Shown: positions 1 to 64,000 of the stretch, piece after piece
Position numbering within the stretch: the stretch's first letter is position 1
How the letters are laid out: each line of letters opens with the position of its first letter
Assembly (NCBI GenBank): GCA_951406725.2
Contig: OX597827.1
Coordinates: 62,062,001-62,126,000, forward strand
Source of the DNA: Octopus vulgaris
Lineage: Eukaryota
Length of the DNA stretch: 64,000 bases
Reading direction: 5' to 3'
Translations under genes and position numbers: made by a program
Notes under the pieces: generated by a model
The model's input: the letters and a program-made list of their open reading frames with translations, nothing else
Told to the model about the DNA's origin: nothing
The model's database searches: none

Positions 1-150
1 ACATACATAACGTATGTACATCTACCTTCTTAGTTTCCCTTTGTTTTCTTACCTTAGTTCTTCTGACTGTCACTACTACCAAACCAAAACCTGCAACACC
101 AAATAACCGTTACACTCCACTACATTCCAGTGCCACAAACACCAAAAACA

Positions 151-243
151 CCACCGTCGCCACCACCACCACCACCACCACCACCACCACCACCACCACC
201 ACCACCACCACCACCACCACCACCACCACCATCACCACCGCCA
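151..243. repeat. (CCA)n microsatellite
   Basis: Long run of CCA units; source of the poly-Pro ORF 130..342. Confidence 0.95.
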
Positions 244-547
244 GCACGACTATCGCAAGAAGTAGTGCCTGCATCACTACCGCCACCACTCTACTTGCAT
301 CACCACTATATCACCTCTGACCAATGTCGACATTGTCACTGATACCCACACTAGCAACGCCACCTATACTTCTTACCACTGATTTCGTAACCACCATCAT
401 CCCACCCGCCCGTCCGACCAACCAACCAACCAACCAACCAGCCAACCAACGCGTCTATTACGACTATAACCACTACTACGACCATAACCACAACGATGAA
501 ATACTACTACAATCATCATAATTAAGACCATCTAATGTCGAGACTGT

Positions 548-1190
548 AGAGGCGCAATGGCCCAGTGGTTAGGGCAGCGGACTCGCGGTCGGAAGATCGC
601 GGTTTCGATTTCCAGACCGGGCGTTGTGTGTGTTTATTGCGCGAAAACACCTAAAGCTCCACGAGGCTCCGACAGGGGGTGGTGGCGACCCCTTTTGTAC
701 TCTTTCTCTCACTTTTTCTTCCTGTTTCTTGAGTAATGCTGCGATGGAATTGCGTTCCGTCCAGCTGGGAGGGGGGGAACAGATACGCGATAGAAACCGG
801 GAAACCGGGCCCATGAGCCTGGCTAGGCTTTAAAAGGCGCAGTGGAGGCGCAATGGCCCAGTGGTTCCGTCCAGCTGGGAGGGGGGGGGAACAGATACGC
901 GATAGAAACCGGGAAACCGGGCCCATGGGATCGCGGTTTCGATTCCCAGACCGGGCGTTGTGTGTGTTTATTGAGCGAAAGCACCTAAAGCTCCACAAGG
1001 CTCCGGCAGGGGTGGTGGTGGTGGCGATCCCTGTTGTACTCTTTCGCCCCAACTTTCTCTCACTCTTTCTTCCTGTTTCTTGAGTAACGCTGCAATGGAC
1101 TGGCGTCCCGTCCAGCTGGGTCGAACACATACGCAATGGAAACCGGGAAACCGGGTCCATGAACCTGGCTAGGCTTGAAAAGGGCGCACA
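548..1190 (+). mobile_element. tRNA-derived SINE (family S1, octopus OR-like), internally rearranged and duplicated
   Basis: Head GAGGCGCAATGGCCCAGTGGTTAGGGCAGCGGACTCGCGG...GGTTTCGATTCC with pol III A/B boxes. Head and tail segments recur at 845-1190. The same head occurs at 18043 and, inverted, at 26497. Confidence 0.85.
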
Positions 1191-1401
1191 AAAAAATGTC
1201 GAGACTATCGCTAAATATGTTTATTAGCTCCACCAATTCTGCTGTCATTGTCACCATTACCAACACCAGTATTTTATTCTAATTTTTGGCGCAGGGCCAG
1301 CAATTTAGAAGGGAGCGGGGAAGTCCATTATGTCAACCCCAGTGCTCAACTGGTTTTATCATCCTATTACCATCATATAAATTATTATAACTAGTACAGC
1401 G

Positions 1402-1780
1402 AAGGCGGCGAGCTGGCTGAATTGTTAACACGCCGGGCAAAATGCTTCGTGACATTTGGTCTGTCTTTACGTTCTAGGTTCAAAATCCGCCGAGGTCGAC
1501 TTTGCCTTTATTCCTTTCAGACTCGATAAAATAAATACCAGTTTAGTATTGGGATCGATGTGACCATCTTACCCCATCTCCTGAAATTTGAAAAAAAGGT
1601 AGCGAGATGGCAGAATGTGTTCAAATTCCGCTGAGGTCTTTACGTTCTGAGTTCAAATTCCGGCGAGGCACTTCATTCTTTCGAGGTAAATAAAATAAGT
1701 TCCAATGGAGTACTGGGGGACGATATGATCGTCTTACATCCTACCCCTAAATATCTAGTCTTGTGCCAATATTTGAAGCC
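1402..1780 (+). mobile_element. Two degenerate copies of tRNA-derived SINE family S2 (Meta-domain-like core)
   Basis: AAGGCGGCGAGCTGGC head, GTTCAAATTCC B box and GTCGACTTTGCCTTT...TCGATAAA..TACCAG core shared with many copies in the window. Confidence 0.8.
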
Positions 1781-1809
1781 GTAATTACTAGTATGTTTGT
1801 TCCTTCTCG

Positions 1810-2092
1810 AACCATGCCTGGCTCATTAGGGCCGGCTTCCTGGTTTCCTTGGCGTAGAGGTTCCCCACCTGGACGGGACGCCGGTCCGTCGCAGGTGAGC
1901 TGCAAGATGCAGGAGGAAAGAGTGAGAGAAAGTTGTGGCGAAAGAGCAGAAGTTCGCCATTACCTTCTGCCGGAGCAGCGTGGAACTTAGGTGTTTCGCT
2001 CATAAACACACACACATCGCCCGGTCTGAGATTTGAACCCACGATCCTTCGACCGCGAGTCCACTGCTCTAACCACTAGGCCATGTGCCTCC
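1810..2092 (-). mobile_element. SINE family S1, inverted
   Basis: Reverse complement of the S1 head (CTAACCACTAGGCCATGTGCCTCC on +) and of the GGAAACC...GGCCC tail. Confidence 0.8.
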
Positions 2093-2179
2093 TTATTACT
2101 AGTATAGTAACAAAAAATTTAAAACTGCAACTATAAGAAGAACAACAATGATGATAATTCTTTCTACTATAAGCACAAG

Positions 2180-2500
2180 GTGAAGGCGCGTGGTTAAGTG
2201 ATTAGGGAATTCGGCTCACGATCGTCAGGTCGACAGTTCAATTCCCGGCGGCGCGTTGTCTCTTTGAGCAAAACACTATATTTCTCATTGCTCCAGTCCA
2301 CTCAGCTGGCAAAAATGGGTTGTACCCGTATTTCAAAGGGCTAGCCTTGTCACATTCTGTGCTATGCTGAATCTCCCTGACAACTACGTTAAGTGTATAC
2401 GTGTCTGTGGAATACTCAGTCACTTGCACGTTAATTTCAGGAGCAAGCGGTTCCGTTGACCGGATCAATTGGAACACTCGTCGTCGTAACCGACGGAGTA
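2180..2500 (+). mobile_element. S1-related SINE with alternative tail
   Basis: tRNA-like head; tail GCCTTGTCAC...ACTACGTTAAG...CTCGTCGTCGTAACCGACGGAG matches 18260-18420. Confidence 0.75.
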
Positions 2501-2509
2501 CCAGTTTCA

Positions 2510-3037
2510 TCAGAGGCGGCACAAAGCCTGAAACTTTGGAGGAAGAGCTCAGTCGGTTTCCAACCACGGCGACAATTAAACTTAGAATATATTGAGCCAA
2601 AAGAAATGCCGCTAAGCATTTTCTTTGGCTCCGTAACGGCATTTCTTGAACCATTTCTATCGTCAACACCATTATTAATTTTCGTACAAGACCTGCAGCT
2701 TTGAAGGGAAGAGAAGTCGATTACGTCAACCCCAGAGCTCAACTGGTATTTATTCAATAGACTATGTAAGGATGAAAGGCGAATTCAACTTCGGCAATAT
2801 TTGAACTCAGAATGTACAGAGAAGGAAGAAAGGCCACCGAATATTTTGTTTAGCGCCGTAGCGGCATTTCTTTCGGTGTCAATATTTCTTTCTATGTTAT
2901 TTTTTACTATAGGAATAAAGACTGAAATTTTGGGGCGCTTTTCGATTACATCGACACCAGTTCTCAACTGGTGCTTATTTTGTCGATTCGGAGAAAAAGA
3001 TGACAAAGTCAACCTCCGCGAAATTTGAACTCAGAAC
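2510..3037 (-). mobile_element. Degenerate S2 SINE copies, inverted
   Basis: Repeated GGATGAAAGGC...TTTGAACTCAGAA motifs, the reverse complement of the S2 core and B box. Confidence 0.65.
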
Positions 3038-3113
<76 letters not shown>

Positions 3114-3117
<4 letters not shown>

Positions 3118-3503
3118 TGACGTATATCTGCCATTTGAATATGGCTAACCCCTAAGGGTGGATGCTACTGTAGTTTGTAGCCCCAGGAAGACACCTCCTC
3201 CAGCTGGCTATAGACACACTTTCTGTGCCCTATCAGTATCTGTGAAGGGAAGTCATCCTTCCCGTCTTCAACTTATGATACACACGGACTCGAGTTTCAA
3301 GGTATTGACCTATCATCGGCGTGTGACAATCATAGTTGTCGACGAGAAGTCAGTTCCCCTCACAAATACATATACTTTTTCCAGTATCGATTGACACTGA
3401 TATTGAAAAAGTGAAATCAAACAATGATAAATCTCAGAGCGAGTTATAAACAGTAGCGGCAACACATCGTGACGTATATTTGCCATTTGAATATGGCTAA
3501 CCC
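3114..3503 (-). mobile_element. Retrozyme-like element A: 352-nt unit plus 38-nt terminal direct repeat, containing a hammerhead ribozyme
   Basis: ATCGTGACGTATAT(C/T)TGCCATTTGAATATGGCTAACCC at 3114-3151 and 3466-3503 (period 352); flanked by TA; internal HHR and long stems. Confidence 0.8.
3281..3325 (-). ncRNA. Type I hammerhead ribozyme, U4C core variant
   Basis: Minus strand CACACG-CCGAUGA-U-AGGU(CAAU)ACCU-U-GAAAC-UCGA-GUC-CGUGUG: 6-bp helix I, 4-bp helix II, palindromic helix III (ACUCGAGU), GUC site. Confidence 0.85.
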
Positions 3504-3749
3504 TATATGACTGAAGCATATAAAAGAATAAAAAAATACAGTAAAATTGAATAGGAGTAGAGCTAGCTAAGACCAATGCGCCCCCTCCTACATCCTGGAT
3601 TACTCCCATTCCAGTGTTTTTTTTTGTTCAGTTTCTTCATTAAGATTTAAAGTACTCTGTTGGTATTAAGAATGAAAAAGAATTGAAAATATGATTAAGG
3701 CAGAAGAGTTATCATAAAGGAATGTTAAGTGAGGCACGCAAAAAATTGT

Positions 3750-3910
3750 GTATTGTTTACCTTATTTACATTATTTACATTTGACGGATATTTGTCCTCA
3801 TCTTGTTTGTTGTTAACACAATGTTTCGGGTGATATACCCTCCAGCCTTCATCAGGTGTCTTGAGGAAATTTCGAACCTGGGTTGTCATTCCTAAAGTAT
3901 TTTTCGATGT
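3750..3910 (-). mobile_element. Penelope-like terminal repeat fragment with degenerate minimal HHR (3815-3860)
   Basis: Near-identical to 5540-5660; minus strand GACAC-CUGAUGA-A-GGCUG...CACCC-GAAAC-AUU-GUGUU. Confidence 0.75.
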
Positions 3911-4031
<121 letters not shown>

Positions 4032-5519
4032 TCTGTCATTAGATTGCGACCATTCTGGGGCACCGCCTTGAATGATTTTTGATGGACTAAATCGAACCTA
4101 GTACTCATGCATATATTTTTTCAAAGACTGATATTTATTTTACAGGTCACATAATAATTTGCTCACATAAAGACAGAGACAAAATGACGCAGATAGATAC
4201 AGAGAAGATGGAGGGGAGAGAAACGTTAATGGATTGAAATATTAAAACGTTTAATGCCAAATAAGTCAACGTGAAATAAATGACACCAAATAGGCGGAGC
4301 CTCAAATGCTGTGCCGAAACCTCTCATACCGCCATTCGCAACATCTTGCAACGAAGACGAAGTTCAGAGCAAAATGTGTAGACTCATCGATGAGAATAGA
4401 AAGAGGAAGAAGTGGACTTGAGCAAAAGCAAACAGTGTGATGGACACCTTCAATTATTGGTCATACAAAGCAAATACTGGTGAACGTTCAGATAACTATA
4501 TCTGTATTTTAAACAGTGGAATGTGCTGTGCCAAGCATAGAAACAATTATTTGTCAAGTGGTTACTGTGAAAGTGGTTGTGTGATAAAAGAGATTGAGAG
4601 GTCTGCAGATAAGGATTTATTTTCTCCAACCAAGCCATTATCGACTTCTTCAAGTGGTGCTCAAAGAGGAGGGAAAATGGTGGCGGATAACTAAACTGCC
4701 GTTCTTTTATCTTTTGTCATGTTAAAACCATTGCACTGCGGCCATTCTGGAGCACCACCTTTATGGGTTTTAACCGAACAAATCGACAACTAGCTCTTAT
4801 TTGTTTTGTTTTTTTAAAGTCTGATACTTATTCTATTGGGATGTTATTGCCGAACTGCTAAGTTACGTGGACGTAAACAAACCTGTACCGGTTATAGAGC
4901 AGAAGGGGCACAAGTACACATAAATACAAATACACACACATACAAACATATGTATGTGTGCGTGTGTGTACGTGCGTGTGTGTATGTATATGACGGGCTT
5001 CCTCATAGTTTCCGAAACGACGTGGTTGTAAAGCAAGATACTCAACCACATATTATACTTGTGATATTTTATTCTTTTTCTTTCTTTGACTTTCTTTTAC
5101 TAGTCTCAGCTCGAGTGCTACGGCCATGCTGGGGCATGTTTCATTCAAAAGAAAAAGCAACAAAAATATGAAAATAATGAATAAAAAATAAGATAAAAAC
5201 AAAATCAACTATTAAGAACATTTTAAAATCCCTTCTACTTTTAACTGTTGGTGCAAAGCCTGAAATTTGGAGGGAGAGAGGGAGGGCGGGAGGAAAGGAG
5301 CTAGTCATGTACTTTGACCCCAGTGCTCAACTGGTACCTATTTTATCGACCCCGAAAAGATGAAAGGTAAAGTCGACCTCCGTGGAATTTGAACATTCTA
5401 AAATAACCACTTTTAAGAAGGAGGAAAAAACAAACAATTTAAGACCTACATAAATGACTGCGTGCATTGTCATTTTGCAAACAAAATAAAGAAAAAACAA
5501 ACAAATTTATCCTCTTCTA

Positions 5520-6750
5520 TGTTTAAGAGATGAGGAATTATGTACATTATTTACATTATTTACATTTGACGGGTATTTGTCCTCATCTTGTTTGTTGTTA
5601 ACACAACGTTTTGGCTGATATACTCTCCAGCCTTCATCAGGTGTCTTGGAGAAATTTCGAGGATAGTCACATGACTGGTCTTAAAAAATTTTGTAGGTTT
5701 CCGCTATGTCCGTGTGTTAGTATGAAGTGAAAATGTTTAGCGTCGTAATTTAAGGCTGACACGGTTGACTGAAGATGTCTAGTGGTAATACTAAACAATC
5801 AATGCTCTGAATGTTTTCTGCTAAGTGTTTGTAGAGAATGAACACGTGATTAAGTTTAGAACTTTCTATACGCTTCCCGTTACGTACGTGCTTAGTGTCA
5901 CATGGCAGAATATTTTGCCCCTAAAATGATGGCTGACACGGTTGAGTGAACATGTCTAGTTACAATCAAGGCACTTCAAATTTAATCTGTTTGGTGGGAG
6001 AGTTGACAAGAGTCATTTATATGTAGTCCAGTGGTTAAAGTTTAGGTTGTTAGCTGTGTAGGTTCCTCATGTTAAGTGGCAGAATGAGTTTTATGTGTGA
6101 ATAGTTATTTGTGTATGTACTTTGTGAAAGTTTGTTAAGTATTGGTTTGTACTTTTGTATGAAAGTATTCTCTTTGTTTATCCGTGCTACATCTGTGGTT
6201 TTCACTGAACATAGGCAGGGTGGGAAGACCTGGAATTTAGGGGACTTATTTTTTGCACATATGTCTATGTGTCTACTCAGTGCAATCTGTCTAGTACTGG
6301 GGTCTCGTATTTGTTGCCGGTGGATGGCCAGTCTATTTCTTAGAGTAAGATTCGTTTGACCTATTTAATCTTCATGATATCCTTGACATTTGATAGCGTA
6401 AGCAAATTCCTTGAAGAACATGTAAAATGATTTTTAACGGTAAAAATCTGTCCTGAGTTGAATTTGTATGATGTGTCTTCAATAAGATTGACGCAAGTCT
6501 CACAATTGGGGCGGCCACATTTTTTGACTGTTGGTGTAGGAGTTGTGGAAGGTAATTTAGTACTTTTTTTTGAGAAACTTTGATTGTCTTTTGATTTGAT
6601 TGTTTTGTGTATTTCGAATGCTTGTTCCATTCTTGGGTCTTATCTTAGTAGTGGAATGCTCTGGTGGATAATATTGTAAACCACTGTGTTTCTTGGGTTT
6701 CTGTGTTGTAATAAAGGGTAGAGTATTGGATGTACCTGTTCTACCTGTTC
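5520..6750 (-). mobile_element. Penelope-like element 3' fragment: frameshifted GIY-YIG endonuclease, 3' UTR and terminal HHR
   Basis: ORF 6361..6630 has CGRPNCETC...FTVKNHFTCSSRNL. It continues out of frame as GQTNLTLRNRLAIHRQQI...LSRHIDIC...KENTFIQKYKPILN, the CCHH plus GIY-YIG signature of Penelope elements. Confidence 0.9.
5600..5645 (-). ncRNA. Minimal type I hammerhead of the Penelope terminal repeat (G12A decayed)
   Basis: Minus strand GACAC-CUGAUGA-A-GGCUG...CAGCC-AAAAC-GUU-GUGUU; helix II GGCUG/CAGCC; palindromic AACGUU. Confidence 0.75.
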
Positions 6751-6759
6751 AGTCCAATG

Positions 6760-6995
6760 AAAGGAGTCTTTAGAGACAACAATTTGTTAGCACAGATGAA
6801 GTGAAAAAGGTGAAAGAAGTCGGCAACAACAGCCAAAATGCTATCTAAAAGATTGAAAGACTGGAATTGAAATTAGCATTGTCAACAGCAGACAAGTTCC
6901 ATCCTTTATTCTGCAAGAATTCTAAGAAAGATTTGTTGAGATTTGAGGCGACTTGTCTCCAACCTCAAGATTAGTATGCACTAGCGAAAAAAAAT
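6760..6995 (+). mobile_element. Degenerate 3' end of an RLE (R4/Dong-like) non-LTR retrotransposon
   Basis: Translates in part as ILYSARILRK, resembling the LLGTARILRKVL-type C-terminus; short 3' UTR ending in an A-run. Confidence 0.45.
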
Positions 6996-7272
6996 ATTGC
7001 TTTCTAATATAGGCACAAAGCCTGAAATGTTGAGGTAGGAGGCTATAGTCAATTACATCGACCCTAGCGCTTAACTGGCACATAATTTATCAACCTCAAA
7101 AGGGTGAAAGGCAAAGATGACCTCGGTGGAAGACACTTGCCAAAGGTGTCCTGCAGTGGGATTGAATCCTGAACCATGTGGTTGGGAAGCAAGCTTCTTA
7201 CCATAAAGTCTCGTCAGCTCCTGGTCACTTCAGCAATGTAATTACACACGTGCTATTGGGGATTTTTTCTCC

Positions 7273-7305
7273 TTTGCGACGAAGAGCTATGCTCGAAACG
7301 TTAAA
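7273..7305 (+). ncRNA. Diverged minimal HHR (family H2)
   Basis: UUU-GCGACGA-A-GAGC(UAU)GCUC-GAAAC-GUU-AAA; core positions 3-4 mutated. Confidence 0.6.
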
Positions 7306-7575
7306 TACACTTTTTACTGAGCGTCAACTTATACATTCCTTGTGCACGTCCACTTATTATTGTTGATTTTATTGTTCGTTTATTTGATTTGACTACACAC
7401 ACACACACACACACACTTACACACATGCACACACACACACACACATGCACACACATATGTGATGGTGCTTTGATAACCAGCGTTGCTTTTTACAATTATG
7501 TAAATAATAATAATAGTATAATACTAATAATTTATAAGCTTTAAGTTTATAAAATACTATTAATACACACACACA

Positions 7576-7619
<44 letters not shown>

Positions 7620-8299
7620 CATCCATGCGGCTCTATTTCTAGCCTTCACTCTTTCTCCTTCTGTTCTCTCTTTATCCATCTTCTATTTCTAGCCTGTTTC
7701 CTTTCTCCTTTTACCACCTCACCCTTTCCCTTGTTTTCTCTTTATTGCTCTCTCTCTTCCTCTCTCTTGCCTTCTTTCTCCCCTGCCTGCTGCTGACACG
7801 TGACCCATAACCAGCTCTTCTTTCTTTCTCTCCTTTTTTCACACTGGTTGCGTAGTTGACCGGTCCTAAATTCTCTGTTCCATTGTCTTGCTATTTGTTG
7901 TTTTCTAATCGTTTAGGATGCCTTCTAAGTGTTACTCACCTTTCTTGTCTTTTTAGCCATATTTTGCTCGTTTCTTATTTATTTCGTCCTCGTCTAGCGT
8001 CTGAAATTACATTTATTCTCTTTCGTATGTCCACTGTGTATTGTTTCGTTTGCTCTCCGCCCTATATTCTCCGCAATCTTCATGGGCACCGCCAGCATGG
8101 GAAGTTCTCAGTCTTATGACTGAAGGTACGAAACGGAGTAATACTATCTGGTTGATAACTGATGAAGAATTAGGGACCTTCTCTCTGTGTCTCTCGTCCG
8201 GTTGTACACTCAATATACGTTATGTCGTTTGGTTATTTACTATACATTTTTTCATTTATTAAGAAACGGAAAGCAACGCAACCCGGCTTTTATTAGCAG

Positions 8300-8353
<54 letters not shown>

Positions 8354-8419
8354 TGTTGCTGTGTGCGTATGTTATGTTAAAAAGTATATATGAATAGATG
8401 GATTCGCCATGATGGATCG

Positions 8420-8600
8420 CTAACCACTACACATTCTTTATTTTCTCTCCTTGTTTCTTTCCGTGTTCCTTTCTGTGGAAGAGCGTAGGCTCGAAACGTT
8501 AAAGACTTTTTCATTTCCCGAGCGTTATACTAAAACATGTTTGTTGTCTACACCACCTGACTTCGTCATTTTGTTTCTTTTTTTGGTGAATTCTCTCTAT
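8420..8600 (+). mobile_element. ~190-bp repeat family H2 carrying a minimal HHR with A6U (8469-8504)
   Basis: CUUU-CUGUGGA-A-GAGC(GUAG)GCUC-GAAAC-GUU-AAAG; homologous copies at 47975, 59983 and 60162. Confidence 0.8.
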
Positions 8601-8903
8601 ATGAATGGACGGATGGATGGATGGATGGACGACGGTGTGGATGGAGGAAGAGAGAGGGAGGGAGCAAATCACCGGCGAACGGAGGGACTGACGTAAGCAT
8701 ATGTGTATTTACGTACCTAATATATGTATGAATTTATGTAATTAATGTTCGGTGAAGAACGACCTTGTTTCTGGGGCCAGTACGATATGTTGTTGACCTG
8801 TCAACCGGGATGATCATGGATTTCCATTCCATGATCGATGCTGTATCAGCGGTCAGAGGAACTAAATTCTTGTTGACTCAATTTGCTAAGCAGTAAGTAT
8901 CTG

Positions 8904-8940
<37 letters not shown>

Positions 8941-8941
8941 G

Positions 8942-8973
<32 letters not shown>

Positions 8974-8985
8974 GTCATCATCATC

Positions 8986-9035
<50 letters not shown>

Positions 9036-9052
9036 CGTCATCATCATCATCA

Positions 9053-9085
<33 letters not shown>

Positions 9086-9373
9086 TCATCGTCGTCGTCT
9101 TTGTAGTCGTCATCAACATCCACCTCGACGGCGTCGTCTTTTTCTTCTTTTTCATCCTCCTCCCTTGCCTCACCATCCTCATCGTCATCATCATCACTAC
9201 CACCAACACCACAACCACCACCACCACCATCATCATCATCATCTTTCGTCATCAACATCCTCACCATTATCATCCTCCTATTCATCATCACCATCATCAC
9301 TACCATCATCATTATCATCATCATTATCCTTACCGTCACCAACACCACCACCACCACCACCACTACCATAATT

Positions 9374-9404
<31 letters not shown>

Positions 9405-9545
9405 ACACCACAACCATCACCATCAACATCAACACCTTTATCATCATCATCAGCACGATCACCACCACTATCTGCATCATCCTCATCACCGTCACAACCG
9501 CCGCCGCCGCCGCAGCCACCACCTCCACCACTTCATCATTATCAC
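8904..9545. repeat. Compound (CAT)n/(CGT)n/(CAC)n trinucleotide tract
   Basis: Direct inspection; source of the poly-Asp, poly-His and poly-Met ORFs. Confidence 0.95.
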
Positions 9546-10107
9546 AAACCTAGTCACCCTTAGACGAGCAGTAGAAACAGTTGTGATGTTGTGTAATTCG
9601 TCTCCCCATCTTTTAATCTCCCTCCCTCCATCCCCGCGCAGATGCTGAAATGAAATCTTCTCATGAATATATTAACGGACATTTCAAATCAGTCATATTG
9701 CATTTTTTTGTTTGTTTGCTTTCTCTTTTTCTTTTTTTTTTTTGTTTCTAGCTTCTCGAAATTCTTCTCCATCTTTAAAAGGGCGACTCTTATAAACATT
9801 TGATAACGTAACCAAATGTAACGAGGATTAATACATGATGGCTTGAACCTACAATCAGGATTCAAGTGCCAGAGGTCTTGGATCAGTTGACCATGGATTT
9901 TTTTTTTTCCTATTCGCTGACTTTTTAATATGATATTCACATCGACTAGATAATATCACGTACTATTTATTAATGATCTCTAATATCATCGAACAGAGTT
10001 ATCTGATCAATTTAGCTATGATATTGTCGATAGTTTCAACCAGAAAGTTCCATCAATATTACTTCTTAATAAATAGATATACCAGTGTAGTTTTCCAGAG
10101 CTAGGAT

Positions 10108-10317
10108 ACTCTTTACTTGTTCCAGCCATTTGACTGCAGCCATGCTGGAGCACCGCCTTTAGTCGAGCAAATCGACCCCAGGACTTATTCTTTGTAAGCC
10201 TAGTACTTTTTCTATCGGTCTCTTTTGCAGAACCGCTAAGTTACGGGAACGTAAACACACCAGCTTCGGTTGTCAAGCGATGTTGGGAGAACAAACACAG
10301 ACACACAAACTCACACA

Positions 10318-10403
<86 letters not shown>

Positions 10404-10562
10404 CGACGGGCTTCTTTCAGTTTCTGTCTACCAAATCCACTCACAAGGCTTTGGTCGATCCGAGGCTATAGTTGAAGACACTTGCCCAAGGTACCACGTA
10501 GTGGGACTGAACCCGGAACCATGTGGTTGGTAAGCAAGCTATTTACCACACAGCCACTCCTG
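10108..10562 (-). mobile_element. SINE family S3 (tRNA-derived, CORE-like) with internal (TA)n
   Basis: Reverse complement of GGAGTGGCTGTGTGGTAA...GGTTCAGTCCC...CTTGGGCAAGTGTCTT, plus the shared tail TTGACTGCGGCCATGCTGGAGCACCGCC. Confidence 0.85.
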
Positions 10563-11394
10563 CGTCTATTGCGGAAATTTTTCCATCGTTGTTTTTCGTA
10601 TGTTCTCACAATCGTTAGATTTCGTTTACATCTTTGTTTCGTTGCTGATATCATGTACTCTTTTTTCATGGCTAGTATGTGCTTTATCGGTGGAGGCACA
10701 TGGCCTAGTGGTTAGAGCAGTGGACTCGCGGTCCAGGGATCGCGGGTTCAAAATAGCTCAACTGTTCGGCAAAAATAAACCGATAGAATAAGTATCAGGC
10801 TTAGATGTCATGGGGTTGATTCGTTCGACCAAAATCCTCCAAGGCAGTGCTCTAGCATGGCCGCAGTCTAATGACCATAAGAAGTAGAAGATAGACGATA
10901 AAAGATGGTTCCTGTTGTGCTTTGTCTCCCTATTCTAAATTTCCTATTTATGTAATATTTTTCATTACTCACATCTTGTACCTTTCGTGGTTAAAGTACA
11001 TGGGTAAAGTACATTAGCATGTAGTTTATCGTTTGAATTATTTATTTTCCATAGTTAATATGTCGTACTTAACTTTATCGCTATTTTCAAAATTTTTCAT
11101 AACATTTCTTTACATCATTTTTCATTGCTGACGTCTTGAACTTTTTCATGGCTAATTTGTACTTTATCATTTCCATAGCCAGTGTATTGTAATTTTTTAT
11201 CGCCATATGTATAATTTCTCATTACAAGCATGTTGTATTTTCACATTTTCCAATTTTTCTCCTTGTTAACATCTTGCAATGCAACATAACAAGTACCTCG
11301 TTACATATTGATGGTAACGTCTTGTATTTTCACAGAAATCTGCAATTTGCACAATGAGGTTTCATCGATTTGTTGAAACCAAATAATAAAATGA

Positions 11395-11457
<63 letters not shown>

Positions 11458-11549
11458 TATGTGCTCATTATCTACAGTGCTCAGGTGCACCAAAAGCTCA
11501 TTGAGACAAAAACACTGGCAAAAACACAAGCGGGATGCTACCACAATGA

Positions 11550-11752
11550 GATAAACATGTGAGCTGAGTGAGCGGAGGCTGCGCTTGTTTGGAGAGCGTG
11601 TGCGAAGTAAGTGCTAACTAGCGGTCGCTTGTATGAAACTCGCTCCCACTGTGGATTTTCGCTCGTACTTCAAGACGAAAATTCGCAACGAGCTTCGGCT
11701 CGTACAGCAATTTACTCGTACAAAGGTGCACTCGTAGAGCGAGGTTCTGCTG
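11550..11752. mobile_element. Tigger/pogo-like DNA transposon right end
   Basis: Ends CGAGGTTCTGCTG|TA with subterminal CTCGTA repeats; left end not found. Confidence 0.55.
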
Positions 11753-11783
<31 letters not shown>

Positions 11784-11920
11784 TTGTATGTATGTATGTA
11801 TGTATGTATGTATGTATGTATGTATGTATGTATGTATGTATGTATGTATGTATGTATGTATGTATGCATGTATGTATGTTTTATGTATGTATGTATGTAT
11901 GTGTGTATGTATGTAATATA

Positions 11921-12294
11921 CACTTGCGTCAGAAATTAATTAGCACTTCTCAAATTTCTACATTAAATAGGTTAAATCAATTAACCTATGAGCTGTTCAA
12001 AACGTCTTACGCGATGAGAAAACTTAGTATGGTGTGATTTCGGTCCTTGCGAGGCGCTACCTATATCTATTAAACAAAGGAAGATTTGTCTGCATCCGCA
12101 CTCCAAGTTGTTGCACTGCTATATCAACATCATAAGGCTGTAGACTCTCAAACTGCTCTGCAAACAAAGTTACGTCATCGTTCTGCGCAACAGTGAACTC
12201 GCAACAAAGCAATAGTTCGAGATATGGCCACTAGGTGACAGCACATACCTTGAGTGAAGAGCAAATCAAGGGTGCTAATTAATTTCTGACGGTA

Positions 12295-12297
<3 letters not shown>
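11921..12297. mobile_element. Tc1/mariner-type MITE
   Basis: 26-bp TIRs CACTTGCGTCAGAAATTAATTAGCAC / GTGCTAATTAATTTCTGACGGTAGTG; TA on both sides. Confidence 0.9.
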
Positions 12298-12338
<41 letters not shown>

Positions 12339-12369
12339 TGATATGCTATGATATGTATGTGTATGTGTA

Positions 12370-12960
12370 TTTGCTTCGCGATCGAAGATTCATGGAAAGG
12401 GGAATGCCTACGTCTGTTTCAAGCTTGTTGATGCTCGACGAATCCGATTCAGGAAAAGCAGGTACGACCGTATAGACTTCATGGGGGCATAGATGGTCAG
12501 GGTTAGTGGTAGTGTCGTTGTATTTCCCTCCTCTTTCTATTGTCTGCAAGGTTGGTTTTGCAAGTGGCTTCAAAGGACGTTGTTGCCCGGTGAACAAAAA
12601 TTCCCCAGGCCTCATGGCCAATAGAAAGTACATACTACTGGTGGTGTTCAATGGTAGTAAGAACCGAGGGGTTTCTATAGGGAGCTCTTATACCTCATCT
12701 TTGGTGCTTCTCTATCATGGTGATCATAGAAGAGTTCGCCATAGAATATGATATTGGGAAGTTGATGATCCTCCATCCTGGCAACATGTCTTGACGAGCA
12801 TAGCTGTGTCTTCAGCAAAGTTGATTCAATACTGGTAATCTTCGCCTGCTCTAGGACCGCGACGTTAAAGCCAAAGTCATTTTAGCGTATGCTGAGGATG
12901 ATGTGAAGACAGCTGATAGGATCGCTACAGAATTTGGGAAACCAGCCCTACGAGAGTTCT
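12370..12960. other. Hairpin-rich ~590-bp element between (TA)n tracts
   Basis: Higher GC than the flanks; many local stems (CTTCG/CGAAG, TTTCTATTG/CAATAGAAA, TACTAC/GGTAGTA, TGTCTTCA/TGAAGACA); no ORF of recognisable family. Confidence 0.5.
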
Positions 12961-13111
12961 ATATATATATATAAATTTATATATATATAAATTGTAATTT
13001 GGTGGTATCTCTTAGATACCCTAAATTATAATTTTAAATAATTATTACCTTTGAAGGTTTTATTCCCATGCTGGCCACCTGATAAAATCGGTATTTAAAT
13101 ATCGATCTTAT

Positions 13112-13161
<50 letters not shown>

Positions 13162-13289
13162 CTCGGCTTGAAAAATTGTTAAGATATTAAGGTGTTTTTC
13201 TTAACATGAAACCAACGGTAGCCTTAATGCACAAAAAAAGAAATTCTTTCAAATAATGCGGTGTTGAGCACTCATTGTCGTTGTTCGAT

Positions 13290-13486
13290 ATTTACATACA
13301 CACGTATATATACAGATACACACATTCGTATATATAGATACATATATACACACGCATACGCACATGCGCGTACTCACACCCACACACACAAATCTCTAAC
13401 CACAGACGCACATATCACAGTCTATTTCTCTATCTCTCTCTCTCTCTCTCTACACCTATATATATATATATGTGTGTGTGTATGCA

Positions 13487-13518
<32 letters not shown>

Positions 13519-13643
13519 CACCCACACACACACATAGGTACTAGTATTTCCATGAGACGCAAACACACGCACGTATGCACACACTCGCATACACGTACAC
13601 ATACACACGCACACTCACAAGCAAGACACACACACTGCGCATC

Positions 13644-13677
<34 letters not shown>

Positions 13678-14248
13678 CAGACTGACCACCGAACCGTACA
13701 CTCCTACATACAAGTCTCCTAATATTTTTAATGCCATCACCACACTGTCCATTCTTCTATTTTCAGTTATGTCAAATAACCTGATGCGGCTGCTGCTGTT
13801 GCCGCTGTCGCTGCTGATGCTGCTGATGCTGTTGCTGCTATTACGGTGCTATGGCGGTGGTCGATAATCGACCTACCCAAATCACCAGACCTTTTCCCAT
13901 GATCTTCACTCGTTTCCATCAGAATTTTATTGATTCTCTCTTCCCCCTCTCTCTTTGCTCTCTTCTTCCTCCCTTCCCCTCTCTCGCACTCTCTCTGTTC
14001 TCCCCCCCTCCCTCTCCCCGTTCTCACCCCCATAGTTCTGTATATATTATATTATACTATAGTGTACTAGTTGCCGTGTATTCCTCTGATGTGTAATGAC
14101 CAGGTAGATAAAGCGTCTGTGTGTCTGGTTCGGCGTGTATGTGTTGTGTATGTGCATGTGCGTCGGTGTACGTATGTATGTATGTATGTATGTATGTATG
14201 TATGTATGTATGTATGTATGTATGTATGTATGTATGTATGTATGTATG

Positions 14249-14279
<31 letters not shown>

Positions 14280-14436
14280 GTATGCATCTATACATATATG
14301 TGTATGTGTGTGAGTGTATATGCATATATATGTATACATATATTCTTATATATATATGTACACACTCACACATATATATGCATATATATATATACAAATA
14401 TATACATATATGCATGTATGTAAGTATGTATGTATG

Positions 14437-14518
<82 letters not shown>

Positions 14519-14939
14519 CACATATATGCAAATATTTTGTGCGAATACACGTTTAGATATGTGTGTATATACATATATGTATGCACATAAGCATATATTT
14601 ATATACATTACTTATGTATGTATGTATATGTGTGTGTGTGTGTGGGGGGGGGTTATGTATGCATGCATATATGTATATACGTATACATAGGTCTATTTAT
14701 GTATACATGTGTATATGTGAGTATGTGTTGTATGCAGGTGTGTTAGTCTCTTTAAATGCCGAAGTCGGTGTCTTGTGTGTGTGTATGATGATGTCAGTGT
14801 ATGGTTGTGTTAATGCGTGTGGGTGTCTACTTTTGTGTGTATATGCGTCTGTATCTATTTGCATGTGTTAATGTGCTTGTATGTTAGCGTTTGTGTATGT
14901 ATGTGTGCGTCTCTCTCTCTCTCTCTATTTTTCTGTCTG

Positions 14940-14990
<51 letters not shown>

Positions 14991-15070
14991 GACTGTCTGT
15001 CTGTCGGTCTGTCTATCTGTCTGCCTGTCTCTCTGTCTATCTGCCTGCCTGTTTGTCTGTCTGTCTGTCT
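13290..15070. repeat. Compound microsatellite field (CA, TA, TATG, TATC, TCTG)
   Basis: Direct inspection. Confidence 0.9.
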
Positions 15071-16794
15071 ACACATGTAACTTCATTACTGTTTGTGACC
15101 TAAGAAGCTCGCTTTGCAAACAGGAAGATTCGGTTTCGATCTTACAGCGCAGATCTTAGACTAGGTCATCTTACCTTAACCCTTGGGTCGCTTCAAGCCT
15201 TACCGGTAAAACTGGATAACCAAGATCAAAGGAACCACGTAGGATAGATTATACGTATAGTTCAAATGATCTTTATCCCACAGTGCATCCCACCGAATCT
15301 ACCTGAGTGTTACTTTAAAGGAATAAGTGTGCGTGGAATACTCGACCACTTATATGATAATAGATGAACTGTATCAGTTATTCACACACTATTTCACTTA
15401 TTCAGCCCGTGGATTACATTAAGAGTATACCTGTTTCAGGTATACTCAACTAGTTCATACTATAAATCAGGGAAGAGGTGATTTAGTGGATCGGATAATT
15501 GGAATATACATCGCCGAAACCGCCGGAGATCCATTCATTTACGTATCTGTATTTTAATGTGTACGGAACAGAGGCATGCAAACGCGCAGAATTGTGTATC
15601 TTAGATATCATTGGAAAGTCGATCACCCCAAAAGTTCTGGACTGGCGGCTTACATTCTCATACCATACGAACAGTCACGCCATAAATCGATTTAGCGTCT
15701 ATGATGATCAATTTAAATATCACCATTAGCACTAACCTAACAATGGCAAATTTTATAAAGATAATGCTATGTTTGAAGATAGGCAATATTATTCCCGCAG
15801 ATTGACATACGCAGACATTATATTTATGCGTGAGAATTTCAGCCAGTCTAGTAATAATTAGATATCACATAACCAGCATGAAGAAGAGTTTCTAACCAAT
15901 CCTCAAACGAGTGCTGCGCGCTAGTAAGCAACAATATTCGGAAGAAACTATTGTAAAAAGAACACTACAACAATAAAATCAGAAAGAGGAAAGTAGCTAA
16001 TTAAATTCTTTCTTTTTTTCAATATGACTACAACACACCTAGATAGGCAGCGACAATTTATTCTATCTAAGACACTATTTTGCAACCGTACATAAATGCA
16101 ACAAAGTTTTCAATACTAACACAGTGAAAGTTAGTTACTCTTGTCTGAAATACATTGTTTTCCAGATGTCACATAACACCGAGATTGCTTGTAAAACCTA
16201 ATTGTACTACCCCCACTCCAATTTGCCTTCTTAAAGTATCACATCTCAACTAATTCATGGTATAGAAAACATCTATAACACCTTCTGATGGTAGCGAAAC
16301 GTACTAAATATTAAAATTTTAATACTAAATATTAAAATATTCTCTTTCACGAACATATCGGGTTGACATATTTTCATTAAAATTTAAAATCTTACACACA
16401 CACACGGAATATCCTGGAGGCTTGTATAACGTATAGAAGACTTTACAAAAGATGAGGCATTATACATCATCATGTTAAACCAAAACAATAAATTATAATT
16501 GTAAATATTCTTGGAAAAGGACATTTCGAAATATCTTAGAATCGCAATTTGATAATTGTATGAAACTGTATATGTGATGTATGCGTGTTAATTTGTGTGT
16601 ATATATTTTTGTGTGTCTCGGATTAGGTGAGGGTTGTTTGTTGTTATTGTTGTGTCATCTACAAGTTAGTTCTGATCGAGCAAACCTATGATGAAGTGGT
16701 ACTGGATTCGAACTCAGGTGTTTGTAGCTGTGAAGCAAACTCCTAGCCCCTTTATCCATGCTGTCACCCATGTATTTAGATATACAGCTGAATA

Positions 16795-17000
16795 GGAGTG
16801 TCTGTGTGACTTACCAACCACATGGTTCCGGGTTCAGTCCCACTGCCTGGCACCTTAGGCAAGTGTCTTCTACTATTGCCTCGGGCCGACCAAAGCCTTG
16901 TGAGTGGATTTGGTAGACGGAAACTGAAAGAAGCCCGTCGTATATATGTATATACACGTATATATGTATCGGTTGTCAAGCGATGTTGGGGGACTGAGTA
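16795..17000 (+). mobile_element. SINE family S3, partial
   Basis: CCACATGGTTCCGGGTTCAGTCCCACTGC...GCAAGTGTCTTCTAC...GGAAACTGAAAGAAGCCCG. Confidence 0.8.
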
Positions 17001-17509
17001 AAAGAGTAGAAGAAATACTTGCGCATAACACAAGCCATGCCAACATGATATAGAAATAGATATCTTAATAAAACTGCCTCGGTTATTCTCTATAGTTTCG
17101 TACATCTCGTCTACATATAAGCGAAGAAGAGAGGAGAACTATAAAACGCACTCATCATTTATAGCGTTTTTGTCCATTGTGGATTTCATAGAAGAAACAA
17201 GAACATTTACTTATATCCGTCATAGGAAATGACTGTAAATAATTAACATTTGAAATCGCACGACTTCTTGTAAAAAAAACGAATGTTAAATATTTATCAG
17301 TTTTAATTAAATATTTATTGTAACATCTACTTGCATAAATAGTTTTGTTCCACAATAGATTTAGATGTATAATAGTACACATTTACATAGCTCTGTTGTA
17401 ATTATTCTGTTACCATACGGAGATCTCGCGTGTGAAAATTTATTTTTTAGGTCGAGAAGTTACAACGTTGGATCTATTACATGATATGACTACAATATAT
17501 TTTCTCGTT

Positions 17510-17865
17510 TAAGGCGGCGAGCTGGCAGAAACGTTAGCACGCCGGGCGAAATGCTTAGCAGTATTTCGTCTGTCTTTACGTTCTAAGTTCAAATTCCGCC
17601 GAGGTCAGCTTTACCTTTCATCCTTTCGAGGTCGATAAATTAAGTACCAGTTACGCACTGGGGTCAATATAATCGATTTAATCCATTTGTCTGTCCTTGT
17701 TTGTCCTCTCTGTGTTTAGCCCCTTGTGGGTAGTAAAGAAATAAGTATTTCGTCTGTCTTTACGTTCTGAGTTCAAATTCCGCCGAGGTCAGCTTTACCT
17801 TTCATCCTTTCGAGGTCGATAAATTAAGTACCAGTTGCGTACAGGGGTCGTTCTAATCGACTGGC
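17510..17865 (+). mobile_element. SINE family S2 with internal duplication of the B-box/core segment
   Basis: AAGGCGGCGAGCTGGCAGAAACGTTAGCACGCCGGGCG head; core repeated at 17745. Confidence 0.9.
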
Positions 17866-18042
17866 AATGAATGTGACAATTTCTTGTCACACAACCACCT
17901 TCTGTACTTTTGACTTCCTCTACAAAAAGAAGCTGAGCGCTTAGAAATCCTATCCACGATAGGATTTCCTATCTTTTTCAATCATTTCATTCTGTTTATC
18001 TATTGCAGGACGACACCTTCACCAGTGCTTATCAAATTTATG

Positions 18043-18422
18043 TGGAGGCGCAATGGCCCAGTGGTTAGGGCAGCGGACTCGCGGTCGTAGGATCGCGGTT
18101 TCGATTCCCAGACCGGGCGTTGTGAGTGTTTATTGAGCGAAAACACCTAAAGCTCCACGAGGCTCCGGTAGGGATGGTGGTGATCCCTGCTGTACTCTTT
18201 CACCACAACTTTCTCTCACTCTTACTTCCTGTTTTTGTTGTACCTGTATTTCAAAGGGCCGGCCTTGTCACTCTCTGTGTCACGCTGAATATCCCCGAGA
18301 ACTACGTTAAGGGTACACGTGTCTGTGGAGTGCTCAGCCACTTACACGTTAATTTCACAAGCAGGCTGTTCCGTTGATTCGGATCAACCGGAATCCTCGT
18401 CGTCGTAACCGACGGAGTGCTT
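18043..18422 (+). mobile_element. SINE family S1, near full length
   Basis: Intact tRNA-like head with A and B boxes; TATCAAATTTA on both flanks is a probable target-site duplication. Confidence 0.9.
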
Positions 18423-18764
18423 CGATATATCAAATTTACGCTGGACAAAACTACTATATATAGCGGATACGTTTCTTTTCACTTCTTCTCCACTGGGACG
18501 TAAATATATAACTCTTTAATTACTGTCTGGAGTAATTTTTAATTAGATATTAATTTAATATCAGCTGGTATAGATTTTGTTGTTCCCTAGTACAGATAAA
18601 TGTATAGCACCAAACATGCATACACAAATATACACACACATATATATACACTGAGGTACGCAGACACGCACGTACATACGCATATGTTATTTTATAACAT
18701 TGTTATTGGTCAAGAAAATCTCTCTTAAACTCTCGTTGTGTATCTATACAGATATACATGTCTA

Positions 18765-18804
<40 letters not shown>

Positions 18805-18946
18805 CACATATATGTATGTGTGTGTGTATATATATATATGTATATACAGATATATGTATGTGTGTGTATATATACATTTATATGTATGTATATGTATGTA
18901 TATACATATGTAAATAAATATATATGTACGTGTATATGTGTGAATG

Positions 18947-19011
<65 letters not shown>

Positions 19012-19416
19012 GTATGTGTGTGTATATATATCATATACACTTATATATATAAGAAAATCTCTCTTAAACTCTGTGTGTATCCATACGGTTATACGTGTGT
19101 ATGCATATATATACATATATTCATACATATGTGTGTGTGTATATATGTATATATATATGTGTATATAGATATATGCATGTGTGTATATATATACGTATGT
19201 GTATATATATGTATATACATACATATACATACATACATATATATCCATAGTGGATAGTACTATGAAACTAACGTGAAATACAATTAAGCGAAATAAAGTG
19301 CTCTCTTAAACAAACACAAGAAAAGGAAAATTATATAAAAAAGAAATTTTTTTGTGTAAGATAGAAGTCGGCGTAAATTGAGGTGAGATCTGTAATGTCC
19401 AATTAAAGTGATAAGG

Positions 19417-19512
<96 letters not shown>

Positions 19513-19513
19513 G

Positions 19514-20207
19514 AGATGCGGTCAGAGCGACGAAACCGTTCTGCACGCACTCGTTCAGTGTCCAACAATTTCCGACCTGTGGGCTTATGTCGAACAACTG
19601 CTGTCACGTGTGGGACGAGTCGGTTTATCAGCTGAGTCTATCGTCAATATTGTCACGCCTCCTTCCTTCAAACGGGAAGGAAGAGCTATTTTCATCATCC
19701 TTGTGGCTATGGCGAAAGAATGTATCTGGTGGACGCGTCTGAAAGGATTGGAGACAAACACTTTCCTCTCTGGTCAATCTCTCATCAACTTCTTCAAGTA
19801 CCACTTGAAAAGGAAAGTGAGAGTAGAGAGGCAAGTTTTGTCTAGCGAATGTTTTAAAAAAAGATGGGTGAATGTAGCAAGAATGGCACGTATGAATGAC
19901 GAAGCCACCTTGAGCATAGTCCTATGAACCCAGAAATCGAAAACAGAGAGTTGCTTATTTGCAAAAAAAAAAAAAAAAGAAATATAAAATGTGACATCAT
20001 TGACCGAGGTTACCGTGGTCTTTTCCGTAGGCTTTTCTTTGCACGGGTAAACCTCACCTGTCCTCCCCTTTACACTTCATATTGACATTTCTGTGATAAC
20101 GATCCCTATTGATCAATTTCCCCCCCCCTTTTTTTTTAAACCCCCCTTTTTTTGTCCTCTTTCTCTCCTTTTACGATCCCTTTTGATCGAAACTCCCCCT
20201 TCCTTTT

Positions 20208-20238
<31 letters not shown>

Positions 20239-20320
20239 CTTTCTTAAACCTTCAAAAGAAAAGCTCTACCTTGTAATTTGTTCTATCTGTGTGCAGCCCT
20301 GTGTGGCTAATAAAGAAACA
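19514..20320 (+). mobile_element. 5'-truncated L1/Tx1-like LINE: ORF2 C-terminus (19514-19927) plus 3' UTR
   Basis: Open frame RCGQSDETVLHALVQCPTISDLWAYVEQLL...MAKECIWWTR...FKKRW is the CCHC zinc-knuckle region of L1/Tx1 ORF2; pyrimidine-rich UTR and AATAAA. Confidence 0.88.
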
Positions 20321-20329
20321 TATCTATGT

Positions 20330-20868
20330 CACTATTCAGTTTTTATTTCAAGATTTCTTGCCAATAGAGAAAGAGCTGGTTTCTAACCTAGATCCAAGGA
20401 TCTTTTATTGAAATTTCAACATCAGCAGGGTATTTTTGCGCGTATATGTGCAGTATTTCGTGTCACTGCTTGTAAAAATTCGCATGTTTTGCTTTAAGTA
20501 TGTATTCTCATACATATAGTAGCATGTTCAGACATGCGTATATATATACTTAAATAATAAACTTCTGGAAAGTTTTACAGACTTTTAGTTTCAGTGATAA
20601 CTTGGATCTGTAGTCTTCGAATCAGCTTTATCCTTTCTAGTTTTGAGAAACCTAATTTCTCCAGATTGGTACTTAGACAGTGTGTTTCATATCCCAGTGT
20701 ACCAATAATTACAGGTGTAAACCTGAACTTGTAATCTGGGTAGAGTAACTGTAGATTTCTCAATAGTTCAGCGTCAGTAGTTTATTTTTCGTTGATCTTC
20801 AGCTTCATGTTATCATCCGCTGGGCAGTTGATTTCCACTACTCTACACAGTTTTTCTTCTTTATCCCT
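20330..20868 (-). mobile_element. RLE-bearing (R4/Dong/NeSL-like) non-LTR retrotransposon 3' fragment
   Basis: Minus strand DKEEKLCRVVEINCPADDNMKLKINEK...RNLQLLYPDYKFRFTPVIIGTLG is an RLE domain; 3' UTR pieces recur at 45375-45480 and 46250-46310. Confidence 0.8.
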
Positions 20869-20995
20869 ATTATGTCTATTATGTCTATATATGTATGTTT
20901 GTCTCTTCTGTATTTAATCATTTAAATTGTTCCTCTGAATATATATATATATATACACACATGGCTACCGAATAATTGTCACATATTACTTTTAC

Positions 20996-21042
<47 letters not shown>

Positions 21043-21305
21043 AATTAAATTAGAAATAAAACCACTATTAGGCAAATCAAACAATGAAAAACATAAACCA
21101 AAACATAAAAATAATTAATATAATATACAAATTCTATAAAATATAAAATTTTAAAATTTAAATTATTTAAATTTAAAATTAAAATTATTAATTTATATTT
21201 ATACATTTCTATTCTTTTATTTTATTTATTTATTTATTTTTTTAAATATTAAATATATATAACTATCAAAAAGTATTAAAAAGTTTAATATAAGGTAAAA
21301 AGTAA

Positions 21306-21403
21306 AACCGCTACTTGCGTTTCATGCCCATAACCTAATTCGAATTACAATAATTTGAATTCAATTAATAATTCGAATTATGGTTATAGTCAATCTTCAG
21401 GTC
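21306..21403 (-). ncRNA. Hammerhead ribozyme with long AU-rich helix II; helix I disrupted
   Basis: Minus strand C-CUGAAGA-U-[UGACUAUAACC-A-UAAUUCGAAUUA...UAAUUCGAAUUA-GGUUAUGGGCA]-U-GAAAC-GCAA-GUA-G. Confidence 0.7.
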
Positions 21404-21738
21404 ATATATGTTCTATCAGTCTTTCATGTGAATGGACGTGATGTATCTGTTACTGTCTTTCTAAATATTTAGATCATATGACCAAATCTGCACCAATCGC
21501 AATGTCTGCACCAATCGCATTTGTCCTACTTTTTAAAAATTTGCAGGAAACATACATATATTATTGATTTATCCAGAAGATGAGACTAGGAAGAACTAAA
21601 AATGTTGTTGTTGGCTTAAGGAACGTTTCCTGTTAGAAACAAACAGCTCGGAGCTCGGGTGATAATATGATAATACGGAAAAACTTGATCGAGAAAAGAT
21701 AATACTAAAATTCATTTCAGCAATATTTTCTAGACAAT

Positions 21739-21955
21739 AAGGCGGTGAGCTGGCAGAAACGTTAGAACGCCGAACGAAATGCTTAGCAGTATTTCGTCTG
21801 CCGTTACGTTCCGAGTTCAAATTCCGCCGAGGTCGACTTAGCCTTTCATCCTTTCGGGGTCGATAAATTAAGTACCAGTTGCGTATTAGGGTCGATCTAA
21901 TCGACTGGACCCCACCCCCAAAATTTCGAGCCTTGTGCCTAGAGTAAAAAAGAAT
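21739..21955 (+). mobile_element. SINE family S2
   Basis: Head, B box, core and tail all present. Confidence 0.88.
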
Positions 21956-22287
21956 ATTTTCAAGGCAATTTTATACATACATACATACATACATACATAC
22001 ATACATACATACATACATACATACATACATACATGCATGCATACATGCATACATGCATACATAATACATACATACATACATACATACATACATACATACA
22101 TAATACATACATGCATGCATGCATAAATACATACATACATACATATATACATACATGCATACATGCATACATACATACATACATACATACATACATACAT
22201 ACATACATACATACATACATACATACATACATACATAGGTTGGTTGAGTTATACATACATGTATATAAATGTAAATATATATAATCG

Positions 22288-22542
22288 CAGCGTGGAAGGT
22301 ATTTATAAGCCATTTAAGAAACACGCAAAAACCGTTTGATTCACTTCAACATATAATTCTAATTTGCCAAAATATTTTGTCGCTTTGAGACCGCGACTTG
22401 TTCACTAACAAAATTCCGTGCTGTCAGGGGACAGGTTGCGGTCTCAAAACGACGAAAATATTTGGCAAATTAAATTTAAATGTTGAAGTGAATCTAACGG
22501 TTTTTGTGTTTCTTAAATGGCTTATAAACACCTTCCACGCTG
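22288..22542. repeat. Foldback element with ~115-bp imperfect inverted arms
   Basis: 22288-22403 is the approximate reverse complement of 22429-22542; a single arm recurs at 49612-49732. Confidence 0.85.
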
Positions 22543-22603
22543 GAATTGATTTCGTTCCAGCACACGATCTCAGATCAGGTCACTCAGATCAAATACATTC
22601 CCG

Positions 22604-22664
<61 letters not shown>

Positions 22665-22708
22665 TCATATAGGCACGTATATTCCTTCTTTCGTCTTTCA
22701 TTTGCCAT

Positions 22709-22739
<31 letters not shown>

Positions 22740-22762
22740 CACACATATGCACATATACATAC

Positions 22763-22827
<65 letters not shown>

Positions 22828-22829
<2 letters not shown>

Positions 22830-23058
22830 TTCTTTACTACCCACAAGGGGCTAAACACAGAGGGGACAAACAAGGACAGACAAAGGGATTAAGTCGACTA
22901 CATCGACCCCAGTGCGTAACTGGTACTTAATTTATCGACCCCGAAAGGATGAAAGGCAAAGTCGACCTCGGCGGAATTTGAACTCGGAACGTAACGACAG
23001 ACGAAATACGGCTACGAATTTCGCCCGGCGTGCTAACGTTTCTACCAGCTCGCCGCCT
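22828..23058 (-). mobile_element. SINE family S2, inverted
   Basis: Reverse complement of the S2 consensus. Confidence 0.88.
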
Positions 23059-23119
23059 TCTCTCATGTATATATATATGTATATACAGCCTTCCTGATCT
23101 TCGTTCGCGAAGCCGAGCC

Positions 23120-23240
<121 letters not shown>

Positions 23241-23244
23241 ATAA

Positions 23245-23627
23245 ATGGGTACACGACGTCACAAAACGTAAACAACATGAATTACGAAAACAACATGAAA
23301 TGGCCTAACGGGCCTTCCTATTCGTTTTCGTTTAGTTTGTTGTATGTCTCCACTATCCTGCTTCTGTTACCGACTTTGACCCTCCGCGAAATCCCAAATA
23401 TTATTTTGGTTCGCGGGAGCAACTGTTTTTCAAAGCCTCATATTGTCGTTAATTGCACGAAATGTGGAGTAGATGAACAGCCGACAACTGATGAAGGGTC
23501 GATCTTTATGTCACTTGTCTTGTTTTCCATTTGTTTCTCTCGTTGTTCGCATACCCAAGTTTGCCTTCGTAATCCATGTTGTTTTCGTATTTCATGTTGT
23601 TTACGTTTCGTGAGGTCCTGTACCCAT
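23245..23627. mobile_element. Element with 53-bp terminal inverted repeats, structured interior and a CUGAUGA core
   Basis: 23245-23297 vs 23575-23627 inverted; inserted between (TA)n and (TATC)n. Confidence 0.75.
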
Positions 23628-23634
23628 ATACGCA

Positions 23635-23790
<156 letters not shown>

Positions 23791-23878
23791 CATCTGTCTC
23801 TCTATCTGTCTGTCTGTCTGTCTGTCTATCTATTTCTCTCTGTGTATATATATATGTGTATGTATATATATGTGTGTG

Positions 23879-23951
<73 letters not shown>

Positions 23952-24501
23952 ACACTCACACACACAAACACACACACAAATATGCATGCATGATGCATAC
24001 GCACGCGCATGCTTGTGTATATGTTTGTAAGAATGTGCAAATGCAAGCGCTCCCGCACATGTATGTGGGCGTGTGGGCGTGCGCGTGTGTAAGACTGCTG
24101 TGTCTTTGTATGTGTTAAGATTCCAGCATCTAACCTGATTACAGAACCGTCAACGTAGCGCTATTATCATTCTGTGGCGAGTCCAAAGTATTCTGTACGT
24201 GACTTCACTGTTAATGATATCAGGCAATTTTCAAAGTCACCTGGTGATTCGATTGATTCGTCTATCGACGATACATGGGCGTCTTTGTATGCATGCATGT
24301 ATGTATGTATGTATGTATGTATGTATGTATGTATGTATGTATGTATGTATGTATGTATGTATGTATGTATGTATGTATGTATGTATGCATTTACGTAATT
24401 ATCTATGTATATATGCATATATGTGTATATGTATGTATGCATGCATGCATGTATGTATGTACGTATATATGTATGTTCATGTACATATATATACATATAT
24501 A

Positions 24502-24537
<36 letters not shown>

Positions 24538-24655
24538 TCTATCTATCTATCGATCTATCTATATATATATATATTGTTTTTTTCATACGTTACTGTCCAA
24601 CCTGAACACTGCTTGATGGTATGTGCATGTGTATATATATGTATATATATGTATA

Positions 24656-24709
<54 letters not shown>

Positions 24710-24727
24710 AAAATAAAAATAAATAAA

Positions 24728-24764
<37 letters not shown>

Positions 24765-24899
24765 GTATATATATATATGTATACATACACACATTTATAT
24801 ATATATATATATCTTTTACTCTTTTACTCATTTCAGCCATCCGGCCGTGGTCATGGTAGAGCACCAACATGGTCTTTCTAATTTCCTCAGTTTGGGTAT

Positions 24900-25313
24900 T
24901 TCATATTACCACACCTGTATGGGTTTTTGTCCCAGCTGTTGGTACTTTGGTGTATAAGGAAGTTTGATTCCGCTGCCCTCGTCAATGAGTCATTCCCTTA
25001 AAACAATGGTCCTATTATATATTGTATTGTGGCTGTTTCCTTTGCGAATTTATAGAAAGCTTTGGGATTTATTTTTATGCTTTCCACAGCCATTTTCTCT
25101 CTCTCTCTGCTTTTTTCTTTCATGGGAGAGTTTCATCTTGCTTTCAATTTCTAGAAGCGTCCATGTTAAGACAGACTTCTCTCTATCCTTCTGTTGCCTA
25201 TTCATCCACTTTGAGATCTTTGATCTGCGTCTCATGAGGATTTTTCTGTCCTTGGGAATCTTGTTTGACAGTGTGCTGGCCTTTCTTTCTGGGATATATT
25301 TAGTGCATATAGC
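24900..25313 (-). mobile_element. CR1/L2-type LINE ORF2 fragment (EN-RT linker), frameshifted
   Basis: Minus strand ICTKYIPERK...IPKDRKILMRRRSK...EIESKMKLS.../AVESIKINPKAFYKFAK...IGPL matches the IKxNPKxF...IGPL motif. Confidence 0.75.
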
Positions 25314-25318
25314 TTGAA

Positions 25319-25421
<103 letters not shown>

Positions 25422-25942
25422 CATACGTACCACCGTATATTTTTTTTCCTCTTTCTTTTTTTTGTTTCAGTCATTGGACTGCGCCCACTCCGGGACACTA
25501 CCTTGAAGGTTTGAGCCCAACAAATCGAATTCAGTATTGAGATTTTTTAAAAAACACAACACATACGGGGACGTAAACAAACCAGGCGATGGTCGACAAA
25601 AACTAGCACAAAAACGCACGCATACATAGACTAAATCCCTGCTCACTACAACCAGAGCGGAGATGGCTATCGGCTAGTGCTAGCCCCGAGTCAGAGAGGC
25701 AGGTGTGGCGCATCTCCCTCGTCATGCTCCGCGGCAACGTCTTTTCTATTTTGTCTGCTGGGACCATGACGCACTCTGAATTACAGGAAATTGATATAAT
25801 GCAAGAAGTTCGTAGCTTACTACCCATAGTTGGTCAGTACATTATCCCGTTTCCTTTCGATCTTCTCATGTATTTTTATGCATCTATGTAGCTGTCTGCC
25901 TGTCTATCCATCTATCTGTCTGTCTGTCTGTCTCTCTGTCTC

Positions 25943-26082
25943 ACGCAAAGATGCATACGCAAAGATGCATACGCAAAGATGCATACGCAAAGATGCATAC
26001 GCAAAGATGCATACGCAAAGATGCATACGCAAAGATGCATACGCAAAGATGCATGCGCAAAGATGCATACGCAAAGAAGCAT
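25943..26082. repeat. 14-bp minisatellite (ACGCAAAGATGCAT) x ~10
   Basis: Nearly perfect tandem copies. Confidence 0.95.
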
Positions 26083-26189
26083 ACACAAAAAAACACACAC
26101 ACACAGGCATACACACACAAATATTCACTCTCACTCTCTCTCTGGGTCCTTCTCTCCCTCACTCCCTCTTCCTATATATCTGTTTGTCA

Positions 26190-26497
26190 TCCTGGGATCA
26201 GCGTGACCGACCAGGGTATCAGATGTTGCTACACATCACTGGTCACAATGCGCTTCGCATTTGGCCTTCAAATGACGCTACCCCACTGGCTAAGCGAGCA
26301 GGCCAAGAGAAGAAAGAGTGAGAGAATATCGTCGCGAAAGAGTACAGCAGGGATCGCCCCTGCCCACTGACGGAACCTCGTGGAACTTTTTGGTGTTTTC
26401 GCTCAATAAACACTCACAACGCCCGGTCCCGGAATCGAAACCGCGATCCTACAGACGCGAGTCCGCTGCCCTATCGACTGGGCCATTGCGCCTCCAC
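26190..26497 (-). mobile_element. SINE family S1, inverted, third tail type
   Basis: Ends TGGGCCATTGCGCCTCCA, the reverse complement of the S1 head. Confidence 0.85.
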
Positions 26498-26814
26498 ATA
26501 TCTATATGTTCCTTCATGAATATATGCTAATGCAGGAAAACCAATGCACGTACAACGGGGAAATGCGCACTAAGAAACATGCAAGGAACCCATTTCACTG
26601 CAATGCACACACACACAAACACTCAGAACCACAAAAATGCTCACCAGTACATATCCGAGGTCATATCAATAGACAGATATATATATGTATATATATATGC
26701 ACAAATGTTCCTCACCAACCATAAAGACATCAGACTTCAAAACATGTAACATCTAGTGGCCCCTGTCTTACGCATCAGCTTTTGTATTCACTTTAAAACA
26801 TCAACCTTTTACAC

Positions 26815-30163
<3,349 letters not shown>

Positions 30164-30396
30164 CATGAAACAGCCATATAAATACTTATATATATAGAAA
30201 GATATAAAGAAACAGAAATGCATTTTTACGTTTATGCAGTTACACCGAAACATGGCGCGCCGAATATGATAAGCATTTATGGCGGTCAGCCGTTCAGGTA
30301 CAGAATTATGTTTGTACTTTAGAAGGCATAAAAGCAAGCTTAAAGCTGCATTCGCATTAAAATGGCGACGGAACGTATCGATTATATTGATGCCGT

Positions 30397-30417
30397 TATC
30401 ATCATCATCATCACCAC

Positions 30418-30474
<57 letters not shown>

Positions 30475-30483
30475 TATCATTCA

Positions 30484-30553
<70 letters not shown>

Positions 30554-30556
30554 TAC

Positions 30557-30593
<37 letters not shown>

Positions 30594-30686
30594 GTTATTA
30601 TCATCATCATCATCATCATCATCATCATTCTTCTTCTTCTTCTTCTTCTTCTTCTTATTATTATTATTATTCTTTTTCTTCTTCTT

Positions 30687-30717
<31 letters not shown>

Positions 30718-30736
30718 TTATTATTATTATCATTGA

Positions 30737-30790
<54 letters not shown>

Positions 30791-30816
30791 CATCATCATC
30801 ATTATTATTATTATTA

Positions 30817-30872
<56 letters not shown>

Positions 30873-30980
30873 GCTGCCGTTGTTGTTGTTCTCGATGCTG
30901 TTGTTCTCGTTGTTGGTGGTGGTAGTGTTGGTGGTGTTAGTGGTGATGGTGGTATTGGTGGTATTTTCGTTGGTGGTATT
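30397..30980. repeat. Compound (CAT)/(TTA)/(TTC)/(GTG) trinucleotide tract
   Basis: Direct inspection. Confidence 0.95.
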
Positions 30981-31224
30981 ATATCTGTAACGGTTTGTTT
31001 CTGTTATTGCTTTTACTATTAATAACGATATTGCGTTTTGCATTTCAGCTTTTACGCATGTCGTGTTTTGTATAGTGATGGATTGGTGCGTTTAATAGGA
31101 AACGGAGAAAGAAAGAAAAAAAGAAAGAAAGAAAATACCAAAGGAACAAAAGGAAACGAATTATGCCAACGAGCAACAACAACAACAGAAGTAAAAACAA
31201 AAAGCAAAAACTCGGAATGTAAAC

Positions 31225-31480
31225 GAGTTTGATTGGGGTAGATAGAATGCTCGGTGGTTTGATGACGTGAGGGTAATGATCAGTTGAATTGAAGCACCCG
31301 TACAGTACTCGAAATGCAAATGGAATTTCCATGTGGACGCGACACCTCCCGCAAACTGTACTGAACGAGACAATCGGGCGCGGCTGTTTGGACGCTGCCG
31401 ATTTGGCGCGGCTGAATGGATACTTATTCTGTTTTTGCGACAGAATATTTCTGCCCCGGAGGCAAACACGCGTGCGCGCA
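31225..31480. promoter_or_regulatory. CpG-rich unique island with clustered TF-like motifs
   Basis: ATTGG 31232, TGACGTGA 31263, octamer ATGCAAAT 31314 abutting GGAATTTCC 31322, E2F-like TCCCGCAAA 31347 and TTTGGCGCG 31402. Confidence 0.35.
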
Positions 31481-31865
31481 AACACACCCTCAGACACACA
31501 CACACAGACAGATACACACACACATGCACATGTACAAGCACGCACAAATATACACAAACATATAGAAATTGAGCGAGATAGAAGGAGAGAGAGAGAGAGA
31601 GATTAAACATATATTCAAACATAACTAGATACTCACACAGATAAACACAAAAGGGATGATGGGGAAGAGAGAGAGAGAGAGAGAGAGAAAGCGAGAGAGA
31701 GGGAGTGGGAAAGATAGAGAGAAGGCGAAAAAGACTAGGAGGGGGAAAGGACGAAAGAAATATTACAGCGTATTTTGCCAACTGAGGGCCAAATCAGCGC
31801 CCCGACATAGGCGGCATCAAAATGACTGTGCCAAGAAGTCTCCTACTCTCAAATACATATGCATA

Positions 31866-32387
31866 CTGTAAATCCTCGAGTATAGTCCACCCTTGAGTAT
31901 AATACGCAGGGGATTTTTAGGGGGTTGTACCTCTGAAAAACCTAAACCTTGTGTATAATACGCACCCCTTTTCTAACTTGAGTCGTGTGTAATTAAACTA
32001 GCAGCACCTAGTCGAACAAACACTTCCGCGCATGCGTAATACAATAATGGTGATGTTCTTAACTGTTATATGGGAATGTAAATATGTTTGTAAATTGTTT
32101 TTGTTACATGTTATTCCGTGTTCTGAATACTTTTATTTTAATAAATGTTGCTTACTGCAAGTTATGGATGATCCTTTTATGACTTCATTGCTTTCAGGCT
32201 TAGCTTAAGGTATTTTCGCGCCCGACATAACAAAATGCGTCTGAATAAACATTGCCGAAGAGCAAATAGAAGCTCGGACATTGCTTAGAAAATATTTTTC
32301 ATTTTTAACCTCGTATATAGTACGCATTACGGATTTTGACCGTTAAATTTTGGGGAAAAAATGCGAATTATACTCGAAGATTTACGG
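31866..32387. mobile_element. Tc2/pogo-type MITE
   Basis: TIRs CTGTAAATCCTCGAGTATA / TATACTCGAAGATTTACGG; TA on both sides; subterminal GTATA(A/G)TACGCA repeats. Confidence 0.88.
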
Positions 32388-32885
32388 TATTTCTACTGCA
32401 AATCTAATTACGCGAACAAAAATTTAGTATTGAGTGCGGTTGAACTGTAAAATTTCTAGTGCCTTGATTATTTGACTGCGTAATTAAATTCCATAGTCAT
32501 TCCCATAATGATGTTAATTATGCACCAGTAAGACAATTGATATTTTTTGCTTCTGTAATACTTTTTCAGTTATTCCTGTAGATACGGTTTTCCTATTCAC
32601 CAGTAGAAGCATTTGATTTTCGCTCTGGAAAGAGACATTCAATGAAATATGTGAAAAAAACCCCAAATAATTAAGAAATTGCTTTTATTAAATGTGTCAC
32701 CGAGAGTATCTCTGCTTCTCTCTGCAAACGGAGAGGCTTTTTTTTCAAAACCGTTAGGTAAAATCATTTTCTGCAGTTGATGGTAATAATATTTTGAGCG
32801 GATGCAGCCACTTTTCACGTCCAAAGCGTTAATCTTTAGCGGACTCCCCTCGAATCGGACTTTATATGTTTCTTATATACGTTTG

Positions 32886-33300
32886 AGGCGGCGAGCTGGC
32901 AGAATCGTTAGCACGCAAGGCGAAATGCTTTGCGGTATTTCGTCTGCCGTTACGTTCTGAGTTTAAATTACGCCGAGGTCGACTTTGCCTTTCATCCTTT
33001 CGGGGTCGATTAAATAAGTACCAGCTACGCACTGGGGTCGATACAATCGACTTAATCCGTTTGTCTGTCCTTGTTTGTCCCCTCTGTGTTTAGCCCATTG
33101 AGGGTAGTAAAGAAATAGGTATTTCGTCTGCCGTTACGTTCTGAGTTCAAATTCCGCCGAGGTCGACTTTGCCTTTCATCCTTTCGGTGTCGATAAATAA
33201 AGTACCAGTTTCGCACTGGGGTTAATGTAATCGACTTAATCCCTTTGTTTGTCCTTGTTTGTCCCCTCTATGTTTAGCATGTTGTGGGTTGTAAAGAAAT
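32886..33300 (+). mobile_element. SINE family S2, internally dimeric
   Basis: One head followed by two copies of B box, core and tail. Confidence 0.9.
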
Positions 33301-33784
33301 ATATATGTTTCTTATATATGTTTCTGTAACTGTACTAATACCTACAAAAACAAACTTATCGATGACAAAAAGAATAATCACAATTAAAAAGAAAAACGAA
33401 AAATTTTATTATGTTCTCTGATAAAACAAATAACGTTTATGAAGTGGAAGATAACATCTATAAGCAATTATTTAATAATATTTTCTATAATTACAAAATG
33501 ACTGCAGTTAACATACAATAATGGAAACAGTGAGGCAGAAATTTGAACCAAATTAGATAATTGGCAAGATTATCTAGGCGAGACTGTCTAGGCACGAATT
33601 TGAACCGAATAAAAAAGTAGATAACACACTCTAGGCGAGTCTATTTCGTACATTACGCTTAAGGGCCACAAAGAATTTTGCCCCGACAATAAAATGCTTA
33701 ATTAACCTCGCAAAATGTGAAACATGATTAATTCGCAAGATTATCTTAAGCGATATGAATAATTGCTTCTCACATAAGATCAAT

Positions 33785-34295
33785 GCCTGAAATTTGGGAG
33801 AGTGGGTTAATCAAGAACATTGGCTCAAGTTTTTTTTACTGGTATTTTATTTTATCGACCTCCAAAGAACGAAATGTAAAGTTGGCTCCGGTGGGATTTC
33901 AACTGAAAACGTCGATAACATCCTTCCGGAGTAGTTATCGTCTCCGGAAGGATGAAAGGCAATGTTGACCTCAGCAGAATTTGAACGCAGAACATAGAGA
34001 AGGCCGTAATGCCGCTAAGCAATTTGTCCGGCGTGTTAATGGTTCTGCCAGCTCGCCGCCTTCATCATTTTCAACGAAAGTTCCAAATTTTGACACAAGC
34101 CCGGCAATTGTAGGGGGGAGGCTGGTCGAGTACATCGACCTCAGTACTCAACTGGTATTTATTTTATCGACACCTTAAGGGATATAAAGCAAAGCCGAAG
34201 TCGTCGGTTTTTGATCTTAAAACGTAATGGCTGAAGAAATGAAATTAAGCATTTTTTTCCCGTTGTGCTAACAATTCTTCTCGCTCACTGCTTTA
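33785..34295 (-). mobile_element. Degenerate S2 SINE copies, inverted
   Basis: GGATGAAAGGCAA...TGCCAGCTCGCCGCCTT. Confidence 0.7.
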
Positions 34296-34315
34296 ATAAT
34301 ATTTTTATTATCATT

Positions 34316-34346
<31 letters not shown>

Positions 34347-34929
34347 ACAACAGTAACAGCAACAACAACAACAGCCACAACAACAACAACAACAACAATA
34401 GCCAGTCTCATTGCTTTACCGTTTCCATGTTTTAATCTACCTCCTACTTCTCTCGTCTCTCACCTCCACCTCCCACGGTTTCTTTTAAGCTATTTCTCCC
34501 CCTTTTTTTCCCCGAGTAAATCTCTTCGTCTTCTTCTCCCTTCTCGCCTGCTATTCTCCATTCCTTTCTCGACGTCAAATATCTATTAACTTCCTCCTAA
34601 CTATTATATGTGTTCAGCCAGCGTTAACATATTTAATGCAAGCAGTATATGTATTTCCAGTTAGCTTTTTAATGCTCGTTGCATTAAACGTGTTAACAAA
34701 ACTTTATTGGTTTTTCATGATGATGGCATCTCCGAATTTTTATTCTCTGAACAATTCTGTGTTCCTATTCCCACCAATGTACAATATTCTACATTTATTT
34801 AGCTAATCTTTCACCACTATTTCGGCGAAGTACGGTGAAGTCTATGTCTCGGTGATGAGGATAAAATATGGGTAGAAACATATTCAAAGTTATCACTCAT
34901 AGTTATCGAAAGTAATAACCATTATTATT

Positions 34930-35910
34930 ACTTTTACTTTAATCATGAAAAGGCGGTGAGATGGCTGAGTGGTTAGCACGCCGGGCAAAATGTTTACCGG
35001 CATTTCGTCCGTCATTATATTATGAGATCAAATCCCGCCGAAGTCGACTTTGTCTTTCATACTTTCGGGGTCCATAAATTAAGAACCAGTGAAACACTGG
35101 GGTCGATGTAATCGACTAGTCCCCTCCTCATAAATTTCAGGCCTTGTGACAATAGTAGAAAGGATTATTTTTACTTTAATCATAAAAAGACGGGGAGATG
35201 GCTGAGTTTTTAGCACACCGGGTAAAATGCTTTAATGGCATTTCGCCCGTCGTCACGTTCTGAGTTCAAATTTCGCTGATGTTGACATTGTCTTTCATCC
35301 TTTCGGGGTCGATAAAATAAGTACCAGATGAATACTGGGGTCGATGTAATCGACATACTCTTTCTTCCGAAAATGCTGACCTTGTGCCAAAGTTTGAAAT
35401 CATTATTAACATTAATTTAATCATAAAAAGGCGGCGAGCTGGCAGTATCGTTACCATGTCGGACAAAATGCTTAGCGGTTCTTTACGTTCTGAGTTCAAA
35501 TTCCGCGGAGGTTGACTTTGCCTTTCATCCCTTGAGGAGTCGATAAAATAAATGCTAGTCAAGTCCTGGTGTCGGTGTAATCGACTTGCCCCTTGCCTCA
35601 AAAAGTTCTGGTTCTGTGCCAAAATTCGAAACCAGGCGGCGAGCTGCCAGAATCGTCAGCACGCCGGACTAATGCTTGACAGCATTTCATCTGTCTTTAA
35701 GCTGTGTTCAAATGCCTCCGACGTCGACTTTGCCCTTCGTTCTTTTGGAGTCGATAAAATAAGTACCACTCAGTCACTGGGGTCAACGTAATCAACTAGA
35801 CTCCGTCCTCCCTGCAAAATTTCAGACCTTCTGTCTATAGGACAAAGGATTATCATTATTACTTTAATCATAAAAAAAGCGGTGAGGTGGCAGAATTGTT
35901 AGCACGCATT
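34930..35910 (+). repeat. Tandem array of ~4 S2 SINE units (~230-245 bp) plus a truncated fifth
   Basis: TTTAATCAT(A/G)AAAAG-G(C/A)GG junction recurs near 34937, 35175, 35416 and 35863. Confidence 0.8.
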
Positions 35911-36183
35911 TTCAATTTCATTTCCTCTACAGCCCTCCATATATATATATATGAATAGAAATATTAACATTTCTAAATCTCTCTAAAGGAGACTACGTCA
36001 CCGGTACTGGATATTAATACTTATCGCCAAGCTAATATGGCCGTCCAGGAAAATAGGACGAATGCTACCGTTGATTAGCTCCAAGAGCCCATCGCCTCTA
36101 GCTAGCTATGTGACACACAAACCTGTGTCCATTATAACCTTCGAACAGGAGAAGTCAACAGCTTCCCCTTCATGGTTTGAAAA

Positions 36184-36224
36184 CCACAGACTAGTTTCGG
36201 AGTAGTTGCCCCTTATGAATGTGG
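36184..36224 (-). ncRNA. Minimal hammerhead, U3-A8 variant with additional G5C
   Basis: Minus strand CCACA-UUCAUAA-GGGG(CAACUA)CUCC-GAAAC-UA-GUC-UGUGG. Confidence 0.75.
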
Positions 36225-36491
36225 AGTAGCCGAACCCAACAGGTGTCGCTGCTGACCGTCTGTTCGAAGGATTATTTACCTAAATTCAGTGGAATACACC
36301 CATTGGTTTTCTAAAATAGAAATATTAGCATTTCTAAATCTCTCTAAAAGAGACTAAGACAGCGGTACTGGATATTAATAATTATCGCCAAGCTAACATG
36401 GCAGTCTAGGAAAATAGGACGAATGCTGCCGTTGATTAGCTCCAAGACGCCATCGCCTCTAGCAAGCTATGTGACACATTGATAAGCTACT

Positions 36492-36532
36492 CCACATTGA
36501 TAAGGGGCAACTACCCCGAAACTAGTCTGTTG
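36492..36532 (+). ncRNA. Minimal hammerhead, U3-A8 covariant core
   Basis: CCACA-UUGAUAA-GGGG(CAACUA)CCCC-GAAAC-UA-GUC-UGUUG; palindromic ACUAGU helix III. Confidence 0.82.
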
Positions 36533-36599
36533 AATGTCAAACCAGCAAGGTGAAACTGCCGACCTTCCCTGTTCGAAGGTTATAATGGTCACAGCAGTC

Positions 36600-36897
36600 A
36601 GAGAGCGCAAACCTTCACAAAGGCAACACCAACGTCCTTTCAACGATTAGCCAGAGATGATTTTTAAAATGAGAGTATCTGAAATAAACTCGACTGCTCT
36701 CACAAACAAGAATACTAAAAATGAACCCGACCGCTCTCAAAAATTAAGTAAAAAAAAAGAAGAAGAATCCAGAATCCTTGTCCGGTACCGGATCGATCCC
36801 CAAATCTAGTCAGTTCGTGCAAGTCACGAGGCCAAACATTCCTGAAAGTTTCATCTGAATCTATCCACGAATAAACAAACACAACAGAAAACAATGA
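36600..36897 (+). mobile_element. Probable non-autonomous DNA element fragment (Crypton/Helentron-like)
   Basis: CCGGTACCGGATC...AAATCTAGTCAGTTC...AAGTTTCATC..AATC...AAACAAACA...GAAAACA layout resembles such elements from memory only. Confidence 0.3.
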
Positions 36898-36902
36898 TAG
36901 TA

Positions 36903-36960
<58 letters not shown>

Positions 36961-36962
<2 letters not shown>

Positions 36963-37516
36963 GCCCTGATGCAGTACCAGGCAGTGGCTCTCATGGCTTC
37001 TGATCTTAACTGATTGGAAGTGTCATCATGTACATTGTTTTGTCTTGGTATAAAAGATGGGCTACAGCAAATATTCTGCTCAATACCACAGATTTGCTTG
37101 TCAGTTGTTTGACCTTAACCAGTTGAGCATGTCCCTTAGTGGCTGACGATATGTGCATCTCTGATCACGAGCAGAAGTAGTGGGGGAGCATCATAGCCAT
37201 GTGTTGAGAGGGATTCTTTGGGGTTTGAATAATTCACCTCTGGAAACATGGGTGGTTCTTTCAACATCCTTAAACAACCCTTATTCAGGGACCTTTTGAG
37301 CGGGATGGGCTACTCAACCTGAAGAAAATTCTAACTGGGTCCCACCTGCAAGGTCATGTGCTGTTTATCGTGATATGAGATCACCATGTCGCGCACATAT
37401 GGTTGTGATGCATGTGCCTGGTGTACCCTTATCAGACGGGTAGTCATGATGGGTATATTGGGCTTCGTATATTTTACCCCAGTGTCACTTTGATGGCATG
37501 CACTGCTCTCTCACTC
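36961..37516. mobile_element. ~555-bp (TAA)n-embedded element, copy 1
   Basis: Bounded by (TAA)n on both sides; highly similar to 37577-38125. Confidence 0.85.
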
Positions 37517-37576
<60 letters not shown>

Positions 37577-37577
<1 letters not shown>

Positions 37578-38125
37578 TGCCCTGATGTAGTACCAGGCAG
37601 TGGCTCTCATGGCTTCTGATCTTGATTGGAAGTGTTATCATGTACATTGTTTTGTCTTGGTATAAAAGATGGGCTACAGCAAATATTCTGCTCAATACCA
37701 CAGATTTGCTTATCAGTTGTTTGACCTTAACCAGTTGAGCATGTCCCTTGGTGGATGACGATATGTGCATCTCTGATCACCAGCAGAAGTAGTGGGGGAG
37801 CATCATAGCCATGTGTTGAGAGGGATTCTTTGGGGTTTGGATAATTCACCTTTGGAAACATGGGTGGTTCTTTCAACATCCTTAAACAATCCTTATTCAG
37901 GGACCTTTTGAGCGAGATGGGTTACTCGATCAGAAGAAAGTTCTAACTGGGCCTCACCTGCAAGGTCATGTGCTGTTTATCTTGATATGAGATCACCATG
38001 TCGCGCACATATAGTTGTGATGCATGTGCCTAGAGTACCCTTATCAGACGGGTAGTCATGATGAGTATACTGTGCTTCGTATATTTTACCCCAGTGTCAC
38101 TTTGATGGCATGCACTGCTCTCTCA
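37577..38125. mobile_element. ~550-bp (TAA)n-embedded element, copy 2
   Basis: Same start ATGCCCTGATG and end GCACTGCTCTCTCA; same orientation; separated from copy 1 by (TAA)n. Confidence 0.85.
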
Positions 38126-38128
38126 TAC

Positions 38129-38198
<70 letters not shown>

Positions 38199-38329
38199 TT
38201 AATAATTCCTTCTACTATAGGCACAAGACCTAAAATTTTGAGGGAGGAGCTAATCGCTACAGCGATCCCTGTGCTCGACTGGTGCTTAACAATTATAGTG
38301 GTAGCAAAATATTCGGATTTATACTGGTG

Positions 38330-39011
38330 ATGGTGATTGTTGAGATAGTAGTAGTAGTGATGGTACCCAAGGGTAGCAGTGGTCGTTAAAGCGGTGTTAG
38401 TATTAGTAGTAATAGTCGTTATAACGCTGTTAGTAGTAATAGTAGTAGTGGTAAAGGTATTGATAGTAGTAATTAACGTGGTAATAGCGATGGCAGTGTT
38501 GGTAAGTGATGGTAGTAGTGGCATTGATGGTAGTGTCAATTGTGGTAGTGGTCATAATGTAAGAGGATAACCGGATGATGGTGGGGATGCGGTCGAGATG
38601 GTAATGTTGGTGGTCTGAGTGGTTACTAGGTGGGTAGGGTTACGGTGGCAGTGCTAGGAGTGATAGTACCGATGAAGGTAGTGGTGGTTTTCGTAGTGGT
38701 GGTGGTGATAGTAGTGGCATGGTGGTAGAGGTTGTGATGCTGGTGGTGATAGTAGAGGTGGTGGTATTGGTGGTGGTGACGACGATGATGTTCTTGGCGT
38801 TGTTGCAGTTGTGGTTGTAGTCGTTGCTTGCACTTCTTGCGATGGTAGTGGTTGTGGTGGTGGTGGTGATAGCATGGTTGATAAATTAGTAATTATCAAT
38901 GTTTCTTTCAAATTATTCACATCTTTTTTTTTTACAGAGTTGAGAAGAAAGCGAAAGAGATAGGGGAAGAAAGATAGGTATGAGATAGATCATCATCACC
39001 GTCATCATTAC

Positions 39012-39049
<38 letters not shown>

Positions 39050-40041
39050 CCACCACCACCACCACCACCACCACCACCACCACCACCACCACCACCACCA
39101 CCACCACCACCACCACCACCATTATCATCACCACCTTCATCGTCATTACTACTACCACCACACCACCACTATCATCATCATCATCATCATCATCATCATC
39201 GTCACCACTACCACCATTATCATCACGACCTCCATCGTCATTACCACCACCAAACCACCACTATCATCATCATCATCATCATCATCGTCACCCACCCCGC
39301 ACCACTACCCCCACCACCTCCACCACCACCACCATTATCATCATCATCGTCGTTGTTGTCGTCGTCTTCGACTTTGCACTCATCAGGGCCGTCATGTACA
39401 AAAACCACCAGCACAACCAGGACCAGCAGCAGCAGCACCCCCACCACCACTACCACCACCACCACCACCACCACCACCACCACCACCACCACCACCACCA
39501 CCTCCACCACCACCACCACCACCTCACTTACCACTATCGCTCGCCTTTACCTTCACAACCATTACCTTTATCACTTCCCCCATGACCTCCCCCGACAACA
39601 ACACCAACAATAACGACAGCAACCACACCAACATGCAACAAAGACACCAAACGCCATAAGAAAAACCAACAATGACAGCAACAACGATAGCAACAACGAC
39701 ACTAGTAGCAACAACAACAACAGCAACAACAGCAGCAACAACAACAACAACAACAACAACGGCAACAACAGTAGCAACAACAACAACAATGGTAAAACGT
39801 CCATGGCATAAAATAAAGCACAAAGAATCAGAAATGGAAGAATTTATTTCTCACAAATCGTGATTAAGACTATTCGCATCACAGTTATTCCAGCCCACTC
39901 ACCTTTTCCACCCGAGATACACCGCCATTATTCGGAGAATGAGAGGAATGTGAAGGAATTTGATAGAATGAAAGGGAGGACTGGTAGTGAGAGAGAGAAG
40001 GAGAGAAATGGGTGGAAAGAGAGAGAAGGAGAGAAATGGGT

Positions 40042-40093
<52 letters not shown>

Positions 40094-40168
40094 ATGAGAA
40101 ATAAAGAGAATGAGTGAGAGGAAAGGCGAAAGAAAAAGAGGGAGATTATCACGAAAACTGATACATAC

Positions 40169-40221
<53 letters not shown>

Positions 40222-40530
40222 CACTCATGGAAAGAGAGATAGAGAGTGAGAGGGAGAGAGACTATGAAAAGAAACGATATATATATATATGTATATATGT
40301 ATATATATATATGCATATATATATGTACATATGTTTGTATATATATGTATATATACATATATAAGTACGTACACACACGTATATATGCATATTTATGTTT
40401 ATATATGTATGTGAGTGTGTATACCTACACACACACACAAACACACACACACATGTATATATATATATACACACATACATATATGTATGTATACATGCAA
40501 GTCATACACACATGCACACGCACATGCACT

Positions 40531-40575
<45 letters not shown>

Positions 40576-40580
40576 CGAGA

Positions 40581-40635
<55 letters not shown>

Positions 40636-40969
40636 AAGGTAAGACAACATGCAAAAGAGGTAACGTGTGGAAAAGATAACAAAGGAAGGAAGGAATGAAA
40701 TGAAACAAAGAAAACAAACTAAAAAAGAAAAAAAAAAAAAAACAAAAAAAAAAACAAGACAACGAAGTAAAATTAAGAGAAGATAGAAAGATATGGGGGC
40801 GGTTACGGTTAGAATTAGGAGGAGGCGGATGAGGAGGAGGAAATGATAGTGGGCTGGGTATCTGTAATCTCACTAAATTGATGCTTCGTACCAGAATGAA
40901 ATAAAGTATCCATCTTTGGCACTAACACCTCTTTCATTAGCTTTCACCCTGCTGTTGATATTTCAGCTG

Positions 40970-41035
<66 letters not shown>

Positions 41036-41093
41036 CATCAACGCCACCAGCACCACCACCGCCACCGCCACCACCATCACCACCACCACCACC

Positions 41094-41164
<71 letters not shown>

Positions 41165-41240
41165 GACTACTAGCAGTCGTTGTCAATGTTCTTGTTGTAG
41201 TTGTTGTGGTAGTAGTTGTAGTGTTAGTGTTTATGATGAT
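38330..41240. repeat. Low-complexity and microsatellite field (GTG/GTA, CAC, CAT, CAA, GA, TA, CTA)
   Basis: Direct inspection. Confidence 0.9.
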
Positions 41241-41527
41241 TTTTTTTTTGCTGATTAAGGTGTGTCACCTGTTGAAGCTCGAGAGGTGTGAGGCATTCGG
41301 CGGTGTTTTGCGTTACGCCATAGACAAATAATACAGTTATGTCAAATGCCATACGACATAAGTTCTTGATTAATTAAAATTGTCTCCGCCTCTAGAGAAC
41401 GTATCATGTCGTAATTACCAAATGGTAATTAAGGAGAGCTCCTCTCGAGAAGGGGAAATAACTTTAAGATTCAAGCGGTCCCCAAAGTTGACATGTCATT
41501 TAGGAAAAGCATTGGCTAATTGTTCTT

Positions 41528-41739
41528 TTTACTCTTTTACTCTTTTACTTGTTTCATGTCATTTAACTGCGGCCATGCTGGAGCACCGCCTTTAGTCGAG
41601 CAATTCGACCTCTGAACTTATTTTTTGTAAGCCTAGTACTTATTCTATTGGTTTCTTTTGCCGAACCGCTAAGTTACGGGAACGTAAATACACCACCATC
41701 GGTTGTCAAACGATGTTAGGGAGACAAAAAACAGGCACA

Positions 41740-41785
<46 letters not shown>

Positions 41786-41835
41786 TATATATATATATGC
41801 ATATATACGATGGGCTTCTTTCAGTTTTCGTCTAG
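41528..41835 (-). mobile_element. SINE family S3, 5'-truncated
   Basis: S3 tail and (CA/TA) interior. Confidence 0.8.
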
Positions 41836-42844
41836 AAGGTAACTCCGTCTTTTTATTTAAGGAACTTATACGAAACAATAGAAAAAAAATTATGGCTTAG
41901 GGAATCTAAATAATTTAAACAAGAAAATTGTCAGATGCAGCATGCAAACAATCATATAACGTGTCTTATTCCCCTCTTCTGTTTTAGTTTGACATGCACA
42001 TTGCGTGTTCATACTTCTCTTTCCGGTCCCTATTCAAAGTTGTTTATATATCACAACCATCTCACGAACATGCGTTCGTGAGGTGCGCTTCGTGTTTGTA
42101 TGGTTGTGAGAAAAAAAAGAAAAGCTAAGAGAAATAACTGAGAATGGCCAATGGCATGTACATGAACAGCATAGACAAATACAGGTGTATTAAATACCAT
42201 ACAACATAAGTTCATCTTATTAAAATTATCCCCGTCATTTGAAAGATGAGTCTTAATTACCAAATGGCTATTAAGATCAGCTTCACTTGAGAAGGAGATA
42301 ATATCAAGAATCAAAATTTCTCCAAAATTGATGTTCTATTAAAGAAAAGGATAGTCTGGAGGTAAGAGGACGATTGTGAAAAAGTGTTTCTGCCTCAATA
42401 GCTGTTATCAGGACGACAGTTGTACAACCTTATTTCCAGTAACCAAAAAACTTAAAATTTTTACTAATAAAGTAGAAAGCTAAGTAATTTGCATAATTTA
42501 AACAAACATATGCGAAGAGAAATAACTGAGAGTATCCAGTGGCATGTATTTGGGCGTTTAAGGTATTTCTATGCCTGCAGAACCTCTAACGGAAAACCTT
42601 ATCTAAAACGCCATTCGTTCTCTGGACACCATGAAAAAAACCCACTCGAAACACCAACAAATACATCAAAAGCAATGATATCTCTATATCGCAAACCCCT
42701 TAAATGCAACATCAATACACTGAAACAGTTGCCTATGTATATGATCAGCACTTACCTATATCAACTGCACATGAAACTTCCAAATTTACAACACTCTCCT
42801 TGCATTTTCACTATTATTTTCAGCGTGTGTTTATGCGTTTAGCT

Positions 42845-43043
42845 CAGTTGTTCTCGACCGCAACTTCCAGGGCCGAATGCGACCATCAAGCATCTTTCCT
42901 GTGGCCCCTGGTAGTCTTTTCTCTATAGATATAATAAATTTTCCTTTAATTGACTTGTGTTTTACTTTTGTTTTGGGGCGGCCCCCTTAAAAATATCCAA
43001 GTTTTGGATCTGGCACGGATATTAAAAAGGTTGAGAGTCACTG
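42845..43043. mobile_element. hAT (Charlie-like) MITE
   Basis: TIRs CAGTTGTTCTCGACC / GGTTGAGAGTCACTG; degenerate 8-bp flanks GTTTAGCT / GTTTGGAA. Confidence 0.7.
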
Positions 43044-43145
43044 GTTTGGAAGCTTGTACCGGGAACCCGCCCTTGGAAAACTCTCTATATACAAGGTGGT
43101 ATCAAAAGGTTCCGAGACTAGTTAAGTTTAATAAAAAATAAGTTA

Positions 43146-43520
43146 TTTACTCTTTTACTCTTTTACTTGTTTCAGTCATTTGATTGCGGCCATGCTGGAG
43201 CACCGCCTTTAGTCGAACAAATCGACCCCAGGACTTATTCTTTGTAAGCCTATTACTCATTCTATCGGTCACTTTTGCCGAACCGCTAAGCGATACTAGT
43301 GGGGAAAAACACAGACACACTAACATACACACACACACATATATACATATACATATATACGACGGGCTTCTTTCAGTTTCCGTCTACCAAATTCACTCAC
43401 AAGGCTTTGGTCGACCCGAGGCTATAGTAGAAGACACTTGCCCAAGGTGCCACGCAGTGGGACTGAACCCGGAACCATGTGGTTCGTAAACAGGCTACTT
43501 ACCACACAGCTACTCCTACG
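43146..43520 (-). mobile_element. SINE family S3
   Basis: Matches 10108-10562. Confidence 0.88.
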
Positions 43521-44644
43521 CTTTGTACATCTCTGAAAATTTCTTCATATCTCTTCGCTTTTTAAATCCTCCAAATGAGATTATTTCGAAATGTCATCAC
43601 CAAAAAAAAGTTCATTCTTCAAAACTAGAATGTTATAGTCATCCTTAGATCGTGAAATCCTTAGATCGCTTTGGAAAGTTCCTTGTCCTCTATATATGCT
43701 ATAGATATCTGGATTTTTACTTAACGCACTTTTTTATGTGTAAACGTTTTTGTGACCTATTTTCTAAAATTATGAAATGAAAAATGTTTATCCTGAAAGG
43801 AGGTCGAAATTTATGAAGCTCATTTCTCTCTACTTCAGTACTCAGTGTAGCTCACAGAAACATCTACATTTAAACTCATTTCTGTAAGCGAGGTAAAAAG
43901 AATATAGAATAAAAACAAAGAATAATAGTTTCGTATTGCTGAAGCTTTTCTTCTTGAAAAGGAAAAGATCATCCATAAGGCTGCTTGCTTTCTGATGATA
44001 AGACCAATAAATAAGTACAAAATAAACATTAAGGAATCAATCCAAATGCAAAACCACAACAACGGTAATAAAAAATGTATAACATGTAACAAAGAAACGA
44101 AACAAAATAAAATTAGATCGAACAATAATATTGGGGAAAAAAACCAATAGAGAAGCAATTCTTACAAAATGGATCTTCATAGTAATGGAATCTATCAAAC
44201 GAATGCCATTAAATTAAAAATCTTCTTGTAAAATACTAGAAAGAAAAAAAGAAAAAAAGTAAACGAAAAGAAAAAAAAAAACTAATAGCTTTTAAAGAAG
44301 AAACAGAGGGTAAAAAAAACTGATAACCTCGTATAAGCAGATATCAACAAGCAGATATCTACAATCATGATAAAACATGTGAAAATGGCGTCTGCTTAAA
44401 GGAACCACATGCATAGAGACGTTCATGTAAGCAGCTGTCAAAACATTTTTTTTTCTATTTTTCTCTTGTAATCATTAACATGTTGTCGTTGGGTCACCAT
44501 CGAAGGTACTTTGTTCTTGGAGTATTTTTCTTTTTAAGGCAAGTAAGCTTCGTGATCGGCTAAAGCCTTCTCGAGGCAACGCCCCAGGACAGCCGCTGTA
44601 CATTGATTGAAGAGAGTAAACGAAAAGTTCGAGAACAGAGGGTG

Positions 44645-44782
44645 TGTATGTACATACTTATGTATGTATGTGTGTATGTATGTATGTATGTATGTATGTA
44701 TGTATGTATGTATGTATGTATGTATGTATGTATATATGTATGTATGTATATATGTATGTATGTATATATGTATGTATGTATG

Positions 44783-44816
<34 letters not shown>

Positions 44817-44866
44817 TGTATGTATGTATGCATGCATGCATGCATGTATGTATGTATGTATGTATG

Positions 44867-44900
<34 letters not shown>

Positions 44901-44922
44901 TGTATGTATGCATGCATGTATG

Positions 44923-44956
<34 letters not shown>

Positions 44957-44958
44957 TG

Positions 44959-44994
<36 letters not shown>

Positions 44995-45108
44995 TGTATG
45001 TATATATGTATGTATGTATATATGTATGTATGTATGTATGTTTGTATGTATGTATGTATGTATGTATGTATATATGTATGTATGTATATATGTATGTATG
45101 TATGTATG

Positions 45109-45142
<34 letters not shown>

Positions 45143-45208
45143 TGTATGTATGTATGTATGCATGCATGTATGTATGAATGTATGTATATATGTATGTATG
45201 TATGTATG

Positions 45209-45242
<34 letters not shown>

Positions 45243-45335
45243 TGTATGTATGTATGCATGCATGCATGCATGCATGCATGTATGTATGTATGTATGTATG
45301 TATGTATGTATGTATGTATGTATGTATGTATACAT
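44645..45335. repeat. (TATG)n microsatellite, ~690 bp
   Basis: Direct inspection. Confidence 0.97.
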
Positions 45336-45610
45336 AAGTGTGCGTGAGTGTGTGTGTTTGTGTATGTATGCCATTATTCAGTTTTATTTCAAGGCTTCTC
45401 TCCAATAAAGAAAGAACTGCATTTTAACCTATTTCCAAGGCTCCTTCATTGGAATTTCAACATCAACAGCGTATTTTTGGATGAATGTATATTTAGGTAT
45501 TTGTGCATGTGTGTTTATATACATCAATGCATACATCTACGCGACTATATATATGGGTATATATATATAAATTACATATTATATAGCTCTTACTCATACA
45601 AACACACGCA

Positions 45611-45662
<52 letters not shown>

Positions 45663-45741
45663 CAGTCAAAGATATGAATTTCTATATGCGTGTGTATGCA
45701 TATATATGTATATCTATATATATATATATGTATATATATGC

Positions 45742-45777
<36 letters not shown>

Positions 45778-45814
45778 TCACACACATTCACATATGCATA
45801 TACACCCTTTTTCT

Positions 45815-46016
45815 TTTTTCTTTTACTTGTTTCAGTCATTTGACTGCGGCCATGTTGGAGCACCGCCTTTAGTCAAGCAAATCGGCCCCCAGGACTTATT
45901 CTTTGGGAGCCTAGTACATATTCTATCGGGCGCTTTTGCCGAACCGTTAAGTTACGGGGACGTAAACACACCAGCATTGGTTGTCAAGCGATGTTGGGGG
46001 GACAAACACAGGTACA

Positions 46017-46076
<60 letters not shown>

Positions 46077-46243
46077 CATATATACGACGGAATTCTTTCA
46101 GTTTCCGTTTACCAAATCCACTCACAAGGCTTTTGTCAGGCCGAGGTTATAGTAGAAGACACTTGCTCAAGATGCCACGCAGTAGGAAATAACCCTGAAC
46201 CATGTGGTTGGTAAGCAAGATACTTACCACATAGCCACTCCTG
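45815..46243 (-). mobile_element. SINE family S3
   Basis: Matches 10108-10562. Confidence 0.88.
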
Positions 46244-46536
46244 TGGAGACTTGTTTGTTTTATGTATGTATTCTCATGCATATAGTTGCATGTTTAGGCA
46301 TGCGCATATATATATATAAATATATATATATTTATACATATATACATGAACACAAATGTATGTCATACACATAGTCATCTATATTCTTTCTATTACGCCC
46401 CCACACATGTATATGTCGAGGGCTTATATTGCCCAGTATTAGACTATTTTCTTTAGTCATTGCGCGTTGATCGCTAGAAGCTTTAAGCTTATAAAATATT
46501 ATTCTATATACATACATACATACATACATACATACA

Positions 46537-46595
<59 letters not shown>

Positions 46596-46668
46596 AAATA
46601 GATGTGTGTATTTTTCCCTTGTTACTATACATATCCATCATATTCTGTTTATTGAGTTTCATTTCTTC

Positions 46669-46757
46669 ACTTCCCTGAAGAGAAGGTTACATTGTTTTTC
46701 ACTATTTTATTCCTTTGGAATATTACCAGTGATATCTTCGAAACATGTGTCGGAAGT
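46669..46757 (+). ncRNA. Canonical type I hammerhead ribozyme with extended helix II
   Basis: ACUUCC-CUGAAGA-GAAG...CUUC-GAAAC-AUGU-GUC-GGAAGU: intact core, 6-bp helix I, GUC site at 46749-46751. Confidence 0.9.
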
Positions 46758-46873
46758 AAAAGTATTTGAATAACACCTGCGTTCAACTCCATTTATATAT
46801 ACTAATACTAATACATTTGTTTGTTTGTACTCCACCTGCCTTTGTCTTTTGTTTATTTTCGTAAACCTCCCCG

Positions 46874-46914
<41 letters not shown>

Positions 46915-46942
46915 AAAAAAGCAACAAGAATGGATCAATATA

Positions 46943-47027
46943 TCGGTACAATTGTTTCGTACGAGGACATCTTTAATAAAGCTACAAAAATTGCAGTAAA
47001 TATAGGTGGCTCGTACTCATCAGCCGA
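46943..47027 (-). ncRNA. Canonical type I hammerhead ribozyme
   Basis: Minus strand UCGG-CUGAUGA-GUACGAG...CUCGUAC-GAAAC-AAUU-GUA-CCGA: intact core, 7-bp helix II, palindromic ACAAUUGU; distal helix I GGAU/AUCC. Confidence 0.92.
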
Positions 47028-47235
47028 AAAAACATCCGAGATTCCCAAACATCAAAGGAGGTAATGTTACACTCGTGAAACATCATGGAAAATTCTATAA
47101 AAATGCTTTTTTCCTATTTGTAATCACCCCACTTTGTCGTATGGTTAACACCATATAGATTTCCGGTGCATCCAAGTTAAGTACCACATTCATGTGAATT
47201 CATTAGAACTCACTTGAATCTCAATTGCTTAAACC

Positions 47236-47285
<50 letters not shown>

Positions 47286-47974
47286 CTAATTATGAGCGTT
47301 GTACTCTGTTGTGTACAGAAGTGACTTATTGCTGAATATGTCTACCTCCGACAAATTAACTGCATACTGAGTTCTTTGAGGTAGCTTTCCTTCATAATAC
47401 AATTTCTGCAAGTTGGATATAAAATTCTTCTTTTCGGTACATTTGTTCATTCCGGGAAGTTTTATAATTCAACGCCATGCGGCAAATAGCCTTATGCAGA
47501 GGCTGACAAGCAGATTCTGTTTTGTCACAGTGCCTGATGAGAGAGATAATGTTTTCGAAGCCGAGAATTATATAACGGGAAACTGCCCACGGGATCAATG
47601 AATCACCTGTCTGTCAACTGACCGAAGAATCAGCAATTCACATGATACAACCGTTATTGTGCAGTGTCCATGGTCAACATGCTTAATTTTGTCTCCGTTC
47701 TGTATCTTCGCTTCTCTATCTCTCATAGACACACATACACACACATACACACGTACACACACATACATGCACACGTATACGCACACACACATATATATCT
47801 ATATATACACACACTCACACGCGCATACGCAGAATATCCGACTCCTTTTCATATTTTACACGATGGAGGGTGAAGCTTTTTGTATACTAATGTCTCAATA
47901 TATATTTGAACAACTATTATTGAGTCGTGTTTGCAAGCTCTTCCTTCTCATACATACACAGATATATACATACG

Positions 47975-48151
47975 ATAGATCGTTAGCCACTACACACATG
48001 TTTTTCTCTCCTTGTTTTTTCTGTGTCCCTTTCTGCAGAAGAGCGTAGGCTCGAAACGTAAAAGACTTTTTCTATTCCTGAGCGTTATACTAATACATCT
48101 GTTTGTTTTGTACACCACCTGTCTTTGTCTTTTGCTTTTTTCGTAAACGCT

Positions 48152-48155
<4 letters not shown>
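47975..48155 (+). mobile_element. Repeat family H2 with minimal HHR, A6C (48029-48064)
   Basis: CUUU-CUGCAGA-A-GAGC(GUAG)GCUC-GAAAC-GUA-AAAG; ends in (TA)n. Confidence 0.8.
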
Positions 48156-48199
<44 letters not shown>

Positions 48200-49144
48200 T
48201 CGTTTGAATGCGGCCATGCTGGGGCACCACATTCAAGGGTTTTAGCCGAGCAAATCGACCCCAAGACTTATTTATTATTTGAACCTGATACTTATTCTAT
48301 CGGTCTCTCTTTGCCGAACCGATGGGATTTTGTTCCACCAGGGTTTGCAGAATGCCTCCGTCGAATTCTACAGATCTTCCAGGATGAGGCTTGTCTTCTA
48401 GTCTGCAGTTTTCGGCTCGGAATTTCAGGAAGGACTGCTGACACTGGTTTACGCTTATTGTCTGATCCCCCCGTATACCGCATTAATATTCCTCGCACTT
48501 TCCCTTGCGTTGTTGCCTTTATTGAGTTTATAAAGCAAAATATGCCGAATATCCTCCTTTGTCACTTTCGTTATAGCTTTGAAAAACCAACCGTTAAAAT
48601 CAAACTCCACTCTTCAAAACTTGCACTAAGAATAAGTACAAGGTAAACTTATTACCTGCTTTTATAGCAAGTTGGTGCAGGTAGTTTATCTCGTACTCTT
48701 CCGACTTTTAGTTCATGCAATTGAAAAACCGCATTATTTATGGGATGACCCTATATATATATATATGCATATATATGTGTTTGCATATATGTAAAGATAT
48801 ATATATATATATATGCATATATATGTGTTTGCATATATGTAAAGATATATATATATATATATATAATATATATATGTATATATAAATATATAAATAAATA
48901 TATATTTAACATATATATGCTCACACACGACCAGCATTAAACTTCTCACTCATACTATTATCGAACCGAAAGTCTAAATACGGTCCTTCCGTAGCACTTA
49001 CATAGCCTTTCCAGCCAGCTTGGGTCTTCTGGATACCAAAACCTCTTATATATATACATACATATACATATATATGTATATATATATATGTGTGTGTGTG
49101 TACTTACATATAAGAGACCAAAGTGTACATACGCCCATTATGTA

Positions 49145-49539
49145 TAAAGAAAGCAATACAAAAAATGGGACAAGAGCATAAAACATCCAGACAGATGATA
49201 CAAAAAAGGGACAAGAAAAACACGGATGGGTCATTCGAAGTTTTCTTTCCTCAGTCGAGTTCTAGATTATCTTTGCAATTTCGGCTGGTTATACTCGAGA
49301 TTCGTCACATTCGCTGCTTTCTTCCAAGGAATCAAATGCTCTTAGCTTAGTTTTTCTTTGGGGCTGGTCAGATTGGAGCAATCTCGAATATAACCAGCCG
49401 AAACTTCAAAGATAATCTGGAACTCGACCGAGGAAAGAAAACTTCGTGTTTTTTCGTGTCTGGATGTTTTGTCGTCCTTTTTTTGTATCATCTATCTGTC
49501 TGGATGTTTGGCGTTCTTGTCCCATTTTTTGTATTCCTT

Positions 49540-49545
<6 letters not shown>
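49145..49545. mobile_element. Nested foldback element (outer and inner inverted arms)
   Basis: Outer arms ~49155-49215 vs ~49470-49535; inner 67-bp arms 49236-49302 vs 49380-49446; TA-rich flanks. Confidence 0.85.
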
Positions 49546-49578
<33 letters not shown>

Positions 49579-49809
49579 ATATGTGTATATACATACATAC
49601 ATATATAACAATTGCAGTGTGGAAGTTGTTTATAAGCCATTTAAAAACACAAGCAACCGTTAGATTCACTTCAACATTTAAATTTAATTTGCGTCAAAAT
49701 ATTTTCGTCGCTTTGAAACCGCGATCTGTTCAGATCAAGTCACTTGCTATGCAAGTAAATCTCTGTAGTAGTAGTAATAATAATAATAAAGATAATAATG
49801 ATAATAATA

Positions 49810-49878
<69 letters not shown>

Positions 49879-50089
49879 GTTATATATATATATACGTATG
49901 TATGTATATATCCGTTTAATATTGGTTGCCTGTAAAAAGATTGCTCAGTACCATAGTTGAAATTAAAAATATTTTTTGATTTGGTCGAGTCAATCTCGAC
50001 TTGAACAAAAGTGACTTGAACAATATAACACGCACACACCACCACACACATAAACACTGACAAATGTACACACGTGCGTGCGCGCACAC

Positions 50090-50120
<31 letters not shown>

Positions 50121-50426
50121 CATACATACATGCATACGCACATACATATTATTAACCATATACAACGTTGGAAATTCAACGAAAATATGTTTTTCTTGCA
50201 AAGCGTTTACAAAAGAAATCGATGAAAAAAAATATTGAAAATAAATAATTTCTGATTTAGATTGTTGATCAAATAATAATACATAAAGAAACGTTATACA
50301 TGTTAAAACAGATTAAAATAAATTGATGAATGTCTTTCGTATGCATTTTTCGAAAACAATTTTATGTTCCTGATGGAACATGCATCTAAAAAAAAAAAGA
50401 AAAGAAAATGAAACACACATAGGCTC

Positions 50427-50795
50427 AGGAGTGGCTGTGTGGTAAGTAGCTTGCTAACCAACCACATGGTTCCGGGTTCAGTCCCACTGCGTGGCATCTT
50501 GGGCAAGTGTCTTCTGCTATAGCCCCGGGCCGACCAATGCCTTGTGAGTGGATTTGGTAGACGGAAACTGAAAGAAGCCTGTCGTATATATGTATATATA
50601 TATATATGTGTGTGTATGTGTGTGTTTTTGTCCCCCTAGCATTGCTTGACAACCGATGCGGGTGTGTTTACGTCCCCGTCACTTAGCGGTTCGGCAAAAG
50701 AGACCGATGGAATAAGTACTGGGCTTACAAAGAATAAGCGGTGCTCCAGCATGGCCGCAGTCAAATGACTGAAACAAGTAAAAGAGTAAAGAGAA
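50427..50795 (+). mobile_element. SINE family S3, near full length
   Basis: GGAGTGGCTGTGTGGTAAG A box, GGTTCAGTCCC B box, CTTGGGCAAGT core, tail ending AAGAGTAAAGAG. Confidence 0.9.
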
Positions 50796-50814
50796 TATTG
50801 GTCCAGCTAGCTCG

Positions 50815-51570
50815 GAGGAGGGTCTAAGTCAATTACACCGACACCAGTGTTCAACTGGTACCTATTTACCTATTTTATCTACCCTTAAAGGATGAAAGGC
50901 AAAGTCTACCTCAGCAGGATTTGAACTCAGAACGTAAGGACGGAGGAAGTACCTATTTCTTTGCTACCCACAAGGGGCTAAACACAGAAGGGACAAACAA
51001 GGACTGAAAACGGATTAAGTCGATTACATCGACCCCAGTGCATAACTGGTAGTTATTTAATCGACCCCGAAAGGATGAAAGGTAAAGTCGATCTCGGTAG
51101 AATTTGAGCTCGCCGCCTTCTATGCTCATAATTATTAAGATACATAACATTCCTGTGTTTTTAAGTGTCTATACTTCTTAGCTATTTTACCTATTATTAC
51201 ATTTTTGTTTCGTACCTGAAATTATTCAGTTTTATTGAGACCTTTGCTGAAATGGATTTTACACAAAATCAGTATTTTCGTTGTATTCTTGAGATCGTTT
51301 ATCTTTTACTTGTTTCAGTCAAGACCTCGACCGTGCTGGAGCACCGCTGTGAAGGATTTAGTAGATTTGTTCAACACACACACACACACATACACACACA
51401 CACACACACACGCACATACACGAATACACACGACGAACTTCCACACAGTTTCCGCCTACGAAATTCACTCACAAGGCATTGGCCGGACCAGGCTATAGAG
51501 GAAGCCCAAGTTACCGCGCCGTGGGGCGGTACCAGAAACCGCATGGTTGTAAATCAAGCTTCTTAACCAT
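50815..51570 (-). mobile_element. Cluster of inverted S2 and degenerate S3 SINE fragments
   Basis: Matches to both family consensus motifs. Confidence 0.7.
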
Positions 51571-51834
51571 CTGCAAATGTATTCTGAAATACAAAAACAA
51601 CATTGAAACAAGACATTCTTGACACACCAGTAATTCATCAATCGATCTTGCTGTCAAGTTCACATCATTTATGCAAATCGTCCTCAGCCATTAAATTAAG
51701 AACTTAGTAAAAATGGTCTTAAGAGCCGTTTATACGTGGGCAGCTAATGAAGGTGGCCAGTCATTAAATTAATTCCAGCACACCATTGAATCTAATCCAG
51801 CTGACTATTTTTTCTTTCGATGAAATTATTGTGT

Positions 51835-52055
51835 AGGCACGCGGCTTAGTGGTTAGTGTTTTAGACGCATGATCGTAAGATTGTTTCGGTTCCTAGACTG
51901 GGCGACGTGTTGTGTTCTTGAGCAAAACACTTCCGTTTCACATCGTTTCAGTTCGCTCAGCTGGCAAAAATGGATAATCCTGCGATGAAGTGGCGTCCCG
52001 TCCAGGTAGGGAATATATACGACATGGAAACCGGAAAACCGGCTCTTATGAATCT
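51835..52055 (+). mobile_element. Degenerate S1-related SINE
   Basis: tRNA-like head, TTGAGCAAAACACTT, TGGCGTCCCGTCCAGG, GGAAACCGG. Confidence 0.7.
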
Positions 52056-52349
52056 ACATGACTCTTATGAATATATGATTCCTAAGAGCCATATATGGCT
52101 CTTAGGAATCTATATAAGTCTTATGAATCTATATAGACTTATATCCGATATAAGTCTATATATATGACCTATATCGGATATATCCTTTATCCGATATAAG
52201 ATAAAAGATCTTTATTTTATATCTATGAAGTTATTGTAGATTAGGATAAAGTGCTTATATCTGTCTTTACATATGATGGGTTCCCTCATCGATCGACGGG
52301 TGTGGGTTCAACAAGGTGCAGCTGCGGAGTTTAGGACTATGGAAAACAA

Positions 52350-53475
52350 CCTATTTCTTTTCTACCCACAAGTGGCTAAACACAGAGAGCACAAACAAGG
52401 ACAGACAAACGGATTAAGTCGATTAAATCGACCCCAGTGCGTAAGTGGTACTTAATTTATCGACCCCGAAAGGATGAAAGGCAAAGTCGACCTTGGCGGA
52501 ATTTGAACTCAGAACGTAACGGCAGACGAAACACTGCTAAGCATTTTGCCCGGCGTGCTAACGTTTCTGCCAGTTCGCCGCCTTTGGAAAACAACCATCA
52601 ATCCATGACTGCTTGTGTGGAAGGTCAAAGTTGAAGGCTTACAATAGAATCCTTTACCTCCTCCCTCCGCAGTCTTCTCTTTTGCTGTTGCCACTGGTAA
52701 GGTAATAGAAAGGTAAACGTTACCTTCTGGAAACAGGCCAACTCATAAAGGTCGGTAACCCGGTTTCCATGGCGTATACATTCCCCTCCTGGACGGGACA
52801 CCGGCTCGTCACAAGAGTACTCATTATTGCCTGCTAGTGGACTGGAGCGACGTGAAATGAAGTGTTTCACTCAAGAACACAATGTGTCGCTCGGTCCTGG
52901 AATCGAAACGACAATCTTACAATCATGAGTTCAACACCCTAACTACTGTCGCCTCTGGACTTATGATGAAAGTGTGATGGTGTTGGTGCTGGTGTCTTGA
53001 CTTGCTGAACAACTTGCATGATTAATATTATTATTGTGAAAGGCGGTGAGCTGGCAGAAACGTTAGCACGCTGGGCGAAATGCTTAGCGGTATTTCGTCT
53101 GCCGTTACGTTCTGAGTTCAAATTCTGCCGAGGTCAACTTTGCCTTTCATCCTTTCGGGGTCGATAAATTAAGTACCAGTTACGCACTGGGATCGATGTA
53201 ATCGACTTAATCCGTTTGTCTGTCCTTGTTTGTCCCCTCTATGTTTAGCCCCTTGTGGGTAATAAAGAAATAGGTATTTCGTCTGTCTTAACGTTCTGTG
53301 TTTAGCCCCTTGTGGGTAGTAAAGAAATAGGTATTTCGTCTGTCGTTACGTTCTGAGTTCGAATTCTGCCGAGGTCGGTGTCGATAAATGAAGTACCATT
53401 TACATATTGGGGTCGATCTAATCGACTGGTCCCCTCCCCCAAAATATCGGGCTTTGTGCCTAGAGTAGAAAAGAA
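52350..53475. mobile_element. SINE cluster: S2 (-) 52350-52583, S1-related (-) 52735-52950, S2 (+) 53040-53475
   Basis: Matches to family motifs. Confidence 0.8.
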
Positions 53476-54238
53476 CATTATGATTGTGAGCATGGTTTGT
53501 GCAGGGCTTGTCCCACTCCTCTGGTTCTTCAAACTTGTATTAGTCTGGTACAATAAGTGCCACGGACCCAATAGTTATCAGGATGCAGGGTTTGTATGGA
53601 GTTATCTTCTATTTGAAGAGCAGCTAAACAGCTGATGGAGCTCATCTGCCTTGGGCCTGTTCAGATGTCTGTGAGAGACCTTTGTTTGGGGGTAGTTTCG
53701 TGACATACAAATGAACACATATATGGAACTCTGATGGATTCTACTACTCTAGGTTACAGTAGATATGGCAATAATAGTGGCTAAGAGGTGGTGCCATATT
53801 CCATCAAACTCTGGAACTTCTAGACCAGATCCCCAATAACGAACGTTGTTAAAAGCCATACCAGATCAAATTAAAGGCATACGCATACATTTAGTGATAG
53901 TTGAAATCTATAGATACATTTCGTTGCCCAATACAGCATTGAATAACAGAATTTTCAAGATTTCAGTAATTTATTAAACGAACAATCTGTCATGAACGCA
54001 GTACTTATGCAAATCGCTCTTACCTATTTAACTGAACCCTAAGTACTAACGCGTTTATAACCGTGAAGTGCTAAAGAGAAGGCACAGTCGCTAACGAAAT
54101 CCCAACACAGAGCTGAAAAATAATCGAATTTATGTTGCATTTTCTGTTTTCTGTCAGTGAAGGAAGACTTTGTATATAATATCAATGTATTTAAATCATT
54201 CTGTTGCTACAGTGCTGGCTAAAAAAATACACACATAA

Positions 54239-54272
<34 letters not shown>

Positions 54273-54286
54273 CATACATACATACA

Positions 54287-54318
<32 letters not shown>

Positions 54319-54340
54319 AATATATATATATTTATAACTA

Positions 54341-54479
<139 letters not shown>

Positions 54480-54641
54480 GTATATATACATATATACATG
54501 TATATATATGTATATATACATAGGTGAATATGTACATATATATGCGTCGATATATATGTATCTATATTTATATATACTTAGATGGATATGTACATATGTG
54601 TGTGTGTATATAAGTATATATACATATATATATATATATAA

Positions 54642-54680
<39 letters not shown>

Positions 54681-54978
54681 CTTAAAAATATATATATATA
54701 CATATATGTACCAATTCTTTTTTTGGTGCATGTGTTCGTGTTTGAGTATGTGGGTGCTTGACTATGTTCTCGTGTGCGTGTATGTCTGCATCTTTGTATG
54801 GGTATGTGTCCGAAATATCAAAGAAAATCTATAAATCTATTTGTCTACGTAAGTATGTGACACGTCTCCCCGTTTCATTGTCTGCTCTTAGCATGAATGC
54901 CTGTATCGCTTCCTCTTAAACTCTCTTTCTCTTTGTCTGTGGTTTTTTCGTTCTCACCGAACCCCGTTCTCTCTCTCA

Positions 54979-55214
<236 letters not shown>

Positions 55215-55829
55215 TATATATATATATGTATGTATGTGTTTGCCAGCATGTATATTCATGGAAGCTAGTTATGCGGAGGCCGATGTGTGTCTCTATGGCT
55301 TTTAGTATGCAAATACGTATGTATTTATTCTGGGTCTCTGTAATGTATTCATATAGGTATGAGCTCATAAATGCATTTAATGTGTCCACTCACGTACACA
55401 TATGTATGATATATAGACACACGCACACACTCACCACAAACACATACAAAAAACTGTGTGTGTGCGTGTGTGTGCGTGTGTGTGTGTGTGTCATATACAT
55501 CTATGCGTACATCTACGCGACTATATATATATATTTATATATATATAATATAATATATATATATTATATATATATATATTACATATGTGTATATATAAAT
55601 ATTACATATATATTATATAGCTCTTAGGTATTTGTGCATGTGTGTTTATATACATCTATGCATACATCTACGCGACTATATATATGTGTATATATATATA
55701 TTACATATTATATAGCTCTTACTCATACAAACACACGCACACACACACACACACACATATATATACAGTCAAAGATATGAATTTTTATATGCGTGTGTAT
55801 ACATATATATGTATATCTATATATGTATG

Positions 55830-55872
<43 letters not shown>

Positions 55873-56168
55873 AGATATATATATATCTCTCTATATATGT
55901 ATATATGCACACACACATTCACATATGCATATACTTACCTACACACACACACATATATATGTACACGCACACACGCATGTAAATATATATATATATATGT
56001 ATATATGTGTGTATATATATATGTGCATATACATACACACACAACACACACATATATATTTATGCAAATTGTGCAGAAATGTCTGTATTGATTTATGTGC
56101 ATATGTGCTTAAATAGACGTTTTAATGTGCAGTTGAGTGTGGTACACGTGTGTGTATGTGTGCATGTA

Positions 56169-56219
<51 letters not shown>

Positions 56220-56414
56220 TATTATTCTGCGCATGTGCACACAATGGAGACCGGACTGCTGAATAAATCAATACGAGATGTCGCTTACAGGAATGGCAAA
56301 CAGAACGCATTCTTGCATTCACTTCAGGTATTTCTCCCGTGGGCTACGAGCGTAAGAGAACAGAGGCAACGTGACTGAAGGCTAAGTTCTCCTCTGCCAA
56401 CCAATCTGCTCTTT

Positions 56415-56464
56415 CATCATCATCGTCGTCGTCGTCGTCGTCGTCACAGTCGTTGGTCGTATGC

Positions 56465-56518
<54 letters not shown>

Positions 56519-56542
56519 TATTATTGCCATCATCAACATAAC

Positions 56543-56573
<31 letters not shown>

Positions 56574-56648
56574 GTTATTATCATCCTCCTCCTCATCATC
56601 GTCGTCGTCGTCGTTGAAATTATCATCATCATCTTCATCATCGTTATC

Positions 56649-56697
<49 letters not shown>

Positions 56698-57220
56698 ACA
56701 TCATCATCGGCAGCAGCAGCAGCAGCCTTGGCGCCACTGCCTCCACTGCAACTGCCATCGACCACCACCACCACCACTACCACCACCACCGCCACCACCA
56801 CCACCATCACCACAACCACAACCATTACCACCACCACCATCACCACCACCACCTCCATCACCTCAACCACAATAGCAACATCACCATCAACATCACTAAT
56901 AGTAGCAGCAGAACCACACCACCACCACCACCACCACCACCACCACCATCACCACCACCATCACCACCACCATCACCACCACCACCATCACCTCAACCAC
57001 AACCAACAATAATAGCAACATCACCATCAACATCACTAATAGTGGCAGCAGCAGAACCACCACCACCACTACCACCACATCCGCCGCCGCCACCACCACC
57101 ACCACCACCGTCGCCTCCGCCGCCGTCACCGCCGTCACCAAACCCACTACCACCGTCGTCGTCGTCGTCGTCATCATCATCATCATCATCATCACCAGTA
57201 GCAGCAGCAGCATCATCACC
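56415..57220. repeat. Compound (CAT)/(CAC)/(CGT)/(CAG) trinucleotide tract with internal duplication
   Basis: Direct inspection; AATAGCAACATCACCATCAACATCACTAATAGT occurs twice. Confidence 0.92.
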
Positions 57221-58061
57221 ACGTATGTCGACGTCATCGGTTCCATCGGAACCGGTCGGTGTACTTTAGAAACTTTCCATTCATGCCGCGTGTATAATAA
57301 CCAAGTTCCAGTGCACTAACATACGAGCTTAACTAACACACGAGCGCCCAGAGTAGCTGCACCAGCGGCACGAACTGAACCGTTCTGTACCTTACGAACC
57401 GGTTTCAAATCTCGACTAAAATTCATTCGGTTCAAATGACGAAAAAAAAAAAGAAAACAGAAGAAAGAAAAAAAACGGATAACCGTAACATAATGGCAAA
57501 CAGCTTCCCGGTTTATCGTCTGTGGTAATCATGTACCTAAAGATGAATGGAGCTATAAACGTCAGTGGCACTGTCCTGTATAGGACGCCACACCTGGTTG
57601 GCAATTATATGTTACGATTCCGTATTGCTGTGGAGGCACATGGCCTAGTGGTTAGAGCAGCAGACTCGCGGTCGAGGGATCAAAAACGGCCAAAATCACA
57701 TTTAAGAGAAATCTTCAAAAGGAATGAAAAACAAAAACTTTTACCTTGTTATTGTAATTCGGTCAGACCTAGATTTCAAATTTTTTTTAGCAAATAAAAT
57801 AATTTGCTAGGCGAAATTTCTCATTAGTGACCTCACCATAACACTACCATATAATTAAGAGATGAATAACACGTGTCTCATCGTTATACATTATAATTTT
57901 TCAAATTCACCGCGCAAGCGCAGTTTCAGTTGGCAGTAAATAAATGAATGCCGAACTAAATTTTTAAAAATTGCTAAATATACATAAAATATAGGGTAGT
58001 GAGTTTTTTTTTTTAGAAATTTCACTACCAGTGGCCTAGCATGTATAAAGAGTCAATAGAG

Positions 58062-58169
58062 AACATATTCTCAATATAAAATGGTGAACATTTAAACAAA
58101 AAAGAAAACTGTCATTTTGACTACTTCTCTTGTCTTTAAATGTACACTATTTTATATTGAGAATATGTT
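58062..58169. repeat. Long hairpin with 35-bp arms
   Basis: 58062-58096 vs 58135-58169, two differences. Confidence 0.85.
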
Positions 58170-58174
58170 GTCTC

Positions 58175-58295
58175 TTTTACTCCTTTACTCTTTTACTTGT
58201 TTCAGTCATTTGACTGCGGCTATGCTGGAGCACCGCCTTTAGTCGAGCAAATCGACCCCAGTACTTATTCGTTGTAAGCCTATTCTTTGTAAGCC
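58175..58295 (-). mobile_element. SINE family S3 tail fragment
   Basis: TTTTACTCTTTTACTTGTTTCAGTCATTTGACTGCGG. Confidence 0.8.
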
Positions 58296-58358
58296 TAGAT
58301 ACTTCAAGAAAGTATCTAGGGAACCGCAAGATAAAAGTTGTCCAGCCCTGTTCAAAAC

Positions 58359-58440
<82 letters not shown>

Positions 58441-58584
58441 TCTTTACCCCTTCTCTTCCTAGGATCTGCCTTCGACGTCGGATCTACTAACGGTTTTTTT
58501 TTAAATACTTAATAGCGTTCTGTTTATTATTTATGCAGTCATCAAAATTGTTATAATGTCTTGTTGTTGAGATAGGTTCTTTTT

Positions 58585-58672
58585 CTTCCTTGATGAGAAG
58601 ATTGCATTTTTTTTACACCGTTTATTCCTTTGGAATAAAACCAATGTTGTCTTCGAAACATGTGTCGAAAGT
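58585..58672 (+). ncRNA. Hammerhead ribozyme, decayed paralogue of 46669-46757 (C3U)
   Basis: CUUCC-UUGAUGA-GAAGA...UCUUC-GAAAC-AUGU-GUC-GAAAG; downstream flank also homologous. Confidence 0.8.
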
Positions 58673-58872
58673 AAAAGAATTTGAATAGCATTTGTGTTTA
58701 ACTCCATTTATTTACTTATAATATACAAATTACTGCACATTAACCCGGGGTTTCTACCTTTGAATAGGTCGCTACATCCTTATTACTTGCGTGAATTTTG
58801 CTACCCTGGTAACTGTTTATTGAATGTTAACGGTAAACAAAGGATAATTAATTCATCCATTTACATATATAT

Positions 58873-58929
<57 letters not shown>

Positions 58930-58951
58930 CACATATATATGTTTATATATA

Positions 58952-58983
<32 letters not shown>

Positions 58984-59007
58984 CATATATACATGTAGGT
59001 ATATACT

Positions 59008-59058
<51 letters not shown>

Positions 59059-59073
59059 ATATGTATATATGTA

Positions 59074-59143
<70 letters not shown>

Positions 59144-59157
59144 ATATATAGATACAT

Positions 59158-59194
<37 letters not shown>

Positions 59195-59373
59195 ATTATA
59201 AACAGCGCAATGTTATACCATAAAGGAAAAATTCAATCGTCACTAAGTGTGACTAAGGGTGTCGAAGCACTTACATTGCTTGAAATAAGAGTTATAATTC
59301 TCTTGGTGCTGTAAGAAGGGTACAAATATATACATATACTGACAGGGAAGGTAAACGTCACATCACCGTCTCG

Positions 59374-59407
<34 letters not shown>

Positions 59408-59982
59408 CAATAATATCTGGGTAATAAAGATTTTAGAATTTTTTACTACCAGTGGCGTAGCGTATAGAAAAATTAATCAATAGACTATATATTATTCATA
59501 TAAGATACAGTGTACGTTTAAAAACATAAGAGGTGTCCATCATAGGAGTCCCTTACGCTAGAAGGGACATACCTCCTGGTAGGTATGGTAGGCAATGCTA
59601 ACCCTGAATAAAATAGATCGATAGTAACATTTTCCTTTTATGGCAAAATATGCACCTAATTCAATAAAATTATAAAGGTTACTCTGATTACTCTGCATAA
59701 AATATTTTATTTTTTGTAGATTAGGTAGGCATAATTCGCCCCTGCATTTCAATCTCAGTATCAAAGCTACACATAGTATTGCTGTAGTACATGTGCTGCG
59801 CACATTCCTACAACAACCTTTTCTTTACGTGCTATAAAGGTGGAAGTAAATCTGCCTGCAATTCAGTCGTGCGCCTTTGTTTCGTTTATTTTTTTTGTGT
59901 TTTACTACATAAACATCAGCAGCTGCCTACCCTGAGTAATTACTGAGGGCAAGTGCCATATATATATATATATATATATATT

Positions 59983-60346
59983 TTCTTCTCACCTTGTTTT
60001 TTTTCTGTATCCATTTCTGTAGAAGAGCGTAGGCTCGAAACGTAAAATAAATTTTTAAATTCCTGAGCGTTATACTAATACATCTGTTTATTTTGTACAC
60101 CACCTGCCTTCGTTTTTTGTTTTTTTTCGTGAACTCTCCCTATATATATATATATTCGCAATGATAGATCGGTAGCCATTAAACCTTTTTCTATTTTCTC
60201 TCCCTGTTTATTTCTCTGTTCCTTTCTGTCGAAGAGCGTAGGTTCGAAACGTAAAAGACTTTCTCACTTCCCGAGCGTTAAACTAATACATCTGTTTGTT
60301 GTTTACACACCCGTCTCCGTCTTTCGTTTTTTTGGGAAATACTCAC

Positions 60347-60350
<4 letters not shown>
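59983..60350 (+). mobile_element. Two tandem H2 units, each with an A6U minimal HHR (60013-60048, 60222-60257)
   Basis: HHR cores 209 bp apart, separated by a short (TA)n. Confidence 0.85.
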
Positions 60351-60382
<32 letters not shown>

Positions 60383-60929
60383 TGTATGTATGTATGTATG
60401 TATGTATGTATGTATGTATATGTGTGTGTGTGTGTATGTGCGTGTGTGTGTGTGTATAAATGTACGTATATATAAAAGAAACCATGATTGTAAATTGTAT
60501 TACCCGGTTCCAAATTTGGTAGGATATGAAAAGAAAATGGTTTCCATCTATGATATAGACATATGCTAAAATTTAAACTCTAAACATTGAATGGTACGCA
60601 TAGTTATTGCTGTACAGACAAATAAAATTCGGTATTTTGTTAATTGCTTGTTTGCGTGCACACGACCTGTGTTTCGTGTCTATGCATAATTATATTCCTG
60701 ACGTGACAACTTGTTAACAAATTTTATGTTGTGTCACTCGAAGTCTCTAACGAACTGTTCAGCGAATGGTGAGAAAAATATATGAATGTTCCTAAGCGAA
60801 TTATTATGAAAGAGAGCGGGGTAGCGTAGAGTGTGTCTGTGGAAGTGTTCAAGAAGTGAGGTGAAATACCAAGTTTTTGATGACAAGAAATAATACAGGT
60901 GCATGGAGATTACTGGAGTGAATAAAGTC

Positions 60930-60933
60930 GGTG

Positions 60934-60968
<35 letters not shown>

Positions 60969-61127
60969 GGTGAGACAGAGATAAAGAGAGAGAAAGAGAA
61001 GAGAGAAAGAGAAAAGGTATGAAGATAGAAGAGAAAAAGAAATTGGGAGAGAATGTAAGAAAAATTGGGGTGAAATGTACAGAGAGAGGATGGCATAAAA
61101 CAAAGAACAAGAGACTCAGAGTTTGCG

Positions 61128-61179
<52 letters not shown>

Positions 61180-61582
61180 TGGGAGAGGGAGAGAGAGAGG
61201 GAGTGGGAGAGGGAGAGAGAGAGAGGGGTTGAGACAGAGATAAAGAGAAAGAAAGAGACAGATAGAGAGAGGAGAGAGAGACGGAGAGGGAGACAGTGGG
61301 AGAGAGAGAGAGGTGGTGAGACAGAGATAAAGAGAAAGAAAGAGACAGAGAGAGAGGAGAGAGAGACGGAGAGGGAGAGGTGGTGAGACAGAGATAAAGA
61401 GAAAGAAAGAGACAGAGAAAGAGGAGAGAGAGACGGAGAGGGAGACAGAGGGAGAGAGGGAAGAAGAGAGAAAGAGAAAGAGAGAAAGAGAGAAGGAAAT
61501 AGAGAGACAGAGAGGGAGAGAGAGGTAGAAAGAAGGAGAGAGGAAGAGAAAAAGAGAGAGAAAGTGAAGAAGAGAAAAAGAG
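60930..61582. repeat. GA-rich polypurine tract with higher-order ~60-70-bp repeats
   Basis: GAGACAGAGATAAAGAGAAAGAAAGAGACAG recurs three times. Confidence 0.9.
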
Positions 61583-62040
61583 TGGCTTTTAGCAAGAGAG
61601 ATCGCAGATGTAGATTTATACTTCGTGTGTCTTATAGAGTGCTGTTTCTCGTTTATCCTTTTACATTTTTCTACCTGCTTCAGCCTCCGGCCTGCGACCA
61701 TGCTGGAGCACCAACATTGATATGAATAAGAAATATTTTAAAGTGTGTGCGTGAGTGTGCATGAACGCGAGCGCGGGAGTAAATCTGCTTTAGACGTTTT
61801 TCAGGTAATTAACGTTACAGAGATAACTAATTTGGATAAGTTCATTATTTGGTACCTCTCATTCGCAACATATAAATTTAGGTTGCAACAAAAAATATCG
61901 GCCGTTTTCGCATCAAAAGCCACGGTTTACAGTGAAATGAATAAACTGATAAGAGAATCAAAAGTTTTCCGTATAAGGTAGCACGAAAGAGCCAAGAGCA
62001 TTATTACACCTCCTCCCTCGTATATACACGTGTGTGTGTA

Positions 62041-62074
<34 letters not shown>

Positions 62075-63036
62075 ATAATACGTTTGACTCTTTCCCATAC
62101 GGAATTCTTTTTTTTTTGATTTTGATTCCTTTATCTAATTAATTCATTTGACTGCAAACCAAGACTTTTGATGCGAAAACAGCCTCGGATATATTTCTGC
62201 CACAACATAGATGTCCTCAGTATGATTTTAAAGAACATCTGGTAGTGGTGGCCTCGGTTCGGAAGTTCCATGGTATCGAGCAATGCAGAACCACTTCTTA
62301 GCCACTGGTGTTGCTCGGTTTGCTTTGATGCGGAGTAATAACCCTTGTCACGGTCCCAGGTACAGTTCAATTAGCATGTCACGGAATTTCCTCCAGAAGG
62401 GTCACTCAGAAATACATAGATATGTAAGGGGTAAACATTTCTACATGCTGCGTTGGATACGATAGCTGTTCGCCTGGTATGTTGTTTTTGTTAATTCATT
62501 ATACATCTTGAATTATGCTTGCACTGAGGAGTAAAAAGTGCATAAATCTGCACCGATTACGAAATCACAGTGTGATATGCGGCTAAATTCTGTTTTTAAA
62601 TGACCTGCTTCGAGAATTGGTTTCGGTACGATGTGTTTATTTATTTTAGTAGTTTTGACTTTAAGAGACTCTCCTAGCGTGTGGCATCTATGTGTAAGAG
62701 TGCCCTCTATATAATATATATATATATTTCTCAGGAACTATTAGTCCTGACACCGTTTATTAACCGGTGTTGTTCAAACGATGAATAGCCCACGCGCAAT
62801 CCAATTGGTTCGTTTCGGTCTCTTACTTTATTATTATTATTAACTTTTTTATAATCATCTCATAATAATGACCTTTATGACTCGTATTACTACCTCAGTC
62901 CATCTAAATGTATATATTTGTCACTACCTGTCATAAATAGCCTTTTTCTATCTGCAATATGCATTTTCGTTGATTTTTCATATTTTATCCTTATATTTCC
63001 ACGTGTATTTTATATTTTCTTTTCGTAATATATTTC

Positions 63037-63039
<3 letters not shown>

Positions 63040-63100
<61 letters not shown>

Positions 63101-63130
63101 GTATATATATACATATATATACATACACAT

Positions 63131-63162
<32 letters not shown>

Positions 63163-63205
63163 GTATATATATATACACACACATATATACATATATATAT
63201 ATATA

Positions 63206-63247
<42 letters not shown>

Positions 63248-63650
63248 GTATTTATATATACACACACATATATATATATATAGCTATGGATGTTCTTCAG
63301 AAGTCTAAATTGTCATGTACTTTTGATAAAGGTAAAATGTTATTTCTCCAAGCAATATTTCATATCTGATAGAGTTCTCGTGTGAAAGCTAAATACCTCA
63401 GATGGAAATTTTGGAGGACATATATCATACGCCGCCAGCATGTGATCTAAGTATTTTGAATGTATTGTGGATGTATATATCTTAATATGTGTATATGTAC
63501 TTAAATAGACATATACATATACATGCATACACACACATACACATACACACACAGACACACATACACGCACTCACACACATATGATTTACATATGCATATA
63601 TATGTATATTCAAAAATTCCTATATACACGTGCGCAGAAACATGTTTACG

Positions 63651-63744
<94 letters not shown>

Positions 63745-63815
63745 GTCTGTCTATCTATCTATCTATCTATCTAGCTAGCTATCTGTCTGTCAGTCAGTCT
63801 GTCTGTCTGTCTGTC
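63040..63815. repeat. (TA)n, (CA)n and (TATC)n microsatellites
   Basis: Direct inspection. Confidence 0.9.
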
Positions 63816-64000
63816 TGGGAGAAGGAGAAAAAAGGGGAAAAAGAAGAGAGAAGTAGACAAACAAAGCAGGGAATTTTACCACTCCCGAAACCAAAACACC
63901 CGCAGAAAACAAAAGCATCAGCACAAACACACTAACACCAAACCCCACACCAATGTTGACAGCCATAAACACCAACAACCCAGACTTAATGGAATACATT

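Follow-up and report, generated by a model that had tools for sequence, protein, structure and literature searches.

At 3114..3503 of the window, the stretch of 64,000 nucleotides of Octopus vulgaris DNA analysed here (contig OX597827.1, positions 62,062,001 to 62,126,000), lies a 390-bp insertion made of a 352-nt unit and 38 nt of a second turn. What is this element, and how was its RNA copied into DNA? An earlier note had described it as the integrated copy of a viroid-like circular RNA, reverse transcribed for just over one turn from an arbitrary point. We describe it as a high-copy non-coding repeat with a hammerhead, likely inserted by a Penelope-like protein with reverse transcriptase (RT) and GIY-YIG domains acting on uncut, probably circular, unit RNA.

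The Insertion in the Window

The features of the locus are listed in Table 1, where A and B are the two start sites of the family described below. The unit and its overhang were found as proposed, the 38-nt direct repeat (3114-3151 and 3466-3503) having a spacing of 352 and an identity of 37/38. The earlier placement of the insertion inside TA sequence holds for the left flank, a (TA)37.5 run, and not for the right one, where just five TA letters stand inside the probable target-site duplication (TSD). What precedes the TA run is found again at the right junction, probably as an 11-bp duplication with microhomology; the first 8 letters of its left copy are also those of unit positions 34-41 and form the microhomology at the truncated end. 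Window 2930-3037, in the left flank, resembles what we take to be a truncated SINE of a type repeated elsewhere in the window. The unit has a GC content of 0.43 and no long frame, the longest stop-free stretch in RNA sense being 67 codons.

Table 1. Features of the insertion, in window positions.
Feature	Position	Strand	Remark
Left copy of the probable target-site duplication	3035..3045	+	11 nt; putative duplication
(TA)37.5 run	3041..3115		Between left duplication copy and primed element end
Start site A as used in this insertion	3114..3117	-	RNA-sense 3' end, first cDNA letters
Full non-coding unit	3114..3465	-	352 nt; RNA is the minus strand
Strand of 8-bp long-range helix	3164..3171	-	Pairs with 3450-3457; encloses site A in tandem or circular RNA
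Interrupted rod	3236..3369	-	Extends hammerhead helix I
Type I hammerhead motif	3281..3325	-	Predicted cut between 3287 and 3286
Start site B (unit 307-310)	3420..3423	-	Lies inside this copy; RNA distance from site A 43-46 nt in the 3' direction
Partner strand of 8-bp long-range helix	3450..3457	-	Pairs with 3164-3171
Second turn	3466..3503	-	38 nt, continuing the first without a seam; end variable (5' truncation)
Right copy of the probable target-site duplication	3499..3508	+	One C fewer; overlaps truncated element end; putative duplication

The stretch between sites A and B is best read as a Penelope-type tail, a term reportedly defined in a review of 2005. Across the family, purines and U alternate in the RNA just 3' of site A (window 3454-3467), and G.T wobbles could let it anneal to a (TA)n primer. 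Another repeat, a distant relative of the unit (profile E 8e-15), was seen at window 35953-36594, with a period of about 361 nt, an inverted arm and a hammerhead-like motif whose core, judged by eye, is a U3/A8 variant and which failed the motif scan.

The Hammerhead and the RNA Fold

The minus-strand hammerhead claimed earlier was confirmed as type I, running from 3325 to 3281. Its helix I is CACACG/CGUGUG (3325-3320 and 3286-3281) and its core CCGAUGA (3319-3313), non-canonical in the window copy in that U4 is C (U4C). Helix II (AGGU/ACCU, within 3311-3300) is closed by a U.U mismatch at its base, GAAA follows at 3298-3295, and helix III has 2 bp and a palindromic loop. The predicted cut falls at unit 174|173. 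This hammerhead was the sole match of a loose motif scan of the whole window on both strands, so that no plus-strand hammerhead passed it, and in Rfam no hammerhead matched at the gathering score or among the 12 matches at E<=10. A viroid variant with U4C was described as weak in vitro and functional in vivo (PMC3088659).

All seven segments of the rod that had been named were found at their places, and the circular folding proposed as a check gave -123.4 kcal/mol for the minus-strand unit (z -6.6 against 60 dinucleotide shuffles). The plus strand is also stable as a circle (z -6.1, again against 60 dinucleotide shuffles). A viroid-type rod was not recovered: the RNA is branched, with one rod arm of 134 nt and 62-64% of positions paired. 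Nor does the helix 3164-3171/3450-3457 depend on a circular or tandem RNA as had been thought, since it forms at a probability of about 1.0 in the linear unit. The active hammerhead fold of the window copy costs 5 kcal/mol. After cleavage the rod would keep the two ends of a monomer, 5' and 3', side by side.

Among 18 hand-picked diverse copies, whose relatedness inflates the control, 14 of the 46 rod pairs showed two-sided change, 93% of cells paired, none of 500 shuffles scored as high and the score also exceeded all slid controls. Across copies the hammerhead core, helix II and the rod are maintained with compensatory changes. An alternative long-range helix suggested by RNAalifold on 20 whole units was rejected, being partly a misalignment of the distal rod and having a probability of 0 in the window unit.

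A Large Family of Non-Coding Units

The genome searched comprises 2.8 Gb in 227 contigs. BLAST of the unit returned 2,562 candidates, the best 40 of which were scored and showed 95-98% identity. A 20-mer just 3' of the cut had 1,189 exact genome matches and a 20-mer specific to the window's group had 168; the difference between these counts, on the two sides of the cut, was considered as a pile-up of ends and rejected, as it is subfamily variation. The window copy is thus one member of a large non-coding family and not a lone viroid-like insert. In older subfamilies, at 73-87% identity, the unit has the same length and copies begin at the same two sites.

In the commonest subfamily, which supplied 33 of the 49 cores parsed from 60 consecutive matches, the core is canonical and helix II is 5 bp long. 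Departures amount to 0.75% in this subfamily (5 loci) versus 1.9% and 2.4% in the other two classes, and it looks the youngest. U4C is a subfamily trait, present in 55 of 120 segments of an enriched sample and in 5 of 49 of an unbiased one.

Insertions or arrays hold one to nine units, including arrays of 5-9 units. The six units of one array (L092) differ by two private changes. A nine-unit array without TA flanks (L296:400-3550; G000:C2:14086000-14089900) has variants common to non-adjacent or alternate units, in a two-unit pattern, and a more diverged terminal unit, which suggests later duplication or a mixed template. In L012/L014 and L093 a whole insertion recurs at a distance of 6-8 kb, by segmental duplication or as an assembly repeat.

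Contigs from four probable RNA runs cover the unit with uneven depth, and strand, ends, circles and expression level are unreadable in contigs. The flank of an older truncated copy with a 9-10 bp duplication (L201:1530-1795) is present in contigs of three probable RNA runs, likely by read-through transcription. Three loose-end motifs from RNA contigs were followed as leads and dropped: one had no genome match, one was the flank of a single locus, and the third, taken as a lead to an RT gene, led to older subfamilies instead.

Two Fixed Start Sites

From 100 loci (the 30 best BLAST matches and 70 among the first 100 of the 168 exact matches) 89 distinct insertions were mapped; 11 loci were left out as repeats of the same insertion or segmental duplicates, as were the second copy of L093 and a stray match in L032. 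These insertions have 143 arms, and 133 of the arms start at unit 1-11 or 301-314. Site A accounts for 74 (61 exactly at unit 1) and site B for 59 (34 at 310, 12 at 307), while the remaining ten, mostly decayed or interrupted, start elsewhere. Copies usually begin beside (TA)n. The opposite ends of the arms are scattered, so that only the far end varies.

The arbitrary permutation point on which the earlier reading relied is refuted by these two sites, and the argument for circularity drawn from it fails because the start points are fixed. The same note had held that copies with fixed ends would speak against it; we found fixed positions at one end of the arms and variable ones at the other. 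Single arms made up 35 of the 89 insertions (26 from A, 9 from B). Unit position 3 often has another letter in terminal than in internal copies, and the true first letter therefore varies between 1 and 4.

No LTR was seen, and the TSD exceeds 4 bp where present. At non-TA targets, duplications of 9-14 bp flank four insertions (L022, L063, L065, L083), to be set beside the probable 11 bp of the window. An automatic TSD search gave candidates for 12 of the 89 insertions, most of them TA noise, and missed that of the window. Primed ends have longer TA runs than truncated ones (35 versus 35 ends, p 0.008), and some of this TA sequence may therefore be gained during insertion or later.

One Start Site per Target Strand

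Two head-to-head arms were present in 54 of the 89 insertions. Their starts were A/B in 43, A/A in one and B/B in none, and ten had one unclassifiable start. Nine further two-armed insertions, taken from a different list, were A/B in all eight classifiable cases, with one unclassifiable. A/B pairing thus holds in 51 of 52 classifiable insertions, against a coin toss with a binomial p of about 1e-14. At the junction of the arms, 29 of 54 insertions overlap by at least 2 letters and 18 carry extra letters.

In 47 loci, 28 of 687 polymorphic cells disagree between the arms of one insertion, where comparison with other loci would predict 229, and rare alleles common to both arms occur at 1.26 per 1000 columns versus 0.08 between different loci, a 15-fold excess. 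Alleles seen in 3-5 loci were concordant within an insertion only about half the time, a figure confounded by recurrent mutation. The arms are of one haplotype and therefore come from one RNA, or from RNAs of one source. The pattern is one start site per target strand and one RNA haplotype per insertion.

Penelope-Like Elements of the Same Genome

A search with a GIY-YIG profile returned 6,136 candidates in at least nine sequence groups; the best 150 were scored. Two young Penelope-like families have frames of 775 and 781 aa with RT and GIY-YIG matches and a CxxxxCxxC linker, which is given for Neptune and Nematis and tied there to (TA)n targets (PMC8557442). In both families copies terminate next to (TA)n, at two sites some 30-35 nt from each other. 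A hammerhead motif, again with U4C, precedes the first end of the 775-aa family by 139 nt. Two-armed insertions of Penelope-like elements with both ends read were A/B in 6 of 6 cases (L142, L188, L189, L191, L196, L197); L192 and L199, each with one end unmatched, stand outside this count. Since the unit has two fixed ends and a tail as these autonomous elements do, we read it as a non-LTR retrozyme, probably copied by Penelope-type target-primed reverse transcription.

No Penelope element similar in sequence to the unit was found among the 100 loci searched with blastn and an nhmmer profile (L101-L200), where the only matches were separate retrozyme copies. One of these, in L142, was considered as a Penelope terminal repeat and rejected, being a separate insertion 600 nt beyond the end of that element.

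The 775-aa family (L181-L200, e.g. L185:2808-6406, G000:C13) is very young, with about 1,984 candidates near 100% identical. Its unit of about 4.27 kb has an upstream 454-aa frame without a Pfam match before the RT-GIY-YIG frame, and an (AT)7 run inside the element directly after the tail. The 781-aa family (L131-L141) has an upstream frame of up to 479 aa, ends about 35 nt apart and, near its end, a hammerhead-like stretch whose core is non-canonical by eye.

The Template and Competing Explanations

Stops at unit 168-178 numbered 2 against 4.3 expected, in a sample ascertained on the core and leaving out the interrupted L076 and L064, which is cut off. Of 60 consecutive matches in the unbiased set that reach 168, 58 run past 178, and 56 of 142 arms are longer than one unit with seamless junctions. 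As the cDNA runs through the cut site and stops do not pile up there, the template was uncut and a cleaved linear monomer is excluded. The earlier view of a retrozyme-like element copied for just over one turn through the cut is thereby supported, apart from its argument for circularity.

We judge the chance that the template was a circle, as against an uncleaved tandem transcript, to be somewhat better than even. A circle is the likeliest source of the seamless multi-turn copies and of the absence of stops at the cut site, and the near-identical units of L092, the rod that would clamp the monomer ends and the circles shown in other animals (PMC7229834) speak for it as well. The alternative is the same A/B priming by a Penelope protein on a linear tandem transcript, with arrays regrowing by duplication at the DNA level and the hammerhead dispensable for copying. 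In vitro, the lizard protein indeed worked chiefly on unprocessed RNA (PMC11167929), and arrays of 5-9 units are available as possible sources. U4C subfamilies have spread, as have L204 and L211, two older copies with the same broken helix I; together with the U4C and U.U of the window copy, they indicate that copies may spread without cleavage. A single monomer circle would also not give the variants common to non-adjacent units of L296, whose two-unit pattern fits a tandem template. Against this, each linear round should lose at least the last start site and so erode the period, yet a seamless period of about 352 nt persists across subfamilies 25% apart, which would favour a circle. The core, helix II and rod are retained with compensatory changes, the youngest and commonest subfamily has the canonical core, and in 6 of 59 comparisons a private allele is present in both turns of one arm. 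We hold the linear tandem to be the less likely template and give it about three chances in ten.

Other explanations are far less probable. The inverted arm might stem from a single cDNA or an antisense template that folds back and primes itself, in place of a second priming on RNA, as was proposed for rotifer Penelope elements (PMC3846280); junctions often share letters, some using the self-complementarity of the rod, and one arm is contained in the other in 26 of 43 A/B insertions. In the other 17, neither arm is contained in the other, so that each was primed on RNA and fold-back is excluded there, and nothing in fold-back would make the second arm end exactly at the other start site; we consider it very unlikely. 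About equally improbable is that the unit is the terminal repeat of an unseen autonomous Penelope-like element and its copies are 5'-truncated pieces. Retrozymes do resemble Penelope termini in frogs (10.64898/2026.07.22.740005), and just the best 150 of the GIY-YIG candidates were scored; on the other side, arms make up to nine turns by re-entering their own unit, alignments to the unit show none of the 89 mapped insertions continuing into other shared sequence, the unit is without a long frame, and the L142 match beside an RT gene is a separate insertion. Least credible of all is the capture, at random permutation points, of a viroid-like circle that was infectious and replicated itself: the size, the hammerhead and the stable fold on both strands would suit it, and the fixed starts, the branched fold, the ribozyme in one polarity only and the long vertical history of subfamilies in one genome do not. 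The term viroid-like was therefore overstated, with a one-polarity ribozyme and no sign of RNA-RNA replication in the material analysed.

On the preferred reading, copying by a Penelope-type protein from an uncut and probably circular RNA, tandem copies would be transcribed and the predicted hammerhead would cut out monomers. The ribozyme would form best in the commonest subfamily, probably aided by dimer pairing of the palindromic helix III, and the rod would hold both monomer ends together for ligation. The Penelope protein would make staggered nicks some 9-12 bp apart in AT-rich DNA, (TA)n in most cases, and cDNA would be primed inside the RNA at site A or site B, as the ends of the copies suggest. 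It would then pass the hammerhead cut site and the unit junction, as the copies themselves do, and stop at scattered places. Where both strands are extended, one would start from A and the other from B on RNA of one haplotype, which is the pattern seen, and the two cDNA ends may join head to head, often via short microhomology. Where one strand is extended, the cDNA end would anneal to the other target end; the window copy would accordingly have started at A, run 1.1 turns and joined via an 8-nt match to the target.

A more speculative proposal, to which we are inclined to give less than an even chance, is that a dimer of the Penelope protein binds a single circular retrozyme RNA at two points separated by 43 nt and primes the two target strands simultaneously, each strand using one of the points, while the two polymerases travel round that one circle; the insertions might then be a fossil record that explains the Penelope tail and inverted ends. 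With the lizard Penelope in vitro, both target strands were nicked and extended and a dimer was predicted, two internal start sites bound the tail, and ribozyme cleavage was not required (PMC11167929). Start sites were alike between strands in bulk, pairing within one insertion lying outside that study as far as its available text goes. The tail at one inverted end of Penelope elements has been described qualitatively (PMC3846280, PMC8557442).

Comparison with Known Systems

Hammerhead viroids (Avsunviroidae) carry ribozymes in both polarities and replicate from RNA to RNA without a DNA form. The octopus unit is like them in size, hammerhead and high self-pairing, and differs in having a ribozyme in one polarity, more than 1,000 genomic units and a signature of DNA integration.

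Retrozymes of the non-LTR kind are recognised as non-coding units of 150-450 nt with a GC content below 50% and a type I hammerhead motif in each, dispersed as monomers to tandem multimers, and the octopus unit fits this description. The metazoan non-LTR retrozymes of coral, mussel and axolotl (Rtz, 330-353 nt) are likewise non-coding units of about 350 nt with a GC content of 43% and a type I hammerhead, present as monomers to multimers with TSDs of more than 4 bp, and the axolotl HHR_Amex2 likewise has a 2-bp helix III with a tetraloop and a U.U at the base of helix II (PMC7229834). Animal retrozymes yield circles, and circles and cleavage were shown there, whereas the octopus unit is known from sequence and predicted structure; in contrast to it, fixed start sites, a tail and inverted arms go unreported in the available text of that paper (PMC7229834). 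The word octopus has no occurrence in the main text of Cervera and de la Pena 2020 (PMC7229834), and a literature search in which subscription journals were thinly covered found no cephalopod retrozyme, no fixed retrozyme start sites and no strict two-site pairing. The octopus element is a new non-LTR retrozyme, and its A/B rule of one site per strand is the interesting part.

A link between retrozymes and Penelope has already been proposed (PMC7229834; 10.64898/2026.07.22.740005). Li, Clavereau and Pollet 2026 propose the same dependence of non-LTR retrozymes on Penelope machinery from co-occurrence and sequence similarity in vertebrates, while in octopus the basis is the shape of the insertions, with no homologous partner among 100 Penelope loci (10.64898/2026.07.22.740005). 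How animal retrozymes move, and where the Penelope tail and inverted ends come from, are stated as open questions in the field (PMC7229834, PMC8557442, PMC11167929). A full Penelope insertion signature on a 352-nt non-coding element links both by insertion shape and not by co-occurrence, and a countable rule of one site per strand makes the open mechanism testable in the published in vitro system, where the unit offers a minimal template, linear or circular, for the intact young Penelope genes of the same genome. An RT that starts inside a circular RNA without target homology would also be of interest to builders of RNA-templated insertion tools.

The closest likeness is to Penelope-like elements with GIY-YIG, such as Poseidon of Anolis and those of rotifers (PMC11167929, PMC3846280, PMC8557442). 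These likewise have two internal start sites and a tail, AT-rich or (TA)n targets, 5' truncation and partial tandems, head-to-head inverted arms with the tail at one end, a TSD of about 9-10 bp, and a hammerhead upstream of the start sites. The tail is 43-46 nt in the octopus unit versus 30-40 in those elements. Unlike them, the unit has no RT or GIY-YIG coding capacity, its cut site lies 173 nt upstream of site A, and the whole element is one permutable unit.

Follow-up and report, generated by a model that had tools for sequence, protein, structure and literature searches.

The structured domain shared by two short repeats of the Octopus vulgaris genome is probably a folded RNA head, the site at which a Penelope-like reverse transcriptase-endonuclease binds in trans and starts copying internally. 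Helices P3, P4 and P9 of this fold are shown to be under selection, and there is evidence that the repeat family is mobilised in the manner of Penelope, in the form of two fixed 3' ends, partial tandems and inverted copies. The repeats, termed elements A and B, were analysed in a window of 64,000 nt (contig OX597827.1, 62,062,001 to 62,126,000), and all coordinates are positions in this window unless a locus is named. An initial annotation had offered three roles for the domain, namely RT recognition, a processing or promoter signal and a second ribozyme of opposite polarity, of which RT recognition is likely the best fit by position, polarity and tail helix.

Elements A and B and their repeat family

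Sequence comparison located all five parts named in the initial annotation in both elements, at the positions and in the order it had given. Element A (3116..3503, minus strand) comprises one unit of ~352 nt and a 36-nt partial repeat, with its 3' end 1 at 3116 and a (TA)n target array at that end (3041..3115, unstranded). Its domain, read on the minus strand, consists of the P2 hairpin (3213..3229; GGCACA/UGUGUC with a G-U pair in RNA sense, + strand GACACA/TGTGCC), the P3/loop/P4 stem-loop (3178..3210), the 5' strand of the long-range helix P9 (3164..3171, RNA ACAGUAGC), the P5 hairpin (3148..3159; + strand ACCC/GGGT) and the P6 hairpin GCCA-N8-UGGC (3130..3145; + strand GCCA/TGGC). In P3/loop/P4, UAGCC/GGCUA is followed by a 4x3 internal loop AGCU/UGG and a covarying P4 of 6 bp; the corresponding + strand letters are TAGCC (3178-3182) with GGCTA (3206-3210), the loop strands CCA (3183-3185) and AGCT (3202-3205), and the inner stem P4 (3186-3201). 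The motif ATGCTAC(T/C)GT, taken at first for a single-stranded element, is ATGCTACTGT in A (3162-3171, + strand) and lies at 36062-36071 in B; it proved to be one strand of P9. The remainder of A, also on the minus strand, holds the Penelope-type tail, bounded by the two 3' ends (3420..3467, with hairpin P7 at 3433-3443 and the P9 3' strand at 3450-3457), hairpin P8 just past end 2 (3382..3399, by eye) and a rod-like stalk with the hammerhead at its tip (3233..3372; arms ~3233-3286 and 3320-3372), the stalk being predicted on sister copies.

Element B (35955..36478, minus strand) is likewise a unit with a partial repeat, its tail at 35955-36010 and its domain at 36026..36129 (P6 36026-36041, P5 36043-36059, P9 5' strand 36063-36071, P3/loop/P4 36076-36108, P2 36112-36129). 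The P9 partner and the hammerhead core of this copy have decayed, and some of the letters listed as shared by A and B are private to it: most B copies have AGTCC rather than CGTCC and ATGCTGCCGT rather than ATGCTACCGT, often AACATGGC. An inverted, truncated B copy with an intact UUGAUAA core lies at 36486..36594 (+ strand), and a 3' fragment of subfamily D at 57549..57629 (+ strand) retains the P3 3' strand, the P9 5' strand, P5, P6 and the start of the tail. The subfamily of A is young (best 40 of 2,141 first-look candidates 96-99% identical) and that of B older (best 40 of 2,632, 86-90%).

Both elements are high-copy repeats in the 2.8-Gb genome and belong to at least 11 subfamilies of ~350-nt non-coding repeats, up to about 50% (0.51) apart. 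The P3/loop/P4 stem-loop pattern has 7,294 exact genome matches versus 0 for the reversed control, and the P5/P6 pattern 5,413 versus 5. Further subfamilies were found by similarity, model and pattern searches, and those missing both patterns may be unseen; 163 of the 164 copies spanning hammerhead and domain fall in 11 subfamilies and one is left unassigned. Read in RNA sense, the unit begins with the hammerhead cut and one stalk arm, continues through P2 and P3/P4 with their AGCU/UGG loop to a linker, P5, P6 and end 1, and then passes from the tail and end 2 into P8, the other stalk arm and the hammerhead; the domain follows the cut and precedes end 1. Most insertions among 60 mapped loci are partial tandems, accompanied by inverted truncated copies and frequent (TA)n flanks, and runs of three units at 353-nt spacing occur among the listed pattern matches.

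The element class is already known, being that of the metazoan non-LTR retrozymes, described as 150-450-nt non-coding repeats with a type I hammerhead and GC <50% (Cervera and de la Pena 2020, PMC7229834), with target duplications >4 bp and a highly self-paired unit, of 350-390 nt in mussel (PMC7229834; bioRxiv 10.64898/2026.07.22.740005). The octopus family agrees with this description in a type I hammerhead per unit, tandem units of 341-365 nt (25 natural repeats), a non-coding sequence (longest ATG frame of one A unit 57 codons sense, 83 antisense) and a GC content of 0.42 in the same unit. It differs from the retrozymes described in the accessible text of these sources in its mostly dispersed insertions of 1-3 units, its inverted copies and its two fixed 3' ends, a direct mark of integration by Penelope. 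A structured domain with phylogenetic support and a helix to the tail is not described for metazoan retrozymes in that text. Searches of the open literature turned up neither this fold nor a helix formed with the tail, though the RNA fold in Fig. S2C of PMC11167929 may already show the latter.

The stretch occurs in 20 of 24 listed rows of sequencing runs, under 4 organism labels; the rows listed contain contigs only and no RNA record with it, and contigs of 4 runs contain the family, giving no strand, start or level. A metagenome scan with the motif pattern gave 0 matches.

Other repeats share the window. Another abundant minimal-hammerhead family, with stem III CG and no domain, is present at ~7270-7400 and 8470-8600 (both + strand; also at loci L041, L052, L132 and others), its U-rich 3' part of ~90 nt ending on a microsatellite. 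Tandem units of 184 and 238 nt at 32934-33301 and 34927-35443, with more copies around the window, resemble a tRNA-derived SINE. The whole-window Rfam comparison returned microsatellite look-alikes among the 150 of 410 matches listed, and the microRNAs mir-297, mir-466 and mir-3149 were rejected as microsatellite artefacts below gathering score.

Polarity, fold of the unit and selection on helices P3, P4 and P9

A type I hammerhead lies in A at 3278..3327 (minus strand; match to our own descriptor 3287-3319), with the core CCGAUGA...GAAA, a palindromic stem III CUCGAG and a predicted cut between 3287 and 3286. That of B (36181..36227, minus strand) has stem III CUAG and the core UUCAUAA, where the family core is UUGAUAA. 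The descriptor also matches A, B and D copies, and the core columns across subfamilies are conserved or have C3-G8/U3-A8 exchanged. Rfam models score neither the hammerhead of A nor the domain; the best matches on A and B (16.5 and 16.1 bits) are far below gathering, not meaningful and outside the domain, which bears out the suggestion of an RNA motif as far as it lacks an Rfam class.

The family RNA is most likely the minus strand, in hammerhead sense, and not the + strand on which the domain had been read; two A-C mismatches of A on the + strand become G-U pairs on the minus strand. G-U versus A-C changes between subfamilies stand at only 6:4, so pairing alone leaves the strand unfixed, and polarity is assigned from the hammerhead and the 3' ends, together with the folding energy, which is lower for the sense strand in 25 of 25 repeat units, z-scores favouring neither strand.

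In a highly improbable reading P3/loop/P4 is a second self-cleaving ribozyme, possibly twister-sister-like and on the + strand, which would permit RNA-to-RNA rolling-circle copying. The + strand of B reads GCUCCA...AGCUAG across the internal loop, a partial match to the twister-sister-like G7 C8 U9 C10 A11 A12/G36 C37 U38 A39 G40, in which the covarying pair would be the 9-39 pair (PMC11620745, as far as its accessible text goes); the antisense unit also folds well (z=-4.0). Against this, position 11, the cleavage-site A of twister-sister, is C in 11 of 11 subfamilies, an extra A is present, P1 is unpaired in register, the GCU is altered in subfamily I and the strand is opposite to that of the hammerhead. 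Rfam ribozymes are absent at E<=10 on both strands, the sense strand has the lower energy and the genomic ends fit internal RT initiation, which makes the opposite-polarity ribozyme raised by the annotation unlikely.

The natural cut-to-cut unit folds with z=-5.6 in sense and is predicted to form a rod that is tipped by the hammerhead and ends opposite in a branched head, made up of P2, P3/P4, P9 with P5, P6 and end 1 inside it, and finally P7 and P8. Units of A2, E and H give the same predicted outline and G the same stalk. The domain had been placed outside the ribozyme; it does not stand apart but forms the head of one predicted fold extending over the whole unit. In P9, ACAGUAGC, the RNA sense of ATGCTAC(T/C)GT, is complementary over 8 bp to GCUACUGU in the tail, and the two strands change in concert, as ACGGCAGCA/UGCUGCCGU in B, CAGCAACA/UGUUGCUG in H and ACAGUAAC/GUUACUGU in E. 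This helix encloses P5, P6 and end 1 and joins the domain to the tail; it is present in the minimum-energy fold of young copies and is not predicted in the RNAalifold consensus of the alignment. Since a copy stopping at end 1 lacks the partner strand, P9 requires tandem or circular RNA.

The eight paired letters of P6 are the commonest letters in 10-11 of 11 subfamilies. P5 is retained as a stem in most subfamilies with shifting sequence and register, and is weak in F, while the P8 stem is retained with differing sequence in A, B, D, E, G, H and I (by eye). Three structural candidates were rejected: a hairpin GCUAC/GUAGC in place of P3, which is the minimum-energy form in A only without the tail and is lost in E, F and H; a palindrome (CCAGCTGG, CTAGCTAG), broken in F (CCAGCTAG) and in part of G, with two pairs changing independently; and a purine at the P3 closing pair, with 2 matches, both in decayed copies.

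The homology of A and B extends from the domain across the hammerhead, so that their likeness alone is ancestry and selection needed a separate demonstration. Because copies decay after insertion, changes between subfamilies were set against private changes. The alignment consisted of 41 natural copies that retain the tail, with no subfamily contributing more than 5 and with the P2, P3 and P6 motifs as a filter; one copy of 42 was left out for a tail deletion. A model of 30 pairs has 93.1% of cells paired versus 89.2 in shuffles and 33-44% in slid controls, and 73 double-change cells versus 27.6 (0 of 500 shuffles); counted by pair, a double change occurs in 8, which is no excess over shuffles. 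In P9 alone, 90.3% of cells are paired and double-change cells number 33 versus 11.8.

Against a tree-based null, one of the 30 pairs is significant alone, and just among the proposed pairs: P4 pair 42-58, which ranks first of 12,403 column pairs (E=5e-4 within the 30 proposed, 0.19 when all pairs are considered). Values of p=0.007-0.012 are reached by three P9 pairs and a further P4 pair, and combined by helix the p-values are 3e-4 for P9 and 1e-5 for P4. On the tree, 17 pair changes between subfamilies keep the pairing and 7 break it, against 18 kept and 36 broken on terminal branches (p=0.003); among private changes in a larger copy set, 98 leave the pair intact and 158 disrupt it. Double compensations make up 7 of 23 pair changes between subfamilies versus 1 of 54 among decaying copies (p=7e-4), which supports the claim of a selected RNA motif. 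Between:terminal changes are 32.5:61 in paired columns and 183:118 in other columns, so that relative to terminal decay paired columns change ~3-fold less than unpaired ones. The seven loop positions show one change between subfamilies, though subfamilies E, F and G were found by a pattern that fixes the loop and copies were filtered by motif, so that loop and stem invariance is partly built in; the internal loop had been called invariant, and this description fails in subfamily I, with AACU for AGCU.

These results meet the view that the likeness of A and B reflects shared ancestry and chance pairing only, which is now most improbable and already largely refuted. The homology of A and B beyond the domain, the invariance of most pairs and the low power per pair are in keeping with it; the excess of double compensations, the depressed rate between subfamilies and the combined p-values of P9 and P4 speak against it.

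Covariation likewise bears on the very improbable reading of the domain as a signal at the DNA level, such as an internal promoter. In its favour, tandem retrozymes need to be transcribed, TAGCCAGCTGG bears a likeness to the tRNA A box, and subfamilies B, G and H have GTTCGAA, which is similar to a B box. However, the first G of 'GG' in TAGCCAGCTGG varies G/A/U together with its stem partner, the behaviour of a paired base, while GTTCGAA lies upstream of the A-box-like site, is missing from the A clade and is paired in the predicted stalk. ARAGORN found a tRNA in 0 of 9 loci, and a tRNA-derived SINE with a Pol III type 2 promoter was rejected, there being no B box after the A-box-like site and no tRNA-like head; the promoter option is not supported.

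3' ends and autonomous Penelope-like elements

Copies that stop after P6 end in two clusters in 143 of 152 cases across 10 subfamilies: 67 at +8 to +20 nt after P6 and 76 at +52 to +78, with 3 between the clusters and 6 elsewhere. Target duplications of 8-14 nt occur in 11 of 58 A and B loci, some merely AT-rich, the other loci lying in microsatellites or showing no duplication. A (TA)n run follows the end in 26/48 copies of subfamily A, 11/15 of G and 0/24 of H; it also follows 48 of 53 Neptune-type ends, is thereby common to retrozymes and the Neptune type, and is rare at the Poseidon-type ends listed. Subfamily H (L183-L201), which lacks (TA)n, may have a different endonuclease partner.

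A GIY-YIG search of this genome recovered open frames of 781 aa with RVT_1 and GIY-YIG behind an upstream frame, in copies 98-99% alike, and a distant query a second, older RT-endonuclease clade. We presume these to be the clades Neptune and Poseidon, names assigned from motifs and not from a tree. Each of the two autonomous types has a pair of 3' ends together with a long-range helix. That of the Poseidon type is 9 bp long (AGAUGAGGA/UCCUCAUCU); it encloses end 1 and takes its partner strand from the tail, the geometry of P9 (by eye), and was seen in one family with G-U variants only. In the Neptune type a 13-bp helix of AGCAGCAUUUUCG and CGAAAAUG-CUGCU encloses both ends and covers the start codon of the upstream frame, its partner lying beyond end 2, unlike the P9 partner in the tail. 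Covariation predicted beforehand in a Neptune sister family was borne out by the run-through copies, 2 of 41, as C-G to U-A and G-C to A-U (two double changes) and A-U to G-U. A likeness of ~10 nt between the Neptune 5' strand and the P9 linker profile, noticed post hoc, reaches p<=0.003 in one family and 0.05 in the sister Neptune family, with none in 6 others.

Several further observations concern these elements. Poseidon-type terminal-repeat fragments with their own hammerhead lie in the window at 3762-3863 and 5506-5649 (both minus strand); the first stops at end 1, and the second has the tail and both GAUGAGGA/UCCUCAUC helix strands. The core variant UUGAUAA (U3-A8) of subfamilies B and G also occurs in the Neptune-type terminal repeat (L088, L104), as does the stem III CAUG of subfamily G, while F has the core UUGACGA. 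In the Neptune type (L101, L104 about 490-615; L253, L266) the upstream start codon lies inside the helix 3' strand, and translation and reverse transcription could therefore compete for one structure. A short repeat with repeated hammerheads at L102:5330-5700 (stem III UUGGAACCAA; 1,714 first-look candidates) was rejected as a Neptune-type terminal repeat, being a neighbouring insertion beside the L102 copy.

Model searches found the domain as separate insertions only, both in 50 Neptune-type and other endonuclease-bearing sources and in 30 Poseidon-type loci, and gave 0 matches in 80 Penelope-like loci of other organisms. A Neptune-type ORF was absent from 188 sequences outside the 34 PLE loci, and a tblastn partner search gave one weak match, 1.3 kb from a B copy. 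No terminal repeat homologous to the unit was present in the autonomous elements examined (the best-scoring PLE loci), in contrast to the 24 of 57 Xenopus families in Li, Clavereau and Pollet 2026 (bioRxiv 10.64898/2026.07.22.740005), who propose retrozymes as non-autonomous Penelope derivatives and whose accessible text covers no mollusc.

Tail, inversion and (TA)n bias have been described for Penelope-like elements (PMC8557442). The family resembles the endonuclease-bearing members in AT-rich or (TA)n targets, inverted 5'-truncated copies and a minimal hammerhead with palindromic stem III, and it shares with Poseidon PAc the order hammerhead, structured region, start 1, tail, start 2 (PMC11167929; clades PMC8557442). 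As far as these sources could be consulted, it differs from PAc in having no ORF, ~170 nt from cut to end 1 (PAc ~90), a tail of 45-60 nt (PAc 30-40) and the extra helices P2-P6.

Candidate role of the domain in reverse transcription

For the Anolis element, copying on AT-rich nicked DNA was located to two internal start sites, one on either side of the tail, of which the first lies in a stem-loop; the authors put a protein-binding motif in 172 nt spanning both starts (PMC11167929, accessible text). The octopus domain matches this binding region in position and is tied to the tail by P9, and it is on this account that it is read as a cis signal for mobilisation in trans; we infer binding of the domain by the Penelope protein. 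In such a scheme tandem transcripts would be cut and perhaps circularised, the protein of an autonomous element would dock on the head and nick AT-rich DNA, and priming either within the P9 loop, at end 1, or past P7, at end 2, would yield copies without or with the tail, respectively.

An unlikely, though weightier, competitor than those above accepts the fold as real and has it bind a host factor or protect a small linear or circular RNA (stability, ligation, export or germline delivery), the RT starts being set by short local signals and P9 merely compacting the RNA. The autonomous ends are much simpler and lack P2-P6, so those parts are extra and may serve something besides RT, which keeps such a role viable. 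It would also suit the strong folding of the unit (z=-5.6) and the accumulation in vivo of retrozyme circles, for which the authors suggest a block on the ribozyme that does not come from self-pairing (PMC7229834, in part). Yet the most conserved part adjoins end 1, P9 straddles end 1, and a comparable helix stands at the same place in autonomous elements, all of which speaks against this reading.

Tentatively, a wider reading can be put beside the template signal: a helix pairing back round the first start, with the tail supplying or leading to the partner, might be a general signal of endonuclease-bearing Penelope-like elements. On the same doubtful footing, retrozymes might have elaborated this signal into a high-affinity junction that out-competes autonomous RNA, in a role like that of the telomerase junction. 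The CR4/5 three-way junction of telomerase RNA, which serves an RT of the sister clade, has a helix closing the junction and a short hairpin with a conserved stem; the octopus head resembles it, by analogy only, in these two features. It has no sequence or Rfam match, and neither template nor pseudoknot was seen. Telomerase RT is placed as sister to the Penelope-like RT clade (PMC8557442, accessible text).

The family has a bearing on the choice of RNA by Penelope-like reverse transcriptases, which are sister to telomerase, and on the reason for their two internal starts. The mover of animal retrozymes has so far been argued from co-occurrence and sequence likeness; here there is genomic evidence of Penelope-type mobilisation. 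The proposed structure is given at the level of residues, with natural compensatory variants, and carries the prediction that the tail helix sets the start site, and the head may prove to be a portable RNA signal for Penelope-based gene writing.

Follow-up and report, generated by a model that had tools for sequence, protein, structure and literature searches.

A decayed insertion of a dispersed 361-nt hammerhead repeat in the Octopus vulgaris genome, probably copied in trans by a Penelope-like element

Introduction

Metazoan non-LTR retrozymes are small non-coding repeats (mussel units are 350-390 bp) whose type I hammerhead has a short helix III of palindromic sequence; they adopt a stable predicted fold, generate TSDs of over 4 bp, and occur as heterogeneous variants alongside coexisting Penelope-like elements (PLEs), according to the account in PMC7229834, which also shows their expression and cleavage. 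The enzyme that moves animal retrozymes is an open question, and PLEs have been argued for from co-occurrence and homology (PMC7229834; bioRxiv 10.64898/2026.07.22.740005). PLE machinery has been proposed for the non-autonomous Xenopus retrozymes described as pLTR derivatives (bioRxiv 10.64898/2026.07.22.740005), and for non-autonomous Chlamys elements such as MRC1 (PMC8557442).

The pattern described for PLE insertions combines a partial tandem with a truncated copy in inverted orientation, a tail on one side and a bias towards microsatellites (PMC8557442). The in vitro counterpart of this tail is a pair of internal RT start sites (PMC11167929), and the combination of two internal start sites with a one-sided tail is described as PLE-specific in the texts of PMC11167929 and PMC8557442. 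The U3-A8 variant of the hammerhead was first reported in the pLTR of a PLE, Cercyon of Schistosoma (PMC4209133).

Here we describe a hammerhead repeat, family B, from a copy in a 64,000-nt stretch of Octopus vulgaris DNA (the window). Family B resembles the metazoan retrozymes in all the structural and genomic features listed above. It differs from them, as they are described in PMC7229834, in its U3-A8 core, in occurring mostly as dispersed insertions of 1-2 units, in its inverted arms and in its two fixed start sites. With PLEs of the Neptune and Nematis type (PMC8557442, PMC11167929, PMC4209133), family B shares a partial tandem with an inverted 5'-truncated copy, a tail at one end, two internal starts, a microsatellite target and a hammerhead, including the U3-A8 variant seen in Cercyon; unlike PLEs it has no ORF, its tail is 57 nt against the 30-40 given for PLEs, and it has no similarity to the PLE termini that we fetched. 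Like the Xenopus and Chlamys units it is non-autonomous, but those are tied to PLEs by homology or co-occurrence, whereas family B is tied to them by the anatomy of its insertions, helper homology not having been found. Our literature searches turned up no paper on a family of this kind in cephalopods, and the word 'ribozyme' is absent from the main text of an octopus repeat-annotation paper (PMC13282606); the supplements of PMC7229834 and PMC4209133 cover additional species, among which relatives could be present.

Results

The family-B copy in the window comprises about 1.45 units with a period of 361 nt at 35954-36478, its sense lying on the minus strand, followed by an inverted segment. 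The direct repeat (35954-36117 and 36315-36478) is 92% identical over 164 nt, and the inverted arms (36123-36230 and 36486-36594) are 85% identical over 109 nt. The 12-mer CACATTGATAAG is present twice, at 36475 and 36493. The period, the tandem-plus-inverted layout with its coordinates, and the duplicated 12-mer at the junction had all been reported in the first-pass annotation and were borne out. The individual features are listed below.

35954..36314, minus strand: full 361-nt unit; unit position p corresponds to window position 36315-p, and the unit ends (3') at 35954, which represents the 'long' start site
36315..36478, minus strand: upstream partial unit covering unit 198-361, truncated at its 5' end and sharing 92% identity with the full unit
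36184..36224, minus strand: direct-arm type I hammerhead; G5>C at 36217 breaks the core; predicted cleavage between 36189 and 36188
36139..36270, minus strand: rod extending hammerhead helix I, with outer arms at 36139-36149 and 36260-36270
35954..36011, minus strand: 57-nt 'tail' lying between the two 3' ends preferred in family B (unit ~304 and ~360)
36475..36486, plus strand: inversion junction, a 12-mer copying 36493-36504, entered through CAC microhomology
36486..36594, plus strand: inverted arm corresponding to unit 85-192, with an outer end that lies off the family start sites and adjoins an unrelated repeat
36492..36532, plus strand: inverted-arm type I hammerhead; U3-A8 core intact, helix I imperfect; predicted cleavage after 36527
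35939..35952, no strand: (TA)n tract, the preferred target of family B, at the 3' end of the window copy

The long arm of the window copy terminates at the long site, beside (TA)n. At the junction, CAC microhomology leads into the hammerhead sequence, which is copied up to 36486, and copying restarts 18 nt upstream; we infer that the 12-mer is a templated insertion that arose as the ends were joined. Unit 192 is the last position of the inverted arm, next to which a high-copy repeat of another kind starts without its usual beginning, and the outer end of this arm was probably lost later. Such a loss would explain why no TSD is visible at the flanks of the window copy, one end of which is non-canonical. 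The copy belongs to the old subfamily and differs by 7.5% from the old-subfamily column majority. Since its long arm holds one broken hammerhead, it cannot be a monomer source, and it is probably dead.

Other repeats lie elsewhere in the window. An unrelated repeat of ~360 bp, with 1,252 first-look candidates, occupies 36593-36866 and sits in (AAT)n tracts elsewhere; beyond it, at 36904-38187, another repeat that is flanked by (AAT)n tracts is duplicated in tandem (615 bp, 95%). A SINE-like repeat that is frequent in the window forms four diverged head-to-tail copies, with a period of 205-240, at 34927-35904. A hammerhead-like motif with a CTGAGGA core, a helix I of 5 bp and a helix III of 4 bp lies at 62520-62582 on the plus strand, inside an apparent inverted-repeat region, and is possibly what the first-pass annotation called element A.

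We searched the genome (2.8 Gb, 227 contigs) for related sequences and found family B to be dispersed, with 2,630 first-look candidates, a figure that does not represent copy number. All 40 scored candidates were near full length, the 39 besides the window copy at 86-90% identity, and an exact search with a hammerhead pattern of 34 letters gave 54 matches, its reversed control giving 0. A single-copy unit with a local DNA duplication is excluded by this dispersed, multicopy family. We also recognised a younger subfamily, with copies 95-97% identical to its query, the best of which departs from the column majority at 3 letters. In five units, the longest ATG ORF was 29-55 aa, and the description of the element as a multicopy non-coding hammerhead repeat with PLE-type insertion architecture was upheld.

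A sister family, C, of ~358 nt and ~68% identical to B, carries a canonical C3-G8 hammerhead and gave 1,362 first-look candidates (L063:205-462 and L133-L151 among the loci fetched); its ends and its tandem and inverted architecture are the same as those of B. A look-up of sequencing runs holding the family listed none recorded as RNA; contigs from four runs, which we guess to be RNA, cover a young unit, and the profile of X1 parallels large runs of unrecorded kind. An empty-site check at L118 found that, among the joints listed, none skips the element, and two runs join flank to element. One young B insertion (L121:967-1856) has an inverted arm that is 17% divergent, the difference being concentrated in a replaced middle section, a replacement by which the hammerhead is lost.

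Read on the minus strand, the unit was predicted to form a rod capped by a type I hammerhead (z -3.36, with 0 of 100 shuffles as stable), in agreement with the extension of helix I that had been proposed. Circular folds of five units gave z values of -3.6 to -7.2 (25 shuffles), and the antisense strands behaved similarly. The hammerhead frame is present in both orientations in the window, as claimed earlier, but its core is TTGATAA, a U3-A8 variant, and not the CUGANGA form, and in the direct arm the frame is a single motif whose core is broken. Against a chance expectation of 0.07 matches, the window holds an intact core at 36497-36527 (plus strand) and the G5>C-broken core at 36190-36219 (minus strand). 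A search with Rfam returned no hammerhead match in this region of the window, nor in L114, L134 or L054, and a scan of the whole window gave solely microsatellite-driven matches among the best 150 of 410.

We then compared 122 hammerhead-framed segments, which were anchored on near-invariant letters and for which 28 old loci had been chosen by an intact-core pattern, and found pair 3-8 to be U-A in 68 of 69 old segments of family B and in all 34 young ones; in family C it was C-G in 18 of 19 segments. Paired swaps were seen across segments in helix I (CG/TA, AT/GC and CG/GC) and in helix II (GC/AT). Loop III stayed palindromic, reading CTAG in 64 of the 69 old segments and CATG in 31 of the 34 young ones, and a helix III that is both short and palindromic implies dimeric cleavage. 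The swap from C3-G8 to U3-A8 between sister families provides natural evidence of selection on the ribozyme core. In an alignment of 42 segments whose L-loci were not picked by pattern, pairing was retained in 88.8% of cells, against 29-49% when the partners were slid. Two-sided change was found in 148 cells against 59 when shuffled, and affected 21 of 40 pairs, a number reached by 54 of 500 shuffles, the kinship of the sequences inflating both counts. One locus, L114, carries three intact hammerheads in tandem and, as far as its predicted ribozymes tell, could serve as a monomer source.

We next mapped the ends of the insertions onto the unit. Family B has two fixed 3' ends, 57 nt apart, with variable 5' truncation. 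Of 88 arm 3' ends (59 loci: 58 old and the young L071), 25 lay at unit 300-309 and 40 at unit 350-361. At 52 of 88 loci (58 old, 30 young) an arm was longer than one unit, passing from the end of the unit on to its start; full-length matches were the selection criterion for two of the three locus sets, a choice that inflates the counts of arms over one unit and of long ends. The 5' ends of the arms were spread, with just 3 of 88 at unit 120-139, near the cut site (the same 59 loci). An inverted arrangement with 3' ends facing outward was seen at 39 of the 88 loci, and 22 of the 25 loci in which both outer ends were canonical paired a long with a short end. In the locus set that was not chosen for full length, inversion was seen at 13 of 28 loci, an arm over one unit at 6 of 28, and the long-plus-short pairing at 6 of 7. 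Inversion junctions overlapped by 1-7 nt in 20 of 39 cases. Canonical ends were followed by (TA)n in 33 of 42 cases among young copies and in 22 of 70 among old ones, compared to a background of 118 in 3000. TSDs of 11-14 bp could be read from the flanks of L008, L074, L100, L118 and L127; in family B they are often hidden by (TA)n. No attached ORF was found in the 1.5-kb flanks of B loci, so that an RT and GIY-YIG frame between pLTRs was not seen there.

PLEs are present in the same genome. Among 150 scored candidates, a GIY-YIG search gave 148 matches, many of them in identical open frames of 781 aa. This protein has RT and GIY-YIG domains, the RT match being below the Pfam cut-off, and a CX4CxxC linker, which is a mark of Neptune and Nematis. 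In the 781-aa PLE, the ORF is followed by a pLTR with a U3-A8/CATG hammerhead that ends in (TA)n. At L051-L055, L068 and L069, this young Neptune-like PLE has an upstream ORF of 333-479 aa overlapping the 781-aa RT-GIY-YIG frame, and none of these upstream ORFs gave a convincing Pfam match. A second PLE family (L056:2301-5480 and L057), 46% identical to the first in amino acids, shows a long arm in inverted orientation and a tail at one end only, and in its hammerhead-like motif the loop reads GTAC and the core CCGAAGA. A separate inverted element directly follows the PLE at L052, and the helix III of its type I hammerhead (L052:6282-6330, minus strand, and an inverted partner) is long. The window itself holds a frameshifted PLE C-terminal fragment at 6119-6717 (minus strand) with 44-46% identity to the 781-aa protein.

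A BLAST comparison (E<1) of the B unit with the termini of 40 PLE-derived loci (L031-L070) returned solely short AT-rich matches, and the second PLE family was likewise without sequence resemblance to B. By these comparisons, B is not the pLTR of the PLEs sampled, that is, of the 781-aa family or of that at L056 and L057. The PLE protein matched the fetched 1.5-kb flanks of B (59 and 30 loci) at one place only, L071, which is the same as L102. A neighbour link between B and the PLE at this place was considered and rejected as coincidental, the two lying tail to tail across a microsatellite of ~560 bp.

Discussion

Taken together, these results suggest that the window copy is most probably a decayed insertion of a dispersed non-coding 361-nt hammerhead repeat, a non-LTR retrozyme, that is likely copied in trans by a PLE protein. 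The helper is probably a Penelope-like RT/GIY-YIG protein of the Neptune type. A source locus with two or more units would be transcribed, and its hammerheads would pair through the palindromic helix III and excise a monomer that then circularises. Judging from the insertion anatomy, a PLE endonuclease would nick both strands ~11-14 bp apart at an AT-rich site, usually (TA)n. Reverse transcription would start from unit ~360 or ~304 and continue beyond both the end of the unit and the point of ribozyme cleavage; the insertions themselves show the fixed ends and the wrap-around, and their template would be a circle. At some four in ten of the loci sampled, a second cDNA would be primed by the second nick from the other start site of the same RNA variant, and microhomology would join the two truncated cDNAs, producing a tandem-plus-inverted form that is observed at these loci and for which this chemistry would account.

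The same element and PLE helper could also have operated on an uncleaved linear multimer transcribed from tandem loci, with no circular RNA involved, a possibility that we regard as real and yet doubtful. A multimer would explain the wrap-around arms just as well, tandem loci reach 2.6 units (L114), and insertion by a PLE in vitro used uncleaved RNA (PMC11167929); as hammerhead cleavage was dispensable for insertion by the PLE tested in that work (PMC11167929), circles are not required. However, compensatory change in three subfamilies has preserved the rod and the hammerhead, no long arrays were seen among the 88 loci, and the retrozymes tested in coral, mussel and axolotl accumulate as circles (PMC7229834), all of which argues against a multimer.

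It had also been suggested that the inverted piece derives from a second, different RNA molecule. The two arms of the window copy differ at 15 of 108 sites, compared to 13 of 164 for its tandem parts, and were sisters in only 6% of bootstrap trees. This excess is within chance (Fisher p=0.15), and all 15 differences are rare alleles on one side (9 direct, 6 inverted), with none at polymorphic columns. The arms moreover share three minor alleles that are jointly carried by just 3 of 73 other pieces. In a tree of hammerhead segments (69 rows, 108 columns), the check proposed with the suggestion, both arms fell in one 6-row group with support of 95/69, and joining them was not rejected (p-AU 0.57); pooled divergence was 10.5% for inverted arms and 10.8% for tandem parts. 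The differences between the arms thus represent private decay, and the suggestion is unsupported and, in our estimate, unlikely. As judged from the alleles, a second template of a different variant is largely answered against, and two RNAs of the same variant would be indistinguishable by sequence.

A further reading takes the unit as the pLTR of an unsampled autonomous PLE, the loci then being heavily 5'-truncated insertions. Every insertion mark is of the PLE type, and the U3-A8 hammerhead was itself first reported in such a pLTR (PMC4209133). We nevertheless consider this quite improbable, as what precedes unit position 1 at 52 of 88 loci is the unit's own 3' end, with no shared new flank upstream of that position in 59 loci, and as the pLTR of the true PLE in this genome has its ORF upstream and the single PLE protein match in the fetched flanks of B (L071 = L102) is placed tail to tail. 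Finally, LINE partners can yield 5' truncation, inversions and TSDs of 10-15 bp, but the lack of poly(A) and of a simple-repeat tail of its own, together with two internal start sites, a one-sided 57-nt tail and head-to-tail wrap-around, makes it extremely unlikely that B is a SINE-like element moved by a LINE (RTE/CR1) instead of a PLE.

Returning to the retrozyme copied by a PLE, we conclude from its sequence features that B is a new family within the known class of non-LTR retrozymes, likely mobilised by a PLE. Its multicopy unit of 361 nt falls within the ~150-450 bp of retrozymes, and a tandem of at least two intact predicted hammerheads, as expected of the class, is found at L114 and not in the window copy. 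The ribozymes form a series, from C3-G8/CTAG in the oldest sister family through U3-A8/CTAG in old B to U3-A8/CATG in young B, the last being the form of the hammerhead of the Neptune-like PLE. More speculatively, and we think this rather unlikely, B might be a long-lived circular-RNA parasite that carries no helper sequence, is recognised by its shape, and has a ribozyme that converged stepwise on that of its helper. If so, the ribozymes of parasite and helper could pair as a mixed dimer, and one RT dimer could prime both start sites of a single circle.

Family B adds insertion-level evidence for the mobilisation of retrozymes by PLEs, in that a PLE-specific signature is found on a protein-free RNA. 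Since young copies, a source-like locus with three hammerheads and intact candidate helpers are present in one genome, trans-mobilisation is testable here, and the published in vitro PLE assay would be applicable to family B.

Follow-up and report, generated by a model that had tools for sequence, protein, structure and literature searches.

The window analysed here, a 64,000-nt stretch of Octopus vulgaris DNA (contig OX597827.1, 62,062,001-62,126,000, assembly GCA_951406725.2), is rich in microsatellites and repeats, 59% of it being low-complexity or repeated within the window; coordinates below are window positions. The locus under study holds two hammerhead motifs, HHR1 and HHR2, which face each other across a (TA)19 tract, a convergent arrangement that an earlier note on this DNA had described and that we confirm. 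Each rides in a short element fragment (H1 and H3, respectively), and the end of a third element, H2, lies between them (Table 1). We searched the window with a strict hammerhead descriptor, using 100 block-wise dinucleotide shuffles of the window as the null, and placed contigs from 4 of the 24 listed runs (X1, X4, X8 and X13) on 46590-47725 at 85% likeness; depth figures are summed contig depth, not copy number.

Table 1. Features of the hammerhead locus and the second H1 copy (window positions).
Feature	Coordinates	Strand	Remark
(TACA)n(TA)n(TG)n microsatellite	46508..46592	.	left target of HHR1 insertion
Probable inverted H1 arm	46593..46638	-	distal 3' end of tail; points into left microsatellite
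Sense arm of H1	46654..46799	+	5'-truncated; ends at short 3' end
HHR1, type I hammerhead	46669..46757	+	predicted cut 46751/46752
3' end of H2	46805..46874	+	5'-truncated, without hammerhead; inserted at TA end of H1
(TA)19	46875..46912	.	common end of H2 (+) and HHR2 arm (-)
Hammerhead arm of H3	46910..47103	-	5'-truncated at 47103; ends at short 3' end
HHR2, type I hammerhead	46943..47027	-	predicted cut 46947/46946
Inverted tail arm of H3	47104..47236	+	14-nt copy of short 3' end, then 119 nt to long 3' end
(TA)20	47237..47276	.	right target of H3 insertion
Third CUGAUGA core (47534)	47526..47585	+	changes at A15.1 and U16.1; misregistered stem I
Second, uninverted H1 copy	58585..58865	+	full tail; decayed core with changed C3 and a mismatch in stem I

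Judged by their sequence, HHR1 and HHR2 are genuine type I motifs with complete cores. The descriptor scan recovers HHR1 with a 6-bp stem I, the core CUGAAGA/GAAA and a GUC site, and HHR2 with a 4-bp stem I, the core CUGAUGA/GAAA and a GUA site, at the same coordinates and cut sites that the earlier note had given for two intact hammerheads, one on each strand. Both have the core segments C3-A9, G12-A15.1 and U16.1-H17, three helices with a closing stem I, a G10.1-C11.1 pair and a helix II domain of 58 nt; the two domains are equal in length and have no sequence in common (421 of 500 shuffles score as well). Helix III is in each case 2 bp on an 8-nt self-complementary strand, a perfect 8-nt palindrome in HHR2, with calculated energies of +2.4 kcal/mol as a hairpin, -6.0 and -6.4 as homodimers and -2.4 as a heterodimer. 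The variants listed include none at an invariant core base and one at N7 of HHR2, small numbers that carry little weight. The strict descriptor matches three times in the window (46675+, 47023- and 62524+) and once in total over the 100 shuffles. Active-fold probabilities from ViennaRNA (1e-3 to 1e-7 for HHR1, 2e-2 to 4e-4 for HHR2) were left unused because they do not discriminate, the 62524 motif with its long helix III scoring equally low (1e-2 to 3e-5). That third strict match (62519-62582, +) belongs to another family, with a helix III of 5 bp plus A-U and a helix II domain of ~30 nt, and would be a better candidate for monomer cleavage than HHR1 or HHR2. A hammerhead-like motif at 57827 (-) has a 42-nt helix II domain and a changed G5; long helix II domains recur across several families of the genome.

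The locus is a stack of three insertions from three high-copy families. The earlier note had recognised a piece of H2 tail between the hammerheads and proposed serial insertion of different hammerhead elements into TA repeats, and both proposals are supported: the sequence between 46805 and the (TA) tract is the 3' end of H2, a family with four longer copies elsewhere in the window, and contigs part at 46796-46801 and at 46805. Other H1 copies exit the locus at 46796-46801 into TA-rich sequence, and the contig loose ends before 46805 are upstream H2 sequence in all four runs; the truncated H2 end therefore adjoins the TA end of H1. The H1 sense arm, flanked by contig loose ends before 46654 and behind 46796-46801, is 83% identical to 58585-58714, and its short 3' end lies ~45 nt beyond the HHR1 cleavage site. 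H1 has one further copy in the window, 12 kb distant and with a broken core. Depth in X1 reaches 1.2e5-2.5e5 in the HHR1 bins, 1.8e6 over the H2 tail and 4e4-1.5e5 in the HHR2 bins, against a flat, single-copy-like 46 over 47289-47725 (46 in X4, 5 in X8), a contrast of three to four orders of magnitude whose pattern is the same in X4 and X8. All five H2 ends in the window, like the ends of H1 and H3, run into TA or CA units, while just 4% of non-tract positions have a (TA)4+ tract at a distance of 10 nt or less; H1, H2 and H3 thus all display an AT-rich/microsatellite insertion bias, and the contig loose ends are TA-rich. Words from H1 and H2 found no locus in either of two metagenome scans. 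The minimal hammerheads of H2 copies at 8473, 48033, 60017 and 60226 (+) have U or C for core A6 in all four cases, a bulged A after the A6 position and then an ACGU palindrome without a loop; the A6 change may be family-wide, since the H2 tail has the highest depth.

The H3 insertion, which bears HHR2, is head-to-head inverted, and this is well supported. A 14-bp inverted match links 46910-46923 with 47104-47117, and the loose ends before 47104 are the end of the HHR2 arm in three of the four runs (X4, X8 and X13), among the rows listed. These data together identify 47104-47236 as the downstream tail of H3, joined head to head to the hammerhead arm, and both 3' ends of the inverted insertion face (TA)n. 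Support for a head-to-head inversion of the HHR1-bearing H1 insertion is moderate and comes from a 46-nt AT-rich alignment and from joints within single contigs. When reverse-complemented, 46593-46638 aligns to the end of the other H1 copy (58819-58865) with a local score reached by 3 of 1000 shuffles, the forward-orientation control being unremarkable (118 of 300), and its end-anchored score was reached by none of 2000 shuffles and stands at 36 against 34 for the best non-self of 338 TA-adjacent controls. Single contigs join 46617-46624 to 46666, 46692, 46719, 46729 and 46742; such varied joints to the HHR1 arm are expected if other loci share this build with different truncation points. Two more head-to-head inverted elements, both bounded by microsatellites, lie at 23242-23632 and 49110-49551 (arms 91% and 73% alike), and in the former a CUGAUGA core is accompanied by a matching stem I, but GAAA is absent.

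The earlier note counted a third core, at 47534, which does not hold up as a ribozyme. There, CUGAUGA is followed by a stem II of 4-5 bp, by GAAG in place of GAAA and by a 3-bp stem; GA replaces UH, with G for U16.1, and a 4-bp stem I pairs only when shifted. With two invariant positions changed and stem I misregistered, this sequence is predicted to be incapable of forming a canonical hammerhead core and to be non-functional. Neither the strict nor the relaxed hammerhead scan matched it, and comparison of 47280-47720 with Rfam gave one unrelated match and no hammerhead. The core lies within 47289-47725, the stretch of flat, single-copy-like depth. Bare CUGANGA has 28 occurrences in the window (shuffles, 21.0 ± 4.7), and 31 of 100 shuffles contain a half-motif resembling the 47534 core. 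With a looser descriptor, devised once the core had been seen, only 4 of 200 shuffles match, which keeps an old, decayed hammerhead in play, with about even chances against coincidence.

The designation of the region as a ribozyme hotspot fares accordingly: its two intact hammerheads stand, its third core does not, and the clustering is weak. The relaxed scan finds nine hammerhead-like motifs in the window (seven matches over 30 shuffles), which with two decayed copies from BLAST give 11 hammerhead-derived positions, two pairs of them no more than 350 nt apart. Uniform placement yields a mean of 0.61 such pairs (P = 0.11) and placement anchored at TA tracts a mean of 2.1 (P = 0.61); for the three strict matches alone, P = 0.03. 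Because the window holds ~11 hammerhead-derived motifs, the hotspot is not unusual. What the first reading overlooked is the internal inversion of the hammerhead insertions, the extreme abundance of their families and the position of the third core outside any high-copy family.

We propose that the locus is most likely ordinary retroelement debris, not a host transcript-cutting device, because the hammerheads ride in short, very abundant element fragments piled into one TA repeat. As to the elements themselves, we consider it probable that the pile consists of three independent 3' (pseudo-LTR) ends of Penelope-like element (PLE) families, or of non-autonomous derivatives, in a TA-rich microsatellite. 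As in a pseudo-LTR, the hammerhead lies near the 3' end and has a self-complementary helix III, and a head-to-head inverted arm is accompanied by a tail at one end (well supported in H3, moderately in H1). PLE pseudo-LTRs are described as carrying hammerheads, mostly as dispersed singles, with opposite-strand pairs 100-700 bp apart representing truncated PLEs; in the same account, a short helix III impedes monomer cleavage, and a minimal motif is inactive alone and weak as a dimer (PMC4209133). Frequent head-to-head inversion, a one-sided tail and a (TA)n bias are reported for PLEs (PMC8557442, PMC3846280), and a review notes that PLEs tend to insert beside earlier copies (PMC6765202). The protein of a lizard PLE nicks AT-rich DNA on both strands and extends them, initiating at two internal sites that mark the limits of the tail and working from uncut RNA. 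Cleavage by the hammerhead of that element needs the protein, and no RNA-seq read ends were found at the cleavage site (PMC11167929). Octopus vulgaris has PLEs (PMC13282606, in the main text of which the word ribozyme does not occur).

By this mechanism, the PLE endonuclease would nick AT-rich DNA and the reverse transcriptase (RT) would copy a short stretch of uncut element RNA, the copies in H1 and H3 both spanning the scissile bond, and the TA tracts left at element ends would be targeted again by later insertions. The hammerheads would be cargo of the elements, made to act as homodimers in tandem element transcripts; at this locus, where each is alone on its own strand, they probably cut little or nothing, and the convergence of HHR1 and HHR2 would be a by-product of the inversions. 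Several observations count against a PLE origin. Tails of ~150 and 119 nt exceed the 30-40 bp described; a 58-nt helix II departs from the reported helices of 4-8 bp and could stabilise a monomer; and the cores of HHR1 and HHR2 are intact, in contrast to the decayed state of most other motifs in the window. Within the window, we could link none of H1, H2 and H3 to an RT or endonuclease ORF. A stop-broken, PLE-type GIY-YIG remnant with a CX4CX2C linker does occur at 6053-6639 (-), Neptune/Nematis-like by the description in PMC8557442, with a second copy of its 3' end at 3855 (3752-3875, -) and a decayed minimal hammerhead-like motif at 5640, ~400 nt downstream of it (region 5520-6640, -). PLE membership of H1-H3 is unproven because this remnant belongs to another family.

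The main rival, an origin of H1 and H3 as non-LTR retrozymes, i.e., non-coding units of 200-400 nt that borrow an RT, represented here by solo truncated copies, seems to us unlikely, even though their helix III architecture matches that of the 'canonical' metazoan type I hammerheads (PMC4209133) and no ORF is linked to either. Non-LTR retrozymes are described as tandem repeats that self-cleave to circular RNAs (PMC7229834; 10.64898/2026.07.22.740005), whereas no tandem H1 or H3 unit appears among the tandem-repeat rows listed (1-49089) or in a BLAST of the family pieces against the window, and the contig joints include no head-to-tail return, a weak point given that contigs break at repeats. 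The retrozyme and PLE readings overlap, because retrozymes, including solo copies, have themselves been argued to be non-autonomous PLE derivatives (preprint 10.64898/2026.07.22.740005). We attach next to no credence to the motifs being coincidental or an artefact of assembling microsatellite-rich DNA. Folding z-scores are about -1, no listed contig spans the whole stretch, and Rfam matched no hammerhead model in the window, either at the gathering score or among the 91 matches at E ≤ 10, most of which are microRNA models hitting microsatellites, likely owing to the long helix II of HHR1 and HHR2. Against this stand the excess of strict matches over the shuffles, the second H1 copy in the window and the abundance of relatives in all four runs; shuffles and relatives refute chance for HHR1 and HHR2 as motifs and leave it plausible only for the third core.

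The earlier note had further suggested that any transcript crossing the locus could be cut; on this reading, the host would have kept the convergent pair as a two-strand transcript-cutting device, e.g., in an intron. We regard such a device as very improbable. Both cores are intact, with the cleavage triplets GUC and GUA, and axolotl retrozyme hammerheads do cut weakly as monomers (6% and 22% in 1 h; PMC7229834); slow monomer cleavage by HHR1 and HHR2 is possible by analogy, and the long helix II might help a monomer. Yet the families are very abundant, the cluster fits the TA-anchored null, and cleavage in the lizard PLE depended on the protein and left no RNA-seq read ends at the cleavage site (PMC11167929). 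Efficient cutting of host RNA is unlikely because helix III is of the dimer type, with 2 bp and a self-complementary loop, the two motifs lie on opposite strands, and neither has an intact same-family partner on its strand in the window.

No host exon was detected either: none of 126 scanned ORFs (from 239 candidates of 45 aa or more, the 125 that are not repeated, and one added by hand) matched a plausible host-gene family in Pfam at E ≤ 0.01, a scan that would miss short exons. An intronic position is thus conceivable, and the claim that crossing transcripts could be cut is not supported. Three of the 126 ORFs had a Pfam match at this threshold, namely a mariner transposase HTH remnant (48458-48613, -; PF17906, E 1.8e-9), the GIY-YIG remnant and a weak bacterial family. 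Among other features of the window, 19511-19924 (+) is a probable C-terminal remnant of a non-LTR retrotransposon ORF (PF13966 in two of four relatives), and 36904-37575 and 37519-38187 form an (AAT)n-bounded tandem duplication of ~615 nt, 95% identical. Run X13, RNA only by guess, has no contig on 47274-47725 and a 167-nt contig reaching just 10 nt beyond the HHR1 cut, neither of which is evidence on transcription.

Twin priming, known for L1, offers a tentative account of how the inverted PLE ends arose. Two nicked target strands would each prime RT on one uncut RNA, one start lying at the long 3' end and the other at the short internal 3' end, and the resulting cDNAs would then be joined by their heads. 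Three features would follow from such a process: the exact make-up of the inverted H3 arm (the tail plus 14 nt), the likeness of both ends within each family, and the high frequency of PLE inversions with a one-sided tail. We hold it to be possible but doubtful, our confidence staying low because the locus offers no more than two junctions. An alternative proposal for PLE inversions invokes self-priming on an antisense template (PMC3846280), and a search by title of the openly accessible literature found no PLE-specific account of twin-primed inverted tails. If true, twin priming would account for both the head-to-head inversions and the one-sided tails of PLEs, and the H3 junction would be a clean sample of it.

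Hammerhead-bearing PLE ends are already known as a kind. The PLE pseudo-LTR hammerheads in PMC4209133 resemble HHR1 and HHR2 in being type I, with a conserved core, the G10.1-C11.1 pair, a short self-complementary helix III and a stem I of 4-6 bp, and in occurring as dispersed singles or as opposite-strand pairs a few hundred bases apart. They differ in helix II, which is 4-8 bp there and 58 nt with an inner hairpin here; HHR1 and HHR2 also lack an unpaired base between A9 and 10.1 and any linked ORF. Insertions of endonuclease-bearing PLEs share head-to-head arms, a tail at one end, two alternative 3' ends, targets of the AT/TA type and a template that the hammerhead has not cut (PMC3846280, PMC8557442 and PMC11167929); unlike those described there, the present ones have tails of ~119-150 nt, not 30-40, and an inverted H3 arm made of the tail plus 14 nt, not of a second pLTR copy. 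Animal non-LTR retrozymes are likewise non-coding, low in G+C and high in copy number, with a dimer-type type I hammerhead (PMC7229834; 10.64898/2026.07.22.740005), whereas the copies here are truncated, inverted and TA-bound, with no tandem units seen in the window.

Octopus Naiad PLEs share the (TA)n preference and inverted copies, and some Naiads have a 'half core' with long spacing; unlike H1 and H3, they are reported to lack canonical hammerheads (PMC8557442). When 10 short window words (nine from the locus, one from the H2 hammerhead) were compared with the supplement of that paper, in which line breaks can hide matches, nine were unmatched and the tenth had a single match, within unrelated coding sequence; by eye, the end of Naiad_Obim as displayed seems dissimilar to the locus. 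By title, the hammerhead, Penelope, octopus and cephalopod literature yielded no mention of the H1-H3 families, Repbase and most subscription papers being outside this scope. Two points are minor novelties: two unrelated families carry hammerheads with a helix II of 58 nt that escape Rfam, and the H3 junction is suggestive of twin priming. The locus itself, one of many TA tracts with retroelement ends, matters little; it is useful in providing a sample of long-helix-II hammerhead families that are very abundant and go undetected by Rfam.

Follow-up and report, generated by a model that had tools for sequence, protein, structure and literature searches.

The 64,000-nt stretch of DNA analysed here (the window) is AT-rich animal DNA laden with microsatellites, and its repeat motifs suggest a cephalopod, probably an octopus. 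In it, four copies of a minimal hammerhead motif, H2 (CUG-U/C-N-GA-A-GAGC..GYUC-GAAAC-GUH), were found, all on the + strand and with C3 at 8473, 48033, 60017 and 60226. A first-pass annotation had recorded them at 8469, 48029, 60013 and 60222, positions that are the helix I starts, 4 nt before C3, and that serve as names of the copies below. The last two lie in adjacent repeat units separated by a short (TA)n spacer. The features of this locus and of the related copies are as follows.

7240..7375 (+), distant sister-family copy; A6-C7 kept, G3-C4 read, core at 7276-7282
8387..8402 (+), left copy of a candidate 16-bp target-site duplication, matching 8598-8613 at 14/16 positions
8403..8597 (+), full-length H2 unit; C3 8473, U6 8476, H17 8500
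8598..8613 (+), right copy of the candidate target-site duplication
46803..46875 (+), 3' part of H2 alone; no hammerhead, shared 3' end, then (TA)n
47966..48154 (+), full-length H2 unit; C3 48033, C6 48036, H17 48060, then (TA)n
59958..59981 (+), (TA)n tract 5' of the tandem, judged from the sequence to be the likely insertion target
59982..60140 (+), H2 unit copy 1, without its first ~40 nt; groups with the 48029 and 46803 copies in alignments
60013..60048 (+), minimal hammerhead of copy 1; C3 60017, U6 60020, A7 60021, extra A 60024, helix II 60025-28/60033-36, G12 60037, H17 60044
60141..60154 (+), (TA)n spacer between the two tandem units, as read in the sequence
60155..60346 (+), complete H2 unit, copy 2 of the tandem; clusters with copy 8469
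60222..60257 (+), minimal hammerhead of copy 2; C3 60226, U6 60229, C7 60230, H17 60253

The pattern CTGYNGAAGAGC-N4-GYTCGAAACGTH matched the window four times, as compared to a mean of 0.00 in 100 shuffles. Taking the copies in the order of C3 8473, 48033, 60017 and 60226, position 6 reads U, C, U and U, position 7 reads G, A, A and C, and H17 reads U, A, A and A. The claim that all four copies are without A6 is therefore borne out, with U or C at position 6 in 4/4, and none of the four window copies has the CUGANGA box with A6 that is a criterion for minimal type I hammerheads of Penelope-like elements (PLEs). The remainder of the motif agrees with that class. An unpaired base between A9 and G10.1, together with a G10.1-C11.1 pair, is present in 4/4 copies, as is GAAACGU, which provides GAAA, the A15.1-U16.1 pair and a palindromic 15.2-16.2 without helix III. 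A short helix I (3-5 bp in PLE minimal hammerheads), a helix II and a U-rich 5' flank are present as well, and assignment to the minimal type I hammerheads of the Penelope kind, proposed in the first-pass annotation, is supported by these features, which fit the consensus in the excerpted text of PMC4209133. Helix I consists of just 4 bp, three of which are A-U, and there is no helix III. Across the stems 38/40 cells are paired, versus 22.5-66.7% when the pairing is slid, with no covariation support; the G-U wobble at 60243 is private to copy 2, C standing there in 93-98% of the depth of the contigs described below. The cut sites predicted after 60044 and 60253 agree in position with the sequence. 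Rfam covariance models returned 0 matches up to E 10 on 59983-60347, and the best 150 of 540 rows of a whole-window Rfam scan held microsatellite-driven matches alone.

The H2 unit also contains GAGCGU twice, at 60234-60239 in helix II and, 39 nt later, at 60273-60278. The second occurrence, which is also found in the 7273 relative, could compete with the hammerhead fold by base-pairing to G12 and the helix II 3' strand. That relative is homologous to H2 on both sides of the hammerhead (the local alignment beats all 300 shuffles) and does keep A6, as had been claimed, but it also reads G3-C4, which had gone unmentioned, so its own core is broken. All six H2-type copies (7273, 8469, 46803, 48029, 60013 and 60222) are on the + strand and occupy five separate sites, with a chance of about 0.06.

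The state of position 6 across the family was read from contigs of 4 of 24 sequencing runs, aligned at 80% likeness to 59983-60347, variants being reported from 5% upwards. Matching contigs numbered 25,659 in X1 (organism A, possibly the source of the window), 23,019 in X4 (organism C), 15,096 in X11 (organism E) and 4,517 in X15 (organism A). H2 is thus a very abundant family; the counts are of contigs rather than copies, summed contig depth was not used as a copy number, and the 4,517 contigs of X15, which is RNA by guess, were not taken as evidence of transcription. No piled-up ends appeared, which for contigs is uninformative. Variants were tabulated as the best 40 of 67 rows, with counts by kind of change bounding the remaining rows. 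In X1 and X15 T>A reaches 5% in just two places per run, the flank rows 60123 and 60220, and A6 is accordingly below 5% at both 60020 and 60229. G6 is likewise below 5% in X1, the single T>G place listed lying outside the core. One T>C place in X1 lies outside the best 40 of 67 rows, and X15 has no such T change. One T>A place each in X4 and X11 lies outside the best 40 of 67 rows and could be position 6, but a majority allele at that position would rank among the listed rows, which indicates that U6 is the family state in these runs also. By the same method, private changes of the reference (60243, 60216, 60090) show at 92-100%. The 6 C>T and 6 G>A places of X1 outside the best 40 of 67 rows could include core CpGs, and short contigs differing in the core may be aligned less often. 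Contig depth is lower at the 5' end of the unit, an effect confounded by divergence of the reference copy and not used here.

The absence of A6 is therefore a trait of the family and not decay, a stronger result than had originally been claimed. Had the family master carried A6, the four copies would each have lost it after insertion; the copies are indeed old (77-85% pairwise identity), and A6 is found in the sister copy at 7273. The probability that all four lost it independently, however, is 1e-5 to 2e-4, three of the four share U, and the contig depth of A6 (below 5% in X1 and X15) refutes this history for organism A, leaving it highly improbable overall.

Alleles at other positions trace the history of the family. 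The variants 60058T, 60123A, 60220A and 60221T stand at 19-80% in organisms A and C and at 0-2% in E, and 60293C, 60294T and 60116G stand at 17-58% in E and under 1% in A and C. Such lineage-specific alleles indicate that separate subfamilies amplified after host divergence and that U6 persisted in both. Subfamily-level variation falls at 19/133 well-covered flank positions versus 0/28 core and stem positions (p 0.02, best 40 of 67 rows). Loop II (60238) and H17 (A or U) vary between subfamilies, and the remaining core and stems are invariant among the rows listed; at H17 A>T reaches 2-49%, with no A>G in the 4 runs, so that the residue is not G. Among the four window copies, the core and stems differ in 4/120 cells versus 53/468 for the flanks (p 0.004). 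Both tests are modest, as the copies are related and the family test was devised once the table had been seen. Comparison of core with flanks had been put forward at the outset as a check on the motif, and on both data sets (the family one limited to the rows listed) the core and stems proved the more conserved.

Conservation of this degree bears on whether the motif is a dead passenger, its ribozyme killed by A6U in one master of an element that needs only its 3' part, with apparent core conservation produced by a short history and mapping bias. The family test is indeed post hoc and drawn from the best 40 of 67 rows; Naiad PLEs are reported to reach very high copy numbers without canonical hammerheads (PMC8557442), and hammerhead mutants of the Anolis PLE are reported to insert normally in vitro (PMC11167929). 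The four window copies, however, are free of read mapping and show the same difference, and in the same contigs loop II and H17 do vary, which speaks against a mere gap in mapping. We consider a dead and neutral motif, which would make H2 an ordinary repeat with a broken ribozyme, to be quite unlikely. If cleavage is dispensable, conservation of G8, G12 and an H17 other than G needs another cause.

The anatomy of the copies points to how they were made. The H2 unit is ~195 nt long and ends 93-97 nt past H17, immediately before a TA run; this 3' end is the same in 5/5 copies, and the 5' part is missing in 2/5. A fixed 3' end, 5' truncation and microsatellite targets are the marks of a PLE derivative copied by target-primed reverse transcription (TPRT). 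TATAT-run ends matching the 11 letters after the run number 2/284 and are exactly the 8387/8598 pair. Together with the 16-bp candidate duplication and the TA targets, the fixed 3' end and 5' truncation suggest TPRT by a PLE protein acting in trans. H2 itself encodes no protein: the window contains no ORF attached to it, and a Pfam search of 133 non-repetitive window frames gave none at the cut-off. A tRNA head was looked for in H2 without success, and a bacterial promoter scan of the unit stayed at chance level and is irrelevant to animal DNA.

The two adjacent units had been read as a tandem that folds as a dimer and releases a 209-nt monomer. Their 209-nt spacing and ACGU palindrome are as described, but at 77% identity they are the least alike full pair. 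Five informative sites group 60013 with 48029 and 60222 with 8469, one supports another grouping and none supports the tandem pair. A rolling-circle dimer would start identical, so two insertions into one TA tract fit better and probably account for the tandem; PLEs have been reported to insert beside earlier copies (PMC6765202). Release of a 209-nt monomer is accordingly not supported, the units coming from different subfamilies, and such a product would be a chimera of two old copies. The predicted 209-nt circle folds weakly (46% paired, -18.5 kcal/mol), which on an old decayed copy is a weak test. Energy folding gave helix I a probability of 0.00 in all four monomers and placed a forced double hammerhead 29 kcal/mol above the minimum; these values were given little weight because energy models penalise hammerhead junctions and no active control was included.

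Helix I covariation had also been cited as a signal of function. While the letters AUUU/AAAU do occur at 60013/60048, they were not confirmed as such a signal. They are found in one copy alone, are alignment-dependent and lie in a stretch carrying two further changes; MAFFT places T60048 as an insertion, after which 0/8 pairs have a two-sided change. The chance of at least one two-sided event is 0.04-0.16 over 9 pairs in 4 copies and 0.02-0.07 for helix I alone. At 60048 the family contigs mostly have G (41-74% of the few reaching across this position) or stop at 60047; contig depth drops 7- to 30-fold from 60044 to 60048, and the loose ends start G-type. The change of C60222 to A is below 5% in all four runs. 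Without helix III the motif would be active only as a dimer, with helix I pairing across copies, and a double hammerhead at this locus would have A-G and C-U at the cited pair and be left with 3-bp helices. Covariation was therefore rejected as evidence, being one event that is mismatched in the proposed dimer.

As a control on A6, the 3' half of the motif was found in at least 120 metagenome loci, 36 of which were GC-rich and set aside as chance matches before A6 was counted. Among the matches listed, A6 is present in 78/84 loci below 49% GC and in 65/66 animal-like loci having C3 and G5; these loci are not independent, as one or two repeat families account for many of them. The main family corresponds to the Neptune hammerhead of Acropora digitifera listed in PMC4209133. 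Similarity to H2 beyond the motif was absent among the metagenome matches listed (at least 120), and the 22-nt motif had 0 matches in viral contigs. Two of the 84 listed animal-like loci, L008 and L068, have the A6 motif downstream, in sense, of an ORF with a GIY-YIG-like end, and the L008 ORF has a CxxxxCxxC linker. A Pfam search of the two ORFs gave no match; they match a PLE remnant in the window weakly (E 4e-5 and 7e-4). In 32/84 of the listed low-GC loci position 4 is C instead of U, an abundant animal hammerhead family with another family-level core variant, many copies of which are inverted pairs.

The PLE remnant, at 6050-6640 (-), is the broken end of an ORF in two frames, with a CxxxxCxxC linker and a GIY-YIG-like domain (Pfam PF01541 E 0.008, below the cut-off), and is of Neptune/Nematis type. 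A minimal hammerhead family that keeps A6 (CUGAUGA) lies at 5640 (-) and 3855 (-), both copies with decay changes and one of them about 400 nt downstream of the remnant. This Neptune-like remnant thus has a hammerhead family of its own, different from H2, and its similarity to H2 is not convincing: 18 comparisons of H2 with other hammerhead families or with the 3' region of the remnant gave p 0.017-0.97. An autonomous PLE linked to H2 was not found, and the terminal sequence of the window remnant does not match that of H2. In another hammerhead family the motif keeps A6, helix II holds a very long insert, and the palindrome reads ACAUGU. It occurs at 58590 (+) and at 46676 (+), where the 5'-truncated H2 copy comes directly after it at a short TA run. 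Two hammerhead-like motifs of opposite orientation, 36242 (-) and 36497 (+), lie inside an inverted repeat; next to it are direct repeats (35954-36478) and a 670-bp tandem of 95% identity (36904-38187). A 170-aa frame at 19415-19927 (+) starts at a microsatellite and has no Pfam match. We take it to resemble the cysteine-bearing 3' end of a LINE ORF2.

The family-wide U6, abundance, lineage-specific subfamilies and copy anatomy observed here are best accounted for, with somewhat better than even confidence, if H2 is a non-autonomous, TPRT-copied derivative of a Neptune-like Penelope pLTR in which A6U has reduced cleavage, cleavage is not required for spread and the fold is still constrained. 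Descent from a Neptune-type PLE is probable. H2 would then be a ~195-nt retroelement derived from the pseudo-LTR of a PLE and mobilised in trans through the RT/GIY-YIG protein that an autonomous partner encodes. This partner protein would nick (TA)n DNA and, we infer, begin reverse transcription 93-97 nt past the hammerhead cut site with + strand H2 RNA as template, and TPRT of this kind would yield TA-flanked copies that share one 3' end and differ at the 5' end. The core may have changed from an ancestral CUGACGA to CUGUCGA in a master and, in a subfamily, further to CUGUAGA, with U6 masters continuing to amplify in at least two host lineages. Self-cleavage would probably be much reduced and not a required step, and constraint on the remaining motif would arise either because its fold or sequence matters to the mobilising ribonucleoprotein or because low, assisted cleavage persists.

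The expectation of low activity comes from published mutants. A natural phage A6C hammerhead is reported to cut at under 0.1 per min (PMC3088659), a mutant over 10,000-fold slower in Mg2+ than in Mn2+ (PMC7151607), and in a pairwise scan single and double mutants of the CUGA turn all had low activity except the C3-G8 swap (PMC9901934). From these position-6 and CUGA-turn mutants H2 appears to be a crippled ribozyme, and without help the A6U motif is probably a poor cutter; the literature compared gave no rate for A6U in a ribozyme of this type.

Selection for cleavage could instead have tuned the U6 hammerhead down to a working ribozyme. Two RNAs would pair through the ACGU palindrome and, helped by PLE protein or Mn2+, cut after H17, and the resulting unit-length RNAs or circles would serve as templates, as in retrozymes. 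This possibility, which we regard as unlikely though a serious contender, draws on a core, helix II and H17 (A/U, no A>G in 4 runs) that are intact among the rows listed as the flanks diverge, on the activity in Mn2+ of the slow natural A6C hammerhead (PMC7151607), on the protein-assisted hammerhead reported for the Anolis PLE (PMC11167929) and on the weak cleavage of PLE minimal hammerheads as dimers (PMC4209133). Against it stand the low activity of CUGA-turn mutants other than the C3-G8 swap, the 4-bp helix I with its three A-U pairs, the absent helix III, the weak fold of the 209-nt circle as compared to the "highly self-paired" retrozyme circles, and the fact that the sole window tandem joins two subfamilies. 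A more specific form, in which the fixed U6 hammerhead is off as naked RNA and on only with Penelope protein or Mn2+, is doubtful. If true, cleavage would be licensed at one transposition step, H2 would be a natural, selected conditional hammerhead, and searches requiring CUGANGA would miss whole ribozyme families.

The H2 family is a natural experiment: it went on amplifying in two or more lineages when a core base regarded as near-essential had been lost and the other parts of the motif retained. Its value lies in showing readily whether Penelope hammerheads are maintained for their cutting or their shape. The role of the hammerhead in PLEs is stated to be unresolved in PMC8557442, PMC7761336 and PMC11167929, as far as the excerpted texts go. 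Descriptor searches that fix CUGANGA, as well as Rfam models, overlook very abundant hammerhead-derived repeats. The literature compared here held no U6 hammerhead family and no octopus hammerhead repeats. Small PLE hammerhead variants are reportedly described by Lunse et al. (RNA Biol 14:1499), and H2 may already have an entry in a repeat database such as Repbase or Dfam.

Among described systems, the PLE minimal hammerheads are closest (PMC4209133, Cervera and de la Pena 2014, in the excerpted text). H2 shares with them the U-rich 5' flank, short helix I, extra base between 9 and 10.1, G10.1-C11.1, GAAA-C-G-U-H, absence of helix III and occurrence mostly as dispersed single copies, and the nearest motif is the Neptune hammerhead of Acropora digitifera, with a 4-bp helix II ending GCUC and a tetraloop. 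A core variant described there is U3-A8. A6 is present in all 56 representatives, a count that is not independent since the descriptor required A6, whereas U6 is family-wide in H2.

Natural loss of A6 was previously known from one phage motif, and a family-wide U6 in a high-copy animal repeat was not found in the literature compared. That motif, the A6C hammerhead of phage Bcep176, resembles H2 in that the other core positions are intact, and it is reported to be slow in Mg2+ and to cut well in Mn2+ (PMC3088659; PMC7151607). Unlike this single C6 phage motif, H2 has U6, is without helix III and is a high-copy animal repeat known from sequence alone.

With animal non-LTR retrozymes H2 shares non-coding units (170-400 nt in retrozymes), a type I hammerhead, low GC, a proposed PLE origin and genomic monomers and dimers (PMC7229834; bioRxiv 10.64898/2026.07.22.740005). 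Cores in retrozymes, as the available portions of these sources describe them, are complete, the tandem arrays are homogeneous and the circular RNAs are self-paired. The core of H2, in contrast, is altered, its copies in the window are mainly solo, its one tandem unites two subfamilies (two adjacent units, both without A6 and 77% identical), and its unit, at 46%, is weakly paired and not a highly self-paired circle, though this old decayed copy makes a weak test.

The Anolis Poseidon element PAc provides the closest parallel in layout (PMC11167929, excerpted). Both insert in AT-rich targets, and both have a hammerhead near the 3' end, in PAc about 90 nt before the RT start. PAc is autonomous, with a working hammerhead that cuts only with protein and whose mutants still insert in vitro, whereas H2 is protein-less. 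Neptune and Naiad PLEs reportedly have a bias towards microsatellites (PMC8557442). Within the ORF of the Anolis PLE, the hammerhead cut falls at 26 nt and RT begins at 111-118 nt, which by subtraction places the two about 85-92 nt apart, and the 93-97-nt tail of H2 agrees with this distance in scale.
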